Shown: positions 1 to 64,000 of the stretch, piece by piece
Layout of the letters: each line of letters opens with the position of its first letter
Numbering within the stretch: the first letter of the stretch is position 1
Sequence record: PZ386976.1
Strand: one strand, 5' to 3'
Source of the DNA: a phage
Length of the DNA stretch: 64,000 nucleotides
Notes under the pieces: generated by a model
The model's input: the letters and a program-made list of their open reading frames with translations, nothing else
What the model was told of the DNA's origin: nothing
Databases searched by the model: none
Made by a program: the position numbers and the translations under genes

Positions 1-335
1 CATTTTTGAAAACAAAGCTTGTGTAGTTGTGACCATCAACATCCAGCCAAACCGCCTGAACATCCACACCATCAAGATTGTGGTAAAGCTCTTTGATGAA
101 GTGGTCTTTCACAACCTGACTACTAGTTGTTTCCAGCTTAATGTTTGAGATTGCTGAACCTACAGCCATATAACCCATGACACGTTTCTTCTCAGTATGC
201 TTAATCTTACCATCTTTGTAAGCCATAATGAGATTGGAAAGAATCTTCACACCATAATACTTTTCAAGGTGAGTAGGTACACCATAAAAACCTAATGCAA
301 AGTTTTCAGAGTGGATAATGTTTTCACGTTTCATA
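1..335 (-). CDS. hypothetical protein, N-terminal part (ORF runs off the window start)
   Basis: ATG at 333-335 on minus strand, open frame to position 1; not in ORF track because no stop inside window; no recognisable motif. Confidence 0.35.
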
Positions 336-635
336 TTAATCTGCCAGCCTTAAATTAAAATTAACACCAAATTTTTCGCATACCTCCAACATATACTCAA
401 GGGATACATTACCAGTGAGGTGGATTATGTTGGATACACGAGCCTGAGAGATACCACAAATTTTAGCAACTTGCTCTTGAGAAAGACCTCTGGATTTAAT
501 CTCTCTCTTAAAACGATGTGCAACGAAATCTCTCATTTCGTCTACATCCATTGGACAAATATAACTCTCCATTTCAGCCTCTCTGTCAGCCTCCCAATCA
601 TCTTGTGGAGCATAAGGGTCAAAAATCTCATTCAT
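336..635 (-). CDS. putative HTH DNA-binding protein (XRE-like)
   Basis: ORF 336..665; C-terminal helix-turn-helix-like segment LSQEQVAKICGISQARVSNI; start probably internal Met (MNEIF). Confidence 0.45.
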   Translation of the reverse strand: MNEIFDPYAPQDDWEADREAEMESYICPMDVDEMRDFVAHRFKREIKSRGLSQEQVAKICGISQARVSNIIHLTGNVSLEYMLEVCEKFGVNFNLRLAD

Positions 636-840
636 CTTTCTTCTTCCGTTTGCGTGAAGTGTCAATCAATGAATCTATGTTTGTAGCCCGAACCTTTTCA
701 CGTTCATCGTTAAGGTAATCATCAAGAGCCTTTTCAATCTGTGAATCGTCTTGACAGATAACTGTAAAGACTGTAAAGCCGTCTGTATCGTCAATTATCT
801 TACCATAACCGCTTCTGGGATGTAACTTTTTAAGAGCCAT
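628..840 (-). CDS. hypothetical protein
   Basis: 70 aa ORF in leftward gene series, basic C-terminus. Confidence 0.35.
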   Translation of the reverse strand: MALKKLHPRSGYGKIIDDTDGFTVFTVICQDDSQIEKALDDYLNDEREKVRATNIDSLIDTSRKRKKKDE

Positions 841-841
841 A

Positions 842-1225
842 TCAAATACCTGTGCAGCTTCTGTTTTCTAAGAAATATTCAACACCGTACATAGCTTTTT
901 GCATCAAATCTTCTTTAAACTGGATACGATGGTTGAGCATAGCCTGTACATCAATATCATCATGGTGCTTCTCTTTAATATTTGCAGATTGCAGGAAATA
1001 CTCTGCAAGAACACGATATTGATAGTCAGTTACCTTATCAGTCATCTCTGTCAAAGACTCTTCAGAGATTGGTTTAAGTAACTCACCATTAGTTAGAGCA
1101 ACACCTTTTACAATCTGGCAAGTGTCTTCTGGAACACCTGATAAGTCCACATTTGGAAGTTCTGTTGCATTGACTGGTAAATTTATTGCCATGACCATTG
1201 CAGCAGCTAATAAAATCTTTTTCAT
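842..1225 (-). CDS. hypothetical secreted protein
   Basis: N-terminal signal-peptide-like MKKILLAAAMVMAINLPVNA. Confidence 0.5.
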   Translation of the reverse strand: MKKILLAAAMVMAINLPVNATELPNVDLSGVPEDTCQIVKGVALTNGELLKPISEESLTEMTDKVTDYQYRVLAEYFLQSANIKEKHHDDIDVQAMLNHRIQFKEDLMQKAMYGVEYFLENRSCTGI

Positions 1226-1775
1226 AATGACCTCAAAGTTATATTAAATTTTGTATTACATTGAGTATAAAAATAAGCTATAACACCTGACTTGTCAACA
1301 GATTTTATAGCTTATTTGGCAGATTTTTTATAAGGCTACTGCCATCCTTCCATACCAAACCCTACCGAACAGAACCATGCTTTGCCATACTGGACAACAC
1401 CTGACCAGACATCACTTAAAAACCCTTTTCAAAGACTCTTAAGTGATGTAATCGAATTTTAATGTAGCTCCGATTAACTACCCATACCTTGCATTACTTC
1501 ACCAAACCGTACATTACTTCACCAAACCATACATTACCAGACCATGCCACACCTGTCCAAACTCAACCTCATTAAAAGACCCTCTTTAAAGACCTTTTAA
1601 TAAGGTAAGTCTCATTTTTATGTAGTTGAGACTAACTACCCATACTTTACCTTACCATACCAGACCTCACCCCGCCTTACCGCACCAGACAGCACAATGC
1701 AGTACAGTACCTTATTAAAAGACCCTGTTTAAAGACCTTTTAAAAAGGAGCCTCCGAAGAGGCTACCTAGTCAAC

Positions 1776-2216
1776 TTAGAAAGGTTTTCTACGTTGCTTG
1801 TTAATGTTAGCTTTCATAGCAGCTAAGTGGTTTTGCTGTTCAATCAGTCGTGAGCGTTCTTGATGGCTAAGTGCCATAGTGTTCACATTCTCAATAGCTT
1901 GAGTGGCTTGCTTTAAAGCTCGACCAATCTTACCAGACATTTTACGTTTTGCAATAGTTGCTTGATGTTTAGGTTCAACCACACGATAACCAACACCCAT
2001 TGAAGCAACCAGATAAATCTTCTCTTCTTTAAGAAGCTTCTCAATAAACTTCTCAAGTCGGTTTAGACGTGTAAGCGCATAAGCCTTCATTTCATCTTCG
2101 TACTTAACAATGTCACCTTGATAAGTTGGCTTCACAATACCTAAGAAGGTATCCATCTCAGAATGTGATACAGTGTCACCGTAACTAAACTTTGCTGCTA
2201 ATGCTTTTGTATTCAT
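1776..2216 (-). CDS. hypothetical protein
   Basis: 146 aa ORF, no recognised motif. Confidence 0.45.
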   Translation of the reverse strand: MNTKALAAKFSYGDTVSHSEMDTFLGIVKPTYQGDIVKYEDEMKAYALTRLNRLEKFIEKLLKEEKIYLVASMGVGYRVVEPKHQATIAKRKMSGKIGRALKQATQAIENVNTMALSHQERSRLIEQQNHLAAMKANINKQRRKPF

Positions 2217-2218
2217 AA

Positions 2219-2824
<606 letters not shown>

Positions 2825-3225
2825 TTAGTTGATTGTTAAGTTGTTTGTAAAGAACCCTCAACAGAAGACTCTTTAGAAACTTGGTAGATTTTTAACGTGG
2901 CTACTACCATCCACCCATACCTCACATCACCATACCATACCATACCTGACCGGACCTAACCAAACTCCACAGCACCATACATCACATCACACAGCCTTAT
3001 TAAAAGACCCTGTTTAAAGACCCTTTAAAAAGGTAAGTCTCATTTTAATGTAGCTGAGACTAACTACCCATACCAAACAGCACCGCACTATGCCTTACCC
3101 CACCTCACCGAGCCTCGCCCCACATCACTTAAAAACCCTTTTCAAAGACTCTTAAGTGATGTTGGTGAGTACCCGTTGGTTTATGCTGCTCAGTATACTC
3201 ACCAAATTTTCTATGTCAACAACTT

Positions 3226-4329
3226 TTACTCATAATCCCTAATAACTAGGCCAACAGGGAACTGTAAAGACCCCTTACGAGTCATCTTCTGGAACTGAAC
3301 CGTTAAAGGCTTCCCGATAAACTCTTCAGGATGCTCAGCCAGATACTGCTTTTTCTCATGAGTGGTTTTCCATGAGACATCTACAAAGACGTTAGGAAGG
3401 GTCTCTACAACGAACTTGCCATGACCACGTTTATCAGTCTTTACACCAGTCACTTTAAACTCTTCAGTGTGCATCTTCTTATGCTTAATCAAGAAGTATG
3501 AACGGTGACCGCACTCATAGAAAGATTCTTCAGAGATTGAACGGTACATTGCACCTTCAAACTTAGCCTCAACCCACTTATCATGAGCTTCATCAAACTC
3601 TTCCCAAGAATTTACACGGCGAGACTTAATAGGAACAACTTTACAGCCGTCTCTAAAGTCATTTAATGGTGAAGTCTCAATAATATCTCTACGCTCAGGC
3701 CACGTTTTAGTACTGTCACAGATATCATACCAGTAGAACTTAAGTAAGTGTCTGTCAGGATTGTCTTCATTTTTAATCATGGAGACAATATCTTCTAAGT
3801 CCCACCCATGAGCATAAATCTCTCCATCAAATTCATCAACATCTTTGTGGAGCCTTAACATTGCCATAATGTCAGGTATTAGTTCAGTAGGGATTTTGTA
3901 AACAGTATTCTCACGAGAATATGCTGTAAATACACTGCCAATACTTAAGTGCCTTGAAATCCTACAACGTACACCATCAAGCTTCGGTTGAGCATCAGCA
4001 GGGAACTTCAGATACTTTGCATGACTAACCTTTGCAGCATCATGAGCAAGCTGTACACCTACCTTTTCAGTATTCTGTGCAGACTCTTTTGTGTAAGCAT
4101 AACCTTTACGGTCAACTTGCTTTTTATACTTAGCAGCAACTTCAAAGAGAGCTTGCTGTTCAGCGTTACGCTCATTCTTTTTACCGATGTTTTTAGGTTC
4201 TGCTGTATACTCTTCAAACATCATCTTGCCATTTTCTTTACCGTAGGTTGTAATAACTTTGTCACCTACAGCAACACATGACCAAACGTTGAAGGAACCA
4301 TCTTTATTTTGTTTGTATAGAATTGTCAT
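3226..4329 (-). CDS. ATP-dependent DNA ligase
   Basis: ORF 3226..4365; adenylation motif I KLDGVRC (KxDGxR) and downstream ligase-like motifs; start set at internal Met (MTILYK) abutting upstream gene. Confidence 0.7.
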   Translation of the reverse strand: MTILYKQNKDGSFNVWSCVAVGDKVITTYGKENGKMMFEEYTAEPKNIGKKNERNAEQQALFEVAAKYKKQVDRKGYAYTKESAQNTEKVGVQLAHDAAKVSHAKYLKFPADAQPKLDGVRCRISRHLSIGSVFTAYSRENTVYKIPTELIPDIMAMLRLHKDVDEFDGEIYAHGWDLEDIVSMIKNEDNPDRHLLKFYWYDICDSTKTWPERRDIIETSPLNDFRDGCKVVPIKSRRVNSWEEFDEAHDKWVEAKFEGAMYRSISEESFYECGHRSYFLIKHKKMHTEEFKVTGVKTDKRGHGKFVVETLPNVFVDVSWKTTHEKKQYLAEHPEEFIGKPLTVQFQKMTRKGSLQFPVGLVIRDYE

Positions 4330-4330
4330 T

Positions 4331-4522
4331 TTATTCCTCTGAGTGATACCAAGTATTGCAAGCATTACATGCGTAAAGCTCTAAGTCATTTTTATCAGGT
4401 TTATGAAAGCAGTTTGCTCCGCAGTGGCAACGAAACGGCTTTCCACCAACTGTCAGGGTGAAGGATTGAACCTTTCCATCAGGAGTTCGTACAGCATTTT
4501 TATGCTTATCTTCTTTGTTCAT
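4331..4522 (-). CDS. small zinc-ribbon protein
   Basis: 63 aa with CHCGANC...CNACN cysteine pairs. Confidence 0.4.
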   Translation of the reverse strand: MNKEDKHKNAVRTPDGKVQSFTLTVGGKPFRCHCGANCFHKPDKNDLELYACNACNTWYHSEE

Positions 4523-4725
4523 TTTCTCTTACCACCAATCTCTACGTCAATCACTTGAACATCACCAGCAACATCAAACTTATGAATGATGCTTTCCACA
4601 GTGTAAGTCCAACTATCAATGCGAACTAACTCACCTTCTCGTGGGACGATTGGATTACGTTGAGCTACAGTTGTAGTGGAGTGAACAACATCATAACAAT
4701 AGATATAGTTTACTAATACTTCCAT
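4519..4725 (-). CDS. hypothetical protein
   Basis: ORF 4519..4824 trimmed to internal Met to avoid overlap with lipoprotein gene. Confidence 0.3.
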   Translation of the reverse strand: MEVLVNYIYCYDVVHSTTTVAQRNPIVPREGELVRIDSWTYTVESIIHKFDVAGDVQVIDVEIGGKRK

Positions 4726-4735
4726 CGTGAAAACC

Positions 4736-4993
4736 TCACTCAATAACCGTGGTATGTGATTGACCATTTTTGCCATAGCTATAAGATGTTGTTGTTTGAG
4801 AGTTTGGACATCTGACAACAACAATATCCCTGCTTATAGCGTCACCATTGAGTTTGTAGATTTTGCAGTCTTGCATCTCTGGAGGTAGGCTGTAAGAAGC
4901 ATCTTTGTTTTCATAAGAAGGGTTGCAGCCAGCCAGAAAAATTACTCCAAGTGCAACCATTACTTTCACACAACTCTTAATCTTATTGTTCAC
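4736..4993 (-). CDS. putative lipoprotein
   Basis: signal peptide plus lipobox LAGC near N-terminus. Confidence 0.5.
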   Translation of the reverse strand: MNNKIKSCVKVMVALGVIFLAGCNPSYENKDASYSLPPEMQDCKIYKLNGDAISRDIVVVRCPNSQTTTSYSYGKNGQSHTTVIE

Positions 4994-5125
4994 GATAGTC
5001 TACCTCTCTGTATGTTTTTAAATAGTGGGTGATGAGTTCTGGTAATTCACTACGTTTAACGTTTGAACGAAGAAGTGTCCAGTCAAAACCTTTACCAACC
5101 CTTCCCCAGAGACTGTACATTTTCT

Positions 5126-5359
5126 TCATAGCAACTCCAGAATATCAATACGTTCACCCTTAAGAACACCTGTACGGTCTCTTGCAATCTTACCATCAAC
5201 GATAAGGATATGCGCGACCTTTAAAGCCTCACCATTAAAACCTTTTACGAACTTGCTAGGCATCACTACAATGGACATCTCCTGAATCAACTCTGGAGTA
5301 TAGCAATTGTCGTGAAGTTGCTGAATAACGTCTGCAAGTGTCATTTTTGATGTCTCCAA
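5126..5359 (-). CDS. hypothetical protein
   Basis: 77 aa ORF. Confidence 0.35.
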   Translation of the reverse strand: METSKMTLADVIQQLHDNCYTPELIQEMSIVVMPSKFVKGFNGEALKVAHILIVDGKIARDRTGVLKGERIDILELL

Positions 5360-5550
5360 TACTCAATGTCAATAAGTTCTTGTGCAATGCTTTTCAGATT
5401 ACCTTTCAAGAAAACCTTCTCAGAACCTGAAAGAGATGAATTGTCAATTAACCTGTTCATTCTCTCAAACAACTTCTGCTTACGGTTCTTGATAGTTTCC
5501 TTTGAAGCACCTTTCATCATCGCTGCATGGGTTCTTCCACGGTGGCTCAT
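5341..5550 (-). CDS. hypothetical protein
   Basis: 69 aa basic ORF. Confidence 0.35.
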   Translation of the reverse strand: MSHRGRTHAAMMKGASKETIKNRKQKLFERMNRLIDNSSLSGSEKVFLKGNLKSIAQELIDIEYWRHQK

Positions 5551-5611
5551 AAGCCCTCCTATACAAGATATAGTATAAGGTACTCTTCCATGAGCACCTT
5601 GTCAATACTAG

Positions 5612-6168
5612 TCAGTGTACTTCAAGCCAATTCTTACCAACTTTACCAGTACCAGTTACAAGCGTTTCCTCCTTAAGCCCTAAGTTTCTTGATGCCTGAC
5701 CATACATCCAGTCAATCACTGCTTTAACATCCTGTGTCATCTCTTCTGGGCACTCCCAACTATTCTCATCGTGGTATGCTAAAAGCAATCTAGCACCAAT
5801 AGCTGGTTTTCGACCATTCAGCTTTGTAAGACCCTCTTCACAAGTCCTTCTACAAGCAAGGTTGATGGCTTCATTCTGAACCTGACTTTCCGAACCCATG
5901 AGCAAGTAATTTAAAAGTTTGTGCGGAGATTTACACCACAACCATGCACCTGCTACCTTTACAAAACCACCCTTAGATATTGCAGCAGTCTTACCAAACA
6001 CCTCTTCAAGAGCCTTCTTAGTGGCTTTGAAGTCTGCTTCTAAATTATCTATCAACTTCTTAATTTTAGGGAGGCGTACAAAGTATGTTTGCTTAGTTAA
6101 AGCACCTTCCTCAGTTGTAGATGCTTTAATCGTCTTAGCAAATTTCTCATCGCCAGCCCCGAACAATA
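5612..6168 (-). CDS. DNA polymerase (family A, T7-like), 3' exon
   Basis: begins ...LFGAGDEKF (second half of motif B YGxxYG) and contains motif-C-like AYHDE; in-frame continuation of upstream exon if an 805 nt intron is removed. Confidence 0.7.
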
Positions 6169-6973
6169 CATCTGGTCAATACACTCGCAAGGTGTACCAG
6201 TTCTCTTATGAACTTCTCCGCATTTCTACGGAGTGTCGGACTATATCACGTAGTAGTAGTAATACTACCGTTGCACTTGGGAATGGTCATTAGCTTACCA
6301 CCCTACTCTACTCAGTTCATACGTTAAGTATGCTTTTCGATAGTCTCTGAACGTTTCTCTGTTAGGAATCTCTATAGTTATGTTATTTGCTTAGGTAGTC
6401 AATTGCCCTTTGCATATTATCAATGCTATCTGCAAGTAACCCCAAAGCTCTATTGCAATTGTGGCACAACATGCCTCTTACTTTTCCGGTTTTGTGGTCA
6501 TGGTCAACGACAAGTTTAGCCTTATGCCGTGAACTATTCATGATAAAACCTTCACCGCCACAAATTTGACATTTGTAATCACAGTTACGAAGTAGGGTCT
6601 CAACCTCTTCTCTTTCTAAACCATATGTTCTCAGGTAGTAATTCTTAACTCTACCTTTCTCTCCACAATGCGAAGAACAATAAACTTGCCTTGCTGTTCT
6701 AGGCATGAACACCTTCTCACAGCTAGGACATTTCTTAGTAAGAACCCTATATTCTGCTCTTCTGTCAAATTTTAATACGCAACTTCTGCACCGTTTTTGA
6801 TTGTATTGGTACGGTTTAAACTCCGTGCCACACTCAGTGCATAATCTCTCTTCGTAACCTGCCATTGTCTCTCTCCTTTGTTTTAGGAGTCCTAACAGAG
6901 ACTTCGCTGCTGATTACCATATCTTTACAGACTTAGGCTTCCAGCAATTCACAACGTTTTACATGCGCCACTG
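6169..6973 (-). mobile_element. putative group I intron interrupting the DNA polymerase gene, carrying an HNH endonuclease ORF
   Basis: polymerase frame breaks inside motif B; exon 1 ends in U and intervening segment ends in G (minus strand); joining restores ...AKNGIYALLFGAGDEKF, which resembles the T7 motif B region. Confidence 0.5.
6383..6865 (-). CDS. HNH homing endonuclease (intron-encoded)
   Basis: Cys-rich zinc-binding N-terminus and HNH motif VDHDHKTGKVRGMLCHNCNRALG. Confidence 0.65.
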   Translation of the reverse strand: MAGYEERLCTECGTEFKPYQYNQKRCRSCVLKFDRRAEYRVLTKKCPSCEKVFMPRTARQVYCSSHCGEKGRVKNYYLRTYGLEREEVETLLRNCDYKCQICGGEGFIMNSSRHKAKLVVDHDHKTGKVRGMLCHNCNRALGLLADSIDNMQRAIDYLSK

Positions 6974-9146
6974 ACGCATAAATGCCATTTTTGGCTTTCT
7001 TACGGCCTTTACTAATTTCCTGAAGAAGATTTGTATCCTGAGTGGCTCGACAGGTCAAGATATCTTCCTCTTTATTAAGGCTGAAGTAGATGCTATTTAA
7101 AGTATGCGCATCAGTTCCTGAGTACACCACGTACAAGTCATTTTCCGAATCATAATGCAAATACTTGTCAATCTCTGGGTTTAGATACTGGTCAAAATGT
7201 TTGCAATAGTATCTGCCATCCTCTTGTTTGACAAACTCAACCTCTTCTTTACCCTCTGTCACTGCTTTAGTGAACTCCTTATCACCCATAAAGTTGCACA
7301 GCAGCACAAGTTGGGCACTATTCATATCTGCTGAAACAATATTAGTTCCTTCCTCACAAGTCCACACCTCCCTCATAGGCGCTCCATAGACAGCAGCACC
7401 AGACGGTACGTTTACAATACCATATTGTGTCATACGTCCAGTTGAAGTACCAAACACCATTGCACCAGCACTAAGGCGACCATCAGGACGAATCTGGTTA
7501 AGCCAACCTTTTTCATCATCCTTTGAGTTCTCAATAGTTCTGCGTCGGTGCATCAAAGTGTAGTATTTCGCAATCTTCTGTCCAAGCTCACCTTCAATCG
7601 TATCATAAGATGATTCAGTAAGTTTTGGTGAAGTACGGATTAAGCAAGGTTCAAGCAAATCTGTGTATTTCTTCACAGACCAGTTATGCTCAATGTACTG
7701 TACACCTTCATGTTCAACATAACTCAAACCACACCGCTCAACCATTTCCTGCCACTTAGGATGTTTTGTAATCATCTTTTTATTGTCTTTGAAACGACAA
7801 ACTTTGACAGGGCGACCATCTGAGTCTTTCTTGTAGTTCCAGTCATCTGGAATCCAACCAACTGATTTCAAGTAGTCTTTAACAACTGCTACCTGAGTCA
7901 TACGAGAAACTTCAAACTCAATTGGTGTATATGGTGCATCAATCAAACCTGTGTAGCGACTTGACTCAAGTTCAAAGTGGTTAACAACGTGGCTGTTATA
8001 GTACTTCACAGTTTTGACTGTTTTTACTGGCTTCCAGTCTTTGCACTTCTTACCAATCTTTGCATTCAACTCATTGCAAATTGCACGAGCATCCTTCATT
8101 GCTACAAAACCTTCCTTGTACTCTTCACCAGTTACAGTGTTGGTTGGTGTATAGCAATTCCTTTTTTCAATGTTAAAAATCTTTGTAGTTGGCTTACCAA
8201 ATGGTTTGATTTCATATGTTTGCATCTCACCGTTACGCACCTGCTGACGATACTTTGTCTTAGGGTACTTGGTAATTCTCTTCAGTCCATCTGCATGACC
8301 AAATGTTTCAACATACTCATTCCAAGCTTTTGCAAACTCTTCTCCAGTGACTTTACCTTTGGTCTTAATAGTTGGAGGTAGATGCGGTTCAACCTCTGAA
8401 GCAAGCTCATTAGTCAATTTGTCAAGTTCCTTCACATGGAACTCCATAAGCTCTTTATCAGCTTTCCAGCCATTAATAGCTTGTTGACTCATCCAGAAAG
8501 ATGTCTCTTTAGCTCGCATGTAAGTCTCATAAGTGTCTATACCACACTTCTTAAGCTTGAGATACTCGTTATCAAGTGCCCGTTTAGTTTTGGCGTTAAT
8601 ACGGATATCTTCTACAACACGAGTGAAGATTTCTGCATTCCACACACCCCAATGTTCAATCTCTGGTTTACGGACACCAACACGAGCACCCCATGCAGCC
8701 AAACCATGAGCACCTTTATAACCCTTTGGAGTTGGTCTATCCATCCACTGAACACGAGACTGGATAAGAGAATCCTGAAAGAAATTACTCCACGGCTTAC
8801 ATTTTGGATTATCAAAGTTCCATAAATCCGGTGCAATGTGATTGAAGACCCACCAGTCATAACCGAGGCCGTTATGGATACAAAGTCGTTTTGCCTTTAA
8901 CGCAAACTCAACACCTTCACGTAAACCACCCTTGATGTACTTAGTGTACTTGTGACCGAGGATAGGCTCATCTGTAAAGACCCATACAGGTGGCTCTTCA
9001 TCGTCAGATTTATAGTCTGCAAAAGCCATTACGTGAACTTTAGTGAACTCAAGGAGTAAACCATCAGTCTCTGTATCACCAACTAAATGTAAGTTTTTAA
9101 AATCTACGTTTTCCATTTTTACTCCCTCTAAAATCATTAACCTCAT
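6974..9146 (-). CDS. DNA polymerase (family A, T7-like), 5' exon with 3'-5' exonuclease domain
   Basis: Exo motif DTETDGL, T7-like FNHIAPD/AWG region, motif A SADMNSAQLVLL, start of motif B RKKAKNGIY; ORF then diverges into intron sequence. Confidence 0.8.
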
Positions 9147-9373
9147 ACATTACTGCAAAAAATTATAAAAAGCAAGTTGACAATGCACTTGACAAGGTGT
9201 TAATCTTTGCGAAGTGGGTTTTTACTTAAAAGGTTACTTAACAGTTTAACTATACAGATACTTTAAAACTCTTAAAAGATTATTTAATAGCTTTTAAAAA
9301 GCTTTAAAGTATAACGTATAGAATACGTTAAGATAAAAGATTAAAACTTAATAGCTACTTAAAAGAGGCTTAC

Positions 9374-9796
9374 ATGCAGAAAATGTTTGTTCACCCAGAC
9401 ATAGCTGACTTTGTTAGAGCTTTGCAGAAGTTGGAAGAACTTGACATTGCTGCTCAACGGGAATATGCTCACCATCACAGGAGAATGGTTGATATACAAC
9501 ATGAAATAGAGTTGTCTGAAGACTATGAAGATGACTTAAAATGCTCTGTATTTGAGCATATGAAAGATGTTGCTACAGCGAGACGTAAAGCTAAAGACAC
9601 AGTTGCTTTACTAGATTCTCTTAAAAAGAGGTTGCAAAGTGGTACAGACCTGTGTAATCTAGCATCACTGATTAACGATGTTGAAACTTCTTGGGATAGG
9701 CACTATTATCCACGTTCTGAAAAGACACTTGACTTTTCTTCATCCGAAAACTTAAAATGTTCTAGAAAGAAACTTAACCAACTGAGAGAGAAATAA
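9374..9796 (+). CDS. hypothetical protein
   Basis: first gene of rightward operon after divergent promoter region. Confidence 0.45.
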   Translation: MQKMFVHPDIADFVRALQKLEELDIAAQREYAHHHRRMVDIQHEIELSEDYEDDLKCSVFEHMKDVATARRKAKDTVALLDSLKKRLQSGTDLCNLASLINDVETSWDRHYYPRSEKTLDFSSSENLKCSRKKLNQLREK

Positions 9797-9797
9797 T

Positions 9798-10598
9798 ATG
9801 AATATCGATGTAGAAAAGATGCTTGAAGAGAAAGGTGTTGATGAAGCATTCTTAATCAACGCCGTAGAAAGCATGGCTATGATTCTTCGTGGTAATAACT
9901 ACACAGAACAGTTTATGCCTGCAAGCTATAACTTGCCTGAAGACAAGTCTGATAACGGTGCTTTTGCAGAACAGGTTAATATGATGTTGTGTGATAAAAC
10001 ACTTGCTTTAGCATCTATCGTTGTAGGTGTTGATGCTCTTGCAGAGTTCATTTTTTATGAGATGCAGAAAAATGACTATATCTCCCTTAACTCTGAAGAA
10101 AAGGACTTGTTACCCTCATTAGGTGATAATGAGTTAGTTTCCATGTTAATTTCATCAACAAGTTCTGTTATGGCTGCTCTTGAGAAGCGAATGGAAGAGA
10201 AGCTGTCACGATATGAAAAACTTGATTGGGGTGTAGAAGAGTTAAATCCACGAATCCAAGAGATTATCCAGCAAACTAAAGACTCTTTAGAAGAAGCTGT
10301 GAAAGATGATTCCGTAGCTGATGTAGAACCACTACAGGTGAAGGTTGCTCTGATGATTCCAGCTATTTCTACAATGATGAATATCGTTGCACTAATCCAA
10401 CTTTCTCAGATGTTGGGAGCAAGCATTGAGTTCATTGAGGAGATGACTGGTGGTGTCAGTATGCAAGCAATCAATGATGTTTTGGTAAACATTGGTGCTT
10501 CAATCATTGAAGAGAAACTACGCATTAACTTCGGTGATGATTTTGTGAAGCAAATCTCAGCTATGGCTGAAAAAGAGTCTGCTGAGCAACTGCACTAA
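9798..10598 (+). CDS. hypothetical protein
   Basis: 266 aa acidic ORF. Confidence 0.45.
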   Translation: MNIDVEKMLEEKGVDEAFLINAVESMAMILRGNNYTEQFMPASYNLPEDKSDNGAFAEQVNMMLCDKTLALASIVVGVDALAEFIFYEMQKNDYISLNSEEKDLLPSLGDNELVSMLISSTSSVMAALEKRMEEKLSRYEKLDWGVEELNPRIQEIIQQTKDSLEEAVKDDSVADVEPLQVKVALMIPAISTMMNIVALIQLSQMLGASIEFIEEMTGGVSMQAINDVLVNIGASIIEEKLRINFGDDFVKQISAMAEKESAEQLH

Positions 10599-10659
10599 GC
10601 CTTTATAAATCTTACAAGCCTCCTTAGTTGGGGGCTTTTTAGTAATTAAGGGAGGAAGA

Positions 10660-11403
10660 ATGAGTAGTATTATAGCATTTACTGGAAAGGCACGTTCTGG
10701 AAAAGACACCTCATGTTCTATTGTGAAGAACATCTTAGAGGATGAGTATGGCTACAGTGTTGAAGTAATGGCCTTTGCAGACAACCTTAAACTATCTGCA
10801 TCAAAGATATTTGACTTGACTTGGAATGACCTGTACGGTGAAACTAAAGAGACTCCACAGGTTTTTGACTTATCATATCCTGAACTGATGTTTAAAGTTA
10901 CGGAAGCTATGGAGTTTACCTTCAGAGATGAACGTTACCATATGGACTTCAAGCTTATGTCAGAGCTAACCGGACGATTAATCATGGAGCTTAAGAAGGT
11001 TGCTAAACCAACTCTATTGACACGTCTGGGGTTTAGCAAAAAGTATAAATTCTCATCAAGACAAATTCAACAGATTTGGGGTACTGAAGTTGTCCGTAAA
11101 GTAATGGGCGACAAGTTCTGGTCTAAAGACCTTGAAAAAAGAATGGTTAGATTCTATGAAATGTGCTCACTTAGAAATCAATATGGTTTTGTCTTAATCA
11201 GTGATTTAAGATTTGACTCTGAAGCTGAATGGCTGAGTAGATTTGCACACCAAACTATTGAAGTAAAAAGAGACAATGTGGACAAAGTTTCATCACATGT
11301 TTCAGAAAATGGGATTTCTACAAAATATGAGCGTGACATTATTCATAATAATGGTACTCTTGCAGACCTTGAGAACAAGCTAAGAGCCATCATTAAAGTT
11401 TAA
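10660..11403 (+). CDS. deoxynucleoside monophosphate kinase-like P-loop kinase
   Basis: N-terminal P-loop AFTGKARSGKDT as in phage dNMP kinases. Confidence 0.55.
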   Translation: MSSIIAFTGKARSGKDTSCSIVKNILEDEYGYSVEVMAFADNLKLSASKIFDLTWNDLYGETKETPQVFDLSYPELMFKVTEAMEFTFRDERYHMDFKLMSELTGRLIMELKKVAKPTLLTRLGFSKKYKFSSRQIQQIWGTEVVRKVMGDKFWSKDLEKRMVRFYEMCSLRNQYGFVLISDLRFDSEAEWLSRFAHQTIEVKRDNVDKVSSHVSENGISTKYERDIIHNNGTLADLENKLRAIIKV

Positions 11404-11411
11404 AAGAGAGA

Positions 11412-11612
11412 ATGAAGATGAGAGTAAAAGACAATTTTAAAGTTATTGACCACCGTTTAGTGGAACTCTCATCTCTTTCCAATGAGGTAATGATTGAACG
11501 CCTTAAGAGAGTTGAATCACGAAGGAAAGAGATTGCAGATGAAATTCATGAACTGGACAAGATTGAAAATGGATTGAAGGCAGAACTACAACGAAGAGGT
11601 GCTAATGTCTAA
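11412..11612 (+). CDS. hypothetical coiled-coil protein
   Basis: 66 aa ORF. Confidence 0.35.
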   Translation: MKMRVKDNFKVIDHRLVELSSLSNEVMIERLKRVESRRKEIADEIHELDKIENGLKAELQRRGANV

Positions 11613-13590
11613 AGGTCGTAAATTGAAAGAGGCTGGTCAGTTTATTGGTCATTGTGCATGTCCACGTTGTGGTTCATCAGATGCTGGTTCAATCTATCAT
11701 CATGACGATGATTCTTATTCGATGACTTGCTTTAGCTGTAACAAAGGTTTCCCAGAGTGGGATTTTGATAAAGGACAAATCGTGAGCACTTATTCTACTG
11801 GTTCAGATAACAAAAACCGTACTTTCCGTGGAATGGATTTAGACGATGTAAAAGAAAACCTAGAAGCAATGGACTTGAAAGACAGGAAGATTCCTGCAAA
11901 AGTCCTTGAACGCTTAGGTATCAAGGTTGACATTGATAGTGATGGTGAAATTGATGCACATTTCTATCCAACTTACAAACGTAATGAGGATGGCAAGCTA
12001 GAACATGTTGGCTACCGTGTTCGTCACCGTTACCCAGAAGACCACCCAAAAGAACATCTACGTGGAAAGTTAAAAGACTTTTCAGGTGGTGTTGGAGACA
12101 TTAAAGGTGAACTGGCAATGTTCGGTTCATGGATTGCTCCAGAAGGTGGTAACCGTCTATTCATCTGGGAAGGTGAGATGGAATGTGCGACAGCAATCTA
12201 TATGACTTCTCTTGCGATTAAGGACAAGTCTCGTCGTAAGAATTACTGTCACGTATCTGTTCCATCAGGTGCAAACATCAAGTCTATCAAAGACAACTAT
12301 CAGTACATTACATCATTTGATGAGATTTACTTGTGCTTTGATAATGATGAAGCAGGTGCTAAAGCTACCAAAGAGGCTGCTGGTATCCTACCTATTGAGA
12401 AGGTTCGTTTATTCCAGTATCCAGAAGGTGTAAAAGACCTTAACGAGTGGTGGACAAAGTTCTATAAAGAGAAAGACACAGTTCTGGAAGGATTTAAGCA
12501 GCGTATCTACAATGCACCTCGTTACTGCCCTGCTGGTATCAAGAACTTCGCAGATGGTTTTGAGGCAATGAAGAACCGTGGTCAGATTCCATTGATTCCT
12601 TTCCCAGAATCTTTCGGAGATTTGAACAGGTTGACTTATGGTGGTTATGGTTTAGGTGAGATTACAACTATTGCAGCACCATCTTCAGTAGGTAAGTCAG
12701 CTTACACTCGTGAGATGATTTATTCAGCTTGGAAAGAAACTGATTATAATATCGGTGTAATTCCTGTAGAAGATACCTATGAAGAGTTGATGGAGATGCT
12801 CTGTGCAATCCACCTGAGCAAACAGATTTCTGAGATTCCTTATGATGAACGAGATTGGGATGAATTAAAAGGAGCACACGCAGAACTATCTAAAGGTCGT
12901 CGTATCCATATCGTTGACCATCAAGGGGCAATTGACCAAGATAACCTGCTGGAATTTGTTGACTATCTTGTTAATAGTTTAGACTGTAAGATTATCATTC
13001 TTGACCCTATTACGTTGGCTCTGTCACGTTCAGATACGGATGAAGAGGAAGTTTTGTCTGAGCTATTGCGTCGTTGCAAACGCTACCAGTATGCACAGGT
13101 GAACGTCTGTCACGTTCGTAAGAGTGCAGGTGGTCAGAAGGCTAATTCTGAAGGTGGGGATATCTCTGAAGAGGATATTAAAGGTTCTGGTGCGTATTTC
13201 CAGATTTCTATGAACAACATCCTGTTAATGCGTAACAAGGTTGACCCAGACCCTGTTAAGAAAAACTTGACAAAAATCAAGCTAACTAAGTGTCGTCGTC
13301 ATGGTAAGTCAACAGGTATTGCTGGTCATACTTGGTACAATCCAGACACAGGACGTCTTATCAAAGCTTCTGGATGTGGTGTTGACATTGATGGTGCAGC
13401 AGAAAATATCCGTCAACAGTTTGGTATTGGTGAAGCTGAAGACCATTATGACGACTCTTTACCTCATTATGAAGATGAAGTGTTTGACCGTGAGACTGGT
13501 GAAGTCTATACTGAAGAACAGCGTCAAAGCTCAACGATTCCACCTGTATTAAGTGAGGATGCAGATGACTGCCCGTTTGAAACTGAGTGA
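11599..13590 (+). CDS. DNA primase-helicase (T7 gp4-like)
   Basis: N-terminal zinc ribbon CxxC...CxxC, central primase-like region, C-terminal Walker A-like APSSVGKS. Confidence 0.75.
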   Translation: MLMSKGRKLKEAGQFIGHCACPRCGSSDAGSIYHHDDDSYSMTCFSCNKGFPEWDFDKGQIVSTYSTGSDNKNRTFRGMDLDDVKENLEAMDLKDRKIPAKVLERLGIKVDIDSDGEIDAHFYPTYKRNEDGKLEHVGYRVRHRYPEDHPKEHLRGKLKDFSGGVGDIKGELAMFGSWIAPEGGNRLFIWEGEMECATAIYMTSLAIKDKSRRKNYCHVSVPSGANIKSIKDNYQYITSFDEIYLCFDNDEAGAKATKEAAGILPIEKVRLFQYPEGVKDLNEWWTKFYKEKDTVLEGFKQRIYNAPRYCPAGIKNFADGFEAMKNRGQIPLIPFPESFGDLNRLTYGGYGLGEITTIAAPSSVGKSAYTREMIYSAWKETDYNIGVIPVEDTYEELMEMLCAIHLSKQISEIPYDERDWDELKGAHAELSKGRRIHIVDHQGAIDQDNLLEFVDYLVNSLDCKIIILDPITLALSRSDTDEEEVLSELLRRCKRYQYAQVNVCHVRKSAGGQKANSEGGDISEEDIKGSGAYFQISMNNILLMRNKVDPDPVKKNLTKIKLTKCRRHGKSTGIAGHTWYNPDTGRLIKASGCGVDIDGAAENIRQQFGIGEAEDHYDDSLPHYEDEVFDRETGEVYTEEQRQSSTIPPVLSEDADDCPFETE

Positions 13591-13846
13591 TAGCTATAAA
13601 AGAGAGGGGTTCATACCCTTCTTTGAAGAAAAAAGTTTAAATGAATTTCAGGAAGAGTGTTTGACAAAGGTTGATAGGTTCTATAGAATGCTCTACATGA
13701 AATGTGATGGAGGCGTTGAGGTAGAAGAAAAGTTCCATCACAGTATGATAACAGTCACTATTACTATACCTCGACATAATATTGGTTGGCTGTTTATAAT
13801 TAAAGAAAATGTGTTTGAATATCAAGTATATCGGAGAATATCATGA
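13553..13846 (+). CDS. hypothetical protein
   Basis: 97 aa ORF overlapping end of primase-helicase. Confidence 0.3.
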   Translation: MRMQMTARLKLSDSYKREGFIPFFEEKSLNEFQEECLTKVDRFYRMLYMKCDGGVEVEEKFHHSMITVTITIPRHNIGWLFIIKENVFEYQVYRRIS

Positions 13847-13999
13847 AACACTCTAAAGCATTTGAACAAGTTTTTGGGGATTCCTTAAAAGCCACTGCTG
13901 GTAAACCAGCAAAATACTATGAAGAGAAGCGTGTAAGAACTGGAAAAACTGCACGTAAAGCAGCTTCTAAAGATAAGCACAACTTCCAGTAATTAATGT

Positions 14000-14028
14000 T
14001 TGACAATAGAGTATCAACAAATTAGAAT
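14000..14028 (+). promoter_or_regulatory. sigma70-like promoter (TTGACA-17-TAGAAT)
   Basis: ttgaca at 14000-14005, 17 nt spacer, tagaat at 14023-14028, upstream of SSB-like gene. Confidence 0.4.
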
Positions 14029-14064
14029 TGGTACTCTTCATAAATTGAGATAGAGGTTTAAATA

Positions 14065-14922
14065 ATGTCTAAAGTTGTTAAAATGAAAGCTCCGGTAGAG
14101 AAGTACAATGGTACTGAACGTCAAACTCTGCGTTACCTTCTGAAAGATGTCTGGTTTTATTACCTGAACACTTCACCACGTCCGGGAAAAGGCAAGTCCA
14201 TTGATAAGAAATTCCCAGGCAAAGACTGTAACTACAGCGTTTCAATTCTGGCAGAAGATGGTAACAAGCTGTTTAAAGAGTTTACTAAGTCTAAGAAAAA
14301 TCCAGAAGGTTGGGATAAAGTTACTACTGAAGCAGTTGATGCAGATGACTTCGAAGAGAAGTTTGGTTGCAAACCACCATTTGAAGCAGATACTTACTAC
14401 ATCTTGAAAGTAAGTCGTGCAGCAGCTTATAAAGATGGTGCTGTGTGGACAGCTAAACAGTCATTCCCTGTTATGCTTATTGAAGAAGTAAATGGTAAGC
14501 GTGTAGCTGTTAAACAGCCGATGAAGAAAATCAAAGCTCAAGCATCTGATAAACATGAAGATGACAAGAACTATGATGTAATTCATCCAGATATTGCAGT
14601 TGGTAACGGTTCTTTTGGTAGTGTGATTCTTTCTACTCACTTCTACACTTTTGAGAACAATGTTCTGACAAAACCTATTCAGGAACAGTTTATCATTGAT
14701 ACTCTTGTACCTTACACTGGTGGTAATGGTGCTAATGGCGAACCTGAACTGGATGAAGACGAACTGGCTATGCTTGGTCTTGATGGTGTTGAAGATAACG
14801 GTGAAATCACTGAAGAAGACGCAACAGACCACAAACCTTCGAATCACTCTGATGATGGCGATGATGAAGACTTGCCAGACCCAGATGACGAAGAAGATGA
14901 AGACTTCGATACAGAAGACTAA
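14065..14922 (+). CDS. putative single-stranded DNA-binding protein (T7 gp2.5-like) with acidic C-terminal tail
   Basis: 285 aa; long Asp/Glu-rich C-terminus; position between primase-helicase and FEN. Confidence 0.45.
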   Translation: MSKVVKMKAPVEKYNGTERQTLRYLLKDVWFYYLNTSPRPGKGKSIDKKFPGKDCNYSVSILAEDGNKLFKEFTKSKKNPEGWDKVTTEAVDADDFEEKFGCKPPFEADTYYILKVSRAAAYKDGAVWTAKQSFPVMLIEEVNGKRVAVKQPMKKIKAQASDKHEDDKNYDVIHPDIAVGNGSFGSVILSTHFYTFENNVLTKPIQEQFIIDTLVPYTGGNGANGEPELDEDELAMLGLDGVEDNGEITEEDATDHKPSNHSDDGDDEDLPDPDDEEDEDFDTED

Positions 14923-14984
14923 TCTCTAAAAGTTACTTTAAAGCCCTGTACTTAGTATGGGGCTTTTTCATATGGAGAGTCACA

Positions 14985-16031
14985 ATGGAGAAGTATACGC
15001 TAACAAAACTTCCCGATTCAGTTACACATGTCTTTATTGACTCTGACAGTATTGCCTATAAAGGTGCTTGTGTAGTTGAGAAAGCAAAATATAAATACGT
15101 CAATAAACTCACAGCAGAAGAATCTGAATCATTTGATAATGCAAAAGATGCTGCAAGATGGTTAACAGACCAGAGAATCTTTGTGGAAGAGCTTGGCCTA
15201 ACATTTGATGAAGATGAATGGGAAAGACAGACTTGGAAAGAAGCTAAGAGTGAAAAAGAAGCTATCATGGCTACTCAGCAGGTTCTTCAGGAATGGCTTA
15301 AGGTTGTTGGTAAAGAAAGAACTTGGGTAGGTTACTTAACAGAGAAGGGTGTACATAAACATAAAGACATTAAAGGTCTTGAGCACCAATATCAAGGTAA
15401 CCGTAAAGAGGCTATCACACCAACACACTTAGTCGCTTGTCGTGAATACCTTCTGTCAAGACCAGAGTTCAAATTGATTCTTGATGGATTTGAAGCTGAC
15501 TCTATCGTGATTGCTAAAGCTGAAAAGATGGGTAAAAAGGCTGCCTTAATGAGCATTGATAAAGACCTTCGCCAAGCTGAAGGCACTTACTGCATTGATA
15601 TGACCTATGAAAAATCACCTTTAATCTTCATTGCTGATAACAACGTTGGTGAAATTTGGGATTGTCCAATAAAATCGACACCAAAAGCTAAGAAGACAGT
15701 TGGGGTAGGTTTTAAATTTCTTTGCTATCAAGCTGTGGCTGGCGACAATGCGGATAATTATTTTGGTTTAAAGGGTGTTGGTAAAGCTACTGTGATGAAG
15801 GCTCTTGAAGGGAAAACAACTTACAAAGAGTGTCTTGATGCTATCTATGAACTTTATGCTAAGAAAGAGTCCTACACTTATGTCTCGTGGGATGGTCAAA
15901 CAGTTACCAGAACACCTTTAGAACTAATGCAGCAACACTTCTTCTTAGCTTATCAGGAAAGAAATAAGAAAGATGATTTTACTTTTGATAAGTATGGGTG
16001 GACACCAAATGTTAACTCAACAAACTCTTAA
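14985..16031 (+). CDS. 5'-3' exonuclease / flap endonuclease
   Basis: acidic metal-binding clusters FIDSDSIAY, GFEADSIV, AVAGDNADNY and helical-arch GLKGVGKAT. Confidence 0.7.
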   Translation: MEKYTLTKLPDSVTHVFIDSDSIAYKGACVVEKAKYKYVNKLTAEESESFDNAKDAARWLTDQRIFVEELGLTFDEDEWERQTWKEAKSEKEAIMATQQVLQEWLKVVGKERTWVGYLTEKGVHKHKDIKGLEHQYQGNRKEAITPTHLVACREYLLSRPEFKLILDGFEADSIVIAKAEKMGKKAALMSIDKDLRQAEGTYCIDMTYEKSPLIFIADNNVGEIWDCPIKSTPKAKKTVGVGFKFLCYQAVAGDNADNYFGLKGVGKATVMKALEGKTTYKECLDAIYELYAKKESYTYVSWDGQTVTRTPLELMQQHFFLAYQERNKKDDFTFDKYGWTPNVNSTNS

Positions 16032-16500
16032 AGAGTACCTACATTATGACCCCGAAACAGGGGTCTTTACTTGGATTAAGAAATCTGCTAGACACACAAA
16101 AATTGGCTCTGTTGCAGGTACAAACTTAAGAGGGTACACCAGAATTTATTTGTTTGGTAAGGGTTATTATGCACATACCCTAGCCGTTCTGTATATGGAT
16201 GGATACCTACCTGAGTGTGTTGACCATAAAAATCATGTAACACTAGACAATCGCTGGGTAAATCTTAGGGCATGTACGTTATCAGAGAACCAATGTAATA
16301 GGTTGCTCAATAAGAACAATAAATCAGGTGTTAAAGGTGTGTACTACAAAAAACAGTATGGTAAGTGGTCTACACAGATAACTTTTAAGAAGAGGGTCTA
16401 CTTCTTCGGCAACTATGACACTATTGATGAAGCAGCAGAGGTTGTAAATAGGGAACGTCAACGTTTACACAAAGAGTTTGCTAATAAAGGTGATGAATGA
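16009..16500 (+). CDS. free-standing HNH homing endonuclease with AP2-like DNA-binding domain
   Basis: HNH_3-like VDHKNHVTLDNRWVNLRACTLSEN and AP2-like SGVKGVYYKK...YFFGNYDTIDEA; ORF 15973.. trimmed to internal Met. Confidence 0.6.
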   Translation: MLTQQTLKEYLHYDPETGVFTWIKKSARHTKIGSVAGTNLRGYTRIYLFGKGYYAHTLAVLYMDGYLPECVDHKNHVTLDNRWVNLRACTLSENQCNRLLNKNNKSGVKGVYYKKQYGKWSTQITFKKRVYFFGNYDTIDEAAEVVNRERQRLHKEFANKGDE

Positions 16501-16997
16501 GAAAAATAAAAGGTTTTGGCAATTGCCCTGAATATGGACATTGGGTTTCACTATGTGGTGAAGTTGACCCAGCAAAGCACTTTGGCTTTGTCTACCTAGT
16601 GTACTGCAAAAAGACTGGACAGTACTATTTGGGTAAGAAACAGCTTAATAGTGTGACCAAAAGGAAAGTTGCTGGGAAGACTCGGAAGAAGGTAGTCACT
16701 AAGGAAAGTGATTGGATGACTTATGAAACTTCTTCTGAGTATATTAAAAAAGATATCGAGAGCTTTGGAAAAGAATTTTTTGACTTTTACATTATCCAAA
16801 CCTACTACACAAAAGGTGGCCTAGTCTATGGTGAAGCAAACCTTCAACATAAATTCGATGTAATGACAAAAAGGATTGACTCGAAGCTCAGACTCTTCTA
16901 CAATGCCAATATTGCAGCAATTAAGTTTATTACTAAAGAAACTTATGAAGATGTTGAAAAAAGAATCCATAAGGTAATGAAAGCAAATTGTGCTTGA
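16497..16997 (+). CDS. putative GIY-YIG-like endonuclease
   Basis: GIY/YIG-like elements FVYLVY...GQYYLGKK; weak. Confidence 0.35.
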   Translation: MRKIKGFGNCPEYGHWVSLCGEVDPAKHFGFVYLVYCKKTGQYYLGKKQLNSVTKRKVAGKTRKKVVTKESDWMTYETSSEYIKKDIESFGKEFFDFYIIQTYYTKGGLVYGEANLQHKFDVMTKRIDSKLRLFYNANIAAIKFITKETYEDVEKRIHKVMKANCA

Positions 16998-17020
16998 TAA
17001 CTATTGAGAGAGAGAATAAA

Positions 17021-17269
17021 ATGTTTAACAAAAGCAAAGCTGTGAGCCATGTAGCAAAAGTTGATAGCAAGATTGAAGAACTTGAGCGCATTCTTGCAAA
17101 TGCCAGAGAGTCAATAATCAAAGAAGTTGAAGCTGTTGAATCTCAAATGCAGCACCTAATGCTTAAACGTCAAGAGCTACGTGAGCATCTAGAATATATT
17201 GAAACACGAGAGCTAAAGGTTAACAAATATTTTAAGGAGTCCGAATGTTTAACTCAAGAGAATCAGTAA
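17021..17269 (+). CDS. hypothetical coiled-coil protein
   Basis: ORF 16988.. trimmed to Met with RBS gagag. Confidence 0.4.
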   Translation: MFNKSKAVSHVAKVDSKIEELERILANARESIIKEVEAVESQMQHLMLKRQELREHLEYIETRELKVNKYFKESECLTQENQ

Positions 17270-18000
17270 AAAACTGGAACCTTCGTTGTGGAAACACTCA
17301 AAAGCAACCTTACAGTAATGAGTATTGGGAATCTTTAAAATCTCAATCTCTGTGTATGCTTGAAGAAGCAAAAGAGCTTGTAAAAGCAATTGAAGAGAAA
17401 GACCCCATTGAGACACTGGATGCTCAGGCAGATTTGCAATATGTTCTTGACGGATTGATTTATCTGTCACAACATGACCATAACGGTGCTATGAAAGCTG
17501 TTTGCCATAATAATGACCTGAAGTACACAGATGACTATGAAGAAGCTTTAAAGCGTCTTGCAGATATTGAGAAGCGTACTGGTCAAGAGTGTATTATCAG
17601 AATGTCAGTAGTTGATGGTAAAGAGTGGTATGCGATTGTTCGTGCAGCCGATGGGAAGATTATGAAGCAATCAAATCTCCCTAAAGTACAGCTTGGTGAA
17701 TACATTGTAGAACTTGAAAGCCAAGAACTTTTTGTGGTAGTATCTGAGACATGCGTTATCTGCAAAGGTATTGTAGGTAGCTTAAAGGATTTGGGTGTAG
17801 ATGGTTTTGTAGAAGTTAATCCAATTACCTCTAAAGCAGATAAAGACTTCTGTAAAGAGAATGGGCTATGGATTGCAGATATTGTCTACTATGATGGTGA
17901 GCAGTTCCATGTAACCTCATACCCGAAACTGAATTATGATGCTAATAACCTGAAGTGCTGGTTAAAAGGGGTTGGTTATAATGGATTCACAGAACATTAA
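17245..18000 (+). CDS. hypothetical protein
   Basis: 251 aa ORF with RBS aaggag. Confidence 0.45.
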   Translation: MFNSRESVKNWNLRCGNTQKQPYSNEYWESLKSQSLCMLEEAKELVKAIEEKDPIETLDAQADLQYVLDGLIYLSQHDHNGAMKAVCHNNDLKYTDDYEEALKRLADIEKRTGQECIIRMSVVDGKEWYAIVRAADGKIMKQSNLPKVQLGEYIVELESQELFVVVSETCVICKGIVGSLKDLGVDGFVEVNPITSKADKDFCKENGLWIADIVYYDGEQFHVTSYPKLNYDANNLKCWLKGVGYNGFTEH

Positions 18001-18304
18001 TAAAGAGGGTGTGGCTCAGAAGAGCCACTTCTCAAACTACAATATTTCTATGACGGTGTTTATGAATGACCCGTTACTTGAAAAGTATGGTGAGACTCCA
18101 GATACACTTCTGGATAATGAACAAGTTTTAAAAGCAGTCCTGTACAAATATGGGATTGATATTGAGAAAGAGTATTCCTTTGAAATCTGCCAACACAGGA
18201 ACACTTTCGGTAAAGTTGTGATGGCTCCACTCTTTATGGGTGTAGAAAGGACTGACTATGGTTGGTTGTATCTAAAAAGAAACTTGGAGAAATACCGTGT
18301 CTAA
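17972..18304 (+). CDS. hypothetical protein
   Basis: 110 aa ORF, start uncertain. Confidence 0.3.
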   Translation: MVIMDSQNINKEGVAQKSHFSNYNISMTVFMNDPLLEKYGETPDTLLDNEQVLKAVLYKYGIDIEKEYSFEICQHRNTFGKVVMAPLFMGVERTDYGWLYLKRNLEKYRV

Positions 18305-18632
18305 AGCAAAAAAGCTATCTTATGATGACATTATATCAGGTGCTAAGTTAGGTGTTGACAGTATCGGACAAGACGTTAAGCACGGAGACACAGTTATGTA
18401 CTGTGATGACCGAAGAGGTAGAAGTGCAATCTTGTTTGGGAGAATTGTTTGCAAGATGCGAGGTAATTACGTTGTTGCAGACATGTATGTGAACGTTACA
18501 CAAAAGCTTGAAACAATTATGGATGCTAATACACCATCATGGTTCCTGAATTGTATGCACACTTCTTCAGTCACAAAGGTAAGTGATAAGTTTTACGATA
18601 TGTGGCAGAATGAGCAAATTTTCAAGATTTAA
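18297..18632 (+). CDS. hypothetical protein
   Basis: GTG start with RBS ggaga. Confidence 0.4.
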   Translation: MSKAKKLSYDDIISGAKLGVDSIGQDVKHGDTVMYCDDRRGRSAILFGRIVCKMRGNYVVADMYVNVTQKLETIMDANTPSWFLNCMHTSSVTKVSDKFYDMWQNEQIFKI

Positions 18633-18636
18633 ACTA

Positions 18637-18660
18637 GGGAGCCTCTTCGGAGGCTCTTTT
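18637..18660 (+). terminator. rho-independent terminator
   Basis: gagcctc-ttcg-gaggctc followed by TTTT. Confidence 0.5.
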
Positions 18661-18678
18661 CATCTGTAGGATTCAAAA

Positions 18679-20913
18679 ATGATTAAGACAATTAAAAAAT
18701 CAAACGGTACAGTAGTAAGCTTTGACCCAGAAAGACCGAATAAGTGGGCATCATGGGCAGATAAGCATGGTATTATCTGGTCAGAAGTCACTATGGAAGC
18801 CTTGAAACGTGTCTATGAGGGTTGCACTACAAAAGAGATGCACCAAGCCATGATTGATGTTTGTGTTGATAAACAAACTCAAGAGCACTCAGATATGGCT
18901 GGACGGCTACTTCTAGGGATTATCTACAAAGAAGCCTTTGGAGGCTTTACTAAGGTTCCTACGCTGGTTACCTTCGTTAAAAATATGGAGAGAGCAGGAC
19001 TTTGGGAGAAGATGGACTATTCTCAGGAAGAGCTTGAATACCTGCAAGGGTACATTGTGCACTCAAAAGATATCTCTTATGGTTATGCAGTCCTGAAACA
19101 GTTCAGAGACAAGTATGGTATCCGTGATATTAAAACGGGAAGACTTTTTGAGTCACCACAATTTATGTTTATGGGTATGGCTATGAAAGCCTTTGAGAAG
19201 CAACCAAAGCACCGTAGACTGCAAGATGTTATCAAGCTGTACACTTACCTATCTGACCTGAAGATTAACGCTCCTACACCTTATTTAAACGGTTTAAGAG
19301 CAACTAAATCAGGCTATGCGTCATGCTGTTTGATTAAGGCAAATGACACTGCCGAATCTCTCGGTATTGCTGCAAAGGTTGCTTATGACATGACTACAAA
19401 GCAAGCTGGTATCGGGATGCTGATGGAGACTCGCACTATTGGTGATGGTATCCGTCAAAACACGATTGAGCACATGGGTAAGCTGCCTTATTATAAGCTT
19501 GTACGTTCATCTGTAGAGGCAAACAAACAGAAGAGTCGTGGTGGTTCAGCTAATAACTTCTACACTGCTCTAGACCCGCAGATTGAAGATTTACTGCGTT
19601 TGAAGCACCCTACAACGGTTCCTTCTAAACGTATTAATGAGATGGACTACTCATTCGGCACAAACGATTATTTCTGGCAGTGTGTTCAGTATGATACGGA
19701 TTGGTTGCTATTCTCTTACAAAGATGCACCAAAACTCTATGACATGTTCTACACAGCATCTGCTGATGAGTTTGCTATGGCAGTTGGTCACGCAGTACAT
19801 TCAGGAGTTAAGCACAGACGAGTAAAGGCTCGTGAAATTGCCAAGCTGTTTATTCAACAGCGTTATGCTACAGGTCGTGTGTATCCATTCTTCACTAACA
19901 ATGCGAACACACATACACCATTTAAAGAACCATTGAAGATGTCAAATCTTTGTATGGAAATTGTGTTGCCAGTGTATGGTTTTGAGAAAGAGACAGACCT
20001 TTACAGAGACGATGCTGTGAAAGAGGATGGTGAGGTGGCTCTTTGCTTCCTAGCTAGTTTGGTTGCAGGGAGAATTTCAGAAGATGAATACGCTGACGTT
20101 GCTTATTATGCTCTTGCAATGGTTGACTCCGTTATTGACCTTATGGATTATCCGTATCCGTCGATGCGTAACCATGTTCAGAAGCGTCGTTCTGTTGGGA
20201 TTGGCCTTACAAATGTGGCTCATTACCTTGCGAAGAACTACGTGAACTACTCTTCACGAGCAGGTAAAACGAAACTTCATGAACTGGCAGAGATGCACTC
20301 TTACTATCTGCATGAAGCCTCTCTGAGACTTGCTAAAGAGCGTGGCGTTCCAGAATACATGAAGTTCACTAAGTATCCTGAAGGCTGGGTTCCTCCAAAG
20401 ACAGCTAACAAGAAGATTGATGAAAAGCATGATGCAAAACTACGATATGATTGGGATGACTTAGCACAACGTATCAAAGAAAATGGTGGAATCCGAAACT
20501 CTGTATTAGAAGCTTACATGCCTAATGAGAGTTCTTCACTGGCAACCAATACGACAAATGGCTTGTATCCAATTCGTGACTTTATTTTAACTAAAAAGTC
20601 TGCAACTGGTAACGTACTGTTTATTGTTCCAGATTATGAAGAGCTAAAGTATGTCTATGAAATTGCTTGGGATATTGACACCTTTGATATGATTGATTGT
20701 TATGCAATTGTTCAAAAGTTCACTGGTCAAGCTATCTCTTCAGACTTCTATGTTGACTATGCAAAGTCTAAGAAGGTATCATTGTCTCAAGCTCTGAAGT
20801 ACATGATTTATGCCAACTCAGTAGGTATGAAAACCATGTACTACCTTAACAGTCGCATTGGTGTAGGTAAATCTGCACTGCAAGATGCTTATTGCGAGGG
20901 TTGTGGTGTTTAG
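18679..20913 (+). CDS. nrdA: ribonucleotide reductase class I large subunit
   Basis: 744 aa; ATP-cone-like N-terminus and catalytic NLCMEIVLP region. Confidence 0.85.
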   Translation: MIKTIKKSNGTVVSFDPERPNKWASWADKHGIIWSEVTMEALKRVYEGCTTKEMHQAMIDVCVDKQTQEHSDMAGRLLLGIIYKEAFGGFTKVPTLVTFVKNMERAGLWEKMDYSQEELEYLQGYIVHSKDISYGYAVLKQFRDKYGIRDIKTGRLFESPQFMFMGMAMKAFEKQPKHRRLQDVIKLYTYLSDLKINAPTPYLNGLRATKSGYASCCLIKANDTAESLGIAAKVAYDMTTKQAGIGMLMETRTIGDGIRQNTIEHMGKLPYYKLVRSSVEANKQKSRGGSANNFYTALDPQIEDLLRLKHPTTVPSKRINEMDYSFGTNDYFWQCVQYDTDWLLFSYKDAPKLYDMFYTASADEFAMAVGHAVHSGVKHRRVKAREIAKLFIQQRYATGRVYPFFTNNANTHTPFKEPLKMSNLCMEIVLPVYGFEKETDLYRDDAVKEDGEVALCFLASLVAGRISEDEYADVAYYALAMVDSVIDLMDYPYPSMRNHVQKRRSVGIGLTNVAHYLAKNYVNYSSRAGKTKLHELAEMHSYYLHEASLRLAKERGVPEYMKFTKYPEGWVPPKTANKKIDEKHDAKLRYDWDDLAQRIKENGGIRNSVLEAYMPNESSSLATNTTNGLYPIRDFILTKKSATGNVLFIVPDYEELKYVYEIAWDIDTFDMIDCYAIVQKFTGQAISSDFYVDYAKSKKVSLSQALKYMIYANSVGMKTMYYLNSRIGVGKSALQDAYCEGCGV

Positions 20914-20968
20914 TTTTAACAACTATGAGGGTCGTAAAAGACCCTCTAAAAATAACTTTGGAGAGACC

Positions 20969-21226
20969 ATGAAAGATTTAATAGAAAAACATGAGCGGCC
21001 TATATACTTGCTCCACAAGCCTCGGAAAACGATGTACTATGTGAGTAGCACAGATATGATGATAAAACAAAATGATGACTCATGGGTTGCTGGTATCTCT
21101 TACATCTCTACAGCAGATGGTAAAATCTACGCAAGACCTTATGAGATGTTTAACAAAGAAAATTGGGAAGTTTTAGACAGAAAACAAGCCTTAGAAATGA
21201 TAAAGAAAGGAGAAATCACGCTATGA
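20969..21226 (+). CDS. hypothetical protein
   Basis: ORF 20885.. trimmed to Met with RBS ggagag. Confidence 0.4.
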   Translation: MKDLIEKHERPIYLLHKPRKTMYYVSSTDMMIKQNDDSWVAGISYISTADGKIYARPYEMFNKENWEVLDRKQALEMIKKGEITL

Positions 21227-22296
21227 TTAACCAGCACCCAATCTTTTTAGGTGGTGAGAGAAAAACTTTTGACTCACTTAATAAGCACTACCCAAAAATC
21301 TTTGAACTTTATAAACAACAAAAAGCACAAGACTGGTCAGAAGATGAGTTCCCTTTTGAACAATCACGTCTTGATTTTGAGAGTGTCCCAGCATCAATGT
21401 CAGGTGTAATGCTTGAGATTCTTAAGTGGCAATGGGAAGCAGATACTCAAGTTGCTAAGAGCTTGGCATTTGCCTTTGCACCATTTATCTCTGATGACAT
21501 TTATGCAACTGCAATTATGAAGCAGTCTGAGATTGAAAACCTACATGCTCTCACTTACTCAGAGATTGTAAGACAATGTATTAAAAACCCTGAAACAATC
21601 TTAGATGAGATTAACCAGAATGTTGCTGTGCAAGACCGATTAAAAACTGTGAATCGTGTTCTTGAAGAATTACTGGATGAAGGGATAAACTACCGACTGA
21701 GTTATGTCCGTGATTCACTTCTGGACAAAGACCCTTTACACTTCCATAAAGTGATTCTGAAAGGTCTATTTGCAGTGACTGCACTGGAAGGTATATCTTT
21801 TATGGCATCCTTTGCATGTACTTTTGCACTTGATGCTCAAGATAAATTTCAGGGTATTGCTCAAGCTGTGCAGAAGATTATGCTTGATGAAATCCTTCAC
21901 ACTAAAATTGATATTGAAGTTTTAAAAGAAACTTTAAGGGATGATGAGTGGCAGAAAGCTTTTCAACAAATTCTTCCAGAGATTAAAGTAATCTTAGATG
22001 AAGTAGTTGAAAGTGAAGAGAAATGGTCGTATTATATCTTCTCCGAAGGACGTGCTGTAGTTGGCTTAAATACAAAGCTTCTTCATGAGTGGGTTTATTA
22101 TAATGCTGCCCCACTGTATGATATGTTTGGCATTCCCAGAGATTTTGTAGCTCCTAAAGAACCACCTTTAAAGTACATGATTAAGAAGATGGAAATTGAT
22201 AAAGAGCAGAATGCTAATCAGGAGCAACAGAACGGTGCGTACCTATTGAATACTGTTGTAGATGATTTGAATAGTGGATTTTTAGAGGTTCCTTAA
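21223..22296 (+). CDS. nrdB: ribonucleotide reductase class I small subunit
   Basis: diiron-ligand-like E/H spacing; start at MINQHP with RBS aaaggag. Confidence 0.8.
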   Translation: MINQHPIFLGGERKTFDSLNKHYPKIFELYKQQKAQDWSEDEFPFEQSRLDFESVPASMSGVMLEILKWQWEADTQVAKSLAFAFAPFISDDIYATAIMKQSEIENLHALTYSEIVRQCIKNPETILDEINQNVAVQDRLKTVNRVLEELLDEGINYRLSYVRDSLLDKDPLHFHKVILKGLFAVTALEGISFMASFACTFALDAQDKFQGIAQAVQKIMLDEILHTKIDIEVLKETLRDDEWQKAFQQILPEIKVILDEVVESEEKWSYYIFSEGRAVVGLNTKLLHEWVYYNAAPLYDMFGIPRDFVAPKEPPLKYMIKKMEIDKEQNANQEQQNGAYLLNTVVDDLNSGFLEVP

Positions 22297-22538
22297 TGAC
22301 TTATGTAATTTACTCCAAAACTGGATGCCCTCAGTGTGAGACTGCAAAGAATTTTGCAAAAGCTCGTGGTATTGACCATGTTGTGAGAATGTTAGGGCAG
22401 GACTATGAGCTATCAGACTTGATGGATATTGCACAGATGCCAGTTCGTCAGATGCCATTCATCATGAAAACCGATGGACAAAACCTAAAACCTGTTGGGA
22501 CGCTACAGAATTTTATGGCAGAGGTGAATAATGCTTAA
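22296..22538 (+). CDS. glutaredoxin-like protein (NrdH-like)
   Basis: 80 aa with CPQC redox motif next to nrdAB. Confidence 0.6.
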   Translation: MTYVIYSKTGCPQCETAKNFAKARGIDHVVRMLGQDYELSDLMDIAQMPVRQMPFIMKTDGQNLKPVGTLQNFMAEVNNA

Positions 22539-22737
22539 ACGCATTTGGGAAGGTTTGGTTGTTGATGCACCAGCTATTGTGATTGGTATGCTTATTGTTA
22601 ACCTATTTACTGACTTTGAACAAGGTTCATTGTTTGGAGCCATGTTACTATGGGTTATCTTCGAAATATTAGAGATACAGTTAGGTATCACTGAAAAACT
22701 AAGAGAACTCTTTGCGAAGTTTTCTAAAAAGATTTAA
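22531..22737 (+). CDS. small membrane protein
   Basis: 68 aa, hydrophobic stretches, RBS gaggtg. Confidence 0.4.
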   Translation: MLKRIWEGLVVDAPAIVIGMLIVNLFTDFEQGSLFGAMLLWVIFEILEIQLGITEKLRELFAKFSKKI

Positions 22738-22745
22738 AATGAAAG

Positions 22746-22766
22746 GGTCTCTTCGGAGACCTTTTT
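22746..22766 (+). terminator. rho-independent terminator
   Basis: ggtctc-ttcg-gagacc followed by TTTTT. Confidence 0.5.
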
Positions 22767-22785
22767 AGCATGTAAAGGGGAAATA

Positions 22786-23982
22786 ATGAACAAAGTACAG
22801 ATTATTAAAAAGAATGGCTCACTCGAAGAACCTGATATCAAAAAAGTTTTAGCAGCAGTCACAAAGTCAGCTAATAGGGTTGGGTATAAAGAACTCCCAC
22901 CAGATGTTACTCAAGCTCTTGAGTCAGCATTTATGAGGATTCTGGTAAAGTCCACTAAGCAGAATAATTTGCTAATTTCTGTAAACGATATTCACAGTAT
23001 TGTTGAGGGTGCTTTGGCAGAAGTCAATCACGAAATTTATGAGTCTTACTCAACATACAGAAATTACCGTAAAGAAGTTGCTCAAAATTGGGATGAACTC
23101 TACCAGAAGACCAAAGATACACTCTTCTTAGGTGACAGAGAGAATGCTAACTTTGACAGCAGTTTAATTTCTACAAAAGGCTCAATTATTCGTGGTTACC
23201 TGACTAAAGAAATCTTTAAACAGTACCATTTAACACCAGAGGAACTTGAAGCCATTGAAAAAGGGTTTATCTATATCCATGATTTAAGAGACCTAATTTT
23301 TGGTGGTATCAACTGTTGCCTGTTTGACATTGGTAAAGTCCTGAAAGGTGGCTTTGAAATGTCTGGCATCGAATATTGTGAACCAAAGTCTGTGCTGTCG
23401 GCCTTACAGGTTATTGGTGACGTAGTTCTTTCAGCAACTGCACAGCAATTTGGTGGCTTTACTTTAGCAGAGATTGATAAGGTACTCGTACCGTATGCTA
23501 AGAAGTCTCTACGCTATCATGCTGAGAAAGCAGCATCTTATGGTATTCCTAAAGAACATTACCACAATTATATCATGGAGCAGCTACAGATTGAACTGAC
23601 TCAAGGTTTCCAGTCACTTGAAATGAAACTCAATACTGTGCCTTGTAGCCGTGGGGATTTTGCATTTACAACTTTGACATTCGGGTTACTTGATTCAGAT
23701 ATGTCTAATGAAGATAACCGACTGCAATACATGATTGCAAGTACTCTCCTAGATGTTCGTATGAATGGACAAGGTAAGAGCAAGAAGCCTGTTGTATTCC
23801 CTAAACTGGTTTATATTTATGACCAGAAGAGACACGATGAGAATATCTGTCAAGGACACCTGTACAGTAAAGCCATTGAGTGTTGCTCTAAAGCAATGTA
23901 TCCAGATTTCTTAAGTGTATCTGGTCATGGTGCTGTAGCAGAGGCTTTTGAGCGTTCTGGTAAGGTTATTTCACCGATGGGT
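22786..23982 (+). CDS. nrdD: anaerobic ribonucleotide reductase, 5' exon
   Basis: ORF ends ...VISPMG then stop; continues in frame at 24725 as CRAFLSPYL... (reconstitutes a PMGCR motif). Confidence 0.75.
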
Positions 23983-24724
23983 TAACAAGCTCTATAGCTC
24001 ATCTAAAACGTGCCTAAACAGGGAAACTCTACAGATGTAGACAATCCTGTGCTAAATGATGTACGATGTAAGAAACTATACAACATAGGAGTCTTACATG
24101 CCAAACTATCACGTCACTGAAGATGGAAAAGTCTTTAGGGAAAATGGTGTAGAGCTTACGCAGTGGAAATCCAACACTGGGTATATGAAAGTGAGGTTTT
24201 ACGGTAAGAAGAATCGTGACATGTATGTCCACAGGTTAGTTGCTGAGAAATATGTACCTAACCCGAATAATCTTCCAATTGTAAAACATAAGGACGATAA
24301 CAAACTAAATAACCACGCATCTAACTTAGAATGGGGTACTCATTCTGAGAATGCTAAAGAAGGTTATGAGAACGGTTGCTACAAGTTCCACAAGCGTTCA
24401 TATGCCGTGAAAGCCACACACAAAGTGACAAGGGAAGTTATTGTTACTAAGTCAATACGAGAGTTATCCAATATACTTGGACACAATCGCAAGACCATCT
24501 CTTCAATATTGAAGGGTGTAAAAGAGCATAATAACTTCGAATATGAGTTTGAATACATCTAAATGCCGAACGACTAACCGTGATGAATGTAGCGGTGTAG
24601 GGTCAAGCGACTCGAAATGGTACGCTACTTAGAAATAAGTAGAAGATATAGTCTGGACTTACTGGCGACAGTAAGCAGCTTGAATAAAGCGGGGTAAGCT
24701 TAGCGAACTTACCTGAACAACAAG
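23983..24724 (+). mobile_element. putative group I intron in nrdD carrying an HNH endonuclease ORF
   Basis: 5' exon ends with T, stop codon immediately after splice site, intron ends with G; G/C-rich structured 3' region 24565-24724. Confidence 0.55.
24098..24562 (+). CDS. HNH homing endonuclease (intron-encoded)
   Basis: 154 aa ORF with His/Asn-rich HNH-like core (HKDDNKLNNHASNLEWGTHSEN). Confidence 0.6.
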   Translation: MPNYHVTEDGKVFRENGVELTQWKSNTGYMKVRFYGKKNRDMYVHRLVAEKYVPNPNNLPIVKHKDDNKLNNHASNLEWGTHSENAKEGYENGCYKFHKRSYAVKATHKVTREVIVTKSIRELSNILGHNRKTISSILKGVKEHNNFEYEFEYI

Positions 24725-25672
24725 TGTAGAGCATTTTTATCACCATATCTTAACGAGAATGGGGAAGAGTTCTATGTAGGTCGTGCTAACATTGGTGCTG
24801 TGTCTTTGAACTTACCAATGATTTACCAGTATTCTAAAGAGAATGAATTAGATTTCTGGAAAGAGCTTGATAAGTACCTAGAAATGATTCGCAGCTTCCA
24901 CAAGAAACGTTACGAAATGATTGCTAATATGCCAGCAAGTTCTAACCCTCTTGCGTTCACACAAGGTGGTCTGTACAAAGGGAATAAGAAACCTACTGAC
25001 AGGGTTGGCTGGGATATCGTGAAGTCCTTCACAGCTTCTTTTGGGGTTACTGCGCTTGATGAGCTATCTGTTCTTGCTGAAGGTAAACGACTTCATGAAG
25101 TTGGAAGCTGTAGTTTTGCATACGATGTTCTGGAATACATCAACATGAAAACTGAAGAGTTTAAAAATGAAGATGGCTTCTTATATGCCGTCTATGGTAC
25201 TCCAGCAGAATCACTTTGTGGAACTCAGCTAAAACAGTTCAGAGATATGTTTGGCGTTATCAAAGGTGTTTCTGATAAGGAATACTTTACAAACAGCTTC
25301 CATATGAATGTTGCAGCAGACATTACACCATTTGAGAAGCAGGACTTAGAAGAACCCTTCTTCCATATCTGTAGAGGCGGTAGAATCCAGTATGTAAGAG
25401 TGGCTAATCCAGAAAACTTATCAGCACTTAAGAGTTGTATTACGAGAGGTATGTTGAAAGGTTTCTATCAGGGACTGAACTTTGACTTAGCAATCTGTGA
25501 ACATTGCGGTAACAGACCAAAGGCTGATGTTGAAGAATGTGAGGTTTGTCATTCACATGATATCTCTGTGATTAACAGGGTGTGCGGGTATCTCGGGTGG
25601 ACTAAGATTAAAGGCGAATCCCGAATGAATGATGCAAAAATCGCTGAGATTCGTGACAGAGTTTCTATGTAA
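24725..25672 (+). CDS. nrdD: anaerobic ribonucleotide reductase, 3' exon
   Basis: C-terminal Cys cluster and glycyl-radical motif RVCGYLG. Confidence 0.75.
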   Translation, partial: CRAFLSPYLNENGEEFYVGRANIGAVSLNLPMIYQYSKENELDFWKELDKYLEMIRSFHKKRYEMIANMPASSNPLAFTQGGLYKGNKKPTDRVGWDIVKSFTASFGVTALDELSVLAEGKRLHEVGSCSFAYDVLEYINMKTEEFKNEDGFLYAVYGTPAESLCGTQLKQFRDMFGVIKGVSDKEYFTNSFHMNVAADITPFEKQDLEEPFFHICRGGRIQYVRVANPENLSALKSCITRGMLKGFYQGLNFDLAICEHCGNRPKADVEECEVCHSHDISVINRVCGYLGWTKIKGESRMNDAKIAEIRDRVSM

Positions 25673-25826
25673 AACTTGACAAGGTGATGTGAGTCTTGAT
25701 AGGCTTACATCACCTTTTTTATTGGATGTTAGATATGGCAGAGAACATCATTGGCCTATTCATAGGTTCTGTCTTACTAGGGTTCTTTTTAGGACTCTCT
25801 TATTGTGAATTAAGAGGCAAGTTAAA

Positions 25827-26027
25827 ATGTTTAAAATATCAAAAACGTTGATATACATACTACACATAGCAATCTTCTTCTTTGGTGTTAGTGTTATGGT
25901 GTGGGGTTTCTCAGACCCACAATGGAGCCTCTCATATCATGGTCAGATGGATTTATGGTCATGCTTCAAACCATTTTTAGGGTTAGCTATAGCATTCAGT
26001 GCATTGCCAACTAAGGTGAAATTATGA
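25827..26027 (+). CDS. small membrane protein
   Basis: 66 aa with two hydrophobic segments. Confidence 0.4.
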   Translation: MFKISKTLIYILHIAIFFFGVSVMVWGFSDPQWSLSYHGQMDLWSCFKPFLGLAIAFSALPTKVKL

Positions 26028-26419
26028 TTAAGTTGAACAAAAAACAGTTAGAGTGGATTAAAGATTATGCCTCAGAGTGTGGCTCTTGCGAAAAGAATCA
26101 CGTAAGATACTCAACATTCCATACGACCTTCACACTGTATATTGGTGACAATGTTCTAAGTGATTCTGTGGAAGATGGTGTAGCATTACCTAATGAATTA
26201 CTTGATAAACTAGCTGTAGTTTCTGGAACTTGGTCTGAAGAAGATGGTCACGAACTCTCTGATGATGTTGTATTCTACACCCTTGAAAACATCATGAATC
26301 CAGAGTACATTATGCTAATGACTTGCGCACAAGATTGTGTACCATTACAAAACTTCATTAAAGAGCACTGTGAAGAATTTATTACTAAACAGGTTCCTTG
26401 TCAGGTGGTGTTTGAATGA
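26024..26419 (+). CDS. hypothetical protein
   Basis: 131 aa ORF. Confidence 0.45.
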   Translation: MIKLNKKQLEWIKDYASECGSCEKNHVRYSTFHTTFTLYIGDNVLSDSVEDGVALPNELLDKLAVVSGTWSEEDGHELSDDVVFYTLENIMNPEYIMLMTCAQDCVPLQNFIKEHCEEFITKQVPCQVVFE

Positions 26420-26715
26420 GTAAAACAATTCGAAGAAAAGGTTTAAAGAACGTTCATGGGCTTTATGAGTGGAGAAATGAGGTACGTAACAGAGAAAACG
26501 CTTCAGATGTCTACTTCCATTCTGATATGATGTCCAGAAAAGGTGGCTCTTATGACTTCACAAGTCAGCCTTGTAGAGAGATTAAGAAGGCTACTAAACG
26601 TCTTACAAGAACACAAATAAGGCAGCTTTCTAAGACATCTTTCTTAGATGAAGACTTTGACATTGACAGCAAGTCTCCAAAGAAAGCTGCTCAGAGCACT
26701 TATATGTATTGGTGA
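26416..26715 (+). CDS. hypothetical protein
   Basis: 99 aa ORF. Confidence 0.4.
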   Translation: MSKTIRRKGLKNVHGLYEWRNEVRNRENASDVYFHSDMMSRKGGSYDFTSQPCREIKKATKRLTRTQIRQLSKTSFLDEDFDIDSKSPKKAAQSTYMYW

Positions 26716-26724
26716 GGTAACTAG

Positions 26725-27210
26725 ATGAATTACATGGAGATTAGACCATTTGACACAGCTAATGGTGAAGGGGTTCGTGTAAGCCTCTTCGTAGCTGGTT
26801 GTAAGCATCACTGTGAAGGCTGCTTTAACAGGGAGTCTTGGAAGTTTAATGCTGGTAAAGAGTTTACCTATGCAAACCTCTACGGCATCATTAAGTTAAT
26901 GGATGATAATGCTATCAGTGGGTTGTCAATACTTGGTGGGGAGCCTCTGGATGACAGAAACATTCAAGAGGTCACCAACATATGCAAGCGTATTAAAACT
27001 GTTTATCCAGAAAAGTCTATATGGCTTTGGACAGGTTTTCAACTGCACGAAAAAATTCACCTAGATGTGATGAAATATGTTGACGTGGTGATTGATGGTA
27101 AGTATGATTCATCTAAACCAACAGTTAAACCATATCGTGGTTCTGATAACCAAAACCTCTGGAGAAAAGAGTATGGGTGGCAAGGTGATTGTCAATGGCG
27201 AGCAGAATGA
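26725..27210 (+). CDS. nrdG: anaerobic ribonucleotide reductase activating protein
   Basis: radical-SAM-like Cys cluster CKHHCEGC near N-terminus; adjacent to nrdD. Confidence 0.7.
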   Translation: MNYMEIRPFDTANGEGVRVSLFVAGCKHHCEGCFNRESWKFNAGKEFTYANLYGIIKLMDDNAISGLSILGGEPLDDRNIQEVTNICKRIKTVYPEKSIWLWTGFQLHEKIHLDVMKYVDVVIDGKYDSSKPTVKPYRGSDNQNLWRKEYGWQGDCQWRAE

Positions 27211-27463
27211 TTATTCTGGCAAGTGGACTTATGACATCAACAAGTTAGATGCCTGGATTATTTATACAAGAGAAAAATTTGGTGTACATTCATTATGTGC
27301 TCTTGCAACGATTGTAAAGAATGTCACCTTTGTCATAAACAAGTCAGATAAATTTGGAGATTTCTACAGGATTCAAAACATCAGAGAAGGTGTAACTCCA
27401 ATAGGAATCACTGAAGAAGAACTTCATAAGTTCTGTATTAAACTTTAATGAGAGAGTCTAAAA

Positions 27464-27730
27464 ATGGGAATTTTAGGTAATATGAAGGCTGGCTTCTTGA
27501 AGGCACTGGCAAAAGCAGCAGCAATCATTTCTATGACTGGAAAGCAGGTTGGTGTAGATGCTTCAGCAGTTGCACAAGTTCTTGCAAGCCAAATTGAACA
27601 GCAGCCTTACATCCACGTAGGACGTGGAAAAGGTGGTAAGAAACAAGCACATCGACCAACTGGTGCAGCAGCTATTAAACGAGCAGCTAAGAAAGCTCGT
27701 AACCGTAAACGCAATAAGAAGGCTAAATAA
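27464..27730 (+). CDS. small basic protein
   Basis: 88 aa with Lys/Arg-rich C-terminus. Confidence 0.4.
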   Translation: MGILGNMKAGFLKALAKAAAIISMTGKQVGVDASAVAQVLASQIEQQPYIHVGRGKGGKKQAHRPTGAAAIKRAAKKARNRKRNKKAK

Positions 27731-27732
27731 TC

Positions 27733-28053
27733 ATGAGCAAAGTTTATAACACTCGCAAATTACAGATTTTCGTACTGTGCCAGTTTATGGCTAAAGAATA
27801 CAACTTCTACTATTGTGGCACAGGTTTTATTAGCGACGATGATGGTTCATACCTACCATTTAAAGAAGCTGTGAAGCTCTTTAATGAAGAGAAAAACTCT
27901 AAGAAAGATATCGAAAAGGTCAAGCTAACCTATAGCAAGAAAGATAAGAAGATTATCTGCCTAGATAACTTTGTAAAAGTTACTGGAGAAGCAAAAGAGT
28001 TTATGGATGAGAGTGAGATTTCATTCACAAGCATCTTGAAAGTAGCTCAGTAA
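27733..28053 (+). CDS. hypothetical protein
   Basis: 106 aa ORF. Confidence 0.4.
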   Translation: MSKVYNTRKLQIFVLCQFMAKEYNFYYCGTGFISDDDGSYLPFKEAVKLFNEEKNSKKDIEKVKLTYSKKDKKIICLDNFVKVTGEAKEFMDESEISFTSILKVAQ

Positions 28054-28104
28054 ACAGATACTATAAGGGAACCTTTACAGTTCCCTTTTTATTTTGGAGA
28101 TAAA

Positions 28105-28620
28105 ATGTATCTGTCAAACCTGAAACGTTCGGCTGCAATGTCAGTTCTAAGACTCAGCTTTGAGGAACGTCAAGAGTTCATTGACTCCCACCAATACGAC
28201 CCTTCTAACTCGAATCACATGGTTCTTTGGAATCGTGATAACTTCCGTGAAAGAGCACTTGTCCGTTATTACCCACACTACACAATAGATAACCTGTATG
28301 AATGGTGTGTTGTGAAGAACACTATTGCAACACTGAACAATCTTTGCAGGTATACAGGTAAGCAAGCATTTACATTAGGTCACCACAAACCTGTTACAAA
28401 GGGTGGTGAGCATCACTGTGCAAACTGGTTTATCCAGACTAAACTTGATAACCAGAAGCAAGGAGATAGCCTTCTAAGCATCCCTAAGATGACCTATGAA
28501 GAGCAAGAGAAATATATCAAAAATAATATGCCAGATGTGCTTGACAACAACTATACAGATTTGGCAATATCTCTCCTGTTGAAGTTCGAGACAGTTTATA
28601 GGGCAACTTACAATGGCTAA
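28105..28620 (+). CDS. putative HNH-family nuclease
   Basis: LGHHKPVTKGGEHHCANWFIQTKLDNQKQ resembles an HNH core. Confidence 0.35.
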   Translation: MYLSNLKRSAAMSVLRLSFEERQEFIDSHQYDPSNSNHMVLWNRDNFRERALVRYYPHYTIDNLYEWCVVKNTIATLNNLCRYTGKQAFTLGHHKPVTKGGEHHCANWFIQTKLDNQKQGDSLLSIPKMTYEEQEKYIKNNMPDVLDNNYTDLAISLLLKFETVYRATYNG

Positions 28621-28891
28621 AGAGAAGTGGGAGCTTTTACCATTAATCAGTGAAGGCGGTAATGGTTGTGAAATGTACATGATACGTGGTCATGTTCCAG
28701 AACCAATTGCACTTGAGATGGTAAACAACTTTACAGATGGCTCTTACAAAGACTTAGAGGAGCCAACTATAAAGCAGCAATGGGTAAAGCCTGTACCAGA
28801 TAGCACAGGTAACTGTAGTGTACTTTATCACGTTGTAGACCCTGCAAAATGCAAATCTGCAATGGCAGTAACAAACGTAACTTTTGATTGA
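28613..28891 (+). CDS. hypothetical protein
   Basis: 92 aa ORF. Confidence 0.4.
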   Translation: MAKEKWELLPLISEGGNGCEMYMIRGHVPEPIALEMVNNFTDGSYKDLEEPTIKQQWVKPVPDSTGNCSVLYHVVDPAKCKSAMAVTNVTFD

Positions 28892-29784
28892 GAGGGAAAA
28901 CTATGAAAACTGTTATTGAAGCCGTCGTCACCGCACAAGAGAAATTCTTCCACACAGAAAAATTTAATATCATTCAATTCCCATCTGGAGAAATTGGTGG
29001 AAACTTCTCTGAAGATTTTGTTAAGTTTACTGAGCGTAATGCTGGTAAGATTGATAATGTTATACTTACTGTACAGGGATATGACAAAGACACACTGTTT
29101 GCATTAGCTTTGGCTAAAGATGCCGTTGACAGTCTTGTTCCCCAGAAATCAGCGATGAAAACCGTTGTTTTCGGGTTCTTACCAAATGCTCGATATGACC
29201 GCCACATGTTCAAAGGTGATGCAGCAGCACTGAAAGTCTTTGCCAACCTCGTTAATGCAATGGGTTTTGATGCAGTATGTGCTCTTGACCCTCACAGTAA
29301 TGTTGCAGAAAACTTATTTAAGTGCTTTCAGAGCATGAAGCAAAAAGATGTTGCAGCACACTTTGCAAGTGACCCACGCATTGATTTCTTGGTAGCCCCA
29401 GATGCAGGTGCAGCTAAGAAGACTGAAAATACCGCTAAAGAAGTGGATAAACCGTATATCACAATGTCTAAGGTACGTAACCTTAAGACTGGTGAAATTA
29501 CTGGTATGCGAATCCTTGATGATGTTGATTTGACAGATAAAACTGTCATGATTCTGGATGATATTTGTGATGGAGGCCGAACCTTCGTAGAGGCAGCGAA
29601 ACACCTACGCGAAGCAGGTGCAAAACGTGTGGAACTATATGTAACACATGGAATTTTCTCTAAAGGTGTTGAAAACTTGCTTGACAACGGAATCGACCAT
29701 ATCTACACTACAAACACTTTAGGTGAAGCTAAAGACCGTGGATTAACACATTATGGTCAAGTTACTGTAGCAAACATTGATTGA
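28888..29784 (+). CDS. ribose-phosphate pyrophosphokinase (Prs)-family protein; candidate ADP-ribose pyrophosphokinase of a phage NAD-reconstitution pathway
   Basis: Prs-like motifs VAPDAGAAKK and MILDDICDGGRTF; immediately upstream of Nampt-like gene. Confidence 0.7.
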   Translation: MRGKTMKTVIEAVVTAQEKFFHTEKFNIIQFPSGEIGGNFSEDFVKFTERNAGKIDNVILTVQGYDKDTLFALALAKDAVDSLVPQKSAMKTVVFGFLPNARYDRHMFKGDAAALKVFANLVNAMGFDAVCALDPHSNVAENLFKCFQSMKQKDVAAHFASDPRIDFLVAPDAGAAKKTENTAKEVDKPYITMSKVRNLKTGEITGMRILDDVDLTDKTVMILDDICDGGRTFVEAAKHLREAGAKRVELYVTHGIFSKGVENLLDNGIDHIYTTNTLGEAKDRGLTHYGQVTVANID

Positions 29785-29794
29785 AACTTTATAG

Positions 29795-29815
29795 GGGGCT
29801 TCAAAGCCCCATTTT
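29795..29815 (+). terminator. stem-loop, terminator-like
   Basis: ggggct-tcaa-agcccc then ATTTT. Confidence 0.4.
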
Positions 29816-29830
29816 GAGAGAGATTAAAAG

Positions 29831-31612
29831 ATGACTAAATCACTTTATGCAGTACCAGCAGGTTTAAATGCGGACGCTTACAAGTCTGGCCATATATACC
29901 AGTACCCCAGTGCAACAGAGTACTTGATGTTCAACCTGACACCACGTAGCGACAAATGGTTTAACAGCCCTTTGGCAATTGACGGTGTAGTGGCTTTTGG
30001 TATTCAACGTTTTGTTAAAGATTACTTGATAGACCACTGGAATGCCACTTTCTTTGAACGTGATAAAAAAGAAGCAATTGACGAAATCTTAGAAGTCATG
30101 AATGGTGTTCTGGGTAAAGATGCTATCGGTCGGGAGCATTGGGAAGCACTTCACGACTTAGGTTATCTACCAGTTGGAGTATACGCTGTAGAAGAAGGCA
30201 CAGTTGTCCCTATGCGTGTTCCGATGATTGTTTTCCAGAACACTGTTTCAGGTTTCCATTGGGTAGCAGGTTATCTAGAAGATGCTTTCTCTGCTGAGAT
30301 TTGGAAGGCTTGTACCATTGCAACTATTGCATTGCACTACAAACGTATCTGTAAGAAGTGGGCTGACCTTACTTGTGATAACGACTTACATTTACCTTAT
30401 CAGTGCCATGACTTTGCTATGCGTGGTATGTCCGGCTTTACTGATGACGCATTTAACGCTGTAGGCCACTTAACCAGCTTTAAAGGGACTGATAGCTTCC
30501 CTGCTGTATATACAGCTAAACGCATCTACGGACAGTCTTACCCAGTCTCTGATATTGGTGGTTCTGTACCAGCCACTGAACACTCTGTAATGTGTGCAAA
30601 CATTGCTTGGGAAGGTGGTAATGAATTGATTGAAGAAGAAAGACGCTTTAAAGGTGAATTACAAACCTTCCGTCGCTTCTTAACAGAAACTTATCCAACT
30701 GGTATTGCAAGTGTTGTTTCAGATACTTATAACTTCTGGAGAACTGTGTCAGAAATCTTACCAGCACTCCGTAAAGAAATTATGGAACGTGATGGTAAAC
30801 TGGTGATTCGTCCTGACTCTGGAGACCCTGTACATATTGTCACAGGCTATAAAGCAATCCACTTAGAGTGTGCTAAGAAGGCTTATTACGAGCACCTGAG
30901 CAAGCTGGAAGCTAGTGACACAATGCTGAATGCTGTTCTGAACATGAAGCTTGAAAACATCAACTATGGTATTGCTGGATGGCTACTGTCAGAAGGCTAC
31001 GAAATGGTTGTTGACAGAGAAGACTTTGAAGTTGCGGATACAGTATTGCTAAAGAACGCTTATATGGTTGGTTCTGCAAACGTTGTAACACGCCCTGTAG
31101 CAGAGATTGATGGAGCTATTAAGACACTGTACAACATCTTTGGAGGGACTATCAACTCTAAAGGGTTTAAGGTACTGGATGAGCACATCGGCCTTATCTA
31201 TGGTGACTCTATCACACTGGAACGTGCAAACGAAATCCTGAAGCGCCTGTATGAAATGGGTTTTGCAAGCTCTAACGTAGTGTTTGGCGTAGGCTCTTAC
31301 ACTTACCAGTACATGACTCGTGACACCTTTGCATTTGCTGTCAAAGCAACTCTTGCAAGCATTGGTGGTAAAGAGGTTATGCTTGCAAAAGACCCTAAAA
31401 CAGATAGTGGTGTTAAGAAGTCTGCTTTTGGTGGTGTAGCACCTATGTGGGATGGTGATAAGTTGAAAGCTGTAGATGGCTATGGATTCCAGAGCTTTGC
31501 AGATGCACTTGAACATCCAGCTTGTGCTTTACGTTTAGTCTTTAGTGACTCTGAGCAGTACGGTTACACATCTCTTGGTGATATTCGAAATAATATTGAC
31601 AAGCAGCTTTAA
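29831..31612 (+). CDS. nadV: nicotinamide phosphoribosyltransferase-like protein
   Basis: 593 aa; NadV/Nampt-like length and N-terminal MTKSLYAVPAGLNADAYKSGH. Confidence 0.75.
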   Translation: MTKSLYAVPAGLNADAYKSGHIYQYPSATEYLMFNLTPRSDKWFNSPLAIDGVVAFGIQRFVKDYLIDHWNATFFERDKKEAIDEILEVMNGVLGKDAIGREHWEALHDLGYLPVGVYAVEEGTVVPMRVPMIVFQNTVSGFHWVAGYLEDAFSAEIWKACTIATIALHYKRICKKWADLTCDNDLHLPYQCHDFAMRGMSGFTDDAFNAVGHLTSFKGTDSFPAVYTAKRIYGQSYPVSDIGGSVPATEHSVMCANIAWEGGNELIEEERRFKGELQTFRRFLTETYPTGIASVVSDTYNFWRTVSEILPALRKEIMERDGKLVIRPDSGDPVHIVTGYKAIHLECAKKAYYEHLSKLEASDTMLNAVLNMKLENINYGIAGWLLSEGYEMVVDREDFEVADTVLLKNAYMVGSANVVTRPVAEIDGAIKTLYNIFGGTINSKGFKVLDEHIGLIYGDSITLERANEILKRLYEMGFASSNVVFGVGSYTYQYMTRDTFAFAVKATLASIGGKEVMLAKDPKTDSGVKKSAFGGVAPMWDGDKLKAVDGYGFQSFADALEHPACALRLVFSDSEQYGYTSLGDIRNNIDKQL

Positions 31613-31627
31613 AAGTATATGATAAGA

Positions 31628-31648
31628 GGCTCCTACGGGAGCCTTTTT
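31628..31648 (+). terminator. rho-independent terminator
   Basis: ggctcc-tacg-ggagcc followed by TTTTT. Confidence 0.5.
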
Positions 31649-31665
31649 AATTTCTGGAGAAAACT

Positions 31666-32001
31666 ATGAAAATCAAAGAGATGAACATCAACGTTGTCTT
31701 AGAAGAACGTTGGGAGAACATTAAGAAGCCTGAAGATGGTAAAAAGTTCCTTAACAAAATTTTAGTAGCAGCTAAAGAAGAACTGACTGGGAAGATTGCA
31801 GCAGCAATCACAATAAAGGTTTGTGTAAAAGGTCTTCCACAACATCACCAGTTTGCTCTTGACGAGTTTAAAGAAAGCTTCTACAATCCAAATAAACAGA
31901 TGCTTGAAAGTAACTTTGCAGTATCTACAAGTATCGTTCATGACAGAAGCTTTATCCTTTACAAAAACATGAGAGGTGAGTCATGCAAGCATATTGGATA
32001 G
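31666..32001 (+). CDS. hypothetical protein
   Basis: 111 aa ORF. Confidence 0.4.
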   Translation: MKIKEMNINVVLEERWENIKKPEDGKKFLNKILVAAKEELTGKIAAAITIKVCVKGLPQHHQFALDEFKESFYNPNKQMLESNFAVSTSIVHDRSFILYKNMRGESCKHIG

Positions 32002-32159
32002 AAATTTTACTGTCACTTGGTAGTGTAGCAGTATTTGTTTACCTTCTTTGCAAGTACTATGCAGAGCACAAGAAGTGTGATTACTGCAACGGGGAAGGGT
32101 ATACAAGAGCAGGCTGTTGCCCTATTTGTGGCGGTTCTGGTAAAATGTTTAATAAGTAA
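31983..32159 (+). CDS. small membrane-anchored zinc-ribbon protein (below ORF-track size cutoff)
   Basis: about 58 codons: N-terminal hydrophobic helix then CDYCNGEGY...CPICGGSGK (CxxCxGxG pairs). Confidence 0.3.
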   Translation: MQAYWIEILLSLGSVAVFVYLLCKYYAEHKKCDYCNGEGYTRAGCCPICGGSGKMFNK

Positions 32160-32187
32160 TTTAACAGTAAACTAAGAGGAAAGTATT

Positions 32188-34554
32188 ATGCGCATGGTAA
32201 ACGACCACGCAGAAGTGATTAAGAGTTCAACTTCTTTGGAGACATCTCAAGCACAGATTACAATGACACCTGAAATGTTCAGCCTTTTAAGTTCAGGTGT
32301 ATACACATTTAAAGAAAGGGCAGTGATTCGTGAACTGTCATGTAACGCAGTAGATGCTCAAAAAGAAGCTGGAAAAGAGAACATCCCATTCCATGTGCAT
32401 TTACCTACTCGATTTGAGCCTTACTTTGAAGTCCGTGACTTTGGAACTGGTTTAACCCATGACAAAGTAATGAGTTTGTATCTGAACTATGGGGCTTCTA
32501 CGAAGAATGACTCCAATGATTACATTGGTGCAATGGGTATCGGCTCAAAATCCCCATTTGCAATTGCTCAGTCATTCACAGTATCTAGCTATGTTGATGG
32601 TGTTGTTAATAAGTACTCTGTTTACCTTGAGAATGGTATCCCTCAAGTAACTAAGCTTACTACCAACCCAACAAATGAACCCAATGGTTTAGCTGTACGT
32701 GTAGCAGTTGCTGACCATCGTATTTCAAAGTTCTTTGAAGAGGCTGGTCACGTATACTCATACTTTGCTGTAAAACCAGAAAGTAACGTTGTATATGATG
32801 ATGTATTAGCAGATATGAATGTCATTGCCCGTGAAGAGGGTGTTTATGATGCTATGATTCATAAGCAAAGCTGGCGTTCTAGTGGCAACAGGACAGAGTT
32901 TAATGTGGTGATGGGTAATATTGCCTACCCAGTGAACATGGAAGCATTACTTGGTGATGATTTCTTCAAAGTCTTGCCAGAGTTTTTCCGTAGGAGCGTA
33001 GACCTTGTAAACATCTACATGCCTATTGGTTCAGTGGCTATTGCAGCTTCTCGTGAAGCATTGCAGATGAATGACACGACAAAAAATGTTATCATTGAGG
33101 CTACTAAAAAGATAACTGAAGCCATTACAAAGGATGTTATCAAGAAAGTTAACAGCCAACCTACACTCATGGATGCTGCACAGGCTTATGCTGAGTTACG
33201 TTTGAACTCACGAGAGATGTTTAATGCTGTGTGTCCAAAGCTAGAGTGGGGAGGCGTTAAGCTTGATTCTCTGGAAGAAGAATTACTAAACATTCGTCGT
33301 GGGATTATCTACGCAGAAGACGGCTCAGTCATTTATGAACGTGACGGTAAAGGTAATATCAAGGTTGATAGGAACGGGAACAATATCCCTAAAGTGGATT
33401 ATCTTTATAATCCAGTTGCTTATGTCAAGTTCAACTCTTTAGAGAGTAAGATTCGTGCAACAGCACTTTCCTACACTCAAGAGGCAAGTATGTTCAATAT
33501 CTTTGGTGCAATGCGTAAAAGCCAAATTGAACAGTTTTTGTTCGTGATTAATGACCGTCGTAATAAAAATGGCACTGAGAAGACTGTAGGCCGCAATCAG
33601 ATTCTGCGTGGTGCATGTCGAGACTACGCTAACGAGTCAAGCCTGTTCCACAGATACAATGGTATTGTGTTTGTATTCTCGACTGAAAAAGAGTTAGATG
33701 ATTTAATCAATCTGCATAAACTTGATAAAAGTTTGTTAAAGATTGTGAAGATGTCTGATAAGGAACACCATTATCAGCGTAAAGAAGCTGTGAGGGGTGT
33801 TGTAAAACTCTGGAAAGCTGTTCCATCAGAAACTAAAGCTTCATACACAGAGGTGTCAGAAGACCTAGATACAATTGAAGAACCCCAGCTTTATATCAAG
33901 GCAGTAGGCGACACAGTTGATGGTGAATGTTTTTGCTCATCCCCAGAAGATGTAGCTAAAACAATTGCTAATGTTATAGGAAAAACAGTCTATGTTTTCC
34001 GAAAAGCAAATTGGAAAAAGATACCAGAAGACTGGATTGAAGTAGATGAGAAGCTATTGAATGACAGCTTAACTGATGTTCACTGGATTAATCATAACAG
34101 GTATATGACACGTATCTATATGAATGGTGTCCTTGACCTTACAAGTAGTTGGATTATTGCCAGAAACTTTACGTTTAATAACAAGAAGATTTCTCGCGGG
34201 TATTGCTATTCACGAGATACAAACAAAACCATCTTCTTAGAAGGTAATGAGAATGCTGTTGAGGCAATGTTTGGTAAGATTCAGTATGTGGCTGCACCGT
34301 TTGCATACACTTACACTATCAGTGTTCTTCAGGATTTGAAGTCATGCCTTGACAATGATACAAAACTGTACAAAAAGATTAAGAAAGCGGGTGACCGCAT
34401 GGTTATCAAACTGACAAACTACCTTTCAAAAAGAAAACAAGAAAACTTCTTGCTTTCCCATTTAGATTGGAATAAAGTGTCACCCATCGAAGTGAGTAAG
34501 TTCTTAGGCTTTGATGTGAAGTGTGTTCCAGAAGGGACTACAATTTACGATTAA
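32188..34554 (+). CDS. rIIA: rIIA protein
   Basis: N-terminal region closely matches T4 rIIA (RAVIRELSCNAVDA, VRDFGTGL, NDYIGAMGIGSKSPFA). Confidence 0.75.
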   Translation: MRMVNDHAEVIKSSTSLETSQAQITMTPEMFSLLSSGVYTFKERAVIRELSCNAVDAQKEAGKENIPFHVHLPTRFEPYFEVRDFGTGLTHDKVMSLYLNYGASTKNDSNDYIGAMGIGSKSPFAIAQSFTVSSYVDGVVNKYSVYLENGIPQVTKLTTNPTNEPNGLAVRVAVADHRISKFFEEAGHVYSYFAVKPESNVVYDDVLADMNVIAREEGVYDAMIHKQSWRSSGNRTEFNVVMGNIAYPVNMEALLGDDFFKVLPEFFRRSVDLVNIYMPIGSVAIAASREALQMNDTTKNVIIEATKKITEAITKDVIKKVNSQPTLMDAAQAYAELRLNSREMFNAVCPKLEWGGVKLDSLEEELLNIRRGIIYAEDGSVIYERDGKGNIKVDRNGNNIPKVDYLYNPVAYVKFNSLESKIRATALSYTQEASMFNIFGAMRKSQIEQFLFVINDRRNKNGTEKTVGRNQILRGACRDYANESSLFHRYNGIVFVFSTEKELDDLINLHKLDKSLLKIVKMSDKEHHYQRKEAVRGVVKLWKAVPSETKASYTEVSEDLDTIEEPQLYIKAVGDTVDGECFCSSPEDVAKTIANVIGKTVYVFRKANWKKIPEDWIEVDEKLLNDSLTDVHWINHNRYMTRIYMNGVLDLTSSWIIARNFTFNNKKISRGYCYSRDTNKTIFLEGNENAVEAMFGKIQYVAAPFAYTYTISVLQDLKSCLDNDTKLYKKIKKAGDRMVIKLTNYLSKRKQENFLLSHLDWNKVSPIEVSKFLGFDVKCVPEGTTIYD

Positions 34555-34569
34555 AGTGTTTGACAAGGG

Positions 34570-34599
34570 GCTTTGAAGCCCCTTAGAATAGCCTTACAA
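34570..34599 (+). promoter_or_regulatory. promoter-like element with stem-loop in spacer
   Basis: ttgaca, then 17 nt containing aggggctttgaagcccc hairpin, then ttagaa/tagaat. Confidence 0.35.
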
Positions 34600-34633
34600 A
34601 ATGATTTATTAACTAACAAGAGAGAGTAATAAG

Positions 34634-35743
34634 ATGACTATTAAAACTAAAGCACAGATTGACGCAGAAATTTACAAACTGGTTAAAGAGGGTAAGCTGA
34701 CTAAAACAGCTATTGCACAGAAATTTAACACCTCAACCCGTTCAGTCGGTCGTGCTGTAGAGCGTCATGAAGCAACCTTAAAAGGTAAGAAAAAGGTAGC
34801 TTCTAAACCAGCTACGAAGACTTTGAAGCAAGTTGCTAAATCAGTTAAAAAGAAAGCTGGAAAACCAGTTGAAAATGTTGTTAAAGAGACTGTACAAAAG
34901 GCTCCGGTAAATAAACTACACGAAGCTATGCAGAATGGTAACCAGATTGAGTATATGATTACTGGCGATTCTGTTATCATGACTTTCGGTGCAGATTCTG
35001 AAATCGTTGAATCTACCCATCCGAACTACAAAGAAATCGTAATGGCTGTTGTATCCGGTGAGTATAAGAAAGCTTTCGAACTGATGAACATTCGTAAATC
35101 TATCGAAAACTTCACTCAGGGTGCTATCACCATCAAAGGTGACAAGTTATTCTACGGTGCTGTTGAGATGCGTTCTACTCTGGTTGACCGTATTCTTCAC
35201 ATGATGAAGACTGGAGATAAAGGTTTTGAACGCCTTGTGATGTTCTTCGAAAAACTGATGGAAAACCCATCTAAAGACTCTGTAGAACAACTTTGGGGCT
35301 TTGTATCTCACCTTGATGTTGAAATTGATGAAGAAGGCTACATCATTGGTTGGAAGAAAGTCTCTACTCGTGAAGGCAAGCTGGTTGACTCCCACACCTA
35401 CAAAGTACCTAATGATTTGGGTAACATTGTAGAAATGCCACGTTGGATGGTTGATAACAACCGTAACGTGACTTGCTCTCAAGGTCTTCATGTTGGTGCT
35501 TGGGACTATGTTCGTTGCTTCTCAGGTGATACAATCCTGAAGGTTCGTGTCCATCCACGAGATGTTGTATCTGTTCCAACTGATTACAACGATATGAAGA
35601 TGCGTTCGTCTCGTTATGAAGTTGCAGCAATCGTTGATAATCAACGTAAAGTGCTGAAAGCATGGGATGGCAAGACTGAAGCTTTGCATGTCATCGTTGG
35701 CACTGCTGGAGAACTTATCTCCCAACGTAAACGTGAAATCTAA
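34634..35743 (+). CDS. rIIB: rIIB protein
   Basis: C-terminal half closely matches T4 rIIB (RSTLVDRIL, CSQGLHV, KVRVHPRDVVSVPTDYNDMKMR). Confidence 0.75.
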   Translation: MTIKTKAQIDAEIYKLVKEGKLTKTAIAQKFNTSTRSVGRAVERHEATLKGKKKVASKPATKTLKQVAKSVKKKAGKPVENVVKETVQKAPVNKLHEAMQNGNQIEYMITGDSVIMTFGADSEIVESTHPNYKEIVMAVVSGEYKKAFELMNIRKSIENFTQGAITIKGDKLFYGAVEMRSTLVDRILHMMKTGDKGFERLVMFFEKLMENPSKDSVEQLWGFVSHLDVEIDEEGYIIGWKKVSTREGKLVDSHTYKVPNDLGNIVEMPRWMVDNNRNVTCSQGLHVGAWDYVRCFSGDTILKVRVHPRDVVSVPTDYNDMKMRSSRYEVAAIVDNQRKVLKAWDGKTEALHVIVGTAGELISQRKREI

Positions 35744-35760
35744 TAAGTAATTTCTTAAAA

Positions 35761-35783
35761 GGCTGCTTCGGCGGCCTTTTTTT
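35761..35783 (+). terminator. rho-independent terminator
   Basis: ggctgc-ttcg-gcggcc followed by T7 run. Confidence 0.5.
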
Positions 35784-35844
35784 ATTTGTATTTTGTGCAG
35801 AGTGCTGTATAATTGTTGTCACGATAAACTAAACAGGAGAACCA

Positions 35845-36393
35845 ATGAAGAAATTGATTCTAGGTTTGTGCTTAATGTTTACAGCACACTTATCTTATGC
35901 AGTTGACTGCCCAGAGCTATCAATTAGCCAAAAAGTAAACATGTTAAAAGCTTACCAGTATGGTGAGAATAACATGGGTAAAGGTTGGGGTATCACTCTA
36001 GCTGCTATAGCCTTACAAGAGTCAGAGTTAGGCCTGAATGTAGAGAATAAAAAGACACATGATTATGGTATCTTCCAGAATCACTTGAAGACTGTTGTAA
36101 AGCGTAACAAAATCAGTCCTAATGTGGCTAAAAAGAAACTCTTAAAAGACTTTGACTATGCTGCGAAGGAAACGCACAAAGAGCTTGAGTTTTGGACAAA
36201 GGTGCATGGTCAGCCAAAGTCAAAGAAGACTTTACAAAAAGTTTTAGCATCTTATAATGCTGGGTATTCGTACAAAATCCCTAAAGCTAAGAAATATTCT
36301 CAAGATGTCTATAACAACATGAAAGCGATTGCTCAATGTGAATTTGCAACAAACATTTCTAAGGTAAATCATGAAAAAATTAAGAAAGTCTGA
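35845..36393 (+). CDS. putative secreted lytic transglycosylase-like protein
   Basis: signal peptide; SLT-like ALQESELG...YGIFQ. Confidence 0.4.
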   Translation: MKKLILGLCLMFTAHLSYAVDCPELSISQKVNMLKAYQYGENNMGKGWGITLAAIALQESELGLNVENKKTHDYGIFQNHLKTVVKRNKISPNVAKKKLLKDFDYAAKETHKELEFWTKVHGQPKSKKTLQKVLASYNAGYSYKIPKAKKYSQDVYNNMKAIAQCEFATNISKVNHEKIKKV

Positions 36394-37066
36394 TGAAGTA
36401 TTGTGCCATGCTTATGACTTACATCCTCATGAGTTAGGTCTTGATTCCTGTGTATGGACTCCAGAACAGTGCAGGGATTTTGAAGACACAGCAAGAGAAG
36501 TTGTATGTTCACTTGAAGAGTTCCACACAACAGAGCCAATTGTGAATGTTGTAGATAAAGAGACTGGACAAGCTATAGGTGTAAGTCGTGACAGCTTATT
36601 CATAGTCAATAAAGACCTTGTAGAAAAAGGTAACCTCATCTTAGCAGATATTGATGGTGTTCTTACAAATTTTAATCACGAAGATTGTTCAACGGAATTG
36701 ACTGATGGTTCATTTTCACAGTACACTAATCTTCTTGACTCTGTAAGAGCAAAACCAACGTATGTTTTCAATATCATTGATGCAATTGCTAATCATGCTG
36801 CCGTTGGACTCTTGACAGCGAGAGGCGAATCTCAGAGAATACCTACTGAGATGTTTTTAAGGCATAACACAGAGCATGATTATATGCTTTTTATGCGTGG
36901 TTTTGGAACTAACTCTATAAGTGCAGAAAGTTTGAAAGTGAGGATGATTCAGTCTTGCATTCTGCCTTACTTTAATATAGTATGTTTTATAGAAGATACA
37001 GAGAAGAATGTGCAGAAGGTGAACAGAATCCTTCCACACATCAAAACCATGTTAGTTAAACATTGA
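36371..37066 (+). CDS. hypothetical protein
   Basis: 231 aa ORF. Confidence 0.45.
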   Translation: MKKLRKSDEVLCHAYDLHPHELGLDSCVWTPEQCRDFEDTAREVVCSLEEFHTTEPIVNVVDKETGQAIGVSRDSLFIVNKDLVEKGNLILADIDGVLTNFNHEDCSTELTDGSFSQYTNLLDSVRAKPTYVFNIIDAIANHAAVGLLTARGESQRIPTEMFLRHNTEHDYMLFMRGFGTNSISAESLKVRMIQSCILPYFNIVCFIEDTEKNVQKVNRILPHIKTMLVKH

Positions 37067-37076
37067 GAGAAAACTT

Positions 37077-37541
37077 ATGAACAATATCATTACGGTAGCA
37101 CTGGACGTTACGGCAAACAAATCTGAAGTAGTTCGTAACATTATCAAGAGCAACTTTGAGGGTAAAATCTTCCGTGCTGTCAATGTAAAAGCAGACGGCA
37201 ACATCCGAGAGTATCGTGCTCTTTTGAATGTTAAGAAACACGTCAAAGGTTCTGGTTCAACGACTGCACACAAAGAAAACCTGATGACTATCTATGATAT
37301 GGGGATGGCCTCAGAATTAGGTGCTGAAGGTATCGTTAAAGAAGGTGCTCCGTACCGCTCTTTCAATCTGGAAACTGCTCTTATGCTTTCCTTTACAAGT
37401 GGTTCTAAAACAACTACTTATCTCTTTACTGATGCTGCAACGGTATCTGCTATCAAGGATGGCACTGTCAAAGCTGGCGTAGTTGCTGCTGCAAAAGCTT
37501 CTTCGATGGCTGCGAATATCCTTGCTAAAGTCCTCAGTTAA
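37077..37541 (+). CDS. hypothetical protein
   Basis: 154 aa ORF. Confidence 0.45.
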   Translation: MNNIITVALDVTANKSEVVRNIIKSNFEGKIFRAVNVKADGNIREYRALLNVKKHVKGSGSTTAHKENLMTIYDMGMASELGAEGIVKEGAPYRSFNLETALMLSFTSGSKTTTYLFTDAATVSAIKDGTVKAGVVAAAKASSMAANILAKVLS

Positions 37542-37553
37542 GGTTAAGATACA

Positions 37554-37574
37554 GGCTCCTTCGGGAGCCTTTTT
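37554..37574 (+). terminator. rho-independent terminator
   Basis: ggctcc-ttcg-ggagcc followed by TTTTT. Confidence 0.5.
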
Positions 37575-37593
37575 CATTTCAGGAGGTTGTTAA

Positions 37594-37941
37594 ATGACAT
37601 TTAAAGAGTTCTGTCAAGCTACTTTCATAATTGTTTTCTTAGTTGGGGCAGGTGTCTGGGGAGGATACTCTTACAGAGACTACCAAGTTGCTGAAACTGA
37701 GCTAAACAATCAAAAGCTCATAAGTGTTGCTAAAGATGCTTATCAGGAAGGATTAGTTACACTGAGCACCAATTACAAAAATGATTTGAAAGATGTGCTT
37801 GCTAAGAATAAGCACACAAAAGAGGTACTAACATATGAAAAAACTAAGCCAGAGTTTTATAATGTTTGTGTTACTGATAATTATGTCAGGGTGTTCAACG
37901 AACAAAGTGAACAGTACATTCAAAAACTCCCAAGTAAGTGA
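37594..37941 (+). CDS. putative i-spanin (Rz-like)
   Basis: N-terminal transmembrane helix then coiled-coil-like domain; overlaps lipoprotein gene in another frame. Confidence 0.5.
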   Translation: MTFKEFCQATFIIVFLVGAGVWGGYSYRDYQVAETELNNQKLISVAKDAYQEGLVTLSTNYKNDLKDVLAKNKHTKEVLTYEKTKPEFYNVCVTDNYVRVFNEQSEQYIQKLPSK

Positions 37942-38104
37942 GAGTGATAAGTACACTCAAGAAGAATCACGGTATATCATCAAAGGCAACACAGGCAGTG
38001 ATGTAGCAGCAGCACTTGAGTTCTACCGTGACGGCTTTTACCAGTGTACAATTAAAGCTAATAACCTTATTGACATGATTTTATTAGGGAATAAGCAGCA
38101 ATGA
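37835..38104 (+). CDS. putative o-spanin (Rz1-like lipoprotein)
   Basis: signal peptide with lipobox IMSGC; starts inside 3' end of Rz-like gene. Confidence 0.5.
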   Translation: MKKLSQSFIMFVLLIIMSGCSTNKVNSTFKNSQVSESDKYTQEESRYIIKGNTGSDVAAALEFYRDGFYQCTIKANNLIDMILLGNKQQ

Positions 38105-38370
38105 CAGAGAATCAAGACACTTTCTATGTAGAAGGTTACTTACTGTTGCCACGACCAAAAGAAACTTATATGCGAATTGATTTCTTACCAACCATTATGG
38201 ATAATGTGATGTACCATATCTTTATGCAAGGTGTCACAGCACAACTTAAACATGTTGGTAAAGAGTGCAAAATAAAGATTGACACTCATCCAGAAATCAA
38301 AGAGAATCACTACACATGGTTCTTACCAGACTCTAAAGAAATCTTAGCAGTTCTTAAAACGAGGAAGTAA
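38101..38370 (+). CDS. hypothetical protein
   Basis: 89 aa ORF. Confidence 0.4.
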   Translation: MTENQDTFYVEGYLLLPRPKETYMRIDFLPTIMDNVMYHIFMQGVTAQLKHVGKECKIKIDTHPEIKENHYTWFLPDSKEILAVLKTRK

Positions 38371-38372
38371 CT

Positions 38373-38699
38373 ATGCAGATTAATGGAAGAGACTTTGTAG
38401 CCGTTTACTACGAGAAAGGTAAAGAAGTTGGCGTAGCACAAGTATCTTATGGCAATGGTAAGTGGCTATATGGAACAATCGCAGTAGTAGGAACAAGAAG
38501 TGATACAAAAACTTTTAAAGATTGTGTTGAACTTCTTGAAGAATCCATCCATAATCATTGGTGTCTGATATGGATGACTGATAACGAAGTGATGGAGCGT
38601 TTCAAAAAGATTGATATCCACATTGACAGTATTGAGCATGTTGATTTATATGAGCTAACTGAGAAGGTAAACTATGAAAGTAATACTAGCCAGAGATAA
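38373..38699 (+). CDS. hypothetical protein
   Basis: 108 aa ORF. Confidence 0.4.
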   Translation: MQINGRDFVAVYYEKGKEVGVAQVSYGNGKWLYGTIAVVGTRSDTKTFKDCVELLEESIHNHWCLIWMTDNEVMERFKKIDIHIDSIEHVDLYELTEKVNYESNTSQR

Positions 38700-38907
38700 A
38701 AAGACCCGCAAGATTGTACGTTCAGCAGTATTCATAGGGAGAGATGAAGTCGTCCCGTTTGCAGGGGAAGATGTGCTAACTTATAAGAAGGGTTTAAAAC
38801 GTAAATTCAGTGACCGTTTACGCGGCTTCATCTCTGAACCATTAGAAGATTTCAAAAGTCGCTGTGGCGAAGGCATCATCATTCAAGAGGCAATTATTCA
38901 TGGCTGA
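38674..38907 (+). CDS. hypothetical protein
   Basis: 77 aa ORF. Confidence 0.35.
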   Translation: MKVILARDKKTRKIVRSAVFIGRDEVVPFAGEDVLTYKKGLKRKFSDRLRGFISEPLEDFKSRCGEGIIIQEAIIHG

Positions 38908-39100
38908 TTTCTGCAAAGATTGTGCTATCGAAATGTTTGGACGTGATACAGGTGACTTAAAAGGTCTCATCACTGAAGATGACTTTAAAGCTGGCTATGC
39001 AATGCCAGTAATCTGTGAAGGTTGTGGGTGCATCTGGGTAGACCACGAAGGGCAACGTGTAAAACCTTCAGAAGATAAAGAATCTTGGGAGAGATGTTAA
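38864..39100 (+). CDS. hypothetical Cys-rich protein
   Basis: 78 aa with CKDC...CEGCGC. Confidence 0.35.
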   Translation: MAKASSFKRQLFMADFCKDCAIEMFGRDTGDLKGLITEDDFKAGYAMPVICEGCGCIWVDHEGQRVKPSEDKESWERC

Positions 39101-39886
39101 ATGGGTATTGTAAAAATCATCAATGGTGATATCTTTGCAGCATTTGATAAAGGTAAGTTTGACGTCATTGGTCACGGTTGCAACTGTATGAATTTAATGG
39201 GTGCAGGTATCGCTGACAAGATTTCTAAACTTTACCCAAAAGCATATGAGACTGATACAGAAGTTTATCTATATGCAGGCGGTATAGGCCACAAACCCTG
39301 TGAAAATTTACTGGGTAATTTCTCCGTAGCACGTTTAAAACAAGGTCGTATAGCTAACCTTTACACTCAGCTTAAGACTGGTAAAGATGCCAGATACAGT
39401 GCTTTAGAGTCATCTTTGAAACAGCTTAACAGATACTGTGAAGTCAACCAGTTGAAGAAGGTTGGTCTACCTATGATTGGTGCAGGTATCGGTGGGCTAG
39501 ACCCTCAAGCCGTCACAGTTATCATTAATCAGGTGATGAAGAGTGTAGATGTGTATCTTTATGTCTACGAAGGAGAGATGTACCACAAGTTACGCTCAGG
39601 TTGGAAGAACTACTGTGAACCAGAATACTTTGCAGGTGTAGTAGTGTTCACTAATGATGCAGTTACCCTCTTCAGACGAAGAAAAGGTAAGATACATCAA
39701 AGTAACCCTCCGGTTGAAAAGATGTCTCTAAGTAACGCTCTAGTTACCCACCTGTCGAAGAGCAGTCACAGGATTGCAGTAACATTTGGCAGTGATGCAG
39801 ATGCTTACATCTATGCAAGAACTGATGAGGATATCGAGACGGTTTTCTCTTCACCAGAGCTTACCTTCTTAGACGCAAAGAACTAA
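39101..39886 (+). CDS. macrodomain protein (putative ADP-ribose binding/hydrolase)
   Basis: macrodomain-like glycine motifs VIGHGCNCMNLMGAGIA and PMIGAGIGGL; extra C-terminal ~100 aa. Confidence 0.55.
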   Translation: MGIVKIINGDIFAAFDKGKFDVIGHGCNCMNLMGAGIADKISKLYPKAYETDTEVYLYAGGIGHKPCENLLGNFSVARLKQGRIANLYTQLKTGKDARYSALESSLKQLNRYCEVNQLKKVGLPMIGAGIGGLDPQAVTVIINQVMKSVDVYLYVYEGEMYHKLRSGWKNYCEPEYFAGVVVFTNDAVTLFRRRKGKIHQSNPPVEKMSLSNALVTHLSKSSHRIAVTFGSDADAYIYARTDEDIETVFSSPELTFLDAKN

Positions 39887-39954
39887 GAAACTTCGTAGTA
39901 TATTCACAATAGACTAAGCCTTTCTTATCTGGTAAATTTTTCAGGTAAGGAGGG

Positions 39955-40140
39955 CTTTTTCATTTCAGAATTGTGCAGGTAGAGTTCTGTAGAGAAATCT
40001 ATAGAGAAAATTTTGAACTCCAAAGAGAAAATTCATTTTCAAACTGTGCAGGTAATCTCCAAAGAGCTTTTCCATTTTCAAAACGTGCAGACCCCACTCA
40101 GGTCGGGCAAGAAAAATCATTTTAGAATTGTGCAGGTAGG
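39955..40140 (+). repeat. four direct repeats of (cattttca)NNNtgtgcaggta, iteron/operator-like
   Basis: tgtgcaggta at 39972, 40045, 40129 and variant cgtgcagacc at 40084, spaced 40-75 bp, in ORF-free region before small-gene array. Confidence 0.4.
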
Positions 40141-40393
40141 TGGGTGTAGGTGGGGCTGTCGCCATTTCTCACAAGGCTACCACATATGAAAATAAAAGTC
40201 AACAGAAAAATTTGTAGCGGATTGAAAAATAATTCTTGATTGTAGTTCTGTTTTGTGGTAGTCATGCGCGCCCGTTTCATTCCATTTTTGCAAAAATATT
40301 TTTAAAATTTTTTATTGACTCTTTGAACGGGTTTTTATAGTATTTGCATCAGACGGGCAATCAAGCCCACTTCCTAAACTGGAGAATCTAAAA

Positions 40394-40600
40394 ATGCTTT
40401 ACAGTCGTGAATTGATGGTTACAACTAACGTTAACACAAAGGTAAAACGTTTTTACATGCAAATTTGTGGCGTATGGTCTAGAATATCAGAGGCTGACTA
40501 TTGCAACTATGTAGGAACAGCTATAGAATCTAATTGCTACCTTACAAGAAACACTAAGAACTTTATAAGACAGACAGCAATTTACTACTACGATAAATAA
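40394..40600 (+). CDS. small hypothetical protein (array ORF 1)
   Basis: 68 aa, RBS ggaga. Confidence 0.4.
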   Translation: MLYSRELMVTTNVNTKVKRFYMQICGVWSRISEADYCNYVGTAIESNCYLTRNTKNFIRQTAIYYYDK

Positions 40601-40690
40601 AAAGTACTTTACAGGGGGCTTATAAGGCTGTACAGTAAGCCCCAGATAAAGAGCTTTACCACATTAACCCTTAAACTAGGAGATTCTAAA

Positions 40691-41074
40691 ATGGCATATC
40701 GCGCACCTAAATTCATCAATAAAGACAACTTTCGCAACGCACTGGAGAAGTCACTTGATGAGAATTTTAAAGGCAACGTTATTGTTGTTCACTCGTTTAA
40801 TTTCAAGTATGATATCAACGGGAATAAAATCAACCATTACACGGCAACCATGATAGATGGTACACTATCAAGTGAAAAAGCCATTTTGCATGCACTTGCT
40901 GGACGTGGTAAAAACCTGATAAAATGTGATAAGAGACGTTATCAGGGTGGCGCATATGGTTATGATGATGCTGTTTATCATCTTGAAAATATGGGCTATC
41001 AAGTAGAAAAAGCTGGAGCGTCTCAAATAATCGGTAGTGATGGTTACGTAACTATCTTCAAAATTAACAAATAA
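40691..41074 (+). CDS. small hypothetical protein (array ORF 2)
   Basis: 127 aa; C-terminal KINK encoded within repeat cassette. Confidence 0.45.
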   Translation: MAYRAPKFINKDNFRNALEKSLDENFKGNVIVVHSFNFKYDINGNKINHYTATMIDGTLSSEKAILHALAGRGKNLIKCDKRRYQGGAYGYDDAVYHLENMGYQVEKAGASQIIGSDGYVTIFKINK

Positions 41075-41159
41075 AGTACTTTACAAGGGGCTTATAGTTC
41101 GATAAAGTAAGCCCCAGATAAAGAGCTTTACCACTCAATCCTAAATTGGAGAACTAAAA

Positions 41160-41453
41160 ATGGCTATTATCAAAAACGTTGTAATTGCTGCAAAAACTCG
41201 TGATGACGCTCGCGTTATGGCTAAAAAGTTATGCGGGAAAGTGGTTGACAACGGAAAACAATCTGCTGTAAGGTGGGGCGTGAAGGCTGATAAACAGTTG
41301 AAGTTAAAAAATTCACCGATAAACCTTTTTACATGTGTAAACACTATCGGGAAGACAACTGTATACACGAAAAAGGCATACATTAGACGCGTAGCATTAA
41401 CATCCCCCATTCGTACAATGAGAAGTTATGCAAAGCTGAAAATTAACAAATAA
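41160..41453 (+). CDS. small hypothetical protein (array ORF 3)
   Basis: 97 aa basic. Confidence 0.4.
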   Translation: MAIIKNVVIAAKTRDDARVMAKKLCGKVVDNGKQSAVRWGVKADKQLKLKNSPINLFTCVNTIGKTTVYTKKAYIRRVALTSPIRTMRSYAKLKINK

Positions 41454-41537
41454 AGTACTTTACAGGGGGCTTAAAAGTTGATATCTTAAGCCCCAGATAA
41501 AGAGCTTTACCACTCAATCCTAAACTGGAGATTCAAA

Positions 41538-42050
41538 ATGAAGACTGTAGACGCTACTTTTGAAGTTGTAAAAGAAAAATTCACTATTATTTATGAAGCG
41601 GTAAATTGCTACGAAGCAAGCCATAATCTTGATAATTGGAAGTTTACAGATGACCATCAAGGCGGCGTGACTGTTAAAAATCCTAACTGTCAGCATAATG
41701 AATTTAAATATGCAATCCCTTTACATTACAGCCTTAAACAGCTTTCTAGTGACTATGCAAAACAAGGCCGGGAAAATCCATCAAAAGAGGCTTACGCAAG
41801 CTTACAGAAAGAACTAGAAAGAGATTTAGAGGCTTCAGAGTACAACCTTGCCGCGAAAGTTGTCGATGCAAACGGTAACACGGTTTTAGAAAGTTTTTAT
41901 CTTGGTTATGCTTTCGATTGGTGCTATCGTGACGGCGATGATTTAGAGGATAGACTAAAAGAAGAGGTGAACAATTCAGACGCAGAAACTGAAGTATTAG
42001 AACGTTTGGAATCGTTGAAAGACTCAGTGATGAATATCTTTAAGAACTAA
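41538..42050 (+). CDS. hypothetical protein (array ORF 4)
   Basis: 170 aa. Confidence 0.45.
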   Translation: MKTVDATFEVVKEKFTIIYEAVNCYEASHNLDNWKFTDDHQGGVTVKNPNCQHNEFKYAIPLHYSLKQLSSDYAKQGRENPSKEAYASLQKELERDLEASEYNLAAKVVDANGNTVLESFYLGYAFDWCYRDGDDLEDRLKEEVNNSDAETEVLERLESLKDSVMNIFKN

Positions 42051-42141
42051 ATAGATTTCTTTACACGGGGTTATCAAGCTGGTAGGATAGCCCCAGATAA
42101 AGAGATTTATCAAATAAAGCCCTTAAACTAGGAGATTCAAA

Positions 42142-42438
42142 ATGAAATTATCAAATAAAGTTCGTGAAAATCTAAGCAAGTTACTAAACAAAATTGATTT
42201 CATTGAAACATCAAGAAATAATCATGATGTTATGGAATGGTTGCACGGCAAAATAAAAGGCCGTCGTGTAGTGATTTGCTTATGGAATAGCTGCAGGGAG
42301 TATAAAAAACCTGTATTGCAAGTCAATATTTATGATGACACCTTTAAAAGTCCTGTAAAGTCTAAAAGCGATTTATTAGAATCCTATGAGATAACTGTAA
42401 ATGGTAAAGTGTCACGTAAAGAGGAAACACCATGCTGA
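42142..42438 (+). CDS. small hypothetical protein (array ORF 5)
   Basis: 98 aa. Confidence 0.4.
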   Translation: MKLSNKVRENLSKLLNKIDFIETSRNNHDVMEWLHGKIKGRRVVICLWNSCREYKKPVLQVNIYDDTFKSPVKSKSDLLESYEITVNGKVSRKEETPC

Positions 42439-42764
42439 TGACTGGTATCACTGCAATCATTGCCATTTTCGCGCTCTATAAGGCATATAAAGCCTATAAT
42501 CTAGCAAATAAGGCAATCACGCAGCAGGTTAGCAATAGCCTTGTAGAGAGCTTTCTAGAGCGCCTCAGTGATGAGCAAATAAAGCGGCTAGAGATGAGCT
42601 TCAGATATAAAGCGAAAACCTATCAGATAAGTGACATCTTCAAAGATGATTTTCAGTTAGTCGATGATTATAATTCACTGATAAATGCTTTAAATATCAG
42701 TGACTTAAAAGACTACTACGCTGTAATTGTTCAAGAATTGAGCAAACGAAAACAAAGTGTTTGA
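42432..42764 (+). CDS. small membrane protein (array ORF 6)
   Basis: 110 aa with N-terminal hydrophobic helix. Confidence 0.4.
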   Translation: MLMTGITAIIAIFALYKAYKAYNLANKAITQQVSNSLVESFLERLSDEQIKRLEMSFRYKAKTYQISDIFKDDFQLVDDYNSLINALNISDLKDYYAVIVQELSKRKQSV

Positions 42765-42854
42765 CACTGGTTTTTAGATAGATTAAATTACACATCAACG
42801 GGGAGGTAATAACCTTCCCCACTAAATAAAGTCCTTAAACTAGGAGAGTCTAAA

Positions 42855-43127
42855 ATGTATACTACTAACAATGGTCGTACTTTAAATGTAACTTTACGTC
42901 ACTATGTAGACGGTGTAATGCACTTTGAGGATTTACGGGCTGAACAACATATCTTAGATTGGCAAGTAGCAGGACTCCAAAAAACTGCTACGGGATATGG
43001 TAAAAAGATTCCAACCAGTTGGAAAGTACACTACGAAGGACGTTTGCGCAGAATTTATCAAGATGTATGTAGTAATAGCGCATCAAGTTACATCATAGTA
43101 AAAGGTAAAAAACTGCACTTAGTATAA
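42855..43127 (+). CDS. small hypothetical protein (array ORF 7)
   Basis: 90 aa. Confidence 0.4.
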   Translation: MYTTNNGRTLNVTLRHYVDGVMHFEDLRAEQHILDWQVAGLQKTATGYGKKIPTSWKVHYEGRLRRIYQDVCSNSASSYIIVKGKKLHLV

Positions 43128-43212
43128 AGTGCTTTACATGGGGCTTAAAAGTCTGTAAAGTAAGCCCCAGATAAAGAGCTTTACCACTAAATCCTAAATT
43201 GGAGATTCTAAA

Positions 43213-43617
43213 ATGGCTATTAACAACCGTGAATTATCAATCTTAAAAGCACGTTTGACCGTTAACCGGATTAATGTTATTACGTCATCAGCACCGGACG
43301 AAACATTACACAACATTATCGGGAAGATTCAAAGCGTTATCTTAGACGTTGAAAATGTAAAAAGCTCATTGGCTGACGTTGCAGCAGGTATCACGCTAGA
43401 CGGCGCACAATATGAAATGGCTGACATGTTAGGCAAATCAAAGATAATGAATAAAGAGCTTGATTTAAAAATGTTTCGATTTGCCGTGAAAGTGTGGCTA
43501 TCCGTCGAGTATGACGCCAATTTTGCAATCGCTGATTTCTTTGCCACTTGGTTACAACGTAATTTGACAAATCACGATTTTCGTGATGTCTGTGATGCAA
43601 TTTATGCAGAACTCTAA
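43213..43617 (+). CDS. hypothetical protein (array ORF 8)
   Basis: 134 aa. Confidence 0.45.
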   Translation: MAINNRELSILKARLTVNRINVITSSAPDETLHNIIGKIQSVILDVENVKSSLADVAAGITLDGAQYEMADMLGKSKIMNKELDLKMFRFAVKVWLSVEYDANFAIADFFATWLQRNLTNHDFRDVCDAIYAEL

Positions 43618-43719
43618 AAATTTTATTGACACTGGTTTTTAGATAGATTAAATTACACATCAACGGGGAGGGAATGACCTTCCCACTAAATAAAGTCCTT
43701 AAACTAGGAGATTCTAAAA

Positions 43720-43923
43720 ATGGCTATTATTAATGGCTTAACCATTGAAACTACACACATCAAAGATATTAAAGTTGGTGATATAGTCCTTTCCCACGGC
43801 GTAGAAAAAACTGTCACTGCAAAGGATATCAAAGAGGATTCTTTCATGGGTAGGACTCTCTTCGGTGATTCTTATTGCTTAGGTTATCTTGCAGTTTTAA
43901 AAGTTGTCAAAAATAACAAATAA
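43720..43923 (+). CDS. small hypothetical protein (array ORF 9)
   Basis: 67 aa; C-terminal NNK in repeat cassette. Confidence 0.4.
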   Translation: MAIINGLTIETTHIKDIKVGDIVLSHGVEKTVTAKDIKEDSFMGRTLFGDSYCLGYLAVLKVVKNNK

Positions 43924-44009
43924 AGTACTTTACAAGGGGCTTATAGTTCGATAAAGTAAGCCCCAGATAAAGAGCTTTACCACTAAATCCTTAAACTAGG
44001 AGATTCAAA

Positions 44010-44576
44010 ATGAAATGCTATCACGGCACTACTCTGAAAAACTTTGTAAACCTGCTTAAAGGTGGCGACAAGCCGGAAGGTATCTGGAACTGCTCTTACA
44101 TGGATGATTGTTTTTACGTTTACCCGATGGATAAGATTATCAAGACGGAATGCCTGGAAGATGAAGAAGCCTCTTACATCCGTGAACGCTGCATTCAAAA
44201 CGCTTTAGAGTCGGGGCTTATTACGGCAGCTTTCCAAATGGAAACGCAGGAAGTGATTGTAATTGAGATGGATATCCCAGAGGAAGAACTTGAGGACGAT
44301 TATTCTTGTGACAACATGAGCGAAATCGCCAGCTTTACCGGTTACTTTGATAAAGATTGGATTATTGGTATTCACTCAACGAAATTTAGTGCAATGTATG
44401 CGCCATTCTTTGTACCTGATACAACTAACCGAAATTTGGGATATATTGACGATGATTTGTTGAGTATTGCAAAAATTGTACAGAATAGCGGGGATACTTC
44501 TTCTTTGTTTTGTGACCTGCTGGATAAAATTACCGAGAATCTCACAGAGCGCAATCTAAGCGACTTTTTAGACTAA
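44010..44576 (+). CDS. hypothetical acidic protein (array ORF 10)
   Basis: 188 aa. Confidence 0.45.
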   Translation: MKCYHGTTLKNFVNLLKGGDKPEGIWNCSYMDDCFYVYPMDKIIKTECLEDEEASYIRERCIQNALESGLITAAFQMETQEVIVIEMDIPEEELEDDYSCDNMSEIASFTGYFDKDWIIGIHSTKFSAMYAPFFVPDTTNRNLGYIDDDLLSIAKIVQNSGDTSSLFCDLLDKITENLTERNLSDFLD

Positions 44577-44639
44577 GCAGTACAAAGACACTAATTTCCA
44601 ACTTAAGGCCCATACAGGGCCATTTAAAGGGCTTAAATC

Positions 44640-44873
44640 ATGCTTACAACCGTTTACCTTATCCTTTCTGTTTGTAATGGCCATTCATGTGACTTTAAAG
44701 GGCTTGAGGAGTTCACAGGAAGTAAAGAAAATACTATTCAAGTTTGCCAGATAGCAAGACAAGACTACCCCGCCAGTGACGACATTCAATGCTACTTTAA
44801 GACAGAAGATGAAGACGGAATCTATTTTGACAGCGTTGACGGTCAATATGAAATTATCATAGAAAAAGATTAG
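44640..44873 (+). CDS. small hypothetical protein (array ORF 11)
   Basis: 77 aa. Confidence 0.4.
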   Translation: MLTTVYLILSVCNGHSCDFKGLEEFTGSKENTIQVCQIARQDYPASDDIQCYFKTEDEDGIYFDSVDGQYEIIIEKD

Positions 44874-44909
44874 ACAAGCCTGATAAAAGTCTGTAAATTG
44901 TCAATCAAC

Positions 44910-44923
44910 GGGGGGGGGGGGGG
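44910..44923 (+). repeat. G14 homopolymer tract inside a cassette hairpin
   Basis: 14 consecutive G where other cassette copies have ggggagg(g). Confidence 0.6.
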
Positions 44924-44970
44924 TAACAACCTCCCACTACATAAAACCCTTAAACTAGGAGATTCAAAAA

Positions 44971-45312
44971 ATGGCTTATGTAACTGTAATTACCAATAAA
45001 CCGGATTCATCTTGGTCAACTCAAGTAAGCGACAAGATGTCACCTATGCAGTGCCTAAAATACTTTGAGCAATGGAATAAAGGCGAGGATGTAAGCCCCT
45101 TTCAAATAATGCAGATTATTCATGTAGACAATGAAGGGAAGAAAACGACTTTGAACAGTGAGTACTATGCAAGCCGCTTCGAAACGAGAAGTAAAGCAAT
45201 GAAGCTTCTACGTGAATCCGGTTATGCTCATATTGCCGCACTAATCTGGGATGACCTGCTAAAAAGTCAACGTATCAGCTATGTAAAGCCTGAAAAAATA
45301 TTCATCAGTTAA
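44971..45312 (+). CDS. small hypothetical protein (array ORF 12)
   Basis: 113 aa. Confidence 0.4.
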   Translation: MAYVTVITNKPDSSWSTQVSDKMSPMQCLKYFEQWNKGEDVSPFQIMQIIHVDNEGKKTTLNSEYYASRFETRSKAMKLLRESGYAHIAALIWDDLLKSQRISYVKPEKIFIS

Positions 45313-45531
45313 TCAATAACTTACAAAAAACTTTTAAAAAAGTGTTGACAATACCCCTTGACATTGGTAACTTTGTTCGAGGGGGTTTATCTAAAAGGGA
45401 TTCACTTAAAAGATTCTTTATAGATAAGCTTAAAAAATTGCTTGCAATCAGCTATCAAAACAAGTAAATTACTAATCAACGGGAGGGATGACCTCCCCAC
45501 TAAATAAAATCCTTAAACTAGGAGAGCCAAA

Positions 45532-46062
45532 ATGAACAAGTTTAAAGCTATCAACTTCATTCGTTCAAATGCTGTAATGTCAAAACCTGTAAAAGACACA
45601 TACGAATTTCGCTGCAATGGGGTACACTTTGCAACCATCACTAAGTCAGAAAACGGGGTTTATTACATTCATCGCCGTAATGTTTCTACTGTTGTAGTCT
45701 CTCACTTTATGCAAGCTGTAGCGGAATTATTACCATTATTCTTAGAGATTTATCTAGATGAGTGTAAAAACATTCGTAACCACGTTAAAAACCTTTTAAA
45801 CGGTTATAAAATGGCTTATGAACGTTCTATCAAGTCCTTAAACAAGTTCTATAAAGCCCCTATGAATACCGTTTCAATGGCTTACAGTGTAAGCGGTGAG
45901 TTGGTTAGCCTCTTCGAAGTGGAAGAAATCGAACTGCATGACTTGCGCCCTAGTGGTTACTCTAAGACACTGGGAGAAGGCTTATCTTTCAATATCAAGA
46001 ACTTAGAAAAAACTTTAAAAGATATTGAAAAAGATATTGACGAAACAATCAAAAATCTGTAA
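45532..46062 (+). CDS. hypothetical protein (array ORF 13)
   Basis: 176 aa. Confidence 0.45.
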   Translation: MNKFKAINFIRSNAVMSKPVKDTYEFRCNGVHFATITKSENGVYYIHRRNVSTVVVSHFMQAVAELLPLFLEIYLDECKNIRNHVKNLLNGYKMAYERSIKSLNKFYKAPMNTVSMAYSVSGELVSLFEVEEIELHDLRPSGYSKTLGEGLSFNIKNLEKTLKDIEKDIDETIKNL

Positions 46063-46141
46063 ATTGTCAATCAACGGGGAGGGAATGACCTTCCCCACTA
46101 AATAAAACCCTTAATCAACTTCCTAAACTGGAGATTCTAAA

Positions 46142-46390
46142 ATGGCTACTATCCGCGCAACCGTTAACGAATTTGGCTTCTACTCTCTGGACGTTAAATT
46201 TGACCTTGTAGGTACTGATAACGCCTTTGAAATGGTGAAAGGCCTTATCAGTCAGACCATCAGTGACTACAACCCCTCTGATGAATTCTGGAAAGAAACA
46301 AAACAGGAAGCTCTCAAAGAGGGTTATTCATACCACTACTGGGGTGAAAAAATTGTCTCCCTATACTACGACAAAGATGGCGCTAACTAA
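46142..46390 (+). CDS. small hypothetical protein (array ORF 14)
   Basis: 82 aa. Confidence 0.4.
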   Translation: MATIRATVNEFGFYSLDVKFDLVGTDNAFEMVKGLISQTISDYNPSDEFWKETKQEALKEGYSYHYWGEKIVSLYYDKDGAN

Positions 46391-48153
46391 TCGACGCAAC
46401 GGGGCTATTTAGCCCCAGATACCTTTACAGCCCCTTAAATGGGGCTTTTTTACGTCTATCAAATTCCTTTCCAGAATCTTAAAACCCACCTAACAAGTCA
46501 GAACTTTACCAATGATTCGATAGAATCTATCTCATACCTTAAAAAGCAATAACTCTATAGTCTACTCTATAGCCTTTTATCAAATCAACTTAAATATAAG
46601 CCCATAACCCGAAAGGGAAGGGCAACCACTAAAACGCTCTATAAAGCTCTATAACAGCCTTATCAACCTAACTTAATGGATTGCATTAACCCACCTTAAA
46701 AAGCTCTTTACAGGGCTTTATAGAGACTTAAAAGAATCTTATAAGGTTATAAGCTTTATTATCTCGTTAGCTATCTTGTGAACTACTAAAAAGGGCTATG
46801 AGATAGGACTCTATGAGGGGTAATTCATTACCTGAATCACTATCAAATCCTATTGTTATTGTCTTAAAAGTATGTTATATGGGTTTGAAAGTAGCTTAAA
46901 AGTTACGTAAATGCTAGCCCCCTTAACATTTTCTTAACAATTTCTTAACAAACCCTACATAGCTATGCTTGTTAGCCCCTTGTTAAATTTCTGTTAAGAC
47001 CACGTAAAAGCCTTGTAAGAGTCTTTGGCATAGCCTTAAAAGCCCCTGTAAAGCCCTATAAAGAGCTATCCATACAGTTGAGGGGTAAATACTAGGAAGA
47101 GGCTTAAAAGAGCCTATAAAGAGTTATAGAGAGCTTTTAAAAGGTATGTTTAAGGAATCACTAAGAAAGGAAAGGGAACGATAAGAGAAGAGAGTTGTGT
47201 TTGTAAACAACCACTGTGACCATGTTAATAGCTTGTTAAAAAGATTAAACACTTGTTAGAAACTTGTTAATTGTCTAACTGGTATTGTTACCAATCCCTA
47301 CAAAATAACTCTTAAAAATTAACTTGTTAGCTCTTGTTAGTCATCTGTTAAGATTCTGTAAAGACTATTCAGCAACTGTTAAGAAACTGTTACAACCTTG
47401 TTAGTTCTGTTAAGAAACTGTTAAGACCTTTGAAGAGTTGTTAAGAAGATGTGAGAATTGTTAAGAGATTGTTAAGGATATTTTAAAATTCTGCAAAGGG
47501 GATGTTACAGGGATGTTAAGGGCTACCAAGCAGATATACATCTTCTACAGATATTTTTGAGTTCCTTCAAAGACCCTAAAAAAAATGACTTGACAGTCCT
47601 ATTTTATAAAAATTTTAAGATTCTGAATAATTACCTATACAGCCTTTTAAAAATACAGGTAATAACAGGCTTATAAGATACCTTGTTAGTACCGTGTTAG
47701 ACCTTGTGAGATAAGGTCTGTAAAGATATTCCTGTTAAGTTTGTTAAAACAGTTTATATAGAGGCTTAGTAATACCTAGTGAACACCTATAGAGAGTGTC
47801 ATAGCTGACATGATGGGTTACTGTTAAGTAACACAGATAACCTAGAGATTAAGAGGTGTATAGGGGCTTCTAAGAGTGTGTAGAGAGATGGTTAAGGTGA
47901 TTGTATAGGTTGTTAAGAAGGCTTGTTAGAAGAGTGTTTAGAAGGGCTATACAGGGGGGCTATTAAGACCACTAGATAGTTACTAAGATACTATATAGTA
48001 CTATATAACTATATATATAGAGAGTAAGCTTAAGAAGGTTATTAAGAAGGATAGATATTTTATTCACATATGATGGTGACCCAGAGGTTGGGACAACCGA
48101 TGAAATTTTATAAAAATTAAAAAGCCCCCAATTAAGGAGGCTCTTAAGATATT
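46391..48153. repeat. ~1.7 kb ORF-free repeat region with dense (C/T)TGTTA(A/G) and CTATAAAGAG motifs
   Basis: no ORF of 60 aa or more on either strand; more than 25 copies of tgttaag/tgttaga/tgttagc, densest 47200-47530, plus ctataaagag-type repeats 46600-47150. Confidence 0.6.
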
Positions 48154-48747
48154 TTAAATCAGTGTTTCCAGAACTGTCTTCAGTGATGAATTGGTTGTCT
48201 GATAAAAATGAGTAAATCCATTGTTGTTATCAAATACCTGCATCATGATATCATCTCCCTTGATTGGGTACACTCGGATATCATAGTGAAACCCATTAAA
48301 GACAGCAGAACCATTACAGAATGCACTAAAGTCATCCACTGAGATATACTCTTCATGTCCTGTGATTTTTATACAAACACCTTTACTCGGTCTCTTAGGG
48401 TTGATATCTTCCATCACAGACATGTTCTGACCACCAAGAGACACCATAGTGACCACTTTACGGTTCTTCTGTCTAAAGTACATTTTAACTTTCTGCAAAG
48501 TATCTTCATAGAACGGATAAGACTTCTCTACAAAGATTCCTTCTAATGGCTCTTTACCGTTTACAATACCTCTGGTATGACGTACTGAGAAGATAAGTTG
48601 CTCTAGTATGTCAAGGCTTTCTTCGGAGAGTGCTTCCCGAATATCATTCCAGTCAAGGACTAGGTAGTTGCCTTCAACTTCTTTTAAGTTATCTTTTTTC
48701 ATATCTATCACACCATTATCGTAAAACTTGGTAATCTGGGACTGCAA
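48154..48747 (-). CDS. hypothetical protein
   Basis: 197 aa ORF, last gene of leftward block. Confidence 0.45.
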   Translation of the reverse strand: MQSQITKFYDNGVIDMKKDNLKEVEGNYLVLDWNDIREALSEESLDILEQLIFSVRHTRGIVNGKEPLEGIFVEKSYPFYEDTLQKVKMYFRQKNRKVVTMVSLGGQNMSVMEDINPKRPSKGVCIKITGHEEYISVDDFSAFCNGSAVFNGFHYDIRVYPIKGDDIMMQVFDNNNGFTHFYQTTNSSLKTVLETLI

Positions 48748-49180
48748 ACTTGTTGTCTTTGTTTTTAATGAGGTCTTCTTTTGTTACAAAGAATGTAAGC
48801 CCACATAAGTGTGTATAGTGGCTATCATACTCAAATACTTTAAGTAAGTATTCTCCATCATCATAAACATGCTCTACTACACCTTTTGCAACAACCTTTC
48901 CAGTCTTGAAATCTTTAAGAGGGTATACATTACCAACTTTAGGGACTGTTTTCATCTCAGGTTCTTTTAGCTTCTCACCAGCATCTACATCACCTAGTAA
49001 GTGAGAACTTTCAAAAGCTACATATTGCATATAAGCCTCTGAGCATTCCCAGATAAAACAATGTACAAGAACCTTAGCTGCATGTCTTGAACAATTCAAC
49101 TTATCACAAATCTCTTTGTACATTTCATCTTTAGTTGAGTTATCAAGCATTGCTTTTTGAACGACCTCTTTAATTTTCAT
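48716..49180 (-). CDS. hypothetical protein
   Basis: 154 aa ORF. Confidence 0.45.
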   Translation of the reverse strand: MKIKEVVQKAMLDNSTKDEMYKEICDKLNCSRHAAKVLVHCFIWECSEAYMQYVAFESSHLLGDVDAGEKLKEPEMKTVPKVGNVYPLKDFKTGKVVAKGVVEHVYDDGEYLLKVFEYDSHYTHLCGLTFFVTKEDLIKNKDNKFAVPDYQVLR

Positions 49181-49212
49181 AAACTCTCCCTACCTATATG
49201 CTCTTTCGTTTC

Positions 49213-49485
49213 TTAAACCCTATCAATTTGAAATTCTTCAGGTAACTCAGCAACCACTTTTAAATAGTAAGCATCAGAGATTGTATGCTCTGTCTCATAG
49301 CTACCATTCTTAATCCAGTTATAATTTTCTGGTACTCCATCATCATTACAGAAACCTGAGTACATAATTGCTCTGTGGATTATATTTTTATTAGAATATG
49401 CCACATCTACAATATAGTATGTTTTTTCTTTCCAACCACCTTCGGGTTTACAAATACCTGAGATACCTTCTAATTCTGGTGTCAT
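49213..49485 (-). CDS. hypothetical protein
   Basis: 90 aa ORF. Confidence 0.4.
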   Translation of the reverse strand: MTPELEGISGICKPEGGWKEKTYYIVDVAYSNKNIIHRAIMYSGFCNDDGVPENYNWIKNGSYETEHTISDAYYLKVVAELPEEFQIDRV

Positions 49486-49538
49486 TTCGCTACCTTCTAA
49501 GTTCCTATAAAGGGGCTATCAAGTAACCCCTCAAGTTA

Positions 49539-49763
49539 TTACTCAGACTTTTCAGTCTTCTTGTCGGACTTCTTACTAGTCTTCTTCTCAGCTTTCTGCT
49601 CAGGTTCCTTCTCAGAAGTTTCCTTGATAATCATATCAAGAAGCTCTGATAAGTCACTCTTCAGCAAAGTAACAGGCTGCTCATTGTAGAAGTTTTTGTC
49701 AAGATAAACTTTGAACTCTTCAATAGAAGGAAATCCAAAAATTGGTACAGGTGTCTTAATCAT
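49539..49763 (-). CDS. hypothetical protein
   Basis: 74 aa, Lys/Glu-rich C-terminus. Confidence 0.35.
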   Translation of the reverse strand: MIKTPVPIFGFPSIEEFKVYLDKNFYNEQPVTLLKSDLSELLDMIIKETSEKEPEQKAEKKTSKKSDKKTEKSE

Positions 49764-49839
49764 TACTTAGTTTCTCCATAAGCATCTTTTAAGATTGCCT
49801 TGTTAATCATTTCAGCGATTGCAAAACGAACACATACAG

Positions 49840-50373
49840 CTATAATTGTAGGTTGCATTCTTTACTTACCTCTTCAAGTTTAACCTCAGAGTCCTTGAGT
49901 CGTTTCTTATGAACTCTGAATCTCATTAGTGAGATGATGATACCAGCTAAAGGAACAGCATACAAGTACCAAACATCATACACCTTTGCAGTAATCTGTG
50001 TAATGGTCAAATCTTGAGCTATGTAACTAATTGCTGATACAGCTAGTAATGTTGCTAAGAAGAAAACCAGTATCATAGCAATACTCAGACAACCTCTGGC
50101 ATGGTATTCATGCTTAATGCACTTATTCTTTTCGTCAACAACCCTGTTGTAGTCATTTGTAAAGTCTCTGTAGAAAGCTTTCAAGTATTCTTGACTGTAG
50201 CCTTCAAAGCAACCTGTACCGTACCAATAATCACCACCAAAATGAGCTATAATACCGGTATCTCCATTTGGTTTGGTTACTCTCAAAGAAGTGTGATGAC
50301 GAGTATCCTGATAATCTATCTTGTATCTTTCTTCGTAAATCATTTTCCAACCTCTCTCAATCGTTTGTTCCAC
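49840..50373 (-). CDS. membrane protein
   Basis: 177 aa with two predicted transmembrane helices in C-terminal half. Confidence 0.45.
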   Translation of the reverse strand: MEQTIERGWKMIYEERYKIDYQDTRHHTSLRVTKPNGDTGIIAHFGGDYWYGTGCFEGYSQEYLKAFYRDFTNDYNRVVDEKNKCIKHEYHARGCLSIAMILVFFLATLLAVSAISYIAQDLTITQITAKVYDVWYLYAVPLAGIIISLMRFRVHKKRLKDSEVKLEEVSKECNLQL

Positions 50374-50558
50374 TCAAGGTCAACAAGTCTTTGCAGGACT
50401 TTCCCTCTAGGTGTTACACCTTTTAAATCTGCATCGTAGCAACGGTAAAAGTCACCTTCAGCATGTTTACCGTGGCATTTTCTGATATTCTGACTTCTAC
50501 GATATTGTTCTAATAGAGATAGCTTGTAGTAATCTTCAACTGTAGTTAGTTTTTTCAT
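50340..50558 (-). CDS. hypothetical protein
   Basis: 72 aa ORF. Confidence 0.35.
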   Translation of the reverse strand: MKKLTTVEDYYKLSLLEQYRRSQNIRKCHGKHAEGDFYRCYDADLKGVTPRGKVLQRLVDLEWNKRLREVGK

Positions 50559-51100
50559 TCTTTCACCATAGCATTTCTGAACTGACGTTGAGTTTCTCTT
50601 GTAATTTCGTTTGGAGTAAATCCTGCTTTCAGCATATCTCTGAAAAGAACTTCTAAGTGGTTCCTTTCAATGATGTAAACAGCATTCTGAACAGATGTTT
50701 TAAGTTCCTTCAGGTCACTACTAATCTCTTCGCACTTACTTGTAAGTTCTGTGTCAGCCTTCTTAAATACTGGCATGAGATGTGTATGTCCACCTTTAGC
50801 AGCATCCATGAAAAATTTAAAAGATTCTTCAGAGTCCTTTAAAGCAATCCCGATAAAGTTCTTGTAAGCACCTGTGAAAGCTAAAGACTCAATCTCAGCA
50901 GTTGAGTATACAGTCCCTGCGCACAGTCTTGCAGAGGTACTAAATGTGTGGTTTGGTGTTATGTCAAAGTCTAAGTTCTTCAGTGGTCGAAAATAAACTG
51001 TGCCAGTATGTGAGACATGTGTTACAACAGCCTCCACACTCTTTGAAGGGTTCTGTTTCACATACAAAATAATTTTATCGTGTTCTTTTACTTTAGGCAT
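50555..51100 (-). CDS. hypothetical protein
   Basis: 181 aa ORF. Confidence 0.45.
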   Translation of the reverse strand: MPKVKEHDKIILYVKQNPSKSVEAVVTHVSHTGTVYFRPLKNLDFDITPNHTFSTSARLCAGTVYSTAEIESLAFTGAYKNFIGIALKDSEESFKFFMDAAKGGHTHLMPVFKKADTELTSKCEEISSDLKELKTSVQNAVYIIERNHLEVLFRDMLKAGFTPNEITRETQRQFRNAMVKE

Positions 51101-51172
51101 ATCTATTCTCCAGAAACTAAAAAGGGAACTACCTGTCGATAGCTCCCATCATAGTTAACATTGTATATTTGG

Positions 51173-51754
51173 TCAAGAGTATTTTTTAGGCAGTAATGCG
51201 CTACGTTTGTTACTCTCTTCACTCAACAGTGCGATGAAGTCGTCACCTTTGCCTTTCCACGGGCTGAATGAAGGTATATGTTCACGAATAGCTTCAATCA
51301 CTGTCTTCAGTGCTGTATTCTTCATCCACCAGTCAGAATCTGCTGATGCCACCACATAGTACCCACCATCATCGGTCAGAATTGGCTCTGGGATACATGG
51401 TGAAATCATAGTGGTTATAATTGAACCATTGTTCATGTAGTATGTGCGCTTAATAACCTTTTCAAGAAGCTTGTGTAGGTCACCAAATAGTGTTACAAGT
51501 TCTTTATGGTCAATATCTTTTTCGAGACTAGCCCGATACTTCAAAAGTGCAGCATCAACTTCTCTGTCATTAAACTTGAAGTACTGGACTTCATCAACAA
51601 GGCAGACACTGATGTTGTTGACATTCATAGTCAACTTGCAAACTTTTGCAGGGGAGTTGATGCTTGGTTGAAAAAGTGCAACACACCCTTCAATGTTCCC
51701 AAAATGTTGGACTAGTGTTACTTGTGGGATAATATCCTGTTGCTCTTCGGACAT
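51173..51754 (-). CDS. hypothetical protein
   Basis: 193 aa ORF. Confidence 0.45.
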   Translation of the reverse strand: MSEEQQDIIPQVTLVQHFGNIEGCVALFQPSINSPAKVCKLTMNVNNISVCLVDEVQYFKFNDREVDAALLKYRASLEKDIDHKELVTLFGDLHKLLEKVIKRTYYMNNGSIITTMISPCIPEPILTDDGGYYVVASADSDWWMKNTALKTVIEAIREHIPSFSPWKGKGDDFIALLSEESNKRSALLPKKYS

Positions 51755-52191
51755 TACAGTTTCCTCATTAAATACTTTTTAAGTTGTGTGTTAGGTTTCT
51801 CAAAAACTTCTATAGAAGATATCTTGACAGATTCACCACGCATACCTGTATGTTTGAATATATAGTACTCTAACATCCCTATATACTTTGCTGGTAAGTC
51901 ATGTTTGACATACACCGTTACAGAGTCTTCAAATTCAACAACCTTTGTACCATCTTTGTAGTTAAACTCTTTAGGATGGTTATAGTTGTCAATATCGTAC
52001 ATTAAAAAGAGTCTTTTCCGTTGCATATCAAGCTTATTGGTTAAAGACTCTTTGATGTCTGAGAAGTTTTTGTACACTGTGACATGGAGCTTACTCATCG
52101 TTAAACTCTCTGACGAAGAAATAGTTGACTTTATTATTACATACCATAAGGTCAAAGCAGGTATTCTCAAAAGGCTTGTTGTAGGCATCAT
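51754..52191 (-). CDS. hypothetical protein
   Basis: 145 aa ORF. Confidence 0.45.
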   Translation of the reverse strand: MMPTTSLLRIPALTLWYVIIKSTISSSESLTMSKLHVTVYKNFSDIKESLTNKLDMQRKRLFLMYDIDNYNHPKEFNYKDGTKVVEFEDSVTVYVKHDLPAKYIGMLEYYIFKHTGMRGESVKISSIEVFEKPNTQLKKYLMRKL

Positions 52192-52384
52192 ATGAAGTGT
52201 ACGTATCAGCTACTTGTTTAGTATTGAGCTTTTTACTTGATGGATTTAAAAGGCCACCATACAACTTCTTGATAGCCTCTTCTACAACAGACCAGATGAT
52301 TTCGTCAGTAATTTCTTCGTACAGGTCAAGTTCACGCTCTAGTGAGAAGTCACAAATTGGGAAAATAACCTGTACTTTACTCAT
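52091..52384 (-). CDS. hypothetical protein
   Basis: 97 aa ORF, start uncertain. Confidence 0.35.
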   Translation of the reverse strand: MSKVQVIFPICDFSLERELDLYEEITDEIIWSVVEEAIKKLYGGLLNPSSKKLNTKQVADTYTSYDAYNKPFENTCFDLMVCNNKVNYFFVREFNDE

Positions 52385-52773
52385 TAACGAATAACCTGTG
52401 TGACTTGAATTGCTTCAGTTACTGATAAGTCACCAACCTTCTCTTCTTTGATAAAAGTGAAGGTGAGTTCAACAGGCTCTTGCTCTTCTTGCTCAACCGG
52501 AACACCGTTAAGCTCATCAAAGATTGATTGAGTTGTCCAGTCTTCTCCACCATCTGGGTAGTGGATGGCATAAAGAGGAAACTCCATGTCATACCAGCCA
52601 AATACAGGACAACCATCTTCATCGTCACGTACACGGCGAAGAGTGTTCTCAGACTCTGTAAAACGAAGGCTAAGATTACCATTACACTCAAAAATTACTG
52701 CATCAGCAAGACCAATATCTTCACGACCATCATGACCAAAGGTGTCAACTTTTACTTGAATCTCTTTATTCAT
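52384..52773 (-). CDS. hypothetical protein
   Basis: 129 aa acidic ORF. Confidence 0.45.
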   Translation of the reverse strand: MNKEIQVKVDTFGHDGREDIGLADAVIFECNGNLSLRFTESENTLRRVRDDEDGCPVFGWYDMEFPLYAIHYPDGGEDWTTQSIFDELNGVPVEQEEQEPVELTFTFIKEEKVGDLSVTEAIQVTQVIR

Positions 52774-53164
52774 AAAAACCTCTCTCTGCTTGTTCTATTT
52801 TTGCTCTTAAAGTTTCGCAATGCTGCAAATGGTAGTTAGCTTCTTGTTCATGTGTTGCTAACTGCCTTTCCAGAACAGTTTTATAGTAACCTGTAAGTTG
52901 CTCTTTTGTCAATGGGTGCTCTGAAATAATATCAAGTCCACTTTCACCAAGAGGGTTGAATTGTCCATGTTCATTGACATTATAAGTCTCAAACTTGAAC
53001 AGACCATTGTTCACAGACTCAATAGGTGACAGTTCAACAAGCTCTACAGTAAACCGTGTATACACCTTGTCGCCTCTTGAAACCACATTGTTTCCGACAA
53101 TGCGCACAAGCGAACCATTACGAGTGTACTTAAAAGTCCCAAAGTCACTAGCCCAAAGTTTCAT
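52766..53164 (-). CDS. hypothetical protein
   Basis: 132 aa ORF. Confidence 0.45.
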   Translation of the reverse strand: MKLWASDFGTFKYTRNGSLVRIVGNNVVSRGDKVYTRFTVELVELSPIESVNNGLFKFETYNVNEHGQFNPLGESGLDIISEHPLTKEQLTGYYKTVLERQLATHEQEANYHLQHCETLRAKIEQAERGFYE

Positions 53165-53214
53165 AATTTTCTCCTTAGAAAATAAAAAGGCTCCCGAAGG
53201 AGCCTATGAAGATA

Positions 53215-53679
53215 CTACTTTGGATATACACTGTCAAGATAAATGTCAGCTTCCATTCTACGTCTGTTTTTCAGACCGTTTGAAGTGACCTTCTTACCTT
53301 TGACTGTAACCTTGTTCCACCACTGCATAGCTTCTGCACAACCTACCTTGTTACCAGCATTGTGGCGCTTGATAAATGTAGAATCCTGCATAGCTGTGAT
53401 ACCGATGTTGTATGTTTCACTTACAAGTGCATCGAACTCATTCTGAGAGGTTGGAACCTTGATAGCTTTATTCACTGCTGCAACGAACTTCTCAACATCT
53501 GCAAGAAGATACTGTTCAGCCTGTTCAGCAGTAATTTTCATACCCATCTTAACAGGTTTTCCGTCAATACGGATTGTACCATATCCAATTGTTGGTATTC
53601 CGGCAGAGTCTTCGTAAGCCTCTAACTTCAGACCTTCAAAGAACTTAATAGCTTCTAAACCTTTTCTTGAGAGTTGCAT
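53215..53679 (-). CDS. endolysin, T4-lysozyme-like (GH24)
   Basis: catalytic-region motif GLKLEAYEDSAGIPTIGYGT. Confidence 0.75.
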   Translation of the reverse strand: MQLSRKGLEAIKFFEGLKLEAYEDSAGIPTIGYGTIRIDGKPVKMGMKITAEQAEQYLLADVEKFVAAVNKAIKVPTSQNEFDALVSETYNIGITAMQDSTFIKRHNAGNKVGCAEAMQWWNKVTVKGKKVTSNGLKNRRRMEADIYLDSVYPK

Positions 53680-54563
53680 TATGCCTCCCCTGTTGGGTTA
53701 ACTGTAACTGTTGCCGCATTAGATGTTACAGAGCCACCTGCACCAGTAACTACACAGGTGTAGCTTCCTGCGTCAGCAGTGGTTGCACCTTCTTTGGTGT
53801 AAGTTGCAGTAGTTGCATTGAGGATATCTTCCTCACCATTCTTCCACTGGTAACCTGTTGCACCTGTTGCAGTAACTGATAAGTTGATGTTTCCACCTTC
53901 ATTAATGGTCTGGCTAGAAGGTTGCTGAGTAATCACTGGCAAGGCGTTCACAGTCACTGTTGCTGCATCTGAGGTGACATTTGTTCCACCATCTCCAGAT
54001 ACAACACAAGTGTATAAACCAGCGTCAGCAGGTACTACAGATTGTTTTGTATAAGTTGCAGAAGTGGCACTAGAGATATTCTCACCATCCTTCTTCCATT
54101 GATAACCAGTGGCATTAGTTGCGAGAATGCTTAGGTTAAGTGTGCCACCCTCATTAACTGTTTGGTTTGTTGGTTGCTGAGTAATTGCTGGTGGCTTAAT
54201 AGCATCCTTCAGCTTAGCATTCAACATTGAGAACGGCTTAACTCTTGCCAACCATTCACAATACACTGTTTCAACGTCTTTACCATTGATGATTGCATAC
54301 TGTAAATCCATGAAGAAATCAGCAGTTCTCATCTGTGCGCCAACACTGTAAAGAAGTTCATCACTAAAAGGAACTTTGTAGTCTGGTTTGTAGTCAAACT
54401 TCTTAACCTCTGCAATATCAGCTTCAGGCCAATATGAGCTATAGGTAAGCGGTAAAATTGCTTCTTGATATGTTCTAAAATCATATCTCTTACCAGCCTT
54501 TACATTTGCAATGAAACCTTTTACAAATTCTTTGAAGTCTGGGTAAGTCTTTGCTTTAATCAT
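53679..54563 (-). CDS. protein with N-terminal conserved domain and two Ig-like repeats
   Basis: two tandem ~90 aa repeats (ITQQP...NEGG...YQWKK/NG...YTCVV); N-terminal domain paralogous to upstream 123 aa ORF. Confidence 0.5.
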   Translation of the reverse strand: MIKAKTYPDFKEFVKGFIANVKAGKRYDFRTYQEAILPLTYSSYWPEADIAEVKKFDYKPDYKVPFSDELLYSVGAQMRTADFFMDLQYAIINGKDVETVYCEWLARVKPFSMLNAKLKDAIKPPAITQQPTNQTVNEGGTLNLSILATNATGYQWKKDGENISSATSATYTKQSVVPADAGLYTCVVSGDGGTNVTSDAATVTVNALPVITQQPSSQTINEGGNINLSVTATGATGYQWKNGEEDILNATTATYTKEGATTADAGSYTCVVTGAGGSVTSNAATVTVNPTGEA

Positions 54564-54931
54564 TTCTTTTTAGCCTCTAAACGTGCGTTTAATCTAAAAT
54601 AGCCTTTATGTTGTGGAGACACATCACTAACGACAATACCTTCAACCTTATAACCCTTACCAATTACATACTGGATATCCATAAGAAATGTACCAAGCCC
54701 AACAATGTGGAACATTGGGTACAATAACTTATCTGAATCTGGGAGATTAATATCTGGGATGTAGGTAGGTTGTTTACTAGTGGGTGTGATATCTTCTTCA
54801 GGCCATTTGCTAAGTCTCCATGTTAAAGGTGATGCAATAACATCTTTAAGATTATATCTATCACCTTTCTCCACGGAATTGATATAGGATTGTAGGAAGC
54901 AATAAAAGTCTTTTGCACTCTTAGCCTTCAT
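54560..54931 (-). CDS. hypothetical protein, paralog of N-terminal domain of downstream Ig-like protein
   Basis: shares KxxDFxxF...GxRY...F(F/L)MD(L/I)QY with 53679..54563. Confidence 0.45.
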   Translation of the reverse strand: MKAKSAKDFYCFLQSYINSVEKGDRYNLKDVIASPLTWRLSKWPEEDITPTSKQPTYIPDINLPDSDKLLYPMFHIVGLGTFLMDIQYVIGKGYKVEGIVVSDVSPQHKGYFRLNARLEAKKK

Positions 54932-54978
54932 TAAATATCCTTATAAATAGATAAAGGGGCATTAGCCCCTGTTTATAC

Positions 54979-55569
54979 TTAAGCTTTGGTCTTAAGTAGG
55001 TTCTTAAGTTTTTTGAGATTCATGTTCTCGTCAAACTTAAAACCAAATCCATTGACATAATCAATGAACTCGGATTTCTTACTAAGTGATAGCGCGTAAC
55101 TCATATCAAAGTTATTACTTGTTTCTGCGTCTGGACTAGAGTTCACATCAAATGAAATTTCTGTTGGTTCTTGTTTGCTACTTCTCATATTATCAATCAA
55201 TAGACAGGTGTAGTTCGCTGGATAGAAGTTAACACTCCCATCAACATACCCATACTTATTATTATGGATAAGGTTTGAAAATACCTTAAGAAATGTTTCT
55301 GAGTCGTGGCATACAAGTTTGAATTGACTACATTCTCCAAGAGCCACTAAAGAATAAGGACTTTCACTATCAATGTCATAGTTTGGATTTGATGTTGTAA
55401 CCGTCACACGCATCAAGTTATTAGCAATAGTCTTCTGCTTGAAAGAATTTGGGACATAGTGAAGACCTCTATCACACTGATTAACTAACTCTTTAAGTAG
55501 GTCGTTTGCATATGGTGAATTAATTGATACAGAACCATCACTATTATAATTAAAACTTACTGTTAACAT
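54979..55569 (-). CDS. hypothetical protein
   Basis: 196 aa ORF. Confidence 0.45.
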   Translation of the reverse strand: MLTVSFNYNSDGSVSINSPYANDLLKELVNQCDRGLHYVPNSFKQKTIANNLMRVTVTTSNPNYDIDSESPYSLVALGECSQFKLVCHDSETFLKVFSNLIHNNKYGYVDGSVNFYPANYTCLLIDNMRSSKQEPTEISFDVNSSPDAETSNNFDMSYALSLSKKSEFIDYVNGFGFKFDENMNLKKLKNLLKTKA

Positions 55570-55796
55570 TTTTCAGTTCTCCTGCGATTTATGATTTTGC
55601 TGCAATAGAGAAACGAAGTAAACTCACTGGAAGAAACCATTAAGTGTTGTTCACTAGATTGAGCCATTGCCCTGAAATACATTCCAGTCAAAGCATCATA
55701 GTGACTATTCTTTCCAATTGAGGTTATATAGCCATGACTCTTTGCAGTTTTATATAAATCTATAATATCTGCGATTTCTAATTGGGAACTACACAT
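55563..55796 (-). CDS. hypothetical protein
   Basis: 77 aa ORF. Confidence 0.3.
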   Translation of the reverse strand: MCSSQLEIADIIDLYKTAKSHGYITSIGKNSHYDALTGMYFRAMAQSSEQHLMVSSSEFTSFLYCSKIINRRRTEKC

Positions 55797-55939
55797 AGAT
55801 AATCCTCTTGTCTTCTGTAATTTTGAAAGAACAGGTACAGACCAATTTCAGAGGATGAATAGTAGATTAATTCTACCCTTTTTGATTCCTTACAGTGATT
55901 GGTATTCTTACCTTTCTTCGGTTTATTTGATTTTCTCAT
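55778..55939 (-). CDS. small basic hypothetical protein
   Basis: Met with RBS aaggag 5 nt upstream. Confidence 0.3.
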   Translation of the reverse strand: MRKSNKPKKGKNTNHCKESKRVELIYYSSSEIGLYLFFQNYRRQEDYLCVVPN

Positions 55940-56050
55940 TAAGTCTCCTTTGTAGAACAAGGCAGACCTACAGCTTTAAGTAAGATGGTACAGTAATCCA
56001 TACAACAAGTCAAGAACTATTGCAAGTTAAAAAAGTCGTTGACAAAGTAC

Positions 56051-56079
56051 TTGACAAGGTGTAGGCTTATAAATACTTA
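56051..56079 (+). promoter_or_regulatory. sigma70-like promoter within conserved divergent-promoter module
   Basis: ttgacaaagtacTTGACAaggtg...; second TTGACA, 17 nt, TACTTA; same module at 9177-9215. Confidence 0.35.
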
Positions 56080-56188
56080 GAAGATAACTTAAAAGGTTCC
56101 TCTAAAAAGGCTATTTAAACAGATATCTTTCTGGATATCTATCTTTTATCTTAAAAGCCTTTTAAGAGGTCTTATAAGAGGCATACCA

Positions 56189-56560
56189 ATGAAAAACAGA
56201 ACAAACAAAGGCCAGTTTAAAAAAGGCCAGTCTGGAAACCCATCTGGAAGACCAAAAGGCTCTCGTAACAAAAGCTCACTCGTAAAAGCTCAACTGACCA
56301 TTGATAATTCTGCTGAGTTTGCTGCAAAGCTGTTTGAGGCGATTGTTACAAGGGATGCTGCTAAGCTTGCAGAGTTCGGGTTAAACACAGACGATGTAAC
56401 CATCAAGAGTATGATTGAGGTCGGTAAAACTATCATGACTCACTCAGCAGGTGAGATGAAAGCAATTGCAGCAGACACTAAGAAGACTCCTGATAATGGT
56501 GGTCAAACCCAGACAGATAACAAACCAACGTTCTCTGCTGTAGCGACTCTCAAAAAATAA
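56189..56560 (+). CDS. hypothetical protein with N-terminal Gly/Pro-rich basic motif
   Basis: FKKGQSGNPSGRPKG motif. Confidence 0.45.
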   Translation: MKNRTNKGQFKKGQSGNPSGRPKGSRNKSSLVKAQLTIDNSAEFAAKLFEAIVTRDAAKLAEFGLNTDDVTIKSMIEVGKTIMTHSAGEMKAIAADTKKTPDNGGQTQTDNKPTFSAVATLKK

Positions 56561-56641
56561 TTTTAAAAGGTGTTGACAGACTCTACAAAGTTGCTCTAAA
56601 GTCTGTCACATCAAACAACAAATGAGAGAAGAGAGTAAAAT

Positions 56642-58057
56642 ATGAGCGAGTTATTTAAACATGCGCACCTTCATGCAGGTCGAACTGAAAATGGTGCTGT
56701 AAACCATACTTCATCAATGTCTGCTCTGGTAGACTTCTACAAAGCCGCTGGCTCAAGCCGTAGCAATGTAGAAATCTTACCAGACCTGTTCTACAAAGCT
56801 TTGCGTGAGGATGTTGATGTTGCAGTTCGTATTTTACTGCATATGCGAGATGTGCGAGAAGGTATGGGTGAGCGTAAAGCTTTCCGAACTGTTTTACTTC
56901 AAGCAATTGAAGACAAAGTTTTAGAGCCTACACAGGTTCTTCGCATTATGGATAAGATTGCAGAACTTGGTCGTTTTGATGACTTCAAAATCTTCGTAGG
57001 TACTCGTTTTGAGACAGATGCCTTCAAACATTTAGAAGCAGCATTACTAGACCCTGCAACAGCAGGTTTAGCAGCTAAGTGGTTACCACGAGTAAAACCA
57101 CGCCACAAACAGTTTGTAAAACGTTTCTGCAAGTTTGCAAACTTAAGTGAGAAGGAGTATCGCACACTGTTGTCTGCACTATCTGATACGGTTGAGCAAA
57201 AAATCTCTGCTAATGAGTTTGGTAAGATTGACTACAGCAAGATTCCTTCACTCGCTGCTGCACGTTACCAAAAACTCTTTAACCGTAAAGATGGAGAACG
57301 TTACAAAGCTTACATCGAATCACTCTCAAAGGGTGAGGCTAAGATTAACGCTGGTGCTGTTTACCCATACGATGTGATTAAGTCTATCAAGCATGGTAAT
57401 GCAGATGTTGCCAATGAGCAGTGGAAAGCACTACCAAACTGGATGGCAGAAGGTGAGAACATTCTGTGTATGACCGATGTTTCAAGCTCAATGTCTTGGG
57501 TGAATCTTGGTTCAATCACTGCCCTTGATATTGGTGTATCACTTGCCTTGTATGTAGCAGAACGCAATACTGGTTGTTTTAAGAATGAGTTAATGGTTTA
57601 CTCAACAAACCCTCACTTCATCGAACTGAGTGGTGATTTACGAAACCGTCATCGTCAGGTGATGCGTCATGTTGAATATGGCTCAACTAACTTACAAGCA
57701 GCTTTTGACCGTATTCTTGAGATAGGTAAAAGAAACAACTTGACTCAGAAAGATATGCCAAGTAAGCTTATCATCTTCTCCGATATGGAGTTCAATCAGG
57801 TTGATGGTGCTAACGGTCGTACAAACTTTGAAGCAATTCAGAGTAAGTACAAAAAAGCTGGATATGAGATGCCACAACTGGTATTCTGGTACTTAGCAAA
57901 CCGTAATGGCACTTGCGAAGTATCTGTTAAGGATAACGGTGTAGCAATGGTATCTGGTTTCTCTCCAGCCACTTTAAAAGCTCTGCTTGGTGGTGAGAAG
58001 TTTGACCCAATCAGCGTAATGCTCAAAGCAGTAATGATTGACCGTTATATCTGGTAA
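56642..58057 (+). CDS. vWA-domain protein with Ro60-like features (N-terminal helical domain + C-terminal vWA with MIDAS)
   Basis: MIDAS-like DVSSSM followed by LGSI..., G-S-T-N and FSDMEF elements in order expected of Ro60 vWA domain; N-terminal ~300 aa helical; a DUF2828-type assignment cannot be excluded. Confidence 0.5.
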   Translation: MSELFKHAHLHAGRTENGAVNHTSSMSALVDFYKAAGSSRSNVEILPDLFYKALREDVDVAVRILLHMRDVREGMGERKAFRTVLLQAIEDKVLEPTQVLRIMDKIAELGRFDDFKIFVGTRFETDAFKHLEAALLDPATAGLAAKWLPRVKPRHKQFVKRFCKFANLSEKEYRTLLSALSDTVEQKISANEFGKIDYSKIPSLAAARYQKLFNRKDGERYKAYIESLSKGEAKINAGAVYPYDVIKSIKHGNADVANEQWKALPNWMAEGENILCMTDVSSSMSWVNLGSITALDIGVSLALYVAERNTGCFKNELMVYSTNPHFIELSGDLRNRHRQVMRHVEYGSTNLQAAFDRILEIGKRNNLTQKDMPSKLIIFSDMEFNQVDGANGRTNFEAIQSKYKKAGYEMPQLVFWYLANRNGTCEVSVKDNGVAMVSGFSPATLKALLGGEKFDPISVMLKAVMIDRYIW

Positions 58058-58075
58058 AAAGTTTTAAAAAGGGTA

Positions 58076-58104
58076 TTGACAATGTGTTTGATACCCTTTA
58101 ATAT
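58076..58104 (+). promoter_or_regulatory. sigma70-like promoter upstream of tRNA cluster
   Basis: TTGACA, 17 nt, TAATAT. Confidence 0.5.
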
Positions 58105-58166
58105 GTTCTACATAGAAACGAAATGAGAGCTTTTCTAAGATACTGAAAAATATTTTAAAAAAGTTC

Positions 58167-58196
58167 TTGACAACCACTAAAAAATAATGTTAAAGT
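58167..58196 (+). promoter_or_regulatory. second sigma70-like promoter upstream of tRNA cluster
   Basis: TTGACA, 17-18 nt, TAAAGT. Confidence 0.4.
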
Positions 58197-58222
58197 GGTT
58201 ACATAGAGTTTGAAAAGTTTAT

Positions 58223-58299
58223 CTCTGTTTAGCTCAGCTTGGTAGAGCGTTCCGTTTGGGGCGGTAAGGCCGGAGGTTCAAGTCCTCCAACAGAGACCA
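58223..58299 (+). tRNA. tRNA-Pro: tRNA-Pro (anticodon TGG)
   Basis: manual cloverleaf: acceptor ctctgtt/aacagag, anticodon loop ttTGGgg, T-arm ggagg-ttcaagt-cctcc, CCA encoded. Confidence 0.6.
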
Positions 58300-58316
58300 A
58301 ATTTAAAGGGGTTACT

Positions 58317-58673
58317 ATGAGATTTTTAAAAGAATGTCCAGTTCATGGTTTAACTGAACATAGCATTCATAAGAATGGTAACGCCGGTAATAGAGTAAAT
58401 TGTCTAAAATGTTGTGCATTAAGGACAAAACTTAGAGAGGATGCCAATAGGGAGAAAGCATACAAGTTTTATGGCGATAGTTGCAAAATTTGTGGCTATA
58501 ATAAATGTAAAAATGCTTTAGAATGGCATCACCTTAACCCAAACGAAAAAGAGAATACACCATCAAAAATTATGGGTGCATCTTGGGAAAAGGTTAAAAA
58601 AGAACTTGATAAATGTGTTTTGCTCTGTGCTAATTGCCACAGAGAGGTTCATAGTGGAATTACAACGGTTTAA
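58317..58673 (+). CDS. HNH homing endonuclease within tRNA cluster
   Basis: Cys-rich zinc-binding elements and HNH motif EWHHLNP...LLCANCHREVH; ORF 58239.. trimmed to MRFLKE because upstream part overlaps tRNA-Pro. Confidence 0.6.
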   Translation: MRFLKECPVHGLTEHSIHKNGNAGNRVNCLKCCALRTKLREDANREKAYKFYGDSCKICGYNKCKNALEWHHLNPNEKENTPSKIMGASWEKVKKELDKCVLLCANCHREVHSGITTV

Positions 58674-58674
58674 T

Positions 58675-58749
58675 GTCGTAGAAGGCAAATGGTTAGCCAC
58701 CTGACCTTCAATCAGTTGCTCGCAGGTTCGAATCCTGTCTACGACACCA
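58675..58749 (+). tRNA. tRNA, anticodon tentative (TTC, Glu?)
   Basis: acceptor gtcgtag/ctacgac, T-arm gcagg-ttcgaat-cctgt, CCA encoded; anticodon loop ccTTCaa has atypical C33. Confidence 0.45.
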
Positions 58750-58753
58750 GTTT

Positions 58754-58832
58754 TGACAGAAGACCAATTACAGCAAACTTAATCTTATTCATCTGAAGGT
58801 AAATCGGACAAAGAAGAGATTTGGTCTGGTCA
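58754..58832 (+). ncRNA. conserved bulged-helix module 1 (outer stem tgac/gtca, 5' AGA bulge, inner stem agaccaa/ttggtct, 3' G bulge)
   Basis: one of four copies with covarying outer stems; encloses AT-rich loop. Confidence 0.35.
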
Positions 58833-58840
58833 TTAAGAAT

Positions 58841-58917
58841 TGCGGGTATAGAGAAAGGGCGTCTCACATGTCTCATTAGCATGGTATCGGCAGGTTCGAC
58901 TCCTGCACCCGCCTCCA
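58841..58917 (+). tRNA. tRNA-Met/Ile2 (anticodon CAT), initiator-like unpaired 1:72
   Basis: acceptor (t)gcgggt/acccgc(c), anticodon loop ctCATta, T-arm gcagg-ttcgact-cctgc, CCA encoded. Confidence 0.5.
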
Positions 58918-58920
58918 ATT

Positions 58921-58986
58921 TTGCAGAAGACCGTATTCAGCAACAAACTACTTTTTGCGGATAAAAGAAAAAACACGGTCTGGCAA
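58921..58986 (+). ncRNA. conserved bulged-helix module 2 (outer ttgc/gcaa, inner agaccgt/acggtct)
   Basis: same architecture as module 1 with compensatory base changes. Confidence 0.35.
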
Positions 58987-58994
58987 TGTATTAA

Positions 58995-59071
58995 GGTTAG
59001 GAAGCACATAAGGTATGTGCGGTCGCCTGTTAAGCGAATGGCACAGGGTTCGAATCCCTGACTAACCGCCA
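58995..59071 (+). tRNA. tRNA-Asn: tRNA-Asn (anticodon GTT)
   Basis: acceptor ggttagg/actaacc, D-arm gcac-ataaggtat-gtgc, anticodon arm gtcgc-ctGTTaa-gcgaa, T-arm caggg-ttcgaat-ccctg, CCA. Confidence 0.7.
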
Positions 59072-59140
59072 AATTTAGGAGAGAAGCGATTGCTCACCGA
59101 TTTGTAAGGTGCAAGTCCTTAGCCTGAATAGAAATTAAAT

Positions 59141-59228
59141 GTGTCGTTATCCCGTAGATGGTAGCGGTGGGGACTGTAAATCCCTTGTCATTGAGACTCG
59201 GTAGGTTCGACTCCTACACGGCACACCA
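59141..59228 (+). tRNA. tRNA-Tyr: tRNA-Tyr (anticodon GTA), long variable arm
   Basis: acceptor gtgtcgt/acggcac, anticodon arm gggga-ctGTAaa-tccct, long variable arm, T-arm gtagg-ttcgact-cctac, CCA. Confidence 0.65.
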
Positions 59229-59233
59229 ATAAA

Positions 59234-59311
59234 GGTTATGTAGTTTAATTTGGTTAAAATACTCCCCTGTCACGGGAGATGATGAGGGTTCAAATCCCTT
59301 CGTAACCGCCA
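59234..59311 (+). tRNA. tRNA-Asp: tRNA-Asp (anticodon GTC)
   Basis: acceptor ggttatg/cgtaacc, anticodon arm ctccc-ctGTCac-gggag, T-arm gaggg-ttcaaat-ccctt, CCA. Confidence 0.7.
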
Positions 59312-59369
59312 ATTTTGAGAGGGCTATTTAGCCCCTCCCTTAAAGGGTTCTTACGAGTATCCTTTAAAG

Positions 59370-59451
59370 GAGCAGAAGACCAAATACAGCAAGAACGTAT
59401 GAAAATTTCAAGCCAATTTAATTTTGAAAAATTTAAAACTTGGTCTGGCTC
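59370..59451 (+). ncRNA. conserved bulged-helix module 3 (outer gagc/gctc, inner agaccaa/ttggtct)
   Basis: same architecture, compensatory outer-stem change. Confidence 0.35.
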
Positions 59452-59458
59452 AACAAAT

Positions 59459-59595
59459 TTACAGAAGACCGTTTACAGCAAAACTTAAACAATCTATTTC
59501 TCGGTAAAGAAAAGGCGAAGGTTCGATTCCTTCACTCGGCAGATGTCGAGTTGGTGTAATGGTAGCACTTAAGATGATAAACAACGGTCTGGTAA
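59459..59595 (+). ncRNA. conserved bulged-helix module 4 enclosing a circularly permuted tRNA-like domain; candidate Y-RNA-like RNA
   Basis: outer ttac/gtaa, inner agaccgt/acggtct; enclosed 59517-59568 has T-arm gaagg-ttcgatt-ccttc, 7-bp hairpin actcggc-agat-gtcgagt (acceptor-like) and D-arm-like gtg-taatggtag-cac in permuted order. Confidence 0.35.
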
Positions 59596-59736
59596 TTATC
59601 TTTGTAGATAAGTTATTAAGCTTACCTGTGAGTATGCGACCACAAAGGGTGAAAGGGTAAATTCTAGATTTAAACCCAAAAAGGCACATCGCTACAGACC
59701 TTAAGCAAGTCTGGGTAGCTTATCTACAAAGATAAT
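59595..59736 (+). ncRNA. long hairpin with perfect 18-bp stem enclosing ~106 nt
   Basis: attatctttgtagataag (59595-59612) is the exact reverse complement of cttatctacaaagataat (59719-59736); no ORF. Confidence 0.3.
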
Positions 59737-59741
59737 TTAAT

Positions 59742-59817
59742 GGAAGTGTAGCAGAATGGTGATGCGGCAGACTTTTAATCTGACAGGCGATGGGTTCGAA
59801 TCCCTCCACTTCTACCA
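59742..59817 (+). tRNA. tRNA-Lys: tRNA-Lys (anticodon TTT)
   Basis: acceptor ggaagtg/cacttct, D-arm gca-gaatggtga-tgc, anticodon loop ctTTTaa, T-loop ttcgaat, CCA. Confidence 0.6.
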
Positions 59818-59821
59818 AAAT

Positions 59822-59898
59822 GGTTCAGTCGCAGATAAGGTAATTCAAGGGTCTCATAAGACCTATGAATGTGGGTTCGATTCCCATCTGAACCTCCA
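59822..59898 (+). tRNA. tRNA-Met/Ile2 (anticodon CAT), tentative
   Basis: acceptor ggttcag/ctgaacc perfect, anticodon loop ctCATaa, T-arm gtggg-ttcgatt-cccat, CCA; D-arm irregular. Confidence 0.45.
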
Positions 59899-59900
59899 AT

Positions 59901-59975
59901 TGTGGGTTAGCATAAATGGTAATGCAAACGGCTGATAACCGTTAGAAGAGGGTTCGATACCCTCACCTACAACCA
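59901..59975 (+). tRNA. tRNA-Ile: tRNA-Ile (anticodon GAT)
   Basis: acceptor tgtgggt/acctaca, D-arm gcat-aaatggta-atgc, anticodon arm aacgg-ctGATaa-ccgtt, T-arm gaggg-ttcgata-ccctc, CCA. Confidence 0.7.
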
Positions 59976-59990
59976 ATTTCAATAAAGTTG

Positions 59991-60019
59991 TTGACATTGA
60001 GATGTGACTACTTTATAGT
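59991..60019 (+). promoter_or_regulatory. sigma70-like promoter inside tRNA cluster
   Basis: TTGACA, 17 nt, TATAGT; followed by ~200 nt ORF-free region before next tRNA. Confidence 0.5.
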
Positions 60020-60222
60020 AACCTTAGTTTTCGTTGCGTAGCGTCTATTTTGCAAATTTAAAATAAATGCAAACGACAATGTTTTTCTGGCAGTAGCTTG
60101 ATAGGCTAAACACCAGTGAGGTCTTCCAATCCCTCATCAAAGAATTTGGCGTACTAGCCCACGGTATGATTAATAAGGTGGGCATCTTTAAGTGCTTTCT
60201 GAGAGAGTCTTTAAAGATTAAT

Positions 60223-60299
60223 GCACCCTTAGTTCAATTGGATAGAGCAACGGTCTTCTAAATCGTTAGTTACAGGTTCGAATCCTGTAGGGTGTACCA
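60223..60299 (+). tRNA. tRNA-Arg: tRNA-Arg (anticodon TCT)
   Basis: acceptor gcaccct/agggtgt, D-arm gttc-aattggata-gagc, anticodon arm acggt-ctTCTaa-atcgt, T-arm acagg-ttcgaat-cctgt, CCA. Confidence 0.7.
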
Positions 60300-60441
60300 A
60301 ATAGTTAGCAGATTGCTTAGACGACCTTATCGGGTCTCCGTGTAAGGAGGTGGTCTGTATCTCATGTTTTCCAGAACATGTAAATAATCTGAGAAGGGGC
60401 TTTACAGTGTTGCGAAAATACGGTAAGCTTCGAATTATAGT

Positions 60442-60524
60442 ATGGGACGATGTTAAGACTCTAAGGCATGAGCAACGGCCTCCAAAACCGTTTCAAAGGG
60501 GTTCAACTCCTCCGTCCCATGCCA
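60442..60524 (+). tRNA. tRNA-like gene with oversized D region (possible anticodon CCA, Trp?)
   Basis: acceptor atgggac/gtcccat perfect, T-arm agggg-ttcaact-cctcc, CCA; candidate anticodon loop ctCCAaa; D region ~7 nt too long. Confidence 0.35.
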
Positions 60525-60537
60525 AAGTCTTATTAGG

Positions 60538-60625
60538 GGTAGGTAGCGGCTAATGGCAGCCAAACAGTCTTGAAAACTGTTGCCACTGTAGAGATACGGT
60601 GAGGGTTCGACTCCTTTACTTACCG
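60538..60625 (+). tRNA. tRNA-Ser: tRNA-Ser (anticodon TGA), long variable arm
   Basis: acceptor ggtaggt/acttacc, anticodon arm acagt-ctTGAaa-actgt perfect, long variable arm, T-loop ttcgact. Confidence 0.6.
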
Positions 60626-60882
60626 CCTAATAAGATTTAAAGCCAAGCTTCATTCGGATGTTGCTTTGGTATCCCTCGTGTATTGTCGTACACACTGATA
60701 AAGCACCTAGTAGGTGTCACGGAGAAGAGATAATATCAAGCTCTCCAAAGGTTCTAGTCACCGGATTAAACAAGGCTATGCAAAGACCTGTTTAGGTCTT
60801 TTTAGAGGGCTTCTAAGGTTATTACAGCTTGTTGTGGAACCTTGTTGCTTAGGTTCTTAGAAGTTCTCTAAAAAGATTTAAT

Positions 60883-60960
60883 GGGAGATTGACGGTAATT
60901 GGTAAACCTACCATCCTTAGAAGTTGGTGTTTGAGGGTTCGAATCCCTTGTCTCCTACCA
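60883..60960 (+). tRNA. tRNA, anticodon tentative (TAG, Leu?) with short variable arm
   Basis: acceptor gggagat/gtctcct, anticodon arm ccatc-ctTAGaa-gttgg, T-arm gaggg-ttcgaat-ccctt, discriminator A, CCA. Confidence 0.45.
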
Positions 60961-60967
60961 AATTAAT

Positions 60968-61043
60968 GCAGGTGTAGCAAAATGGTTATGCGGCTGACTC
61001 TTAATCAGTAAGACGATGGGTTCAATTCCCTCCACCTGTACCA
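60968..61043 (+). tRNA. tRNA-Lys: tRNA-Lys (anticodon CTT)
   Basis: paralog of Lys-TTT gene; anticodon arm gctga-ctCTTaa-tcagt, T-loop ttcaatt, CCA. Confidence 0.55.
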
Positions 61044-61049
61044 AATATT

Positions 61050-61125
61050 GGGGTCATAGTTTATATGGTTAAAATTCGAGTTTTGCAAACTTGGGAACTG
61101 AGTTCAATTCTCAGTGACTCCACCA
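61050..61125 (+). tRNA. tRNA-Ala: tRNA-Ala (anticodon TGC)
   Basis: acceptor ggggtca/tgactcc, anticodon arm cgagt-ttTGCaa-acttg, T-arm ctgag-ttcaatt-ctcag, CCA. Confidence 0.6.
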
Positions 61126-61131
61126 ATTAGT

Positions 61132-61206
61132 GCATCCATAGTTTAAACGGGAAAATTACAGTCTTCCAAACTGAGGTTGAGGGTTCGATTCCCTCTGGAT
61201 GCTCCA
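61132..61206 (+). tRNA. tRNA-Gly: tRNA-Gly (anticodon TCC)
   Basis: acceptor gcatcca/tggatgc perfect, anticodon loop ctTCCaa, T-arm gaggg-ttcgatt-ccctc, CCA. Confidence 0.6.
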
Positions 61207-61212
61207 AACAAT

Positions 61213-61289
61213 GCTGCTTTCGTATAATTGGCTATTACACATCCCTTGTAAGGATGGAAATGCAGGTTCGAGTCCTGTGAGCAGCACCA
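61213..61289 (+). tRNA. tRNA-Thr: tRNA-Thr (anticodon TGT)
   Basis: acceptor gctgctt/gagcagc, anticodon arm catcc-ctTGTaa-ggatg perfect, T-arm gcagg-ttcgagt-cctgt, CCA. Confidence 0.7.
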
Positions 61290-61380
61290 ATTCAGAGGTC
61301 AAGTGAAAGACCGCTGGTGTCAACTGAAGACCGTAACAAATTCCACGGAGTTGAGTTAGCGGCACAACTTCAGACCTCTT
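61290..61380 (+). ncRNA. structured element with terminal inverted repeat and a variant of the conserved gaagaccgt box
   Basis: cagaggtc pairs with gacctct ~70 nt downstream; contains ctgaagaccgtaacaaa. Confidence 0.25.
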
Positions 61381-61384
61381 TCAT

Positions 61385-61459
61385 ACTCGCTTAGTTTATA
61401 TGGTAAAACATCACCCTTACAAGATGAAGAAGAAGGTTCAAGTCCTTTAGTGAGTACCA
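61385..61459 (+). tRNA. tRNA-Val: tRNA-Val (anticodon TAC), tentative
   Basis: acceptor actcgct/agtgagt, anticodon arm tcacc-ctTACaa-gatga (one mismatch), T-arm gaagg-ttcaagt-ccttt, CCA. Confidence 0.5.
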
Positions 61460-61460
61460 T

Positions 61461-61538
61461 GTTCCAGTATCCCAATTGGCAGAGGATGCAAGCTCAAACC
61501 TTGTACTAGTGACGGTTCGAATCCGTCTTGGAACACCA
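61461..61538 (+). tRNA. tRNA-Leu: tRNA-Leu (anticodon CAA) with short variable arm
   Basis: acceptor gttccag/ttggaac, D-arm tcc-caattggcaga-gga, anticodon arm gcaag-ctCAAac-cttgt, T-arm gacgg-ttcgaat-ccgtc, discriminator A, CCA. Confidence 0.5.
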
Positions 61539-61543
61539 ATTTT

Positions 61544-61619
61544 GCAGGATTAGTTCAAATGGATAGAGCAACAGTCTACGAAGCTGTTAATAGGGGTTCG
61601 AATCCCTTATCCTGCACCA
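61544..61619 (+). tRNA. tRNA-Arg: tRNA-Arg (anticodon ACG)
   Basis: acceptor gcaggat/atcctgc perfect, D-arm gttc-aaatggata-gagc, anticodon arm acagt-ctACGaa-gctgt, T-loop ttcgaat, CCA. Confidence 0.65.
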
Positions 61620-61638
61620 ATTTAAAGAGGCTATTTAA

Positions 61639-62196
61639 ATGAGATATTTGAAGTATGCTTCATGGATTTTCCTAGCTTTGTTAGACCCATTGGCAGCAAC
61701 CTTAGCAGTTATCTTAGCACCTTTTGTAGTTCCATTCTATAGTGAGAAGAAAGGACATCTACCTTTTGGATTCAGATGGATGGAGACATATGACAACCCT
61801 ATTGATGGTGATGAAGGTCACATTAAACGATGGGCTAAGATTAGAAAGATTGGTAAGCTTGGTGTCTATTTGCAGAGAGTTGGATGGCTCTGGAGAAACA
61901 AAGCTTATAACTTCTCTTACCATGTGTTAGGAAGAGATATAAAAGATGTTACTAAGTGGAAAGGTAATATCAACGTAAGCTCTGACCCTGAAGATAATCA
62001 GACAGGTTATCTCCTAATGTGGAACAGTAATGCTTGGGGATTATTCGCTTTTATCCCATCAATTAAAATCTTTGGTAAACAATTCTACTGGAGAATTTAT
62101 GTTGGGTGGAAACTAAAAAGTGTTGTCCCAGAAGAAAGAGCATTCTCAAGGGAAAGAGTTATGTTGGCATTCTTTATTCATCCACTGAGAAAGTAA
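61639..62196 (+). CDS. membrane protein embedded in tRNA cluster
   Basis: 185 aa with N-terminal hydrophobic helix. Confidence 0.45.
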   Translation: MRYLKYASWIFLALLDPLAATLAVILAPFVVPFYSEKKGHLPFGFRWMETYDNPIDGDEGHIKRWAKIRKIGKLGVYLQRVGWLWRNKAYNFSYHVLGRDIKDVTKWKGNINVSSDPEDNQTGYLLMWNSNAWGLFAFIPSIKIFGKQFYWRIYVGWKLKSVVPEERAFSRERVMLAFFIHPLRK

Positions 62197-62204
62197 AGAT
62201 TTAA

Positions 62205-62280
62205 AGGGGATTAGTTTACAAGGTTGAAACCTCGGTCTTTGAAATCGAAGAAGTTGGTTCAATTCCAACATCCCCCGCCA
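62205..62280 (+). tRNA. tRNA-Gln: tRNA-Gln (anticodon TTG)
   Basis: acceptor (a)ggggat/atccccc with unpaired 1:72, D-arm gttt-acaaggttg-aaac, anticodon arm tcggt-ctTTGaa-atcga, T-arm gttgg-ttcaatt-ccaac, CCA. Confidence 0.55.
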
Positions 62281-62282
62281 AT

Positions 62283-62361
62283 GCTCCATTACTCCAATTG
62301 GCAGAGAGGCCAGACTTAAAATCTGTGTTATGTATCGGTTCGAATCCGATATGGAGTACCA
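62283..62361 (+). tRNA. tRNA-Leu: tRNA-Leu (anticodon TAA) with short variable arm
   Basis: acceptor gctccat/atggagt, D-arm ctc-caattggcaga-gag, anticodon arm ccaga-ctTAAaa-tctgt, T-arm atcgg-ttcgaat-ccgat, discriminator A, CCA. Confidence 0.5.
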
Positions 62362-62366
62362 AATTT

Positions 62367-62442
62367 AGCGGTATAGCATAACTGGCAATGCAGCAGTCTC
62401 TGAAGCTGTCCTATTAAGGTTCAAATCCTTATGCCGCTGCCA
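62367..62442 (+). tRNA. tRNA-Gln (anticodon CTG), tentative
   Basis: acceptor agcggta/tgccgct, anticodon arm gcagt-ctCTGaa-gctgt, T-arm taagg-ttcaaat-cctta, CCA. Confidence 0.5.
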
Positions 62443-62473
62443 CTTCTAAGGATTCTTACGAGAGTCCTTAAAT

Positions 62474-62549
62474 GTGGCCTTATCATAAATGGTAATGACC
62501 CATGCTGTGAACATGGTCTATACGGGTTCAAATCCCGTAGGTCACCCCA
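62474..62549 (+). tRNA. tRNA-His: tRNA-His (anticodon GTG)
   Basis: acceptor gtggcct/aggtcac, anticodon arm ccatg-ctGTGaa-catgg perfect, T-arm acggg-ttcaaat-cccgt, CCA. Confidence 0.65.
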
Positions 62550-62554
62550 ATTTA

Positions 62555-62631
62555 TAGTCCAAGTAGCTTATATGGTTAAAGCGCGTGTCTGAAAAACATG
62601 AGAAGAGGGTTCAAATCCCACTGGACTACCA
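62555..62631 (+). tRNA. tRNA-Phe: tRNA-Phe (anticodon GAA), 3' end ambiguous
   Basis: acceptor tagtcca/tggacta, anticodon arm cgtgt-ctGAAaa-acatg, T-arm gaggg-ttcaaat-cccac. Confidence 0.5.
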
Positions 62632-62648
62632 ATTTCAAAGGTGCTTAA

Positions 62649-63382
62649 TGAAAGAGATGACAGAACAAGGTAAGGAGATTTTTAATCTCTTAAAAACCGG
62701 TAGAGGGTTTTCTAATCCCCTTATTACTGGTGCAGCAGTTCTAGGTGGAACCGTAGCTGCCTCTACATCACTTGTAAGCTCTATTAGTTCTGTAACAGAC
62801 CCTACAATGAAGGATAAACTCATTGCTGCTGGACTTACAACAGTTCTGCTTAATAGCTTTACAACGAGTCTGACAAGCACTACAGCAACTACTAAGACAT
62901 TGACAGATTATGGTCAAAAATCTATTGATGAGTTTTCCTCACGTATGCAGGTAGCAAAAGGCTACTCCAATGTTATGGGTGCAGCAGGAGAGCAAGTTGG
63001 TTGTACACCATTTAGTGGTATTATGGGTGTTGCTACAGAGTATGGTCAAAAAGCTATGGATACAATTAACAGCACACTAGATGATGTTAATGCCGTGTTA
63101 AGTGACTTACAGGATGCTATTGATAAAGGTCTTGATACTATTTCTGATTTAGCTAACCAAGCCGTTAGCAAGATTAATGAAGGTATCTCGAAGATTACAG
63201 CTTATGCAGATGAAGTTGTGCAGATGATTGAAGAAGAAGCTGCCCTTGTTGCAGATTACCTTAAAACGAATATTAATGGGTTCTTAGCAGGTGTCTTACC
63301 AGACTGGTTTGATGATGCTTGTAAAACTGGTGTGATTGACACTATTGCAACACCAGAAATGAAGAACGCATTACAGAAATAA
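62649..63382 (+). CDS. hypothetical protein, Ser/Thr-rich N-terminal half and helical C-terminal half
   Basis: ORF 62585.. trimmed to MKEMTEQ because upstream part overlaps tRNA-Phe. Confidence 0.45.
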
Positions 63383-63383
63383 T

Positions 63384-63476
63384 GGAAGATTAACCCTAAA
63401 AGGTAAGGGAGCAGTTTGCTAAACTGCCAGTAGCTGAGAAATCGGTGTACCAGTTCAAGTCTGGTATCTTCCTCCA
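63384..63476 (+). tRNA. tRNA-Ser: tRNA-Ser (anticodon GCT), long variable arm
   Basis: acceptor ggaagat/atcttcc perfect, anticodon arm gcagt-ttGCTaa-actgc perfect, long variable arm, T-arm accag-ttcaagt-ctggt, CCA. Confidence 0.7.
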
Positions 63477-63480
63477 ATTT

Positions 63481-63556
63481 GAATCCGTGACAGAAATGGA
63501 TATGTGCCTGTCTGCAAAACAGGTTTATAAGGGTTCGAGTCCCTTCGGATTCTCCA
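63481..63556 (+). tRNA. tRNA-Cys: tRNA-Cys (anticodon GCA)
   Basis: acceptor gaatccg/cggattc perfect, anticodon arm cctgt-ctGCAaa-acagg perfect, T-arm aaggg-ttcgagt-ccctt, CCA. Confidence 0.7.
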
Positions 63557-63593
63557 AGTTATTTTACTCTCTCTCAATTAAAATAATAATAAT

Positions 63594-63653
63594 GCCCTGC
63601 TATAAGTATTCTTCCTTTCGCTACCGAAGAGTATTTTTAGACAGGGCTTTTTT
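63594..63653 (+). terminator. terminator-like long hairpin plus T-run at end of tRNA cluster
   Basis: gccctg...cagggc then TTTTTT. Confidence 0.45.
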
Positions 63654-63778
63654 ACAGAGTTATACTTTATAAGAAGGCTTATACAGTATGTCTCTGACGT
63701 ACATTGTGGTTTCTCCTTGACGGTCTCTGTGCCGTCTTTTTTAAGGGGAAACATGGTTAATTATTTGGAGAAAACATA

Positions 63779-63979
63779 ATGAGTGAGACCGTTTATAAAG
63801 AACTTTATGAAGCTAATAAAAAGCTAGAATTTATGCAGAACACTATCATGGCAATTGCAGATAGATTATCTGTAGCAACAGGTATTGGTATTAAAGAAGC
63901 ATCTATGGATGCACTTCTGGATGCTGTTGATGCAAAGTTCGAAGTTAAGAAAGAAGATACTGCTACAGACTCTGAATAA
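63779..63979 (+). CDS. hypothetical protein
   Basis: 66 aa ORF with RBS ggaga. Confidence 0.35.
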   Translation: MSETVYKELYEANKKLEFMQNTIMAIADRLSVATGIGIKEASMDALLDAVDAKFEVKKEDTATDSE

Positions 63980-64000
63980 TTCTATTTGCGGAGGCGCTTA

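What the first reader, a model, noticed from the sequence alone, without database searches (positions are those of the whole stretch)
58754..59595. Four copies of a bulged helix with covarying outer stems
At 58754-58832, 58921-58986, 59370-59451 and 59459-59595 the same architecture recurs: a 4-bp outer stem, a 5' AGA bulge, a 7-bp inner stem (agacc(a/g)(a/t) pairing with (t/a)(t/c)ggtct) and a single 3' G bulge. The outer stems differ in sequence but stay complementary (tgac/gtca, ttgc/gcaa, gagc/gctc, ttac/gtaa), which argues for selection on structure. A conserved bulged helix closing a variable internal domain is the kind of site Ro60 binds on Y RNAs.
Basis: seen in the sequence. Interest (0 to 1): 0.8.

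Follow-up and report, generated by a model that had tools for sequence, protein, structure and literature searches.

The report
Phage Y-like RNAs beside Ro60-like gene
Four small structured RNA genes hidden between the tRNA genes of a Felix O1-like phage belong to a widespread, uncatalogued family that always sits next to a phage protein with the fold of the Ro60 autoantigen. They are most likely the phage's own Y RNAs.

Summary
All four elements (58754-58832, 58921-58986, 59370-59451, 59459-59595, + strand) share a 4-bp outer stem, an AGA bulge, a 7-bp inner stem and a 3' G bulge.

A covariance model finds only these four in the 64-kb window (E 4e-12 to 2e-7; next best 0.8). Both stems covary among paralogues and orthologues.

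The upstream ORF (56642-58057; Pfam DUF2828 plus vWA) has a Ro60 fold: its top 11 PDB fold matches are all Ro60.

The core (7-bp helix, N3-CAGCAA, 3' G) recurs beside DUF2828 genes in phages of Proteobacteria, Firmicutes, Actinobacteria and Campylobacter. In 65 independent metagenomic loci, 38 of 38 model hits lie on the gene strand and 34 lie within about 500 nt of the gene. A syntenic Erwinia phage without the gene has no such element.

Copy 4 carries a circularly permuted tRNA-like domain (T arm, closed acceptor stem, D arm), the YrlA topology. It does not match Rfam YrlA, and the canonical Ro60-binding motif is absent.

Verdict: these are real Y-RNA-like RNAs of a new variant. Protein binding and function are inferred, not shown.

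The parts
56573..56602 (+). sigma-70-like promoter (TTGACA-18-TAAAGT) upstream of the Ro60-like gene
56642..58057 (+). Ro60-fold protein gene (471 aa; DUF2828 + DUF7788/vWA), the presumed protein partner. Orthologue of Bas63 gp130.
   Evidence: ORF. Pfam. AlphaFold2 model pLDDT 86.4, pTM 0.87. Foldseek against PDB: top 11 matches are all Ro60, E 6e-8 to 3e-5, full length. Bas63 annotation.
58076..58196 (+). two sigma-70-like promoters (58076-58104, 58167-58196) that probably drive the tRNA/Y-like RNA array
   Evidence: Function inferred.
58754..58832 (+). Y-like RNA 1 (short form, 79 nt), between tRNA-Glu (58675-58749) and tRNA-Met (58841-58917)
   Evidence: R1 59.8 bits, E 3.7e-11.
58921..58986 (+). 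Y-like RNA 2 (short form, 66 nt), between tRNA-Met and tRNA-Asn (58995-59071). Apical hairpin with loop UGCGGAU.
   Evidence: R1 56.2 bits, E 2.4e-10.
59370..59451 (+). Y-like RNA 3 (short form, 82 nt), downstream of tRNA-Asp (59234-59311)
   Evidence: R1 64 bits, E 3.9e-12.
59459..59595 (+). Y-like RNA 4 (long form, 137 nt). The closing bulged helix encloses a permuted tRNA-like domain: V hairpin 59497-59512, T arm 59517-59533 (GAAGG-TTCGATT-CCTTC), closed acceptor-like stem-loop 59534-59551, D arm 59554-59568.
   Evidence: Fold. R1 43.7 bits, E 1.8e-7, not in training set. RNAalifold and pair counts on 17 homologues.

Best explanation
The four elements are genes for small non-coding RNAs of a Y-RNA-like family. 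They are encoded on the + strand inside the phage tRNA array, directly downstream of a Ro60-fold protein gene.

Shown by computation:
- They are four paralogues of one architecture.
- Their 5' and 3' ends pair into a covarying bulged helix followed by an invariant single-stranded CAGCAA.
- Copy 4 encloses a circularly permuted tRNA-like domain (T arm, closed acceptor stem, D arm).
- The family is linked in position and strand to DUF2828 Ro60-fold genes across many unrelated phages.

Inferred:
- They are transcribed with the tRNAs from the promoters at about 58076 and 58167. They are then released by the tRNA-processing nucleases that cut the flanking tRNAs. The 5' ends lie 3-4 nt after an upstream tRNA, and the 3' ends lie 8 nt before the next tRNA.
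- The conserved module (helix, CAGCAA and 3' G) is the docking site for the Ro60-like ring.
- The variable heads (simple hairpins in copies 1-3, a tRNA mimic in copy 4) recruit or occupy other factors, as the effector modules of Y RNAs do. The resulting RNPs would act on RNA or tRNA quality control, or against host defences. The Bas63 orthologue gp130 is reported to counter the Ppl defence system.
For: Paralogues and significance.

Structure: 11 of 11 pairs covary in 48 sequences. The outer stem is fully paired in 43 of 57 unique elements against 0 of 171 slid controls. Of sites defined by the 5' motif alone, 65% have a perfect 7-bp partner followed by G or A. The figure is 10% for scrambled 7-mers and 8% on the minus strand.

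Strand: 53 of 53 and 38 of 38 model hits are on the gene strand.

Linkage: elements lie next to DUF2828 genes in Felixounavirus-like phages, a Yersinia phage, and Mycobacterium, Listeria, Campylobacter, Vibrio (N4-like), Cronobacter, Staphylococcus, Bacillus, Enterococcus and Ralstonia phages. In 65 independent IMG/VR loci, 33 have at least one hit and 34 of 38 hits lie within about 500 nt of the gene.

Natural control: Erwinia phage phiEa21-4 is syntenic, has 26 tRNAs and no DUF2828 gene at this position, and gives no hit better than E 1.8.

tRNA-like domain: RNAalifold independently recovers the inner helix, T arm, acceptor-like stem and D arm. 18 of 23 pairs carry compensatory changes. This is the V-T-AS-D order described for YrlA (PMC4201824). 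A mycobacteriophage member gives a sub-threshold YrlA hit of 37.9 bits.
Against: There is no direct evidence of transcription, of mature ends or of protein binding. The canonical Ro60-binding sequences (GGUCCGA; GNCGAAN0-1G) are absent. No Rfam Y_RNA or YrlA match reaches E 10 in the window. The protein is DUF2828, not TROVE, by sequence. About half of the distant loci gave no hit with this model. Two large phages, ValKK3 and Aeromonas Ah1, have the gene but no convincing element within 4-5 kb. Single-sequence folding z-scores are modest. Selection of elements for the inner-stem covariation count used pairing as a criterion, so that count is partly circular. The outer stem, the anchor test and the model searches are not.
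Confidence: 0.75

Rival explanations
1. The RNAs are real and functional but work independently of the Ro60-like protein, for example as decoys or competitive inhibitors of host tRNA-targeting nucleases, or as processing or chaperone elements for the tRNA array. On this reading they sit next to the gene only because both belong to a tRNA-related module.
For: The DUF2828 gene itself tends to sit next to tRNA arrays in unrelated phages. Copy 4 is a tRNA mimic. Some relatives carry anticodon-loop-like hairpins. A decoy role was suggested for YrlA in PMC7790460.
Against: In mycobacteriophages, in the Staphylococcus phage and in many IMG/VR loci the elements abut the gene without being embedded in a tRNA array. 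The invariant module is the closing helix plus CAGCAA, while the heads vary. That pattern fits a common protein dock with variable effector ends.
Confidence: 0.12
2. They are passive spacer or processing structures of the polycistronic tRNA precursor, such as RNase III or RNase E sites, with no life of their own after cleavage.
For: They are packed tightly between tRNAs (3-8 nt gaps) with no promoter of their own. The outer stem is specific to the Ounavirinae-type phages, where the elements lie inside the array.
Against: The syntenic 26-tRNA array of phiEa21-4 has none. The same core occurs outside tRNA arrays, next to the gene. The conserved single-stranded motif and the elaborate tRNA-like domain are not needed for a cleavage site.
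Confidence: 0.07
3. They are decayed tRNA genes or tRNA-derived repeats, or DNA-level inverted repeats (MITE-like or protein-binding sites), without RNA function.
For: Copy 4 contains tRNA-derived T and D arms. Each element is bounded by imperfect inverted repeats.
Against: Copies 1-3 have no tRNA features. ARAGORN and the Rfam tRNA model do not call any of them. The pattern is strictly strand-specific (CAGCAA and the AGA bulge on one side only; all hits on one strand). Stems change by compensatory substitution, and G.U is tolerated far more than A.C (14 against 1). The family is conserved across phyla.
Confidence: 0.03

Closest known systems
Bacterial YrlA/YrlB Y RNAs (Rfam RF02553; Chen et al. 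2013/2014, PMC4201824; structure in bioRxiv 10.1101/312249)
   Same: Several small RNAs are encoded next to a Ro60-type protein. The design is modular: a stem formed by the 5' and 3' ends plus a second module. One member per locus carries a circularly permuted tRNA-like domain in the order V, T arm, closed acceptor stem, D arm. Shorter companions lack it, as YrlB does.
   Different: The closing module has a different sequence and shape: a 7-bp helix, N3-CAGCAA, a 3' G and (here) an extra 4-bp stem with an AGA bulge, in place of the GNCGAA motif. The Rfam YrlA model does not detect the window copies and gives only 37.9 bits (gathering score 69) for a mycobacteriophage relative. The partner protein is DUF2828, not TROVE, by sequence. 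Here the genes are embedded in a tRNA array.
Metazoan Y RNAs (Rfam RF00019) bound by Ro60
   Same: A terminal bulged helix formed by the RNA ends serves as a conserved protein-binding site and closes a variable domain. Several paralogues occur per genome.
   Different: There is no sequence similarity and no GGUCCGA motif. The bulge arrangement differs. Biogenesis would be by bacterial-type transcription and tRNA-linked processing, not by Pol III.
Thermus phage phiLo Ro60 with Yrl1/Yrl2 (PMC12135203)
   Same: A phage-encoded Ro60-fold protein (a fold match to the window protein, 9kop/9l5y) has two Y-like RNAs encoded beside it. In that system binding, and a complex with host PNPase, were shown in vitro.
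   Different: phiLo Ro60 was identified as a Ro60 homologue, and its RNAs were picked by the CGAA motif. The family here has CAGCAA, a different helix, up to four or more copies, and a tRNA-like member.
Small stable RNAs co-encoded with tRNAs in phage T4 (species 1 and 2 RNAs). Recalled from memory, not checked here.
   Same: Non-tRNA small RNAs are transcribed and processed within a phage tRNA cluster.
   Different: No relationship was tested, and no known Ro60-like partner is recalled for T4.

Membership tests
Y RNA (functional class: Ro60-associated ncRNA) | 5' and 3' ends pair into a stem that carries a conserved protein-binding site | tested here: met
   A terminal bulged helix is present in all four copies. 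All 11 pairs covary in 48 sequences. Conserved flanking nucleotides are AG..., CAGCAA and ...CU-G.
Y RNA (functional class: Ro60-associated ncRNA) | Physically bound by a Ro60 protein | not testable with these tools
   Only genomic linkage to a Ro60-fold gene is shown.
Y RNA (functional class: Ro60-associated ncRNA) | Canonical Ro60-binding sequence in the 5' strand (GGUCCGA in animals; GNCGAAN0-1G in bacteria, PMC4201824) | tested here: not met
   The 5' strands read N4-AGA-AGACC(R)(W)-N3-CAGCAA. There is no conserved GNCGAA. The GGCGAAG inside copy 4 is part of the T stem and reads GGAGAAG in close relatives.
Y RNA (functional class: Ro60-associated ncRNA) | In prokaryotes, encoded adjacent to the Ro60 gene | tested here: met
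   The elements lie 0.7-1.5 kb downstream of the Ro60-fold ORF on the same strand. In 65 independent loci, 34 of 38 hits lie within about 500 nt of the gene. They are absent from a syntenic phage that lacks the gene.
Rfam YrlA (RF02553) | Covariance-model score at or above the gathering threshold (69 bits) | tested here: not met
   No YrlA hit at E <= 10 for the window region or for copy 4 alone. A related mycobacteriophage element scores 37.9 bits, through its tRNA-like domain only.
Rfam YrlA (RF02553) | tRNA-like domain in the order V, T arm, closed acceptor stem, D arm | tested here: met
   Met for copy 4 only: T loop GGTTCGATTCC, D arm with A14 and G18G19 equivalents, and helices supported by compensatory changes. 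Copies 1-3 lack this domain.
tRNA | Cloverleaf recognised by ARAGORN or Rfam RF00005, with an open acceptor end | tested here: not met
   None of the four is called. Copy 4 gives only a truncated 16-bit match. Its acceptor-like stem is closed by a loop.
Ro60/TROVE protein family (for the neighbouring ORF) | HEAT-repeat ring plus vWA domain fold | tested here: met
   The AlphaFold2 model (pLDDT 86) matches Ro60 structures over its full length, TM 0.53-0.65, E 6e-8.
Ro60/TROVE protein family (for the neighbouring ORF) | Sequence match to Pfam TROVE or to solved Ro60 chains | tested here: not met
   Pfam gives DUF2828 + DUF7788 + weak VWA_2 only. phmmer against PDB sequences finds no Ro60.

The most novel reading that the evidence does not exclude
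DUF2828 Ro60-fold proteins and this CAGCAA family of Y-like RNAs form a widespread, phage-specific RNP platform. A constant docking module presents interchangeable RNA heads: plain hairpins, anticodon-stem-loop-like hairpins, or whole permuted tRNA mimics. These heads would act as decoys or tethers against host tRNA-directed or other immune nucleases. This would explain why the Bas63 orthologue counters the Ppl defence system. It would also make the tRNA arrays of many phages part tRNA supply, part RNA-based anti-defence locus.
Probability: 0.25. Interest if true: 0.85.

Novelty: new variant of a known kind. Interest (0 to 1): 0.72.

Why it matters
Ro60-Y RNA particles are known from animals, some bacteria and a few phages, but their bacterial and viral roles are poorly understood. 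This result supplies concrete RNA partners, with coordinates, a consensus and a working covariance model, for a very common phage protein family: 710 INPHARED records at E <= 1e-5 and thousands of metagenomic homologues. That family is annotated only as 'RNA-binding protein' or DUF2828.

It turns a published guess into a directly testable proposal in a genetically tractable E. coli phage where the protein already has a phenotype. The guess was that some Bas63 'tRNAs' might be Y RNAs. On the present evidence they are not the annotated tRNAs but the unannotated gaps between them.

It also shows that phage tRNA arrays can hide non-tRNA RNA genes that current annotation misses or covers with spurious small ORFs (Bas63 genes 0137 and 0138).

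Tried and rejected
- Rfam at gathering and at E <= 10 gave no Y_RNA or YrlA hit and no other meaningful family for the four elements. It returned only chance-level Dicty_Class_I_RNA hits.
- A sequence search of the protein against PDB found nothing. Only the fold comparison showed Ro60.
- Supplementary tables of Chen et al. 2014, which list the phages with YrlA, are not held. I therefore could not check whether any DUF2828-type mycobacteriophage RNA was already listed there.
- Literature searches for DUF2828, Felixounavirus ncRNA, and phage Ro-like/TROVE with tRNA clusters found no description of these RNAs.
- My first loose pattern scanner produced many chance hits and was replaced by a stricter scanner, an anchor test and a covariance model.
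- A model built from stem-only 'mini' sequences was considered and rejected, because long insertions would be penalised too heavily.
- The idea that the variable heads of the window copies mimic anticodon loops was checked and not supported for this window. Such loops occur in some relatives only.
- KVP40-like ValKK3 and Aeromonas Ah1 gave no convincing element near the gene. Whether their RNAs lie elsewhere was not pursued.
- A repeat tblastn at E <= 10 added nothing.

Full report
**What the window is.** The region is 95-97% identical to Felix O1-like myoviruses (Felixounavirus), such as Salmonella phage Meda, Escherichia phage JH2 and Bas63/JohannRWettstein. The finding lies at the start of a + strand array of 25 tRNA genes plus one more seen only by Rfam (58675-58746, tRNA-Glu). 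Directly upstream is a 471-aa ORF at 56642-58057.

The sequence shows four elements with exactly the architecture described.
- Copy 1: tgac-AGA-agaccaa ... ttggtct-G-gtca, 58754-58832.
- Copy 2: ttgc-AGA-agaccgt ... acggtct-G-gcaa, 58921-58986.
- Copy 3: gagc-AGA-agaccaa ... ttggtct-G-gctc, 59370-59451.
- Copy 4: ttac-AGA-agaccgt ... acggtct-G-gtaa, 59459-59595.

The pattern AGAAGACCNNNNNCAGCAA matches four times with no mismatch, all here. All four minimum-free-energy folds contain the bulged helix, but the single-sequence z-scores are modest (-0.75 to -2.4). The case therefore has to rest on comparison.

**Conservation and covariation.**
- All four copies are present in 27 IMG/VR relatives whose protein is 84-100% identical. 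These relatives show changes that keep pairing. Copy 2 switches between TTGC/GCAA and TTAC/GTAA, and copies 1 and 3 show G.U intermediates.
- More distant Ounavirinae-like phages (47-63% protein identity) keep the same layout: a 4-bp outer stem, an A-N-A bulge, a 7-bp inner stem, N3-CAGCAA and a 3' G (A in the Yersinia phage).
- Their stem sequences are very different. Examples are AGTATCT/TGATACT, AGTGTCT/AGACACT, AGCTTCT/TGAAGCT and GGACTGT/ACAGTCC. Outer stems include GAAC/GTTC and TTGT/ACAA.
- On an alignment of 48 short forms, all 11 pairs have changes on both sides. The covariation score is 0.81, against 0.22 for shuffles and 0.08-0.15 for slid partners.

Pairing of the inner stem was used to pick elements, so I added tests that do not depend on it.
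- Sites defined by the 5' motif alone have a perfect 7-bp partner followed by G or A in 65% of cases. The figure is 10% for scrambled 7-mers and 8% on the minus strand.
- The outer stem, never used for selection, is fully paired in 43 of 57 unique Ounavirinae-type elements and in 0 of 171 slid controls.
- A covariance model (R1) run without filters over the whole window finds only the four copies. Copy 4, which was not in the training set, scores 43.7 bits (E 1.8e-7). The next best hit has E 0.83.

**The RNA family follows the protein.** Homologues of the protein occur in 710 phage records. Beside them, always on the gene strand, I found the same core: a 7-bp helix with variable sequence, N3-C(A/C)GCAA, and a 3' strand followed by G.
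- It is present in Mycobacterium phages Kingsolomon and LilDestine (three elements in the 370-nt gap after the 'Ro-like RNA binding protein' gene), Listeria phage LP-064, Campylobacter phage F365, the N4-like Vibrio phage PhiImVa-1 and Cronobacter phage S13.
- By model search it is also present in Staphylococcus, Bacillus, Enterococcus and Ralstonia phages.
- The outer stem and the 3-nt bulge are confined to the Ounavirinae-type phages. Elsewhere the outer positions pair no better than chance.
- In a systematic test on 65 independent IMG/VR loci with 39-47% identical homologues, R1 gave 38 hits at E <= 0.1. All 38 were on the gene strand, in 33 loci, and 34 lay within about 500 nt of the gene.
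- Conversely, Erwinia phage phiEa21-4 shares the synteny (endolysin ... DUF5681 gene, tRNA array, DUF7217 gene, terminase) but lacks the Ro60-like gene at this position. Its 26-tRNA array has no hit better than E 1.8. This argues against generic tRNA spacers.

**Copy 4 is a tRNA mimic.** Its interior folds into a small hairpin (V), a T arm (GAAGG-TTCGATT-CCTTC), a stem closed by a loop, and a D arm (GTGT-AATGGTA-GCAC). On 17 long forms from Felixounavirus-like, other Ounavirinae-like, Cronobacter and Mycobacterium phages, RNAalifold independently predicts the closing helix, T arm, acceptor-like stem and D arm. 18 of 23 pairs carry compensatory changes, and GGTTC.A.TCC and the D-loop GG are nearly invariant. 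This is the V-T-AS-D order that defines the tRNA-like module of YrlA (PMC4201824; bioRxiv 10.1101/312249).

The Rfam YrlA model does not detect copy 4 at E <= 10. It gives 37.9 bits (gathering score 69) for the Kingsolomon element, through the tRNA-like part only, with the terminal helix misaligned. The bacterial GNCGAA motif is absent.

**How it probably works.** Strong sigma-70-like promoters lie at 56573 (before the protein gene) and at 58076 and 58167 (before tRNA-Pro). None lies between the elements, and no clear + strand terminator occurs within the array. The elements start 3-4 nt after an upstream tRNA and end 8 nt before the next one. I therefore infer co-transcription with the tRNAs and release by the tRNA-processing machinery.

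The constant module (helix, CAGCAA, 3' G) is the natural candidate for the dock of the Ro60-like ring. The variable heads would then be effector modules, by analogy with Y RNAs. In Deinococcus, Y RNA tethers Ro60 to PNPase. For Thermus phage phiLo, binding of Ro60 to two adjacent Y-like RNAs and to host PNPase has been shown in vitro (PMC12135203). All of this is inference. Transcription, RNA ends, binding and function remain untested.

**Comparison with what is known.** In architecture and genomic partnership these are Y-like RNAs: one tRNA-like long form (YrlA-like) plus short companions (YrlB-like). They fail the tests for membership of the described families: the Rfam models, the canonical binding motif, and a TROVE sequence match for the protein. 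No Rfam family and no paper in the searchable library describes them. I could not check the supplementary phage table of Chen et al. 2014, so some long-form mycobacteriophage members may have been listed there as YrlA. I rate the finding a new variant of a known kind. It has a distinct docking module, co-distributed with a distinct Ro60-fold protein family across phages of at least three bacterial phyla. In this lineage it is embedded in the tRNA array.

**Limits.**
- About half of the distant loci gave no hit with the present model.
- Two large phages with the gene showed no element nearby.
- The E-values of the home-built model are rough.
- Linkage is not binding.

Noticed in passing
window 59596-59741 (+): Directly after copy 4 and before tRNA-Lys lies a 146-nt element with a closing stem of about 22 bp (ttatctttgtagataag.../...cttatctacaaagataa) and three inner hairpins. 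MFE is -46.4 kcal/mol, z-score -5.5, and 0 of 200 shuffles fold as well. There is no Rfam match. In Bas63 it is covered by small minus-strand ORFs. It is probably another ncRNA gene.
   Followed up: partly
window 59976-60222 (+): The best promoter-like site of the region (TTGACA-17-TATAGT, 59991-60019) is followed by about 200 nt without a tRNA. This stretch gives weak Rfam hits to tmRNA_permuted (59918-60101, 32.5 bits, E 3e-4) and tmRNA (60033-60222). The single-sequence fold is unremarkable (z -1.6).
   Followed up: partly
window 60300-60537 (+): A gap without annotation lies between tRNA-Arg and tRNA-Ser. It has a weak tRNA-Sec-like hit at 60444-60518 (23 bits, E 0.18) and could be a degenerate tRNA or another small RNA.
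   Followed up: no
window 58317-58673 (+): An HNH endonuclease ORF (118 aa) is inserted between tRNA-Pro and tRNA-Glu. Most relatives lack it (copy 1 lies +335 nt after the protein gene in them, against +697 nt here). This suggests a mobile homing-endonuclease insertion in the tRNA array.
   Followed up: partly
window 58675-58746 (+): This tRNA (tRNA-Glu in Bas63) is found by Rfam (55.4 bits) but missed by ARAGORN.
   Followed up: partly
L037 5896-6016 and 6026-6138 (Cronobacter phage S13); L041 3716-3830 (Vibrio phage PhiImVa-1): These oversized 'tRNAs' (113-121 nt; annotated tRNA-Ser, tRNA-OTHER and suppressor) sit next to the DUF2828 gene. They have a normal acceptor stem with CCA, D arm and T arm, but the anticodon region is replaced by an insert carrying the family's helix-N3-CAGCA(A/C) motif. 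They may be chimeras of a tRNA body with the docking module.
   Followed up: no
L035 5657-5724, L041 3469-3539 and 3903-3969, L048 9288-9359, L049 7990-8118, L028 3520-3616: Several short or long forms in other phages carry a 5-bp hairpin with a 7-nt loop of anticodon-loop form: CUGCUAA twice, CUGUUAA, CUUUUAA, CUCAUAA and CUUCUAA. Hairpins of this form occur in 18 of 117 unique elements against 2.5 in shuffles, though about half of these are T arms. None of the window's four copies has a clear one.
   Followed up: partly
window 58950-58968 versus L042 5441-5502 (Mycobacterium phage LilDestine): The apical hairpin loop of copy 2 (cuuuu-UGCGGAU-aaaag) recurs almost exactly in a mycobacteriophage element (cuguu-UGCGGAU-aacaag). 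A (G/U)CGGA motif is also seen in copy 1 and in orthologues of copy 2. It may be a conserved effector-binding loop.
   Followed up: no
L040 2429-2980 and 6813-8024 (Listeria phage LP-064): A sub-threshold ROOL RNA match (87.4 bits, gathering score 99.1, E 2.6e-16) lies about 1 kb upstream of the DUF2828 gene and its three Y-like RNAs. An RtcB-like RNA ligase gene lies about 1.3 kb downstream. This echoes the bacterial rsr-yrlBA-rtcBA arrangement.
   Followed up: no
L033 6590-6830 (Yersinia phage vB_YenM_P778): The first Y-like element of this phage lies between its own promoter-like site (TTGACG-17-TAAAGT) and the promoter of the tRNA array. In some relatives, therefore, at least one element may be an independent transcription unit.
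   Followed up: no

What the first reader, a model, noticed from the sequence alone, without database searches (positions are those of the whole stretch)
59517..59568. Circularly permuted tRNA-like domain inside module 4
The segment has a canonical T-arm (gaagg-ttcgatt-ccttc) followed directly by a 7-bp hairpin (actcggc-agat-gtcgagt) that looks like an acceptor stem closed by a tetraloop, then a D-arm-like hairpin (gtg-taatggtag-cac). That is the order T-arm, acceptor, D-arm, with the enclosing bulged helix where an anticodon stem would be. This is not a normal tRNA gene and matches the tRNA-mimic domain described for bacterial Y-RNA-like RNAs.
Basis: partly seen in the sequence, partly recalled or inferred. 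Interest (0 to 1): 0.8.

Follow-up and report, generated by a model that had tools for sequence, protein, structure and literature searches.

The report
Phage Y-RNA with permuted tRNA domain
This stretch is the tRNA-shaped core of a small non-coding RNA that a Felix O1-like phage encodes just downstream of a Ro60-like protein gene; it belongs to a large, unannotated phage family of Y-RNA-like molecules whose presumed protein-binding signature also occurs in the "Class I" RNAs of social amoebae.

Summary
Confirmed. Window 59517-59568 holds, in order, a canonical T arm (GAAGG-UUCGAUU-CCUUC), a 7-bp acceptor-like hairpin closed by AGAU, U8-G9, and a D arm (GUGU-AAUGGUA-GCAC).

This is the core of a 137-nt module, M4 (59459-59595), closed by a bulged helix. 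M4 is one of four tandem modules interleaved with tRNA genes. They lie 0.7-1.5 kb downstream of a 471-aa protein whose predicted fold is Ro60 (helical ring + vWA; Pfam DUF2828, not TROVE).

The helices are kept through compensatory changes in three Ounavirinae genera. A covariance model built only from those genera finds the same design beside DUF2828 genes in unrelated phages.

So it is a YrlA-type Y RNA (a circularly permuted tRNA mimic), but a divergent one:
- Rfam YrlA does not detect it.
- The presumed protein-binding part is not GNCGAA. It is a helix followed by UUACAGCAA and closed by ...CUG, the signature of Dictyostelium Class I RNAs.

Expression, protein binding and function are untested. 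The orthologous protein (Bas63 gp130) counters the ppl defence, and does so without these RNAs.

Verdict: new variant of a known kind. No feature is annotated under it in most of about 250 phage genomes.

The parts
56642..58057 (+). Gene for a 471-aa Ro60-like protein: N-terminal helical repeat (Pfam DUF2828) plus a C-terminal vWA domain with a MIDAS motif (DxSxS). Orthologue of Bas63 gp130.
   Evidence: - Pfam DUF2828 + DUF7788/VWA; no TROVE match.
- PHROG 850 'RNA-binding protein'.
- AlphaFold2 model pLDDT 88.5, pTM 0.88.
- The top ten Foldseek PDB hits are all Ro60 structures, aligned full length, E 7e-9 to 1e-6.
- D279, S281 and S283 are invariant across the family alignment.
- bas63_0130 sits at the same position in Bas63.
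58076..58196 (+). Two sigma70-like promoters (58076-58104 and 58167-58196) in front of tRNA-Pro. They are the likely start of the transcript that carries M1-M4 and nine tRNAs.
   Evidence: Consensus scan, 10 of 12 matches each. The next + strand promoter is at 59991, and no + strand terminator lies between them. The transcription unit is an inference.
58754..58832 (+). Module M1, a simple hairpin: UGAC / AGA / AGACCAA-UUACAGCAA ... UUGGUCU / G / GUCA.
   Evidence: Sequence. R2 37.7 bits, E 2e-6. R1 46.2 bits. Conserved in eight Ounavirinae loci. Rfam Dicty_Class_I_RNA 19.7 bits.
58921..58986 (+). Module M2, a simple hairpin with basal helix UUGC/GCAA.
   Evidence: R2 44.5 bits, E 3e-8. R1 43.2 bits. 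The basal helix changes G-C to A-U (UUAC/GUAA) in Mooglevirus. Rfam Dicty_Class_I_RNA 21.4 bits.
59370..59451 (+). Module M3, a simple hairpin with basal helix GAGC/GCUC. It lies 7 nt upstream of M4.
   Evidence: R2 29.4 bits, E 3e-4. Conserved in Ounavirinae.
59459..59595 (+). Module M4, the whole RNA: the closing helices and UACAGCAA motif enclosing the tRNA-like domain.
   Evidence: MFE fold. RNAalifold on 13 orthologues. R1 160 bits. 253 phage records hold it, and no feature is annotated under the match in most of the records listed.
59466..59481 (+). 5' strand of helix P2 (AGACCGUU) followed by the conserved single-stranded UACAGCAA. This is the presumed binding site for the Ro60-like protein.
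   Evidence: - Invariant in 13 orthologues.
- The same helix + [A/U]CAGCAA + 3' G pattern occurs 46 times on the gene strand against once on the other strand in 72 unrelated DUF2828 loci.
- Protein binding is inferred, not shown.
59497..59512 (+). Hairpin UUUCU-CGGUAA-AGAAA, in the position of an anticodon or variable arm, followed by AGGC.
   Evidence: MFE folds. The loop is 7 nt in most orthologues (CUGGUAA, CCGGUAA, CUUAUAA) but 6 nt here. ARAGORN reads it as the anticodon arm after the sequence is put back in tRNA order.
59517..59533 (+). T arm: GAAGG-UUCGAUU-CCUUC.
   Evidence: Sequence. 5 bp kept in all orthologues; one of the 13 has a single mismatch. It covaries across distant phages (helix 3).
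59534..59551 (+). Acceptor-stem-like hairpin: ACUCGGC-AGAU-GUCGAGU, 7 bp, closed, with no free CCA end.
   Evidence: Three sequence variants exist with compensatory changes: ACACGU-UACG-GCGUGU in Suspvirus and some Mooglevirus, and ACCCUUC-GCCAAACA-GAAGGGU in Moogle and HP1. All 7 pairs covary in distant phages (helix 4).
59552..59568 (+). U8-G9 linker and D arm: GUGU-AAUGGUA-GCAC.
   Evidence: Sequence. Invariant stem in Ounavirinae. 3 of 4 pairs covary in distant phages (helix 5).
59583..59595 (+). 3' strand of P2 (AACGGUCU), the unpaired G, and the 3' strand of basal helix P1 (GUAA).
   Evidence: The G that follows the helix is invariant in 32 aligned modules from diverse phages, although those modules were selected for that G.

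Best explanation
M4 is a phage-encoded Y RNA of the YrlA type. It has two parts:
- **A protein-binding part**, shared with its three simpler neighbours M1-M3: a closing helix, the single-stranded UACAGCAA motif, and a 3' G.
- **An effector part**: a circularly permuted tRNA mimic made of an anticodon/variable-like hairpin, a T arm, a closed 7-bp acceptor stem and a D arm.

Proposed mechanism, with each step marked as shown or inferred:
1. The four modules are transcribed with the flanking tRNAs from the two promoters at 58076-58196 (inferred).
2. They are released when RNase P and 3' processing enzymes cut out the tRNAs (inferred).
3. The Ro60-like 471-aa protein encoded just upstream binds the helix/CAGCAA element (inferred from co-occurrence across unrelated phages).
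4. The tRNA-shaped domain folds into an L-shape, is stabilised like a tRNA, and presents a tRNA elbow and acceptor to a tRNA-binding host or phage factor. The RNA would thus tether that factor to the Ro60-like ring, as Y RNA tethers PNPase to Rsr (by analogy with Deinococcus and Salmonella).
5. The particle then adjusts RNA metabolism or counters host defence during infection.

Shown here: the structure, its conservation and covariation, the Ro60 fold of the neighbouring protein, and the genomic association.
For: **Structure and conservation**
- All five helices are predicted independently by the MFE fold and by RNAalifold on 13 orthologues, with three covarying acceptor pairs.
- On 30 matches aligned to the model, 96.9% of cells pair against 65.9% in shuffles. 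24 of 27 pairs show double changes. The covariation score is 0.51, against at most 0.07 when partners are slid.

**tRNA likeness**
- T54-U55-C56-R57-A58, U8, A14, G18, G19 and A21 are all present (sequence).
- The 7-bp acceptor stem plus 5-bp T stem matches tRNA geometry.
- After I cut and rejoin the sequence into normal tRNA order, ARAGORN calls a cloverleaf in 6 of 6 orthologues.

**Partner protein**
- AlphaFold2 model pLDDT 88.5.
- The ten best PDB matches are all Ro60: phage phiLo, Xenopus, human and Deinococcus.

**Association beyond this phage group**
- Model R1, built only from Ounavirinae, finds modules in distant viral contigs, for example L092 at 59 bits, L032 at 58 bits and L007 at 39 bits. 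40 of 41 hits with E<=1 are on the strand of the DUF2828 gene.
- A strict pattern gives 46 hits on the gene strand against 1 on the opposite strand, and 42 of the 46 lie within 1 kb of the gene.
- Model R2 gives 70 hits, all on the gene strand, with 41 of 72 loci at E<0.01. In the 64-kb window it hits only M1-M3.
- Arrays also occur beside the gene where tRNAs are few or absent: none in the LilDestine locus, one 2.6 kb upstream in Kingsolomon, and a single tRNA-Met just upstream in Campylobacter phage F365.

**Link to YrlA**
- Rfam YrlA scores 37.9 bits on the Kingsolomon module and 38.2 bits on L032, aligning the T, acceptor and D arms.

**Literature**
- Bas63 gp130, the orthologue, is Ro60-like and counters the ppl defence. 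The authors guessed that Y RNAs hide among the tRNA genes (PMC11482910).
- In Listeria phage CKA15 the homologous protein lies within 2 kb downstream of three very highly transcribed unannotated regions, and the authors suspected these were Y RNAs (PMC12282133).
- A related Listeria phage carries three modules directly upstream of its gene.
Against: - There is no direct evidence here for transcription, RNA ends, protein binding or nucleotide modification.
- gp130 alone, expressed from a plasmid or from the T7 genome without these RNAs, restores plaquing on the ppl strain (PMC11482910). That activity therefore does not need the phage modules.
- Rfam YrlA gives no hit on the window copy.
- YrlA's 5' GNCGAA motif is absent from the closing stem. 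The only GGCGAAG (59514-20) sits at the T-stem junction and is not conserved: some orthologues have GGAGAAG.
- About 40% of DUF2828 loci showed no module within 3 kb with my models.
- The main covariation count comes from an alignment fitted to the model, which leans towards the structure.
- The R2 training set was selected for stems and for CAGCAA, so its 100% pairing is partly circular.
- MFE z-scores are modest, from -0.6 to -2.8.
Confidence: 0.7

Rival explanations
1. It is a dead remnant: the junction of two tandem tRNA genes (3' half of one, 5' half of the next), or a tRNA pseudogene left by recombination or homing-endonuclease activity in the tRNA cluster, with no function of its own.
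For: - HNH endonuclease genes are inserted in this tRNA cluster.
- In Moogle and HP1 the acceptor loop reads G-CCA-AACA, exactly like a tRNA 3' end plus a short spacer.
- Wang 2018 proposes that YrlA RNAs arose from dimeric tRNA transcripts, so this may be the origin of the element.
Against: - Three acceptor-stem variants keep pairing through fully compensatory changes.
- The T and D loops are almost invariant across three genera, with single-base variants only, while the surrounding spacers diverge.
- The domain always sits inside the same conserved closing helix and motif.
- The same design recurs beside the same protein family in unrelated phages, with different sequences.
Confidence: 0.05
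2. It is a true circularly permuted tRNA gene, as in Cyanidioschyzon. The transcript would be circularised through the closing helix, for example by an RtcB-type ligase. It would then be opened at the acceptor loop by RNase P/Z to give a working, chargeable tRNA.
For: - All four arms are present, and the sequence put back in tRNA order passes ARAGORN.
- Several relatives have N-CCA immediately after the 7-bp acceptor strand: Moogle, L032 2388 and 2762, L057 and L092 5449.
- M. smegmatis YrlA is cut by RNase P and receives CCA (PMC4201824).
- An RtcB gene lies near the module array in a Listeria phage.
Against: - The anticodon-like loop is 6 nt in the window.
- Its 'anticodon' differs among close relatives (GGU, UAU, AUA, UUC), which does not fit a decoding role.
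- The window acceptor loop is AGAU, with no CCA.
- About 35 nt on the 5' side and 14 nt on the 3' side, including the conserved motif, separate the closing helix from the tRNA core.
- No bacterial circularisation pathway for this is known (Wang 2018).
Confidence: 0.05
3. The modules, including the tRNA-like one, are processing or stability signals for the polycistronic tRNA transcript, or decoys that soak up host tRNA-targeting nucleases or toxins. They would act independently of the Ro60-like protein.
For: - The modules sit 4-9 nt from the flanking tRNA genes.
- tRNA-like structures are used as RNase P/Z processing signals elsewhere (established knowledge, e.g. mascRNA).
- gp130 works without the RNAs against ppl, so protein and RNAs could have separable roles.
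Against: - Arrays follow the DUF2828 gene even where there is no tRNA cluster: Kingsolomon, LilDestine and Campylobacter phage F365.
- The element conserved across phages is the helix/CAGCAA part, not the distance to the tRNAs.
- The simple modules contain no tRNA-like fold that RNase P could use.
Confidence: 0.15
4. It is the acceptor piece of a two-piece (permuted) tmRNA, working with the tmRNA-like tag template that lies 500 nt downstream.
For: - A reading frame ANDNVFLAVA** resembling the SsrA tag lies at 60069-60104.
- There are weak Rfam tmRNA and tmRNA_permuted hits at 59918-60222.
- In permuted tmRNA genes the T arm and 3' acceptor strand precede the 5' acceptor strand.
Against: - ARAGORN, which detects permuted tmRNAs, finds none.
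- The Rfam tmRNA_permuted hit does not include M4.
- Three tRNA genes and a promoter lie between M4 and the tag frame.
- The M4 acceptor is closed and lacks CCA in this phage.
Confidence: 0.03

Closest known systems
YrlA (Y RNA-like A; Rfam RF02553) of Salmonella, Mycobacterium and TROVE-encoding phages
   Same: - Encoded on the same strand within about 1.5 kb of a Ro60-fold protein gene.
- The 5' and 3' ends pair to form the protein-binding stem.
- The effector domain is a circularly permuted tRNA mimic in the order V hairpin, T arm, closed acceptor stem, U-N linker, D arm.
- It is accompanied by simpler hairpin Y RNAs, comparable to YrlB and Yrn2.
- It can be co-transcribed with tRNAs, as in Deinococcus (Yrn2-tRNA-Yrn1).
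   Different: - No Rfam YrlA hit for the window copy; distant relatives reach only 38 of the 69 bits required.
- The T and D stems are GAAGG/CCUUC and GUGU/GCAC, not the near-invariant GCGGG/CCCGC and GCUC/GAGC.
- There is no 5' GNCGAA(N)G motif. Instead there is a helix, then (U)UACAGCAA, then a 3' G.
- The partner protein matches Pfam DUF2828, not TROVE.
- Four modules sit in tandem inside a tRNA cluster.
Class I RNAs of dictyostelid social amoebae (Rfam RF01414)
   Same: - A terminal 6-7-bp helix joins the two ends and begins with G.
- It is followed immediately by an unpaired (C)CUUACAGCAA; M4 has GUUUACAGCAA and other phages have CCUUACAGCAA.
- A variable, A-rich and G-poor middle follows (A 0.46, G 0.07-0.09 in both groups).
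- The 3' strand is followed by UG.
- Genes are clustered.
- Positions I did not select on agree: -3 U, -2 U, -1 A, and no G at +1 to +5.
   Different: - Scores are 18-21 bits, below the gathering score of 41.5.
- Class I RNAs are eukaryotic and are transcribed from a DUSE promoter.
- They are reported as unique to Dictyostelia and as binding the RRM protein Rnp1A/CIBP.
- No tRNA-like insert is known in them.
- Whether Dictyostelium has a DUF2828 protein that binds them could not be tested here.
Canonical Y RNAs (metazoan Y1-Y5; Deinococcus Yrn1/Yrn2) with Ro60/Rsr
   Same: - A modular RNA: a terminal bulged helix for the ring protein plus a variable effector loop.
- Several paralogous RNAs serve one protein.
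- The protein is a helical ring plus a vWA domain with a MIDAS motif.
   Different: The conserved GGUCCGA / bulged-C helix is absent. A GGUCU sequence sits on the 3' strand here. Protein sequence identity to Ro60 is only 11-16%.
Circularly permuted tRNA genes (Cyanidioschyzon merolae and others)
   Same: The gene order is 3' half before 5' half, with the acceptor stem initially a closed loop. All four arms are recognisable after the sequence is put back in tRNA order.
   Different: The anticodon is not conserved. There are long extra segments carrying a conserved protein-binding motif. No circularisation machinery is known in the host.

Membership tests
YrlA (Rfam RF02553) | Scores at or above the family's gathering score (69 bits) on the Rfam covariance model | tested here: not met
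   There is no hit on 59459-59595 even at E<=10, and none at the gathering score in eight related loci. Distant relatives score 37.9 bits (L006) and 38.2 bits (L032).
YrlA (Rfam RF02553) | Effector domain with a T arm, closed acceptor-like stem and D arm in that order, preceded by a V hairpin | tested here: met
   Sequence; MFE fold; RNAalifold; covariation; ARAGORN on the sequence put back in tRNA order.
YrlA (Rfam RF02553) | GNCGAAN0-1G motif near the 5' end (the presumed Ro60 contact) | tested here: not met
   The 5' strand reads UUACAGAAGACCGUUUACAGCAA. The only GGCGAAG is at 59514-20 beside the T stem and varies among orthologues (GGAGAAG).
YrlA (Rfam RF02553) | Nearly invariant T-stem and D-stem sequences (GCGGG/CCCGC and GCUC/GAGC) | tested here: not met
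   The window has GAAGG/CCUUC and GUGU/GCAC. The mycobacteriophage relatives do carry the YrlA-type stems.
YrlA (Rfam RF02553) | Encoded within 4 kb of a Ro60 orthologue, on the same strand | tested here: met
   The gene at 56642-58057 (+) ends 1.4 kb upstream of M4. It has a Ro60 fold by Foldseek. It is not TROVE by Pfam.
YrlA (Rfam RF02553) | Bound by Rsr/Ro60; carries pseudouridine-55 and dihydrouridine made by TruB and DusA | not testable with these tools
   This needs immunoprecipitation and modification mapping.
Dictyostelid Class I RNA (Rfam RF01414) | Scores at or above the gathering score (41.5 bits) | tested here: not met
   M2 scores 21.4 bits and M1 19.7 bits. Three modules of L032 score 18.3-20.5 bits. 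RF01414 is nevertheless the best family for M1, M2 and two of the three L032 modules (the third is overlapped by a slightly higher GAIT hit), out of six simple modules scanned; M3 got no hit.
Dictyostelid Class I RNA (Rfam RF01414) | Short terminal stem starting with G, an 11-nt motif CCUUACAGCAA next to its 5' strand, and a 3' CUG(U) | tested here: met
   - M4: GACCGU-UUACAGCAA ... ACGGUC-UG.
- M1: GACCAA-UUACAGCAA ... UUGGUC-UG.
- Other phages have an exact CCUUACAGCAA (L041, L046).
- Compared with real Class I sequences.
Dictyostelid Class I RNA (Rfam RF01414) | Upstream DUSE promoter element in a dictyostelid genome; binds Rnp1A/CIBP | tested here: not met
   This is a phage genome with sigma70-type promoters. 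Protein binding is not testable here.
Ro60 / TROVE proteins (for the neighbouring gene) | Ring of alpha-helical repeats closed by a vWA domain with a MIDAS motif | tested here: met
   The AlphaFold2 model has helices over residues 1-265 and an alpha/beta domain over 274-448. The best ten PDB matches are Ro60 structures, TM 0.47-0.64. D279-x-S281-x-S283 is invariant.
Ro60 / TROVE proteins (for the neighbouring gene) | Matches Pfam TROVE (PF05731), or matches Ro60 by sequence | tested here: not met
   Pfam gives DUF2828 + DUF7788 only. Neither phmmer nor a profile search against PDB sequences finds Ro60.
Functional circularly permuted tRNA gene | Canonical 7-nt anticodon loop with a conserved anticodon | tested here: not met
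   The window loop is 6 nt (CGGUAA). Orthologues read GGU, UAU, AUA or UUC.

The most novel reading that the evidence does not exclude
The helix + UUACAGCAA + ...CUG element may be the cognate RNA signature of the whole DUF2828 branch of Ro60-like proteins. This branch has 8,776 clusters at 50% identity. It spans phages of at least four bacterial phyla and, according to one paper, mimivirus-like proteins. If so, the abundant Class I RNAs of Dictyostelium, so far regarded as unique to social amoebae and of unknown mechanism, would be the same kind of RNA: Y-RNA-like partners of a DUF2828-type protein. One candidate is the uncharacterised pull-down protein DDB_G0281243. M1-M4 would then be the first prokaryotic-virus members of that class, with M4 showing that the class can carry a tRNA-mimic effector.
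Probability: 0.3. Interest if true: 0.9.

Novelty: new variant of a known kind. Interest (0 to 1): 0.7.

Why it matters
**For phage biology**
- It locates the RNAs that two recent studies could only guess at: Bas63 gp130, an anti-defence protein, and the Rsr-like protein of Listeria phage CKA15.
- It turns 'some tRNA genes may be Y RNAs' into four defined, testable molecules that lie between the tRNA genes.
- Felix O1-like phages are used in diagnostics and therapy. In about 250 of their genomes this region mostly has no feature annotated under it, or carries short ORFs that are probably spurious.

**For RNA biology**
- It extends Y RNAs to a second, much larger branch of Ro60-like proteins, with 8,776 clusters at 50% identity.
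- This branch uses a different recognition element.
- It shows several independent ways of building a tRNA mimic on one scaffold: T-acceptor-D, T-D without an acceptor, and normal D-anticodon-T with the scaffold stem acting as the acceptor.

**If the Class I link holds**
- A long-standing orphan RNA class of Dictyostelium would gain a candidate protein partner and a mechanism.

Tried and rejected
**Searches that found nothing**
- Rfam at the gathering score on the window and on ten related loci gave only tRNAs.
- The protein against PDB sequences, as a single sequence and as a profile, found nothing. Only a comparison of folds found Ro60 (then 63).

**Technical failures**
I replaced it with a short stem-and-motif model, R2.
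- The AlphaFold-database fold search, meant to look for a Dictyostelium DUF2828 protein, was unavailable.

**Literature dead ends**
- Searches for DUF2828/PF11443 and DDB_G0281243 gave no functional information.
- The Sim et al. 2020 review is not held, nor are the supplementary tables of Chen 2014. The published list of 22 phages could therefore only be inferred from a later paper: mycobacteriophages, CcrColossus and Bacillus phage G.

**Ideas considered and dropped**
- The reverse pairing, with GGUCUGG of one module pairing with CAGAAGACC of the next and so enclosing a tRNA. I dropped it because each module's own basal 4-bp helix covaries with its own 3' end (UGAC/GUCA, UUGC/GCAA, GAGC/GCUC, UUAC/GUAA).
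- A helix P3 in the anticodon-stem position (CUUA/UAAG or AUCU/AGAU). It is not supported across orthologues and is left open.
- The Class I candidates outside Dictyostelia in Kjellin's Table S4, for example an Arabidopsis candidate at 40 bits. They look like genome-size noise, so I did not use them.
Full report
**Observation.**

The window is a Felix O1-like phage (Felixounavirus), 95-97% identical to Salmonella phage Meda, Escherichia phages nataliec and JH2, and others. The finding lies in a cluster of 26 tRNA genes on the + strand: 25 called by ARAGORN, plus a tRNA-Glu seen only by Rfam.

- T arm GAAGG-UUCGAUU-CCUUC, 59517-59533.
- A 7-bp hairpin ACUCGGC-AGAU-GUCGAGU, 59534-59551.
- U-G, 59552-59553.
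- D arm GUGU-AAUGGUA-GCAC, 59554-59568.

The nucleotides that hold a tRNA together are in place: U8, A14, G18, G19, A21 and U54-U55-C56-G57-A58. Neither ARAGORN nor the Rfam tRNA model calls a gene here. The T-loop pattern is expected 0.13 times per window and is found 25 times; 23 of these are in tRNA genes and one is this site.

**Anatomy of the whole element.**

The domain is the centre of a 137-nt module, M4 (59459-59595). Read 5' to 3' it has:
- basal helix UUAC/GUAA;
- internal loop AGA opposite G;
- helix AGACCGUU/AACGGUCU;
- single-stranded UACAGCAA;
- a spacer;
- a 5-bp hairpin with a 6-nt loop, then AGGC;
- the T arm, acceptor-like hairpin and D arm;
- a spacer back to the helix.

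Three simpler modules share the same closing part and motif but have only an A/U-rich apical hairpin: M1 58754-58832, M2 58921-58986 and M3 59370-59451.

The basal 4-bp helix differs between modules yet always pairs: UGAC/GUCA, UUGC/GCAA, GAGC/GCUC and UUAC/GUAA.

The modules sit 4-9 nt from the neighbouring tRNA genes. M3 and M4 are 7 nt apart. Two strong sigma70-like promoters precede tRNA-Pro, and no + strand terminator or promoter follows until 59991. Co-transcription with the tRNAs, and release by tRNA processing, is therefore the simplest reading. This is inferred, not shown.

**Conservation.**

M4 is present in 253 phage records, and in most of the records listed no feature is annotated under the match. 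All four modules are kept in Felixounavirus, Suspvirus and Mooglevirus.

Thirteen distinct M4 sequences give the same five helices with RNAalifold. The acceptor-like stem exists in three versions that differ by fully compensatory changes:
- ACUCGGC/GUCGAGU;
- ACACGU/GCGUGU, with a UACG loop;
- ACCCUUC/GAAGGGU, with the loop GCCAAACA. This loop contains a discriminator base plus CCA, exactly as at a tRNA 3' end.

**The neighbouring protein.**

- The 471-aa ORF at 56642-58057 matches Pfam DUF2828 plus a vWA domain, not TROVE. It also matches PHROG 850, 'RNA-binding protein'.
- Sequence and profile searches of PDB find nothing.
- An AlphaFold2 model (pLDDT 88.5, pTM 0.88) has Ro60 structures as its ten best matches, all over the full length: Thermus phage phiLo, Xenopus, human and Deinococcus Rsr, E 7e-9 to 1e-6. 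The MIDAS residues are invariant.
- The family is large: 710 phage records and 8,776 clusters at 50% identity.

**The same RNA design next to the same protein in unrelated phages.**

[A/U]CAGCAA preceded by a helix strand recurs two or three times in the gap next to the DUF2828 gene in:
- mycobacteriophages Kingsolomon and LilDestine;
- a Listeria P100-like phage;
- Campylobacter phage F365.

Single copies occur in a Vibrio phage and a Yersinia phage.

Statistical support:
- A strict pattern (5' A, helix of at least 7 bp, 1-3 nt, CAGCAA, 3' G) gives 46 hits on the gene strand against 1 on the other strand in 72 loci outside Ounavirinae. 42 of the 46 lie within 1 kb of the gene.
- Model R1, built only from Ounavirinae M4, finds full-length matches in distant viral contigs, for example 59 and 58 bits. 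40 of 41 hits are on the gene strand.
- On 30 such matches, 96.9% of cells pair (65.9% in shuffles) and 24 of 27 pairs show double changes. The caveat is that this alignment was fitted to the model.
- A short model of the stem and motif (R2) gives 70 hits, all on the gene strand. In the 64-kb window it hits only M1-M3. Its training set was selected for stems, so one search is not an independent test.

**How tRNA-like is it?**

When I cut the M4 sequence at the acceptor loop and rejoin it in normal tRNA order, ARAGORN calls a complete cloverleaf in all six orthologues. The 'anticodon' is not conserved, and the window loop has 6 nt. It is therefore a mimic, not a decoder.

Longer modules in other phages show several designs:
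- T-acceptor-D, several with N-CCA in the acceptor loop;
- T-D without an acceptor stem;
- normal D-anticodon-T order, with the module stem in place of the acceptor stem;
- inserts that are not tRNA-like.

**Comparison with what is known.**

The layout equals YrlA (PMC4201824; 10.1101/312249). Relatives score 38 bits on Rfam YrlA through their T, acceptor and D arms. The window copy is not detected, and it lacks both the GNCGAA motif and YrlA's invariant stem sequences.

The closing part resembles the Class I RNAs of Dictyostelia instead:
- Rfam RF01414 is the best family for M1, M2 and two of the three L032 modules (the third is overlapped by a slightly higher GAIT hit), out of six simple modules scanned. 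The scores are 18-21 bits, below the threshold of 41.5.
- The published definition is a terminal stem starting with G, CCUUACAGCAA next to it, a variable middle and a 3' CUGU (PMC7919456). The phage modules fit it.
- Real Class I sequences share nucleotide preferences with the phage modules at positions I did not select on. They also share a nearly identical A-rich, G-poor middle.
- No paper in the library links Class I RNAs to Ro60.
- I could not test whether Dictyostelium has a DUF2828 protein.

**Function.**

- In Bas63, a Felixounavirus, the orthologous gene 130 counters the ppl defence. The authors noted the Ro60 fold and guessed that some tRNA genes might be Y RNAs (PMC11482910). The RNAs identified here lie between the tRNA genes, not in them.
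- gp130 alone rescues T7 on ppl, so that activity does not need the modules.
- In Listeria phage CKA15 the homologous protein is found in virions. It lies within 2 kb downstream of three very highly transcribed unannotated regions that the authors suspected were Y RNAs (PMC12282133). A related Listeria phage has three modules directly upstream of its gene.
- My best reading is a Ro60-like particle whose RNA subunits come in several flavours, with M4 offering a tRNA-shaped handle for a tRNA-binding factor. Confidence is about 0.7 that it is a Ro60-partner Y RNA, and about 0.9 that it is a real structured RNA.

**Rival explanations.**

- *A recombination scar of two tRNA halves.* This may describe the origin. 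It does not fit the compensatory changes or the recurrence in unrelated phages.
- *A functional permuted tRNA.* This is made unlikely by the unconserved, 6-nt anticodon-like loop.
- *A pure processing signal or decoy.* This does not explain arrays beside the gene in phages that lack tRNA clusters.
- *A two-piece tmRNA.* ARAGORN and Rfam do not support it at this site.

**Verdict.**

The element is a new variant of a known kind: a YrlA-like tRNA mimic on a different, Class I-like scaffold, paired with a DUF2828-type Ro60-like protein. It is widespread in phages and not annotated.

Noticed in passing
window 59594-59741: Another conserved structured RNA of about 145 nt lies between M4 and tRNA-Lys. 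Its MFE is -47.9 kcal/mol with z = -5.4. A roughly 24-bp closing stem is kept in six Ounavirinae, and 12 pairs show compensatory changes. It contains the hairpin CUAC-AGACC-UUAAGCAA-GUCUGG-GUAG (about 59692-59718), which looks like a collapsed copy of the module motif. No Rfam match.
   Followed up: partly
window 59991-60222: A region with its own sigma70-like promoter (59991-60019) contains the frame GCA AAC GAC AAU GUU UUU CUG GCA GUA GCU UGA UAG = ANDNVFLAVA** (60069-60104). This is close to the E. coli SsrA tag ANDENYALAA. Rfam tmRNA scores 14 bits and tmRNA_permuted 32.5 bits (threshold 47). ARAGORN finds no tmRNA. It may be a tmRNA-derived or tmRNA-mimicking RNA without a recognisable tRNA-like domain.
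   Followed up: partly
window 60444-60524: A tRNA-like element not called by ARAGORN. It has acceptor pairing (UGGGACG/CGUCCCA), a 3' GCCA, the T loop GGUUCAACUCC and an over-long (about 9-nt) anticodon-like loop CCUCCAAAA. The Rfam tRNA-Sec model scores only 23 bits.
   Followed up: no
window 58675-58746: A tRNA (anticodon loop reads UUC, Glu) is found by Rfam at 55.4 bits but missed by ARAGORN. The cluster therefore has at least 26 tRNA genes.
   Followed up: no
window 58317-58673: An HNH endonuclease ORF is inserted between tRNA-Pro and tRNA-Glu. SUSP2, Moogle, Sf16 and Bas63 have the two tRNAs adjacent. Other relatives carry HNH genes elsewhere in the cluster.
   Followed up: no
window 59072-59140: The 70-nt spacer between tRNA-Asn and tRNA-Tyr contains a T-arm-like hairpin AAGG-UGCAAGU-CCUU. 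It is conserved in SUSP2 and Sf16 and absent in Moogle. It may be a tRNA remnant or another small RNA.
   Followed up: no
L008 (Listeria phage vB_Liva_VAfA18) 2427-2978 and 6700-8019: A ROOL-like RNA (89.8 bits; gathering score 99.1) lies just upstream of the three modules and the DUF2828 gene. An RtcB-type 'tRNA splicing ligase' gene lies 1.2 kb downstream. ROOL may account for one of the 'highly transcribed regions' reported for phage CKA15.
   Followed up: no
L091 6710-7201: A complete tmRNA gene (87 bits, above threshold) lies 2.3 kb downstream of the DUF2828 gene and its two modules in an uncultivated viral contig.
   Followed up: no
L095 (Bas63 / JohannRWettstein) 2771-3045: Two short minus-strand 'hypothetical protein' CDS (bas63_0137 and bas63_0138) are annotated over the M3-M4 region and the structured RNA that follows. 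They are probably spurious calls over non-coding RNA genes.
   Followed up: no
simple modules in many loci, e.g. L046 4561-4624, L088 2833-2895, L058 4421-4483: The apical, single-stranded parts of the simple modules often contain one or two further AGCAA copies (e.g. ...ACAGCAA ACGAUAC AAGCAA UUAUAAACUAC GCAAAC...). This suggests more than one binding site per RNA.
   Followed up: no
window 56189-56560: A 123-aa DUF5681 protein gene immediately precedes the Ro60-like gene. It holds the same position in SUSP2, Moogle, Sf16 and Bas63, and a similarly sized ORF (not scanned) sits there in Yersinia phage P778. It may be a conserved partner.
   Followed up: no

What the first reader, a model, noticed from the sequence alone, without database searches (positions are those of the whole stretch)
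59595..59736. Perfect 18-bp inverted repeat enclosing ~106 nt between module 4 and tRNA-Lys
attatctttgtagataag and its exact reverse complement flank an ORF-free segment. An 18/18 match is unlikely by chance in AT-rich DNA and suggests a stable RNA hairpin or a protein-recognised palindrome.
Basis: seen in the sequence. Interest (0 to 1): 0.5.

Follow-up and report, generated by a model that had tools for sequence, protein, structure and literature searches.

The report
Conserved structured RNA in phage tRNA operon
The inverted repeat is real: it is the closing stem of a conserved structured non-coding RNA of about 145 bases in a Felix O1-type phage's tRNA operon, beside Y-RNA-like genes and a Ro60-like protein gene, and its exact job is unknown.

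Summary
Confirmed. The 18-mer at 59595-59612 and its exact reverse complement at 59719-59736 enclose 106 nt. This is the longest local inverted repeat in the 64-kb window.

The window is a Felixounavirus. As + strand RNA the arms extend to a 24-bp helix (59594-59617/59714-59737; 21 Watson-Crick pairs, 3 U.G). The helix closes three inner hairpins and a candidate pseudoknot.

The element is syntenic, directly 5' of tRNA-Lys(UUU), in about 250 Ounavirinae genomes. It also occurs in two more distant metagenomic relatives. Across 18 distinct sequences 99.5% of cells pair, and 13 of 31 pairs show compensatory double changes. Slid controls give 0-2. No ORF is conserved and no Rfam family matches.

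Context is the main clue. It lies 1.5 kb downstream of a gene whose predicted fold is Ro60. It follows four Y-RNA-like modules, one of them a YrlA-type tRNA mimic. A paralogous long hairpin precedes tRNA-Leu.

Best reading: a stable non-coding RNA processed from the tRNA/Y-like polycistron. RNase P would cut at its 3' side and RNase III probably cuts in the long stem. It possibly serves the Ro60-like system.

My covariance model of the Y-like modules does not recognise it, so it is not filed as a Y RNA. It is an undescribed RNA motif of moderate interest.

The parts
59594..59617 (+).
   Evidence: It pairs with 59714-59737: 21 Watson-Crick pairs plus 3 U.G (U59613, U59616, U59617). Covariation.
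59714..59737 (+). P1 3' arm of the closing stem (holds the reverse-complement 18-mer, 59719-59736)
   Evidence: The helix is 99.8% paired over 18 distinct sequences, and 8 of 23 pairs carry double changes.
59620..59624 (+). J1/2 segment GCUUA, candidate pseudoknot strand
   Evidence: It is complementary to the P4 loop UAAGC (59702-59706). Type B has GCUAA/UUAGC, a compensatory change. L036 has UUGCUUA/UAAGCAA and L037 has UUGCUU/AAGCAA.
59628..59643 (+). P2 hairpin: core GUG/CAC, loop AGUAUGCGAC carrying the conserved GAGUnnGC motif
   Evidence: All 3 core pairs covary (GUG/CAC, GGG/CCC, UCG/CGA). The loop motif is seen in all four lineages.
59655..59677 (+). P3 hairpin GGG...CCC with a loop holding AUUCUAGAUU
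   Evidence: MFE. The AUUCUAGAUU block is invariant between types A and B. The helix itself is not well resolved by covariation.
59692..59719 (+). P4: CAGAC/GUCUG helix (59695-59699/59709-59713) with the invariant 9-nt loop CUUAAGCAA (59700-59708); possible outer CUAC/GUAG extension
   Evidence: G-C to A-U and A-U to U-A double changes. One search shows four helix variants, AGAC, AGUC, AAACC and GUUC, around the same loop.
59738..59741 (+). 4-nt spacer (UAAU) to the 5' end of tRNA-Lys(UUU), 59742-59817
   Evidence: In L036 the stem abuts the tRNA directly. The inference is that RNase P cleavage sets the 3' end of the element.
59463..59592 (+). Context: Y-RNA-like module 4, a YrlA-type tRNA mimic. 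Closing stem AGACCGU/ACGGUCU, then V hairpin, T arm, closed acceptor stem-loop and D arm.
   Evidence: consensus structure with 14 of 31 pairs showing double changes; model R2, 29.9 bits, E 4.7e-5, not in the training set; fold.
58758..59448 (+). Context: three short Y-like modules (58758-58829, 58925-58983, 59374-59448) interleaved with tRNA-Met, Asn, Tyr and Asp
   Evidence: (families D3, D7).
56642..58057 (+). Context: Ro60-like protein gene (DUF2828 + DUF7788/vWA)
   Evidence: Pfam. PHROG 850 'RNA-binding protein'. AlphaFold model with pLDDT 85.9. The Foldseek top 10 are all Ro60/Rsr/TROVE, best E 7e-8 and TM 0.65.
60792..60881 (+). Paralogous long hairpin directly 5' of tRNA-Leu (60883)
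   Evidence: I1; fold. The two hairpins share the stem core UCUUUgUAGA/UCUAcAAAGA and the tail AAAGAU..UUUAAU.
58076..58196 (+). Two sigma-70-like promoters (58076-58104, 58167-58196) that would drive the unit holding the element
   Evidence: These are consensus matches only. The next promoter-like site is at 59991-60019, after tRNA-Ile.

Best explanation
The repeat is the 24-bp closing helix (P1) of a gene for a structured non-coding RNA of about 145 nt. The RNA is read from the + strand as part of the phage's polycistronic tRNA / Y-RNA-like operon. Inside P1 sit three hairpins (P2, P3, P4) and probably a pseudoknot between the junction after P1 and the invariant P4 loop.

Shown: the structure is conserved by compensatory change; the element has a fixed position directly 5' of tRNA-Lys(UUU); it does not code for protein; and it sits next to a Ro60-fold protein gene and four Y-RNA-like modules.

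Inferred: the RNA is cut out of the precursor. RNase P would cut at the tRNA-Lys 5' end, 4 nt downstream. Host RNase III would cut in the long, near-perfect duplex, which is two helical turns or more in every lineage. The result would be a stable small RNA and a separation of the upstream Y-like RNAs from the downstream tRNA run.

More speculative: the released RNA works with the Ro60-like protein as an atypical partner RNA. P4 looks by eye like a miniature of the neighbouring modules' protein-binding scaffold.
For: Stem and sub-helices: 99.5% of cells pair, and 13 of 31 pairs have double changes against 0-2 in slid controls; 0 of 500 shuffles reach the observed covariation score. A relative whose Ro-like protein is 63% identical (L036) keeps a 21-22-bp stem with three double changes, and it scores 113 bits with model R1.

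Strand: U.G/G.U pairs are conserved in the inner third of P1 (columns 26:139 and 29:136, UG in 17 of 18). All 25 tRNAs are on the + strand.

Pseudoknot: one compensatory change plus complementarity kept in the same register in four lineages.

Synteny and spread.

Context: Ro60 fold. The orthologous protein in phage Bas63 is described as Ro60-like and as a counter to the Ppl defence, with Y RNAs only guessed at (10.1101/2024.10.10.617714). A YrlA-type module lies immediately upstream of the element. A true Rfam YrlA hit lies next to the same gene family in a distant phage.

Processing: a paralogous long hairpin sits directly 5' of tRNA-Leu, and similar long stems sit 5' of tRNA-Pro in L043 and L037. 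No promoter or terminator lies between the element and its neighbours. From my own knowledge: RNase III cuts upstream of the first tRNA in the phage T4 tRNA cluster, and it cuts the long stems flanking rRNAs.
Against: There are no expression or processing data. RNase III cleavage and Ro-like binding are both inference.

The covariance model of the Y-like modules (R2) does not hit the element or P4, even with filters off. It also does not hit the L037 ortholog. P1 lacks the AAG...CUG / CAGCAA signature.

Rfam, which includes YrlA, Y_RNA and tRNA, gives nothing.

The minus strand folds almost as well (-44.8 against -48.3 kcal/mol), so energy alone does not fix the strand.

The left half of the interior differs almost completely between types A and B. 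That argues against one fixed interior function.

The Ro-like protein alone protects T7 from Ppl, so the RNAs are not needed for that activity.

FG1m lacks the region and is viable.
Confidence: 0.6

Rival explanations
1. It is a pure processing or insulating element. The long duplex is only an RNase III (or exonuclease-blocking) signal that separates the Y-like RNAs from the tRNA-Lys/Met/Ile run, and the excised piece has no function of its own.
For: The stem is two helical turns or more and near-perfect in every lineage, more than stability needs. A paralogous hairpin and other long stems sit directly 5' of tRNAs that open tightly packed tRNA runs. The left interior is replaced wholesale between types A and B. 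The region is dispensable in FG1m.
Against: P4 and its 9-nt loop are invariant across relatives whose Ro-like protein is only 56-63% identical, while the helix beneath covaries. The pseudoknot complementarity, the GAGUnnGC loop and the AUUCUAGAUU block are also kept. A bare cleavage site would not need them.
Confidence: 0.25
2. It is a DNA-level palindrome: two inverted binding sites for a phage or host DNA-binding protein, or a cruciform or origin-like structure.
For: There is a perfect 19/19 core. An 11-nt core sequence (TCTTTGTAGAT) is shared between the two paralogous hairpins in some genomes. The minus strand folds nearly as well.
Against: The inner third of the stem is held by U.G/G.U wobbles, which are A-C mismatches on the other strand and irrelevant in duplex DNA. 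Within one genome each hairpin matches its own partner arm: the window's hairpin 1 has G/C where hairpin 2 has T/A. That fits intramolecular pairing, not one shared site. The interior helices also covary. The element sits inside an RNA operon.
Confidence: 0.05
3. It is a miniature inverted-repeat mobile element (MITE-like) that landed between tRNA genes.
For: Terminal inverted repeats of 19-22 nt around a short non-coding core.
Against: There is a single copy of this sequence in the window. It sits at the same place in all relatives and diverges in step with them. No target-site duplication is visible in the flanks. No empty site was found; the only genome lacking it has a larger deletion between tRNA genes.
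Confidence: 0.02
4. It encodes a small protein, as some GenBank records annotate ('hypothetical protein').
For: ORFs of 27-76 aa overlap it in the window, and several records annotate CDSs here.
Against: No ORF is shared by types A and B. The longest ORF (minus strand, 76-107 aa) is broken in L012 and L026, and it runs through the covarying tRNA-like module. Indels are not multiples of three.
Confidence: 0.01

Closest known systems
Bacterial and phage Y RNAs (YrlA, Rfam RF02553; the long-hairpin partners YrlB/Yrn2; Yrl1/Yrl2 of Thermus phage phiLo)
   Same: It is encoded close to a Ro60-fold protein gene and on the same strand. Its 5' and 3' ends pair into a stem that closes a structured interior. 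It occurs in a cluster with a tRNA-mimicking Y-like RNA (PMC4201824, PMC12135203).
   Different: No GNCGAAN0-1G/CGAA-type motif, or its phage variant AAG...CUG + CAGCAA, is found in the closing stem. It has no tRNA-like domain. The stem is a perfect 24-bp duplex rather than a bulged helix. Neither Rfam YrlA nor my module model recognises it.
RNase III processing stems: those flanking 16S/23S rRNA, the phage T7 early sites, and the site 5' of the first tRNA of the phage T4 tRNA cluster (own knowledge)
   Same: It is a long, nearly perfect duplex formed by sequences flanking a stable RNA inside a polycistronic stable-RNA operon, placed directly 5' of a tRNA.
   Different: Cleavage is untested here. 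The enclosed RNA is small and has its own conserved pseudoknotted core.
Stable small RNAs of unknown function in phage tRNA clusters (T4 species 1 and 2 RNAs; own knowledge)
   Same: It is a non-tRNA structured RNA co-transcribed with phage tRNAs, and it would be released by the tRNA-processing machinery.
   Different: No sequence relation was tested or seen. The T4 cluster has no Ro60-like gene beside it.
Dictyostelid Class I RNAs (Rfam RF01414). This applies to the neighbouring modules, not to the hairpin itself.
   Same: The modules share the Class I signature: AAG + short covarying stem + (C)UUACAGCAA right after the 5' strand ... stem + CUG(U/G/A) (PMC7919456). The P4 loop CCUUAAGCAA differs from the 11-nt Class I motif CCUUACAGCAA by one missing C.
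   Different: The Rfam scores are far below the gathering threshold (15.7-21.4 against 41.5 bits). Class I RNAs are reported as restricted to Dictyostelia. Whether Dictyostelium has a DUF2828 protein was not testable here.

Membership tests
Y RNA / YrlA-like | Encoded near a Ro60 ortholog, on the same strand | tested here: met
   The element lies 1.5 kb downstream of 56642-58057 (+). That protein's predicted structure matches Ro60/Rsr/TROVE over its full length (top 10 Foldseek hits, E 7e-8 to 2e-6).
Y RNA / YrlA-like | Stem formed by the 5' and 3' ends that carries the Ro-binding motif (GNCGAAN0-1G; in these phages AAG-stem-WUWCAGCAA ... stem-CUG) | tested here: not met
   A terminal stem exists, but model R2, built from 28 such modules, gives no hit on 59594-59737 with filters off and E up to 10. 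It scores the four neighbouring modules at 30-42 bits. The resemblance of P4 to the modules is by eye only.
Y RNA / YrlA-like | tRNA-like domain (T arm, closed acceptor stem-loop, D arm) | tested here: not met
   No tRNA or YrlA match in the element. The adjacent module 4 does have this domain.
Y RNA / YrlA-like | Physical binding to the Ro60-type protein | not testable with these tools
   Needs RIP/CLIP or EMSA.
RNase III substrate | About 20 bp or more of uninterrupted A-form duplex | tested here: met
   24 bp in the window, 23 bp in type B, 21-22 bp in L036.
RNase III substrate | Cleavage dependent on rnc in vivo or in vitro | not testable with these tools
   No transcript-end data are available, and no transcriptome paper was found.
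Any Rfam 15 family | Covariance-model match | tested here: not met
   Nothing at E up to 10 over the element in the window or in the type B form.
MITE-like mobile element | Terminal inverted repeats plus target-site duplication, multiple copies and empty sites | tested here: not met
   Inverted repeats are present, but there is a single copy, no duplication in the flanks, and fixed synteny.
Intrinsic terminator | Short GC-rich stem with a small loop followed by a U run | tested here: not met
   Not reported by the scan. The loop is 96-106 nt and the tail is AAUUUAAU.

The most novel reading that the evidence does not exclude
The hairpin RNA would be a new kind of partner RNA in a widespread, undescribed ribonucleoprotein system. 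The system would consist of DUF2828-type Ro60-like proteins of phages plus small RNAs carrying the signature AAG-stem-UACAGCAA...stem-CUG. In this element the protein-binding scaffold (P4) would be internal, the ends would be closed by an RNase III-length duplex, and a pseudoknot would mask or present the motif. The RNA could then regulate or retarget the Ro-like particle, which counters the Ppl defence. The same signature in Dictyostelid Class I RNAs would make those long-unexplained RNAs relatives of Y RNAs.
Probability: 0.2. Interest if true: 0.85.

Novelty: new variant of a known kind. Interest (0 to 1): 0.6.

Why it matters
Felix O1-type phages are widely used for typing and therapy, yet this conserved RNA gene is either unannotated or mis-annotated as a hypothetical protein. 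It sits in a cluster that turns a published guess ('some tRNA genes of Bas63 may be Y RNAs') into concrete candidate genes. These are four Y-like modules, one a clear tRNA mimic, plus this atypical structured RNA, all next to a Ro60-like protein shown to counter a bacterial defence system.

If the RNA is a partner or regulator of that protein, it offers a tractable phage model of Ro60/Y-RNA biology. If it is only an RNase III-defined spacer RNA, it still explains how a mixed tRNA/ncRNA operon is cut up.

Tried and rejected
1. Rfam. Searches at permissive thresholds over the tRNA region, the element alone and the type B form gave nothing for the element.

2. Permuted tRNA test. I rebuilt module 4 as a linear tRNA and ran ARAGORN. 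No gene was called, probably because of the weak anticodon stem and the 29-nt variable region. The test was uninformative, so I relied on covariation instead.

3. Module test. Model R2 does not recognise the hairpin, P4 or the L037 ortholog. 'It is a Y-like module' is therefore not claimed.

4. Wider search. Model R1 found the hairpin only in the window, L036 and marginally L037 (19.2 bits, E 0.17). It found none in 75 distant loci that encode the Ro-like protein.

5. Strand by energy. The minus strand folds almost as well, so this does not decide the strand.

6. Sequence search of the protein against PDB found nothing; only the fold search showed Ro60.

7. Coding, MITE, terminator and DNA-palindrome readings were considered and rejected; see the rivals.

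8. Literature. I found no transcriptome of a Felixounavirus and nothing useful on DUF2828.

9. Anti-CRISPR RNA, retron msr/msd and small ribozymes were considered from memory only. There is no reverse transcriptase nearby, no repeat-like sequence and no Rfam ribozyme hit.

Full report
**1.

The 18-mer ATTATCTTTGTAGATAAG lies at 59595-59612, and its exact reverse complement at 59719-59736. With up to three mismatches allowed these are the only two matches in the window. Chance expectation is 0.13, and no shuffle out of 100 gave two matches. The segment between the arms is 106 nt.

The repeat finder extends the arms to 22 nt (59594-59615/59716-59737). This is the longest local inverted repeat in the 64-kb window. 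Folded as RNA, 59590-59741 gives -48.3 kcal/mol with z = -5.3. The closing helix is then 24 bp (59594-59617/59714-59737), made of 21 Watson-Crick pairs and three U.G pairs at its inner end.

**2. Where it sits**

The window is a Felix O1-type myovirus (Felixounavirus, Ounavirinae). The element lies inside a + strand array of 25 tRNA genes. It is 4 nt upstream of tRNA-Lys(UUU) (59742) and immediately downstream of the last of four repeated 'modules'.

Promoter-like sites with a perfect TTGACA lie at 58076-58104 and 58167-58196. The next is at 59991-60019. No terminator-like site separates the element from its neighbours. It is therefore most simply part of one polycistronic stable-RNA transcript.

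**3. Conservation**

The same form ('type A') is present at 90% identity or more in 190 phage records. The wider tRNA-Asp to tRNA-Lys interval matches 253 records, 240 of them over at least 80% of its length.

The more divergent genomes carry a 'type B' element at the same place. These are some Felixounavirus (bumzen, BPSELC-1), Suspvirus (SUSP2) and Mooglevirus (Sf14/17/19, Michonne). Type B has the same ends and the same 3' hairpin but a largely different left interior.

Two metagenomic relatives also have it directly 5' of tRNA-Lys(UUU). Their Ro-like proteins are only 63% (L036) and 56% (L037) identical to the window's. L036 scores 113 bits with my model R1. L037 scores a marginal 19 bits (E 0.17). 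Seventy-five more distant loci gave nothing.

**4. The structure is under selection**

On 18 distinct sequences, 99.5% of cells form standard pairs. Thirteen of 31 pairs show changes on both sides, against 0-2 when the 3' partners are slid by one to three columns. No shuffle out of 500 reaches the observed covariation score.

In P1 the double changes include U-A to C-G at three positions, G-C to C-G, and a co-deletion of both partners of one pair. L036 alone adds three double changes relative to the window.

The inner third of P1 holds conserved U.G/G.U pairs, for example two positions that are UG in 17 of 18 sequences. These pair only in the + strand RNA. Energy does not discriminate the strands, since the minus strand gives -44.8 kcal/mol. 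The strand assignment therefore rests on the wobbles and on the operon's orientation.

**5. The interior**

Three inner hairpins are predicted.

- P2 has the core 59628-59630/59641-59643. All three pairs covary, and its loop carries a GAGUnnGC motif present in all four lineages.
- P3 spans 59655-59677 and holds an AUUCUAGAUU block that is invariant between types A and B.
- P4 is 59695-59699/59709-59713. Its helix appears as AGAC/GUCU, AGUC/GACU, AAACC/GGUUU or GUUC/GAAC under an invariant 9-nt loop, CUU(A/U)AGCAA.

The loop is complementary to the junction just after P1, in the same register in every lineage. The pairs are GCUUA/UAAGC (type A), GCUAA/UUAGC (type B, a compensatory change), UUGCUUA/UAAGCAA (L036) and UUGCUU/AAGCAA (L037). 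I treat this pseudoknot as a moderately supported candidate. It rests on one compensatory event plus persistence in otherwise divergent junctions, and in the window it competes with the lower part of the MFE-predicted P2.

**6. What it is not**

- No ORF is shared between the types.
- No Rfam family matches.
- It is single-copy and syntenic, with no target-site duplication, so it is not a MITE.
- It is not terminator-like.
- The one genome found without it, FG1m, has lost the whole tRNA-Tyr to tRNA-Lys block through a deletion between tRNA genes. This shows the element is dispensable in that host, not that it is an insertion.

**7. Context: a Ro60-like gene and Y-RNA-like modules**

The gene at 56642-58057 carries the Pfam domains DUF2828 + DUF7788/vWA and falls in PHROG 850, 'RNA-binding protein'. 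It has no sequence match in PDB. Its AlphaFold model (pLDDT 85.9) matches Ro60, Rsr and phage phiLo Ro60 over its full length; these are the ten best Foldseek hits, with E from 7e-8.

A preprint on Bas63, a Felixounavirus, calls the ortholog gp130. It finds the same Ro60 similarity and shows that gp130 counters the Ppl defence, even alone in T7. The authors only guess that 'some tRNA genes' may be Y RNAs.

The four modules (58758-58829, 58925-58983, 59374-59448, 59463-59592) share a scaffold. It consists of a covarying outer helix, an AGA/G internal loop, an inner helix AGACCnn/nnGGUCU, and WUWCAGCAA right after the 5' strand.

Module 4 encloses a V hairpin, a T arm, an acceptor stem closed by a loop, and a D arm. 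The acceptor stem covaries strongly (ACUCGGC/GUCGAGU; ACACG/CGUGU; ACCCUUC/GAAGGGU). This is the YrlA architecture described by Chen et al. 2014 (PMC4201824). Rfam's YrlA model does not reach it. The model does hit a tRNA-like domain inside the same AAG...CUGA scaffold, 70 nt upstream of the Ro-like gene, in a distant phage (39.2 bits, E 2.6e-7).

A model built from 28 short modules finds 52 matches at E of 0.05 or less in 75 distant loci. All 52 are on the gene's strand, and nearly all lie within about 0.8 kb of the gene (regex scan). The stem statistics are circular, because the training modules were picked for complementarity. The strand and position bias is not circular.

**8. How the finding relates to the modules**

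By eye, P4 with its possible CUAC/GUAG extension looks like a collapsed module. Compare CUAC-AGAC-CUUAAGCAA-GUCU-GG-GUAG with UUAC-AGA-AGACCGU-UUACAGCAA...ACGGUCU-G-GUAA. In L037 the 5' flank of the orthologous element resembles the 5' flanks of its neighbouring modules.

The module model, however, does not score the element, P4 or the L037 ortholog. I therefore do not file it as a Y-like module.

What is solid is a paralog. A second long hairpin (60792-60881) lies directly 5' of tRNA-Leu. It shares the stem core UCUUUgUAGA/UCUAcAAAGA and the tail AAAGAU..UUUAAU. In L036 the 11-nt core is identical to that of the finding. In the window, hairpin 2 carries a matched G-to-U / C-to-A change relative to hairpin 1. 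Each hairpin matches its own partner arm, not the other hairpin. That fits intramolecular RNA pairing and argues against a shared DNA-binding site.

Long stems directly 5' of tRNA-Pro also occur in L043 and L037.

**9. Mechanism**

Most likely the element is a stable RNA processed from the operon. RNase P cleavage at tRNA-Lys would set its 3' side; in L036 the stem abuts the tRNA directly.

In every lineage the duplex is at least two helical turns long and nearly perfect. That is more than stability requires, and it is what RNase III recognises. I know of precedents in rRNA operons and in the T4 tRNA cluster (own knowledge, not tested here).

The conserved P4 loop, the pseudoknot and the loop motifs suggest that the excised RNA has a function of its own. 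Given the neighbourhood, that function is probably tied to the Ro60-like particle.

My rough probabilities:

- Structured + strand RNA element: about 0.9.
- RNase III involvement: about 0.5.
- Functional link to the Ro-like protein: about 0.3.

**10. Verdict**

The finding is real and is not explained by anything in Rfam or in the annotations. It is a new variant within known kinds (phage tRNA-operon small RNAs, and Y-RNA-associated RNAs) rather than a new category. Interest is moderate on its own.

The neighbouring modules are the more far-reaching lead. They are widely associated with DUF2828 Ro-like genes, and their signature matches that of Dictyostelid Class I RNAs: AAG start, CUG(U) end, and the motif CCUUACAGCAA next to the 5' stem strand (PMC7919456). 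The Rfam RF01414 hits are weak, at 15.7-21.4 bits.

Noticed in passing
window 58758-58829, 58925-58983, 59374-59448, 59463-59592 (+); loci L043-L117: Four repeated modules share the scaffold AAG-stem-WUWCAGCAA...stem-CUG. A model built from 28 such modules finds 52 matches in 75 distant phage loci that encode the DUF2828 Ro60-like protein. All 52 are on the gene's strand, and most lie within about 0.8 kb of the gene. This looks like an undescribed RNA motif tied to that protein family.
   Followed up: partly
window 58929-58982; L005 468-587; L062 5708-5755: The modules give weak Rfam hits to Dictyostelium Class I RNA (RF01414; 21.4, 17.6 and 15.7 bits against a gathering score of 41.5). They share its published signature: AAG start, CUG(U) end, short covarying stem, and CCUUACAGCAA next to the 5' strand. 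Class I RNAs are reported as unique to Dictyostelia (PMC7919456). Whether Dictyostelium has a DUF2828 protein could not be checked.
   Followed up: partly
window 59463-59592 (+): Module 4 is a circularly 'closed' tRNA mimic of YrlA type: T arm GAAGGUUCGAUUCCUUC, acceptor stem closed by a loop, and D arm. Some GenBank records (REP5, ASO1B) annotate part of this stretch as an intron-containing tRNA-Thr(GGT) of about 130 nt. That annotation is probably a misreading.
   Followed up: partly
window 60792-60881 (+): A second long hairpin (26-nt arms at 85%, about 30 bp when folded) lies directly 5' of tRNA-Leu. It is paralogous to the finding in stem core and 3' tail, and it is conserved with compensatory changes in relatives. 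Its interior keeps UUGUUGCU, which is complementary to the AGCAA(CAA) of the module motif.
   Followed up: partly
L044 5951-5988, L048 5949-5988, L049 1761-1797, L051 5943-5988, L054 2856-2892, L065 5947-5987, L068 5900-5939: In several distant phages a 35-45-nt mini-module ends about 14 nt before the start codon of the Ro60-like gene. It could be an autoregulatory leader that mimics the protein's RNA partner.
   Followed up: no
L062 5865-5927 (+): A true Rfam YrlA (RF02553) match (39.2 bits, E 2.6e-7, below the gathering score of 69) lies just upstream of a DUF2828 gene in a distant viral contig. It follows two tandem short modules.
   Followed up: partly
window 58300-58674 (+): An ORF of about 118-144 aa with a borderline HNH-endonuclease match (21.3 bits against a cut-off of 21.4) fills the gap between tRNA-Pro and the next tRNA. 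In REP5 and ASO1B those two tRNAs are only 7 nt apart. It is probably a free-standing homing endonuclease inserted in the array.
   Followed up: no
window 58675-58746 (+): A tRNA is found by Rfam (55.4 bits) but not by ARAGORN. Relatives annotate tRNA-Glu(TTC) at this position.
   Followed up: no
window 59976-60222 and 60300-60537 (+): These are non-tRNA gaps after a strong promoter-like site (TTGACA-N17-TATAGT, 59991-60019). They give sub-threshold Rfam hits to permuted tmRNA (59918-60101, 32.5 bits against 47), to tmRNA (60033-60222, 14 bits) and to a tRNA-Sec-like model (60444-60518, 23 bits). They may be further non-coding RNAs or decayed tRNAs.
   Followed up: no
window 60525-60537 / 60626-60638: A 13-nt inverted repeat (92%) brackets tRNA-Ser(UGA), so that leader and trailer could pair.
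   Followed up: no
L118 (Salmonella phage FG1m) 2455-2607: This Felixounavirus lacks tRNA-Tyr, tRNA-Asp, modules 3 and 4, the hairpin and tRNA-Lys. tRNA-Asn is followed directly by tRNA-Met, which is consistent with a deletion by recombination between tRNA genes.
   Followed up: partly
L003 (bumzen), L008 (BPSELC-1): These two Felixounavirus genomes combine a type A-like base of the stem with a type B interior. This suggests recombination within the element.
   Followed up: no
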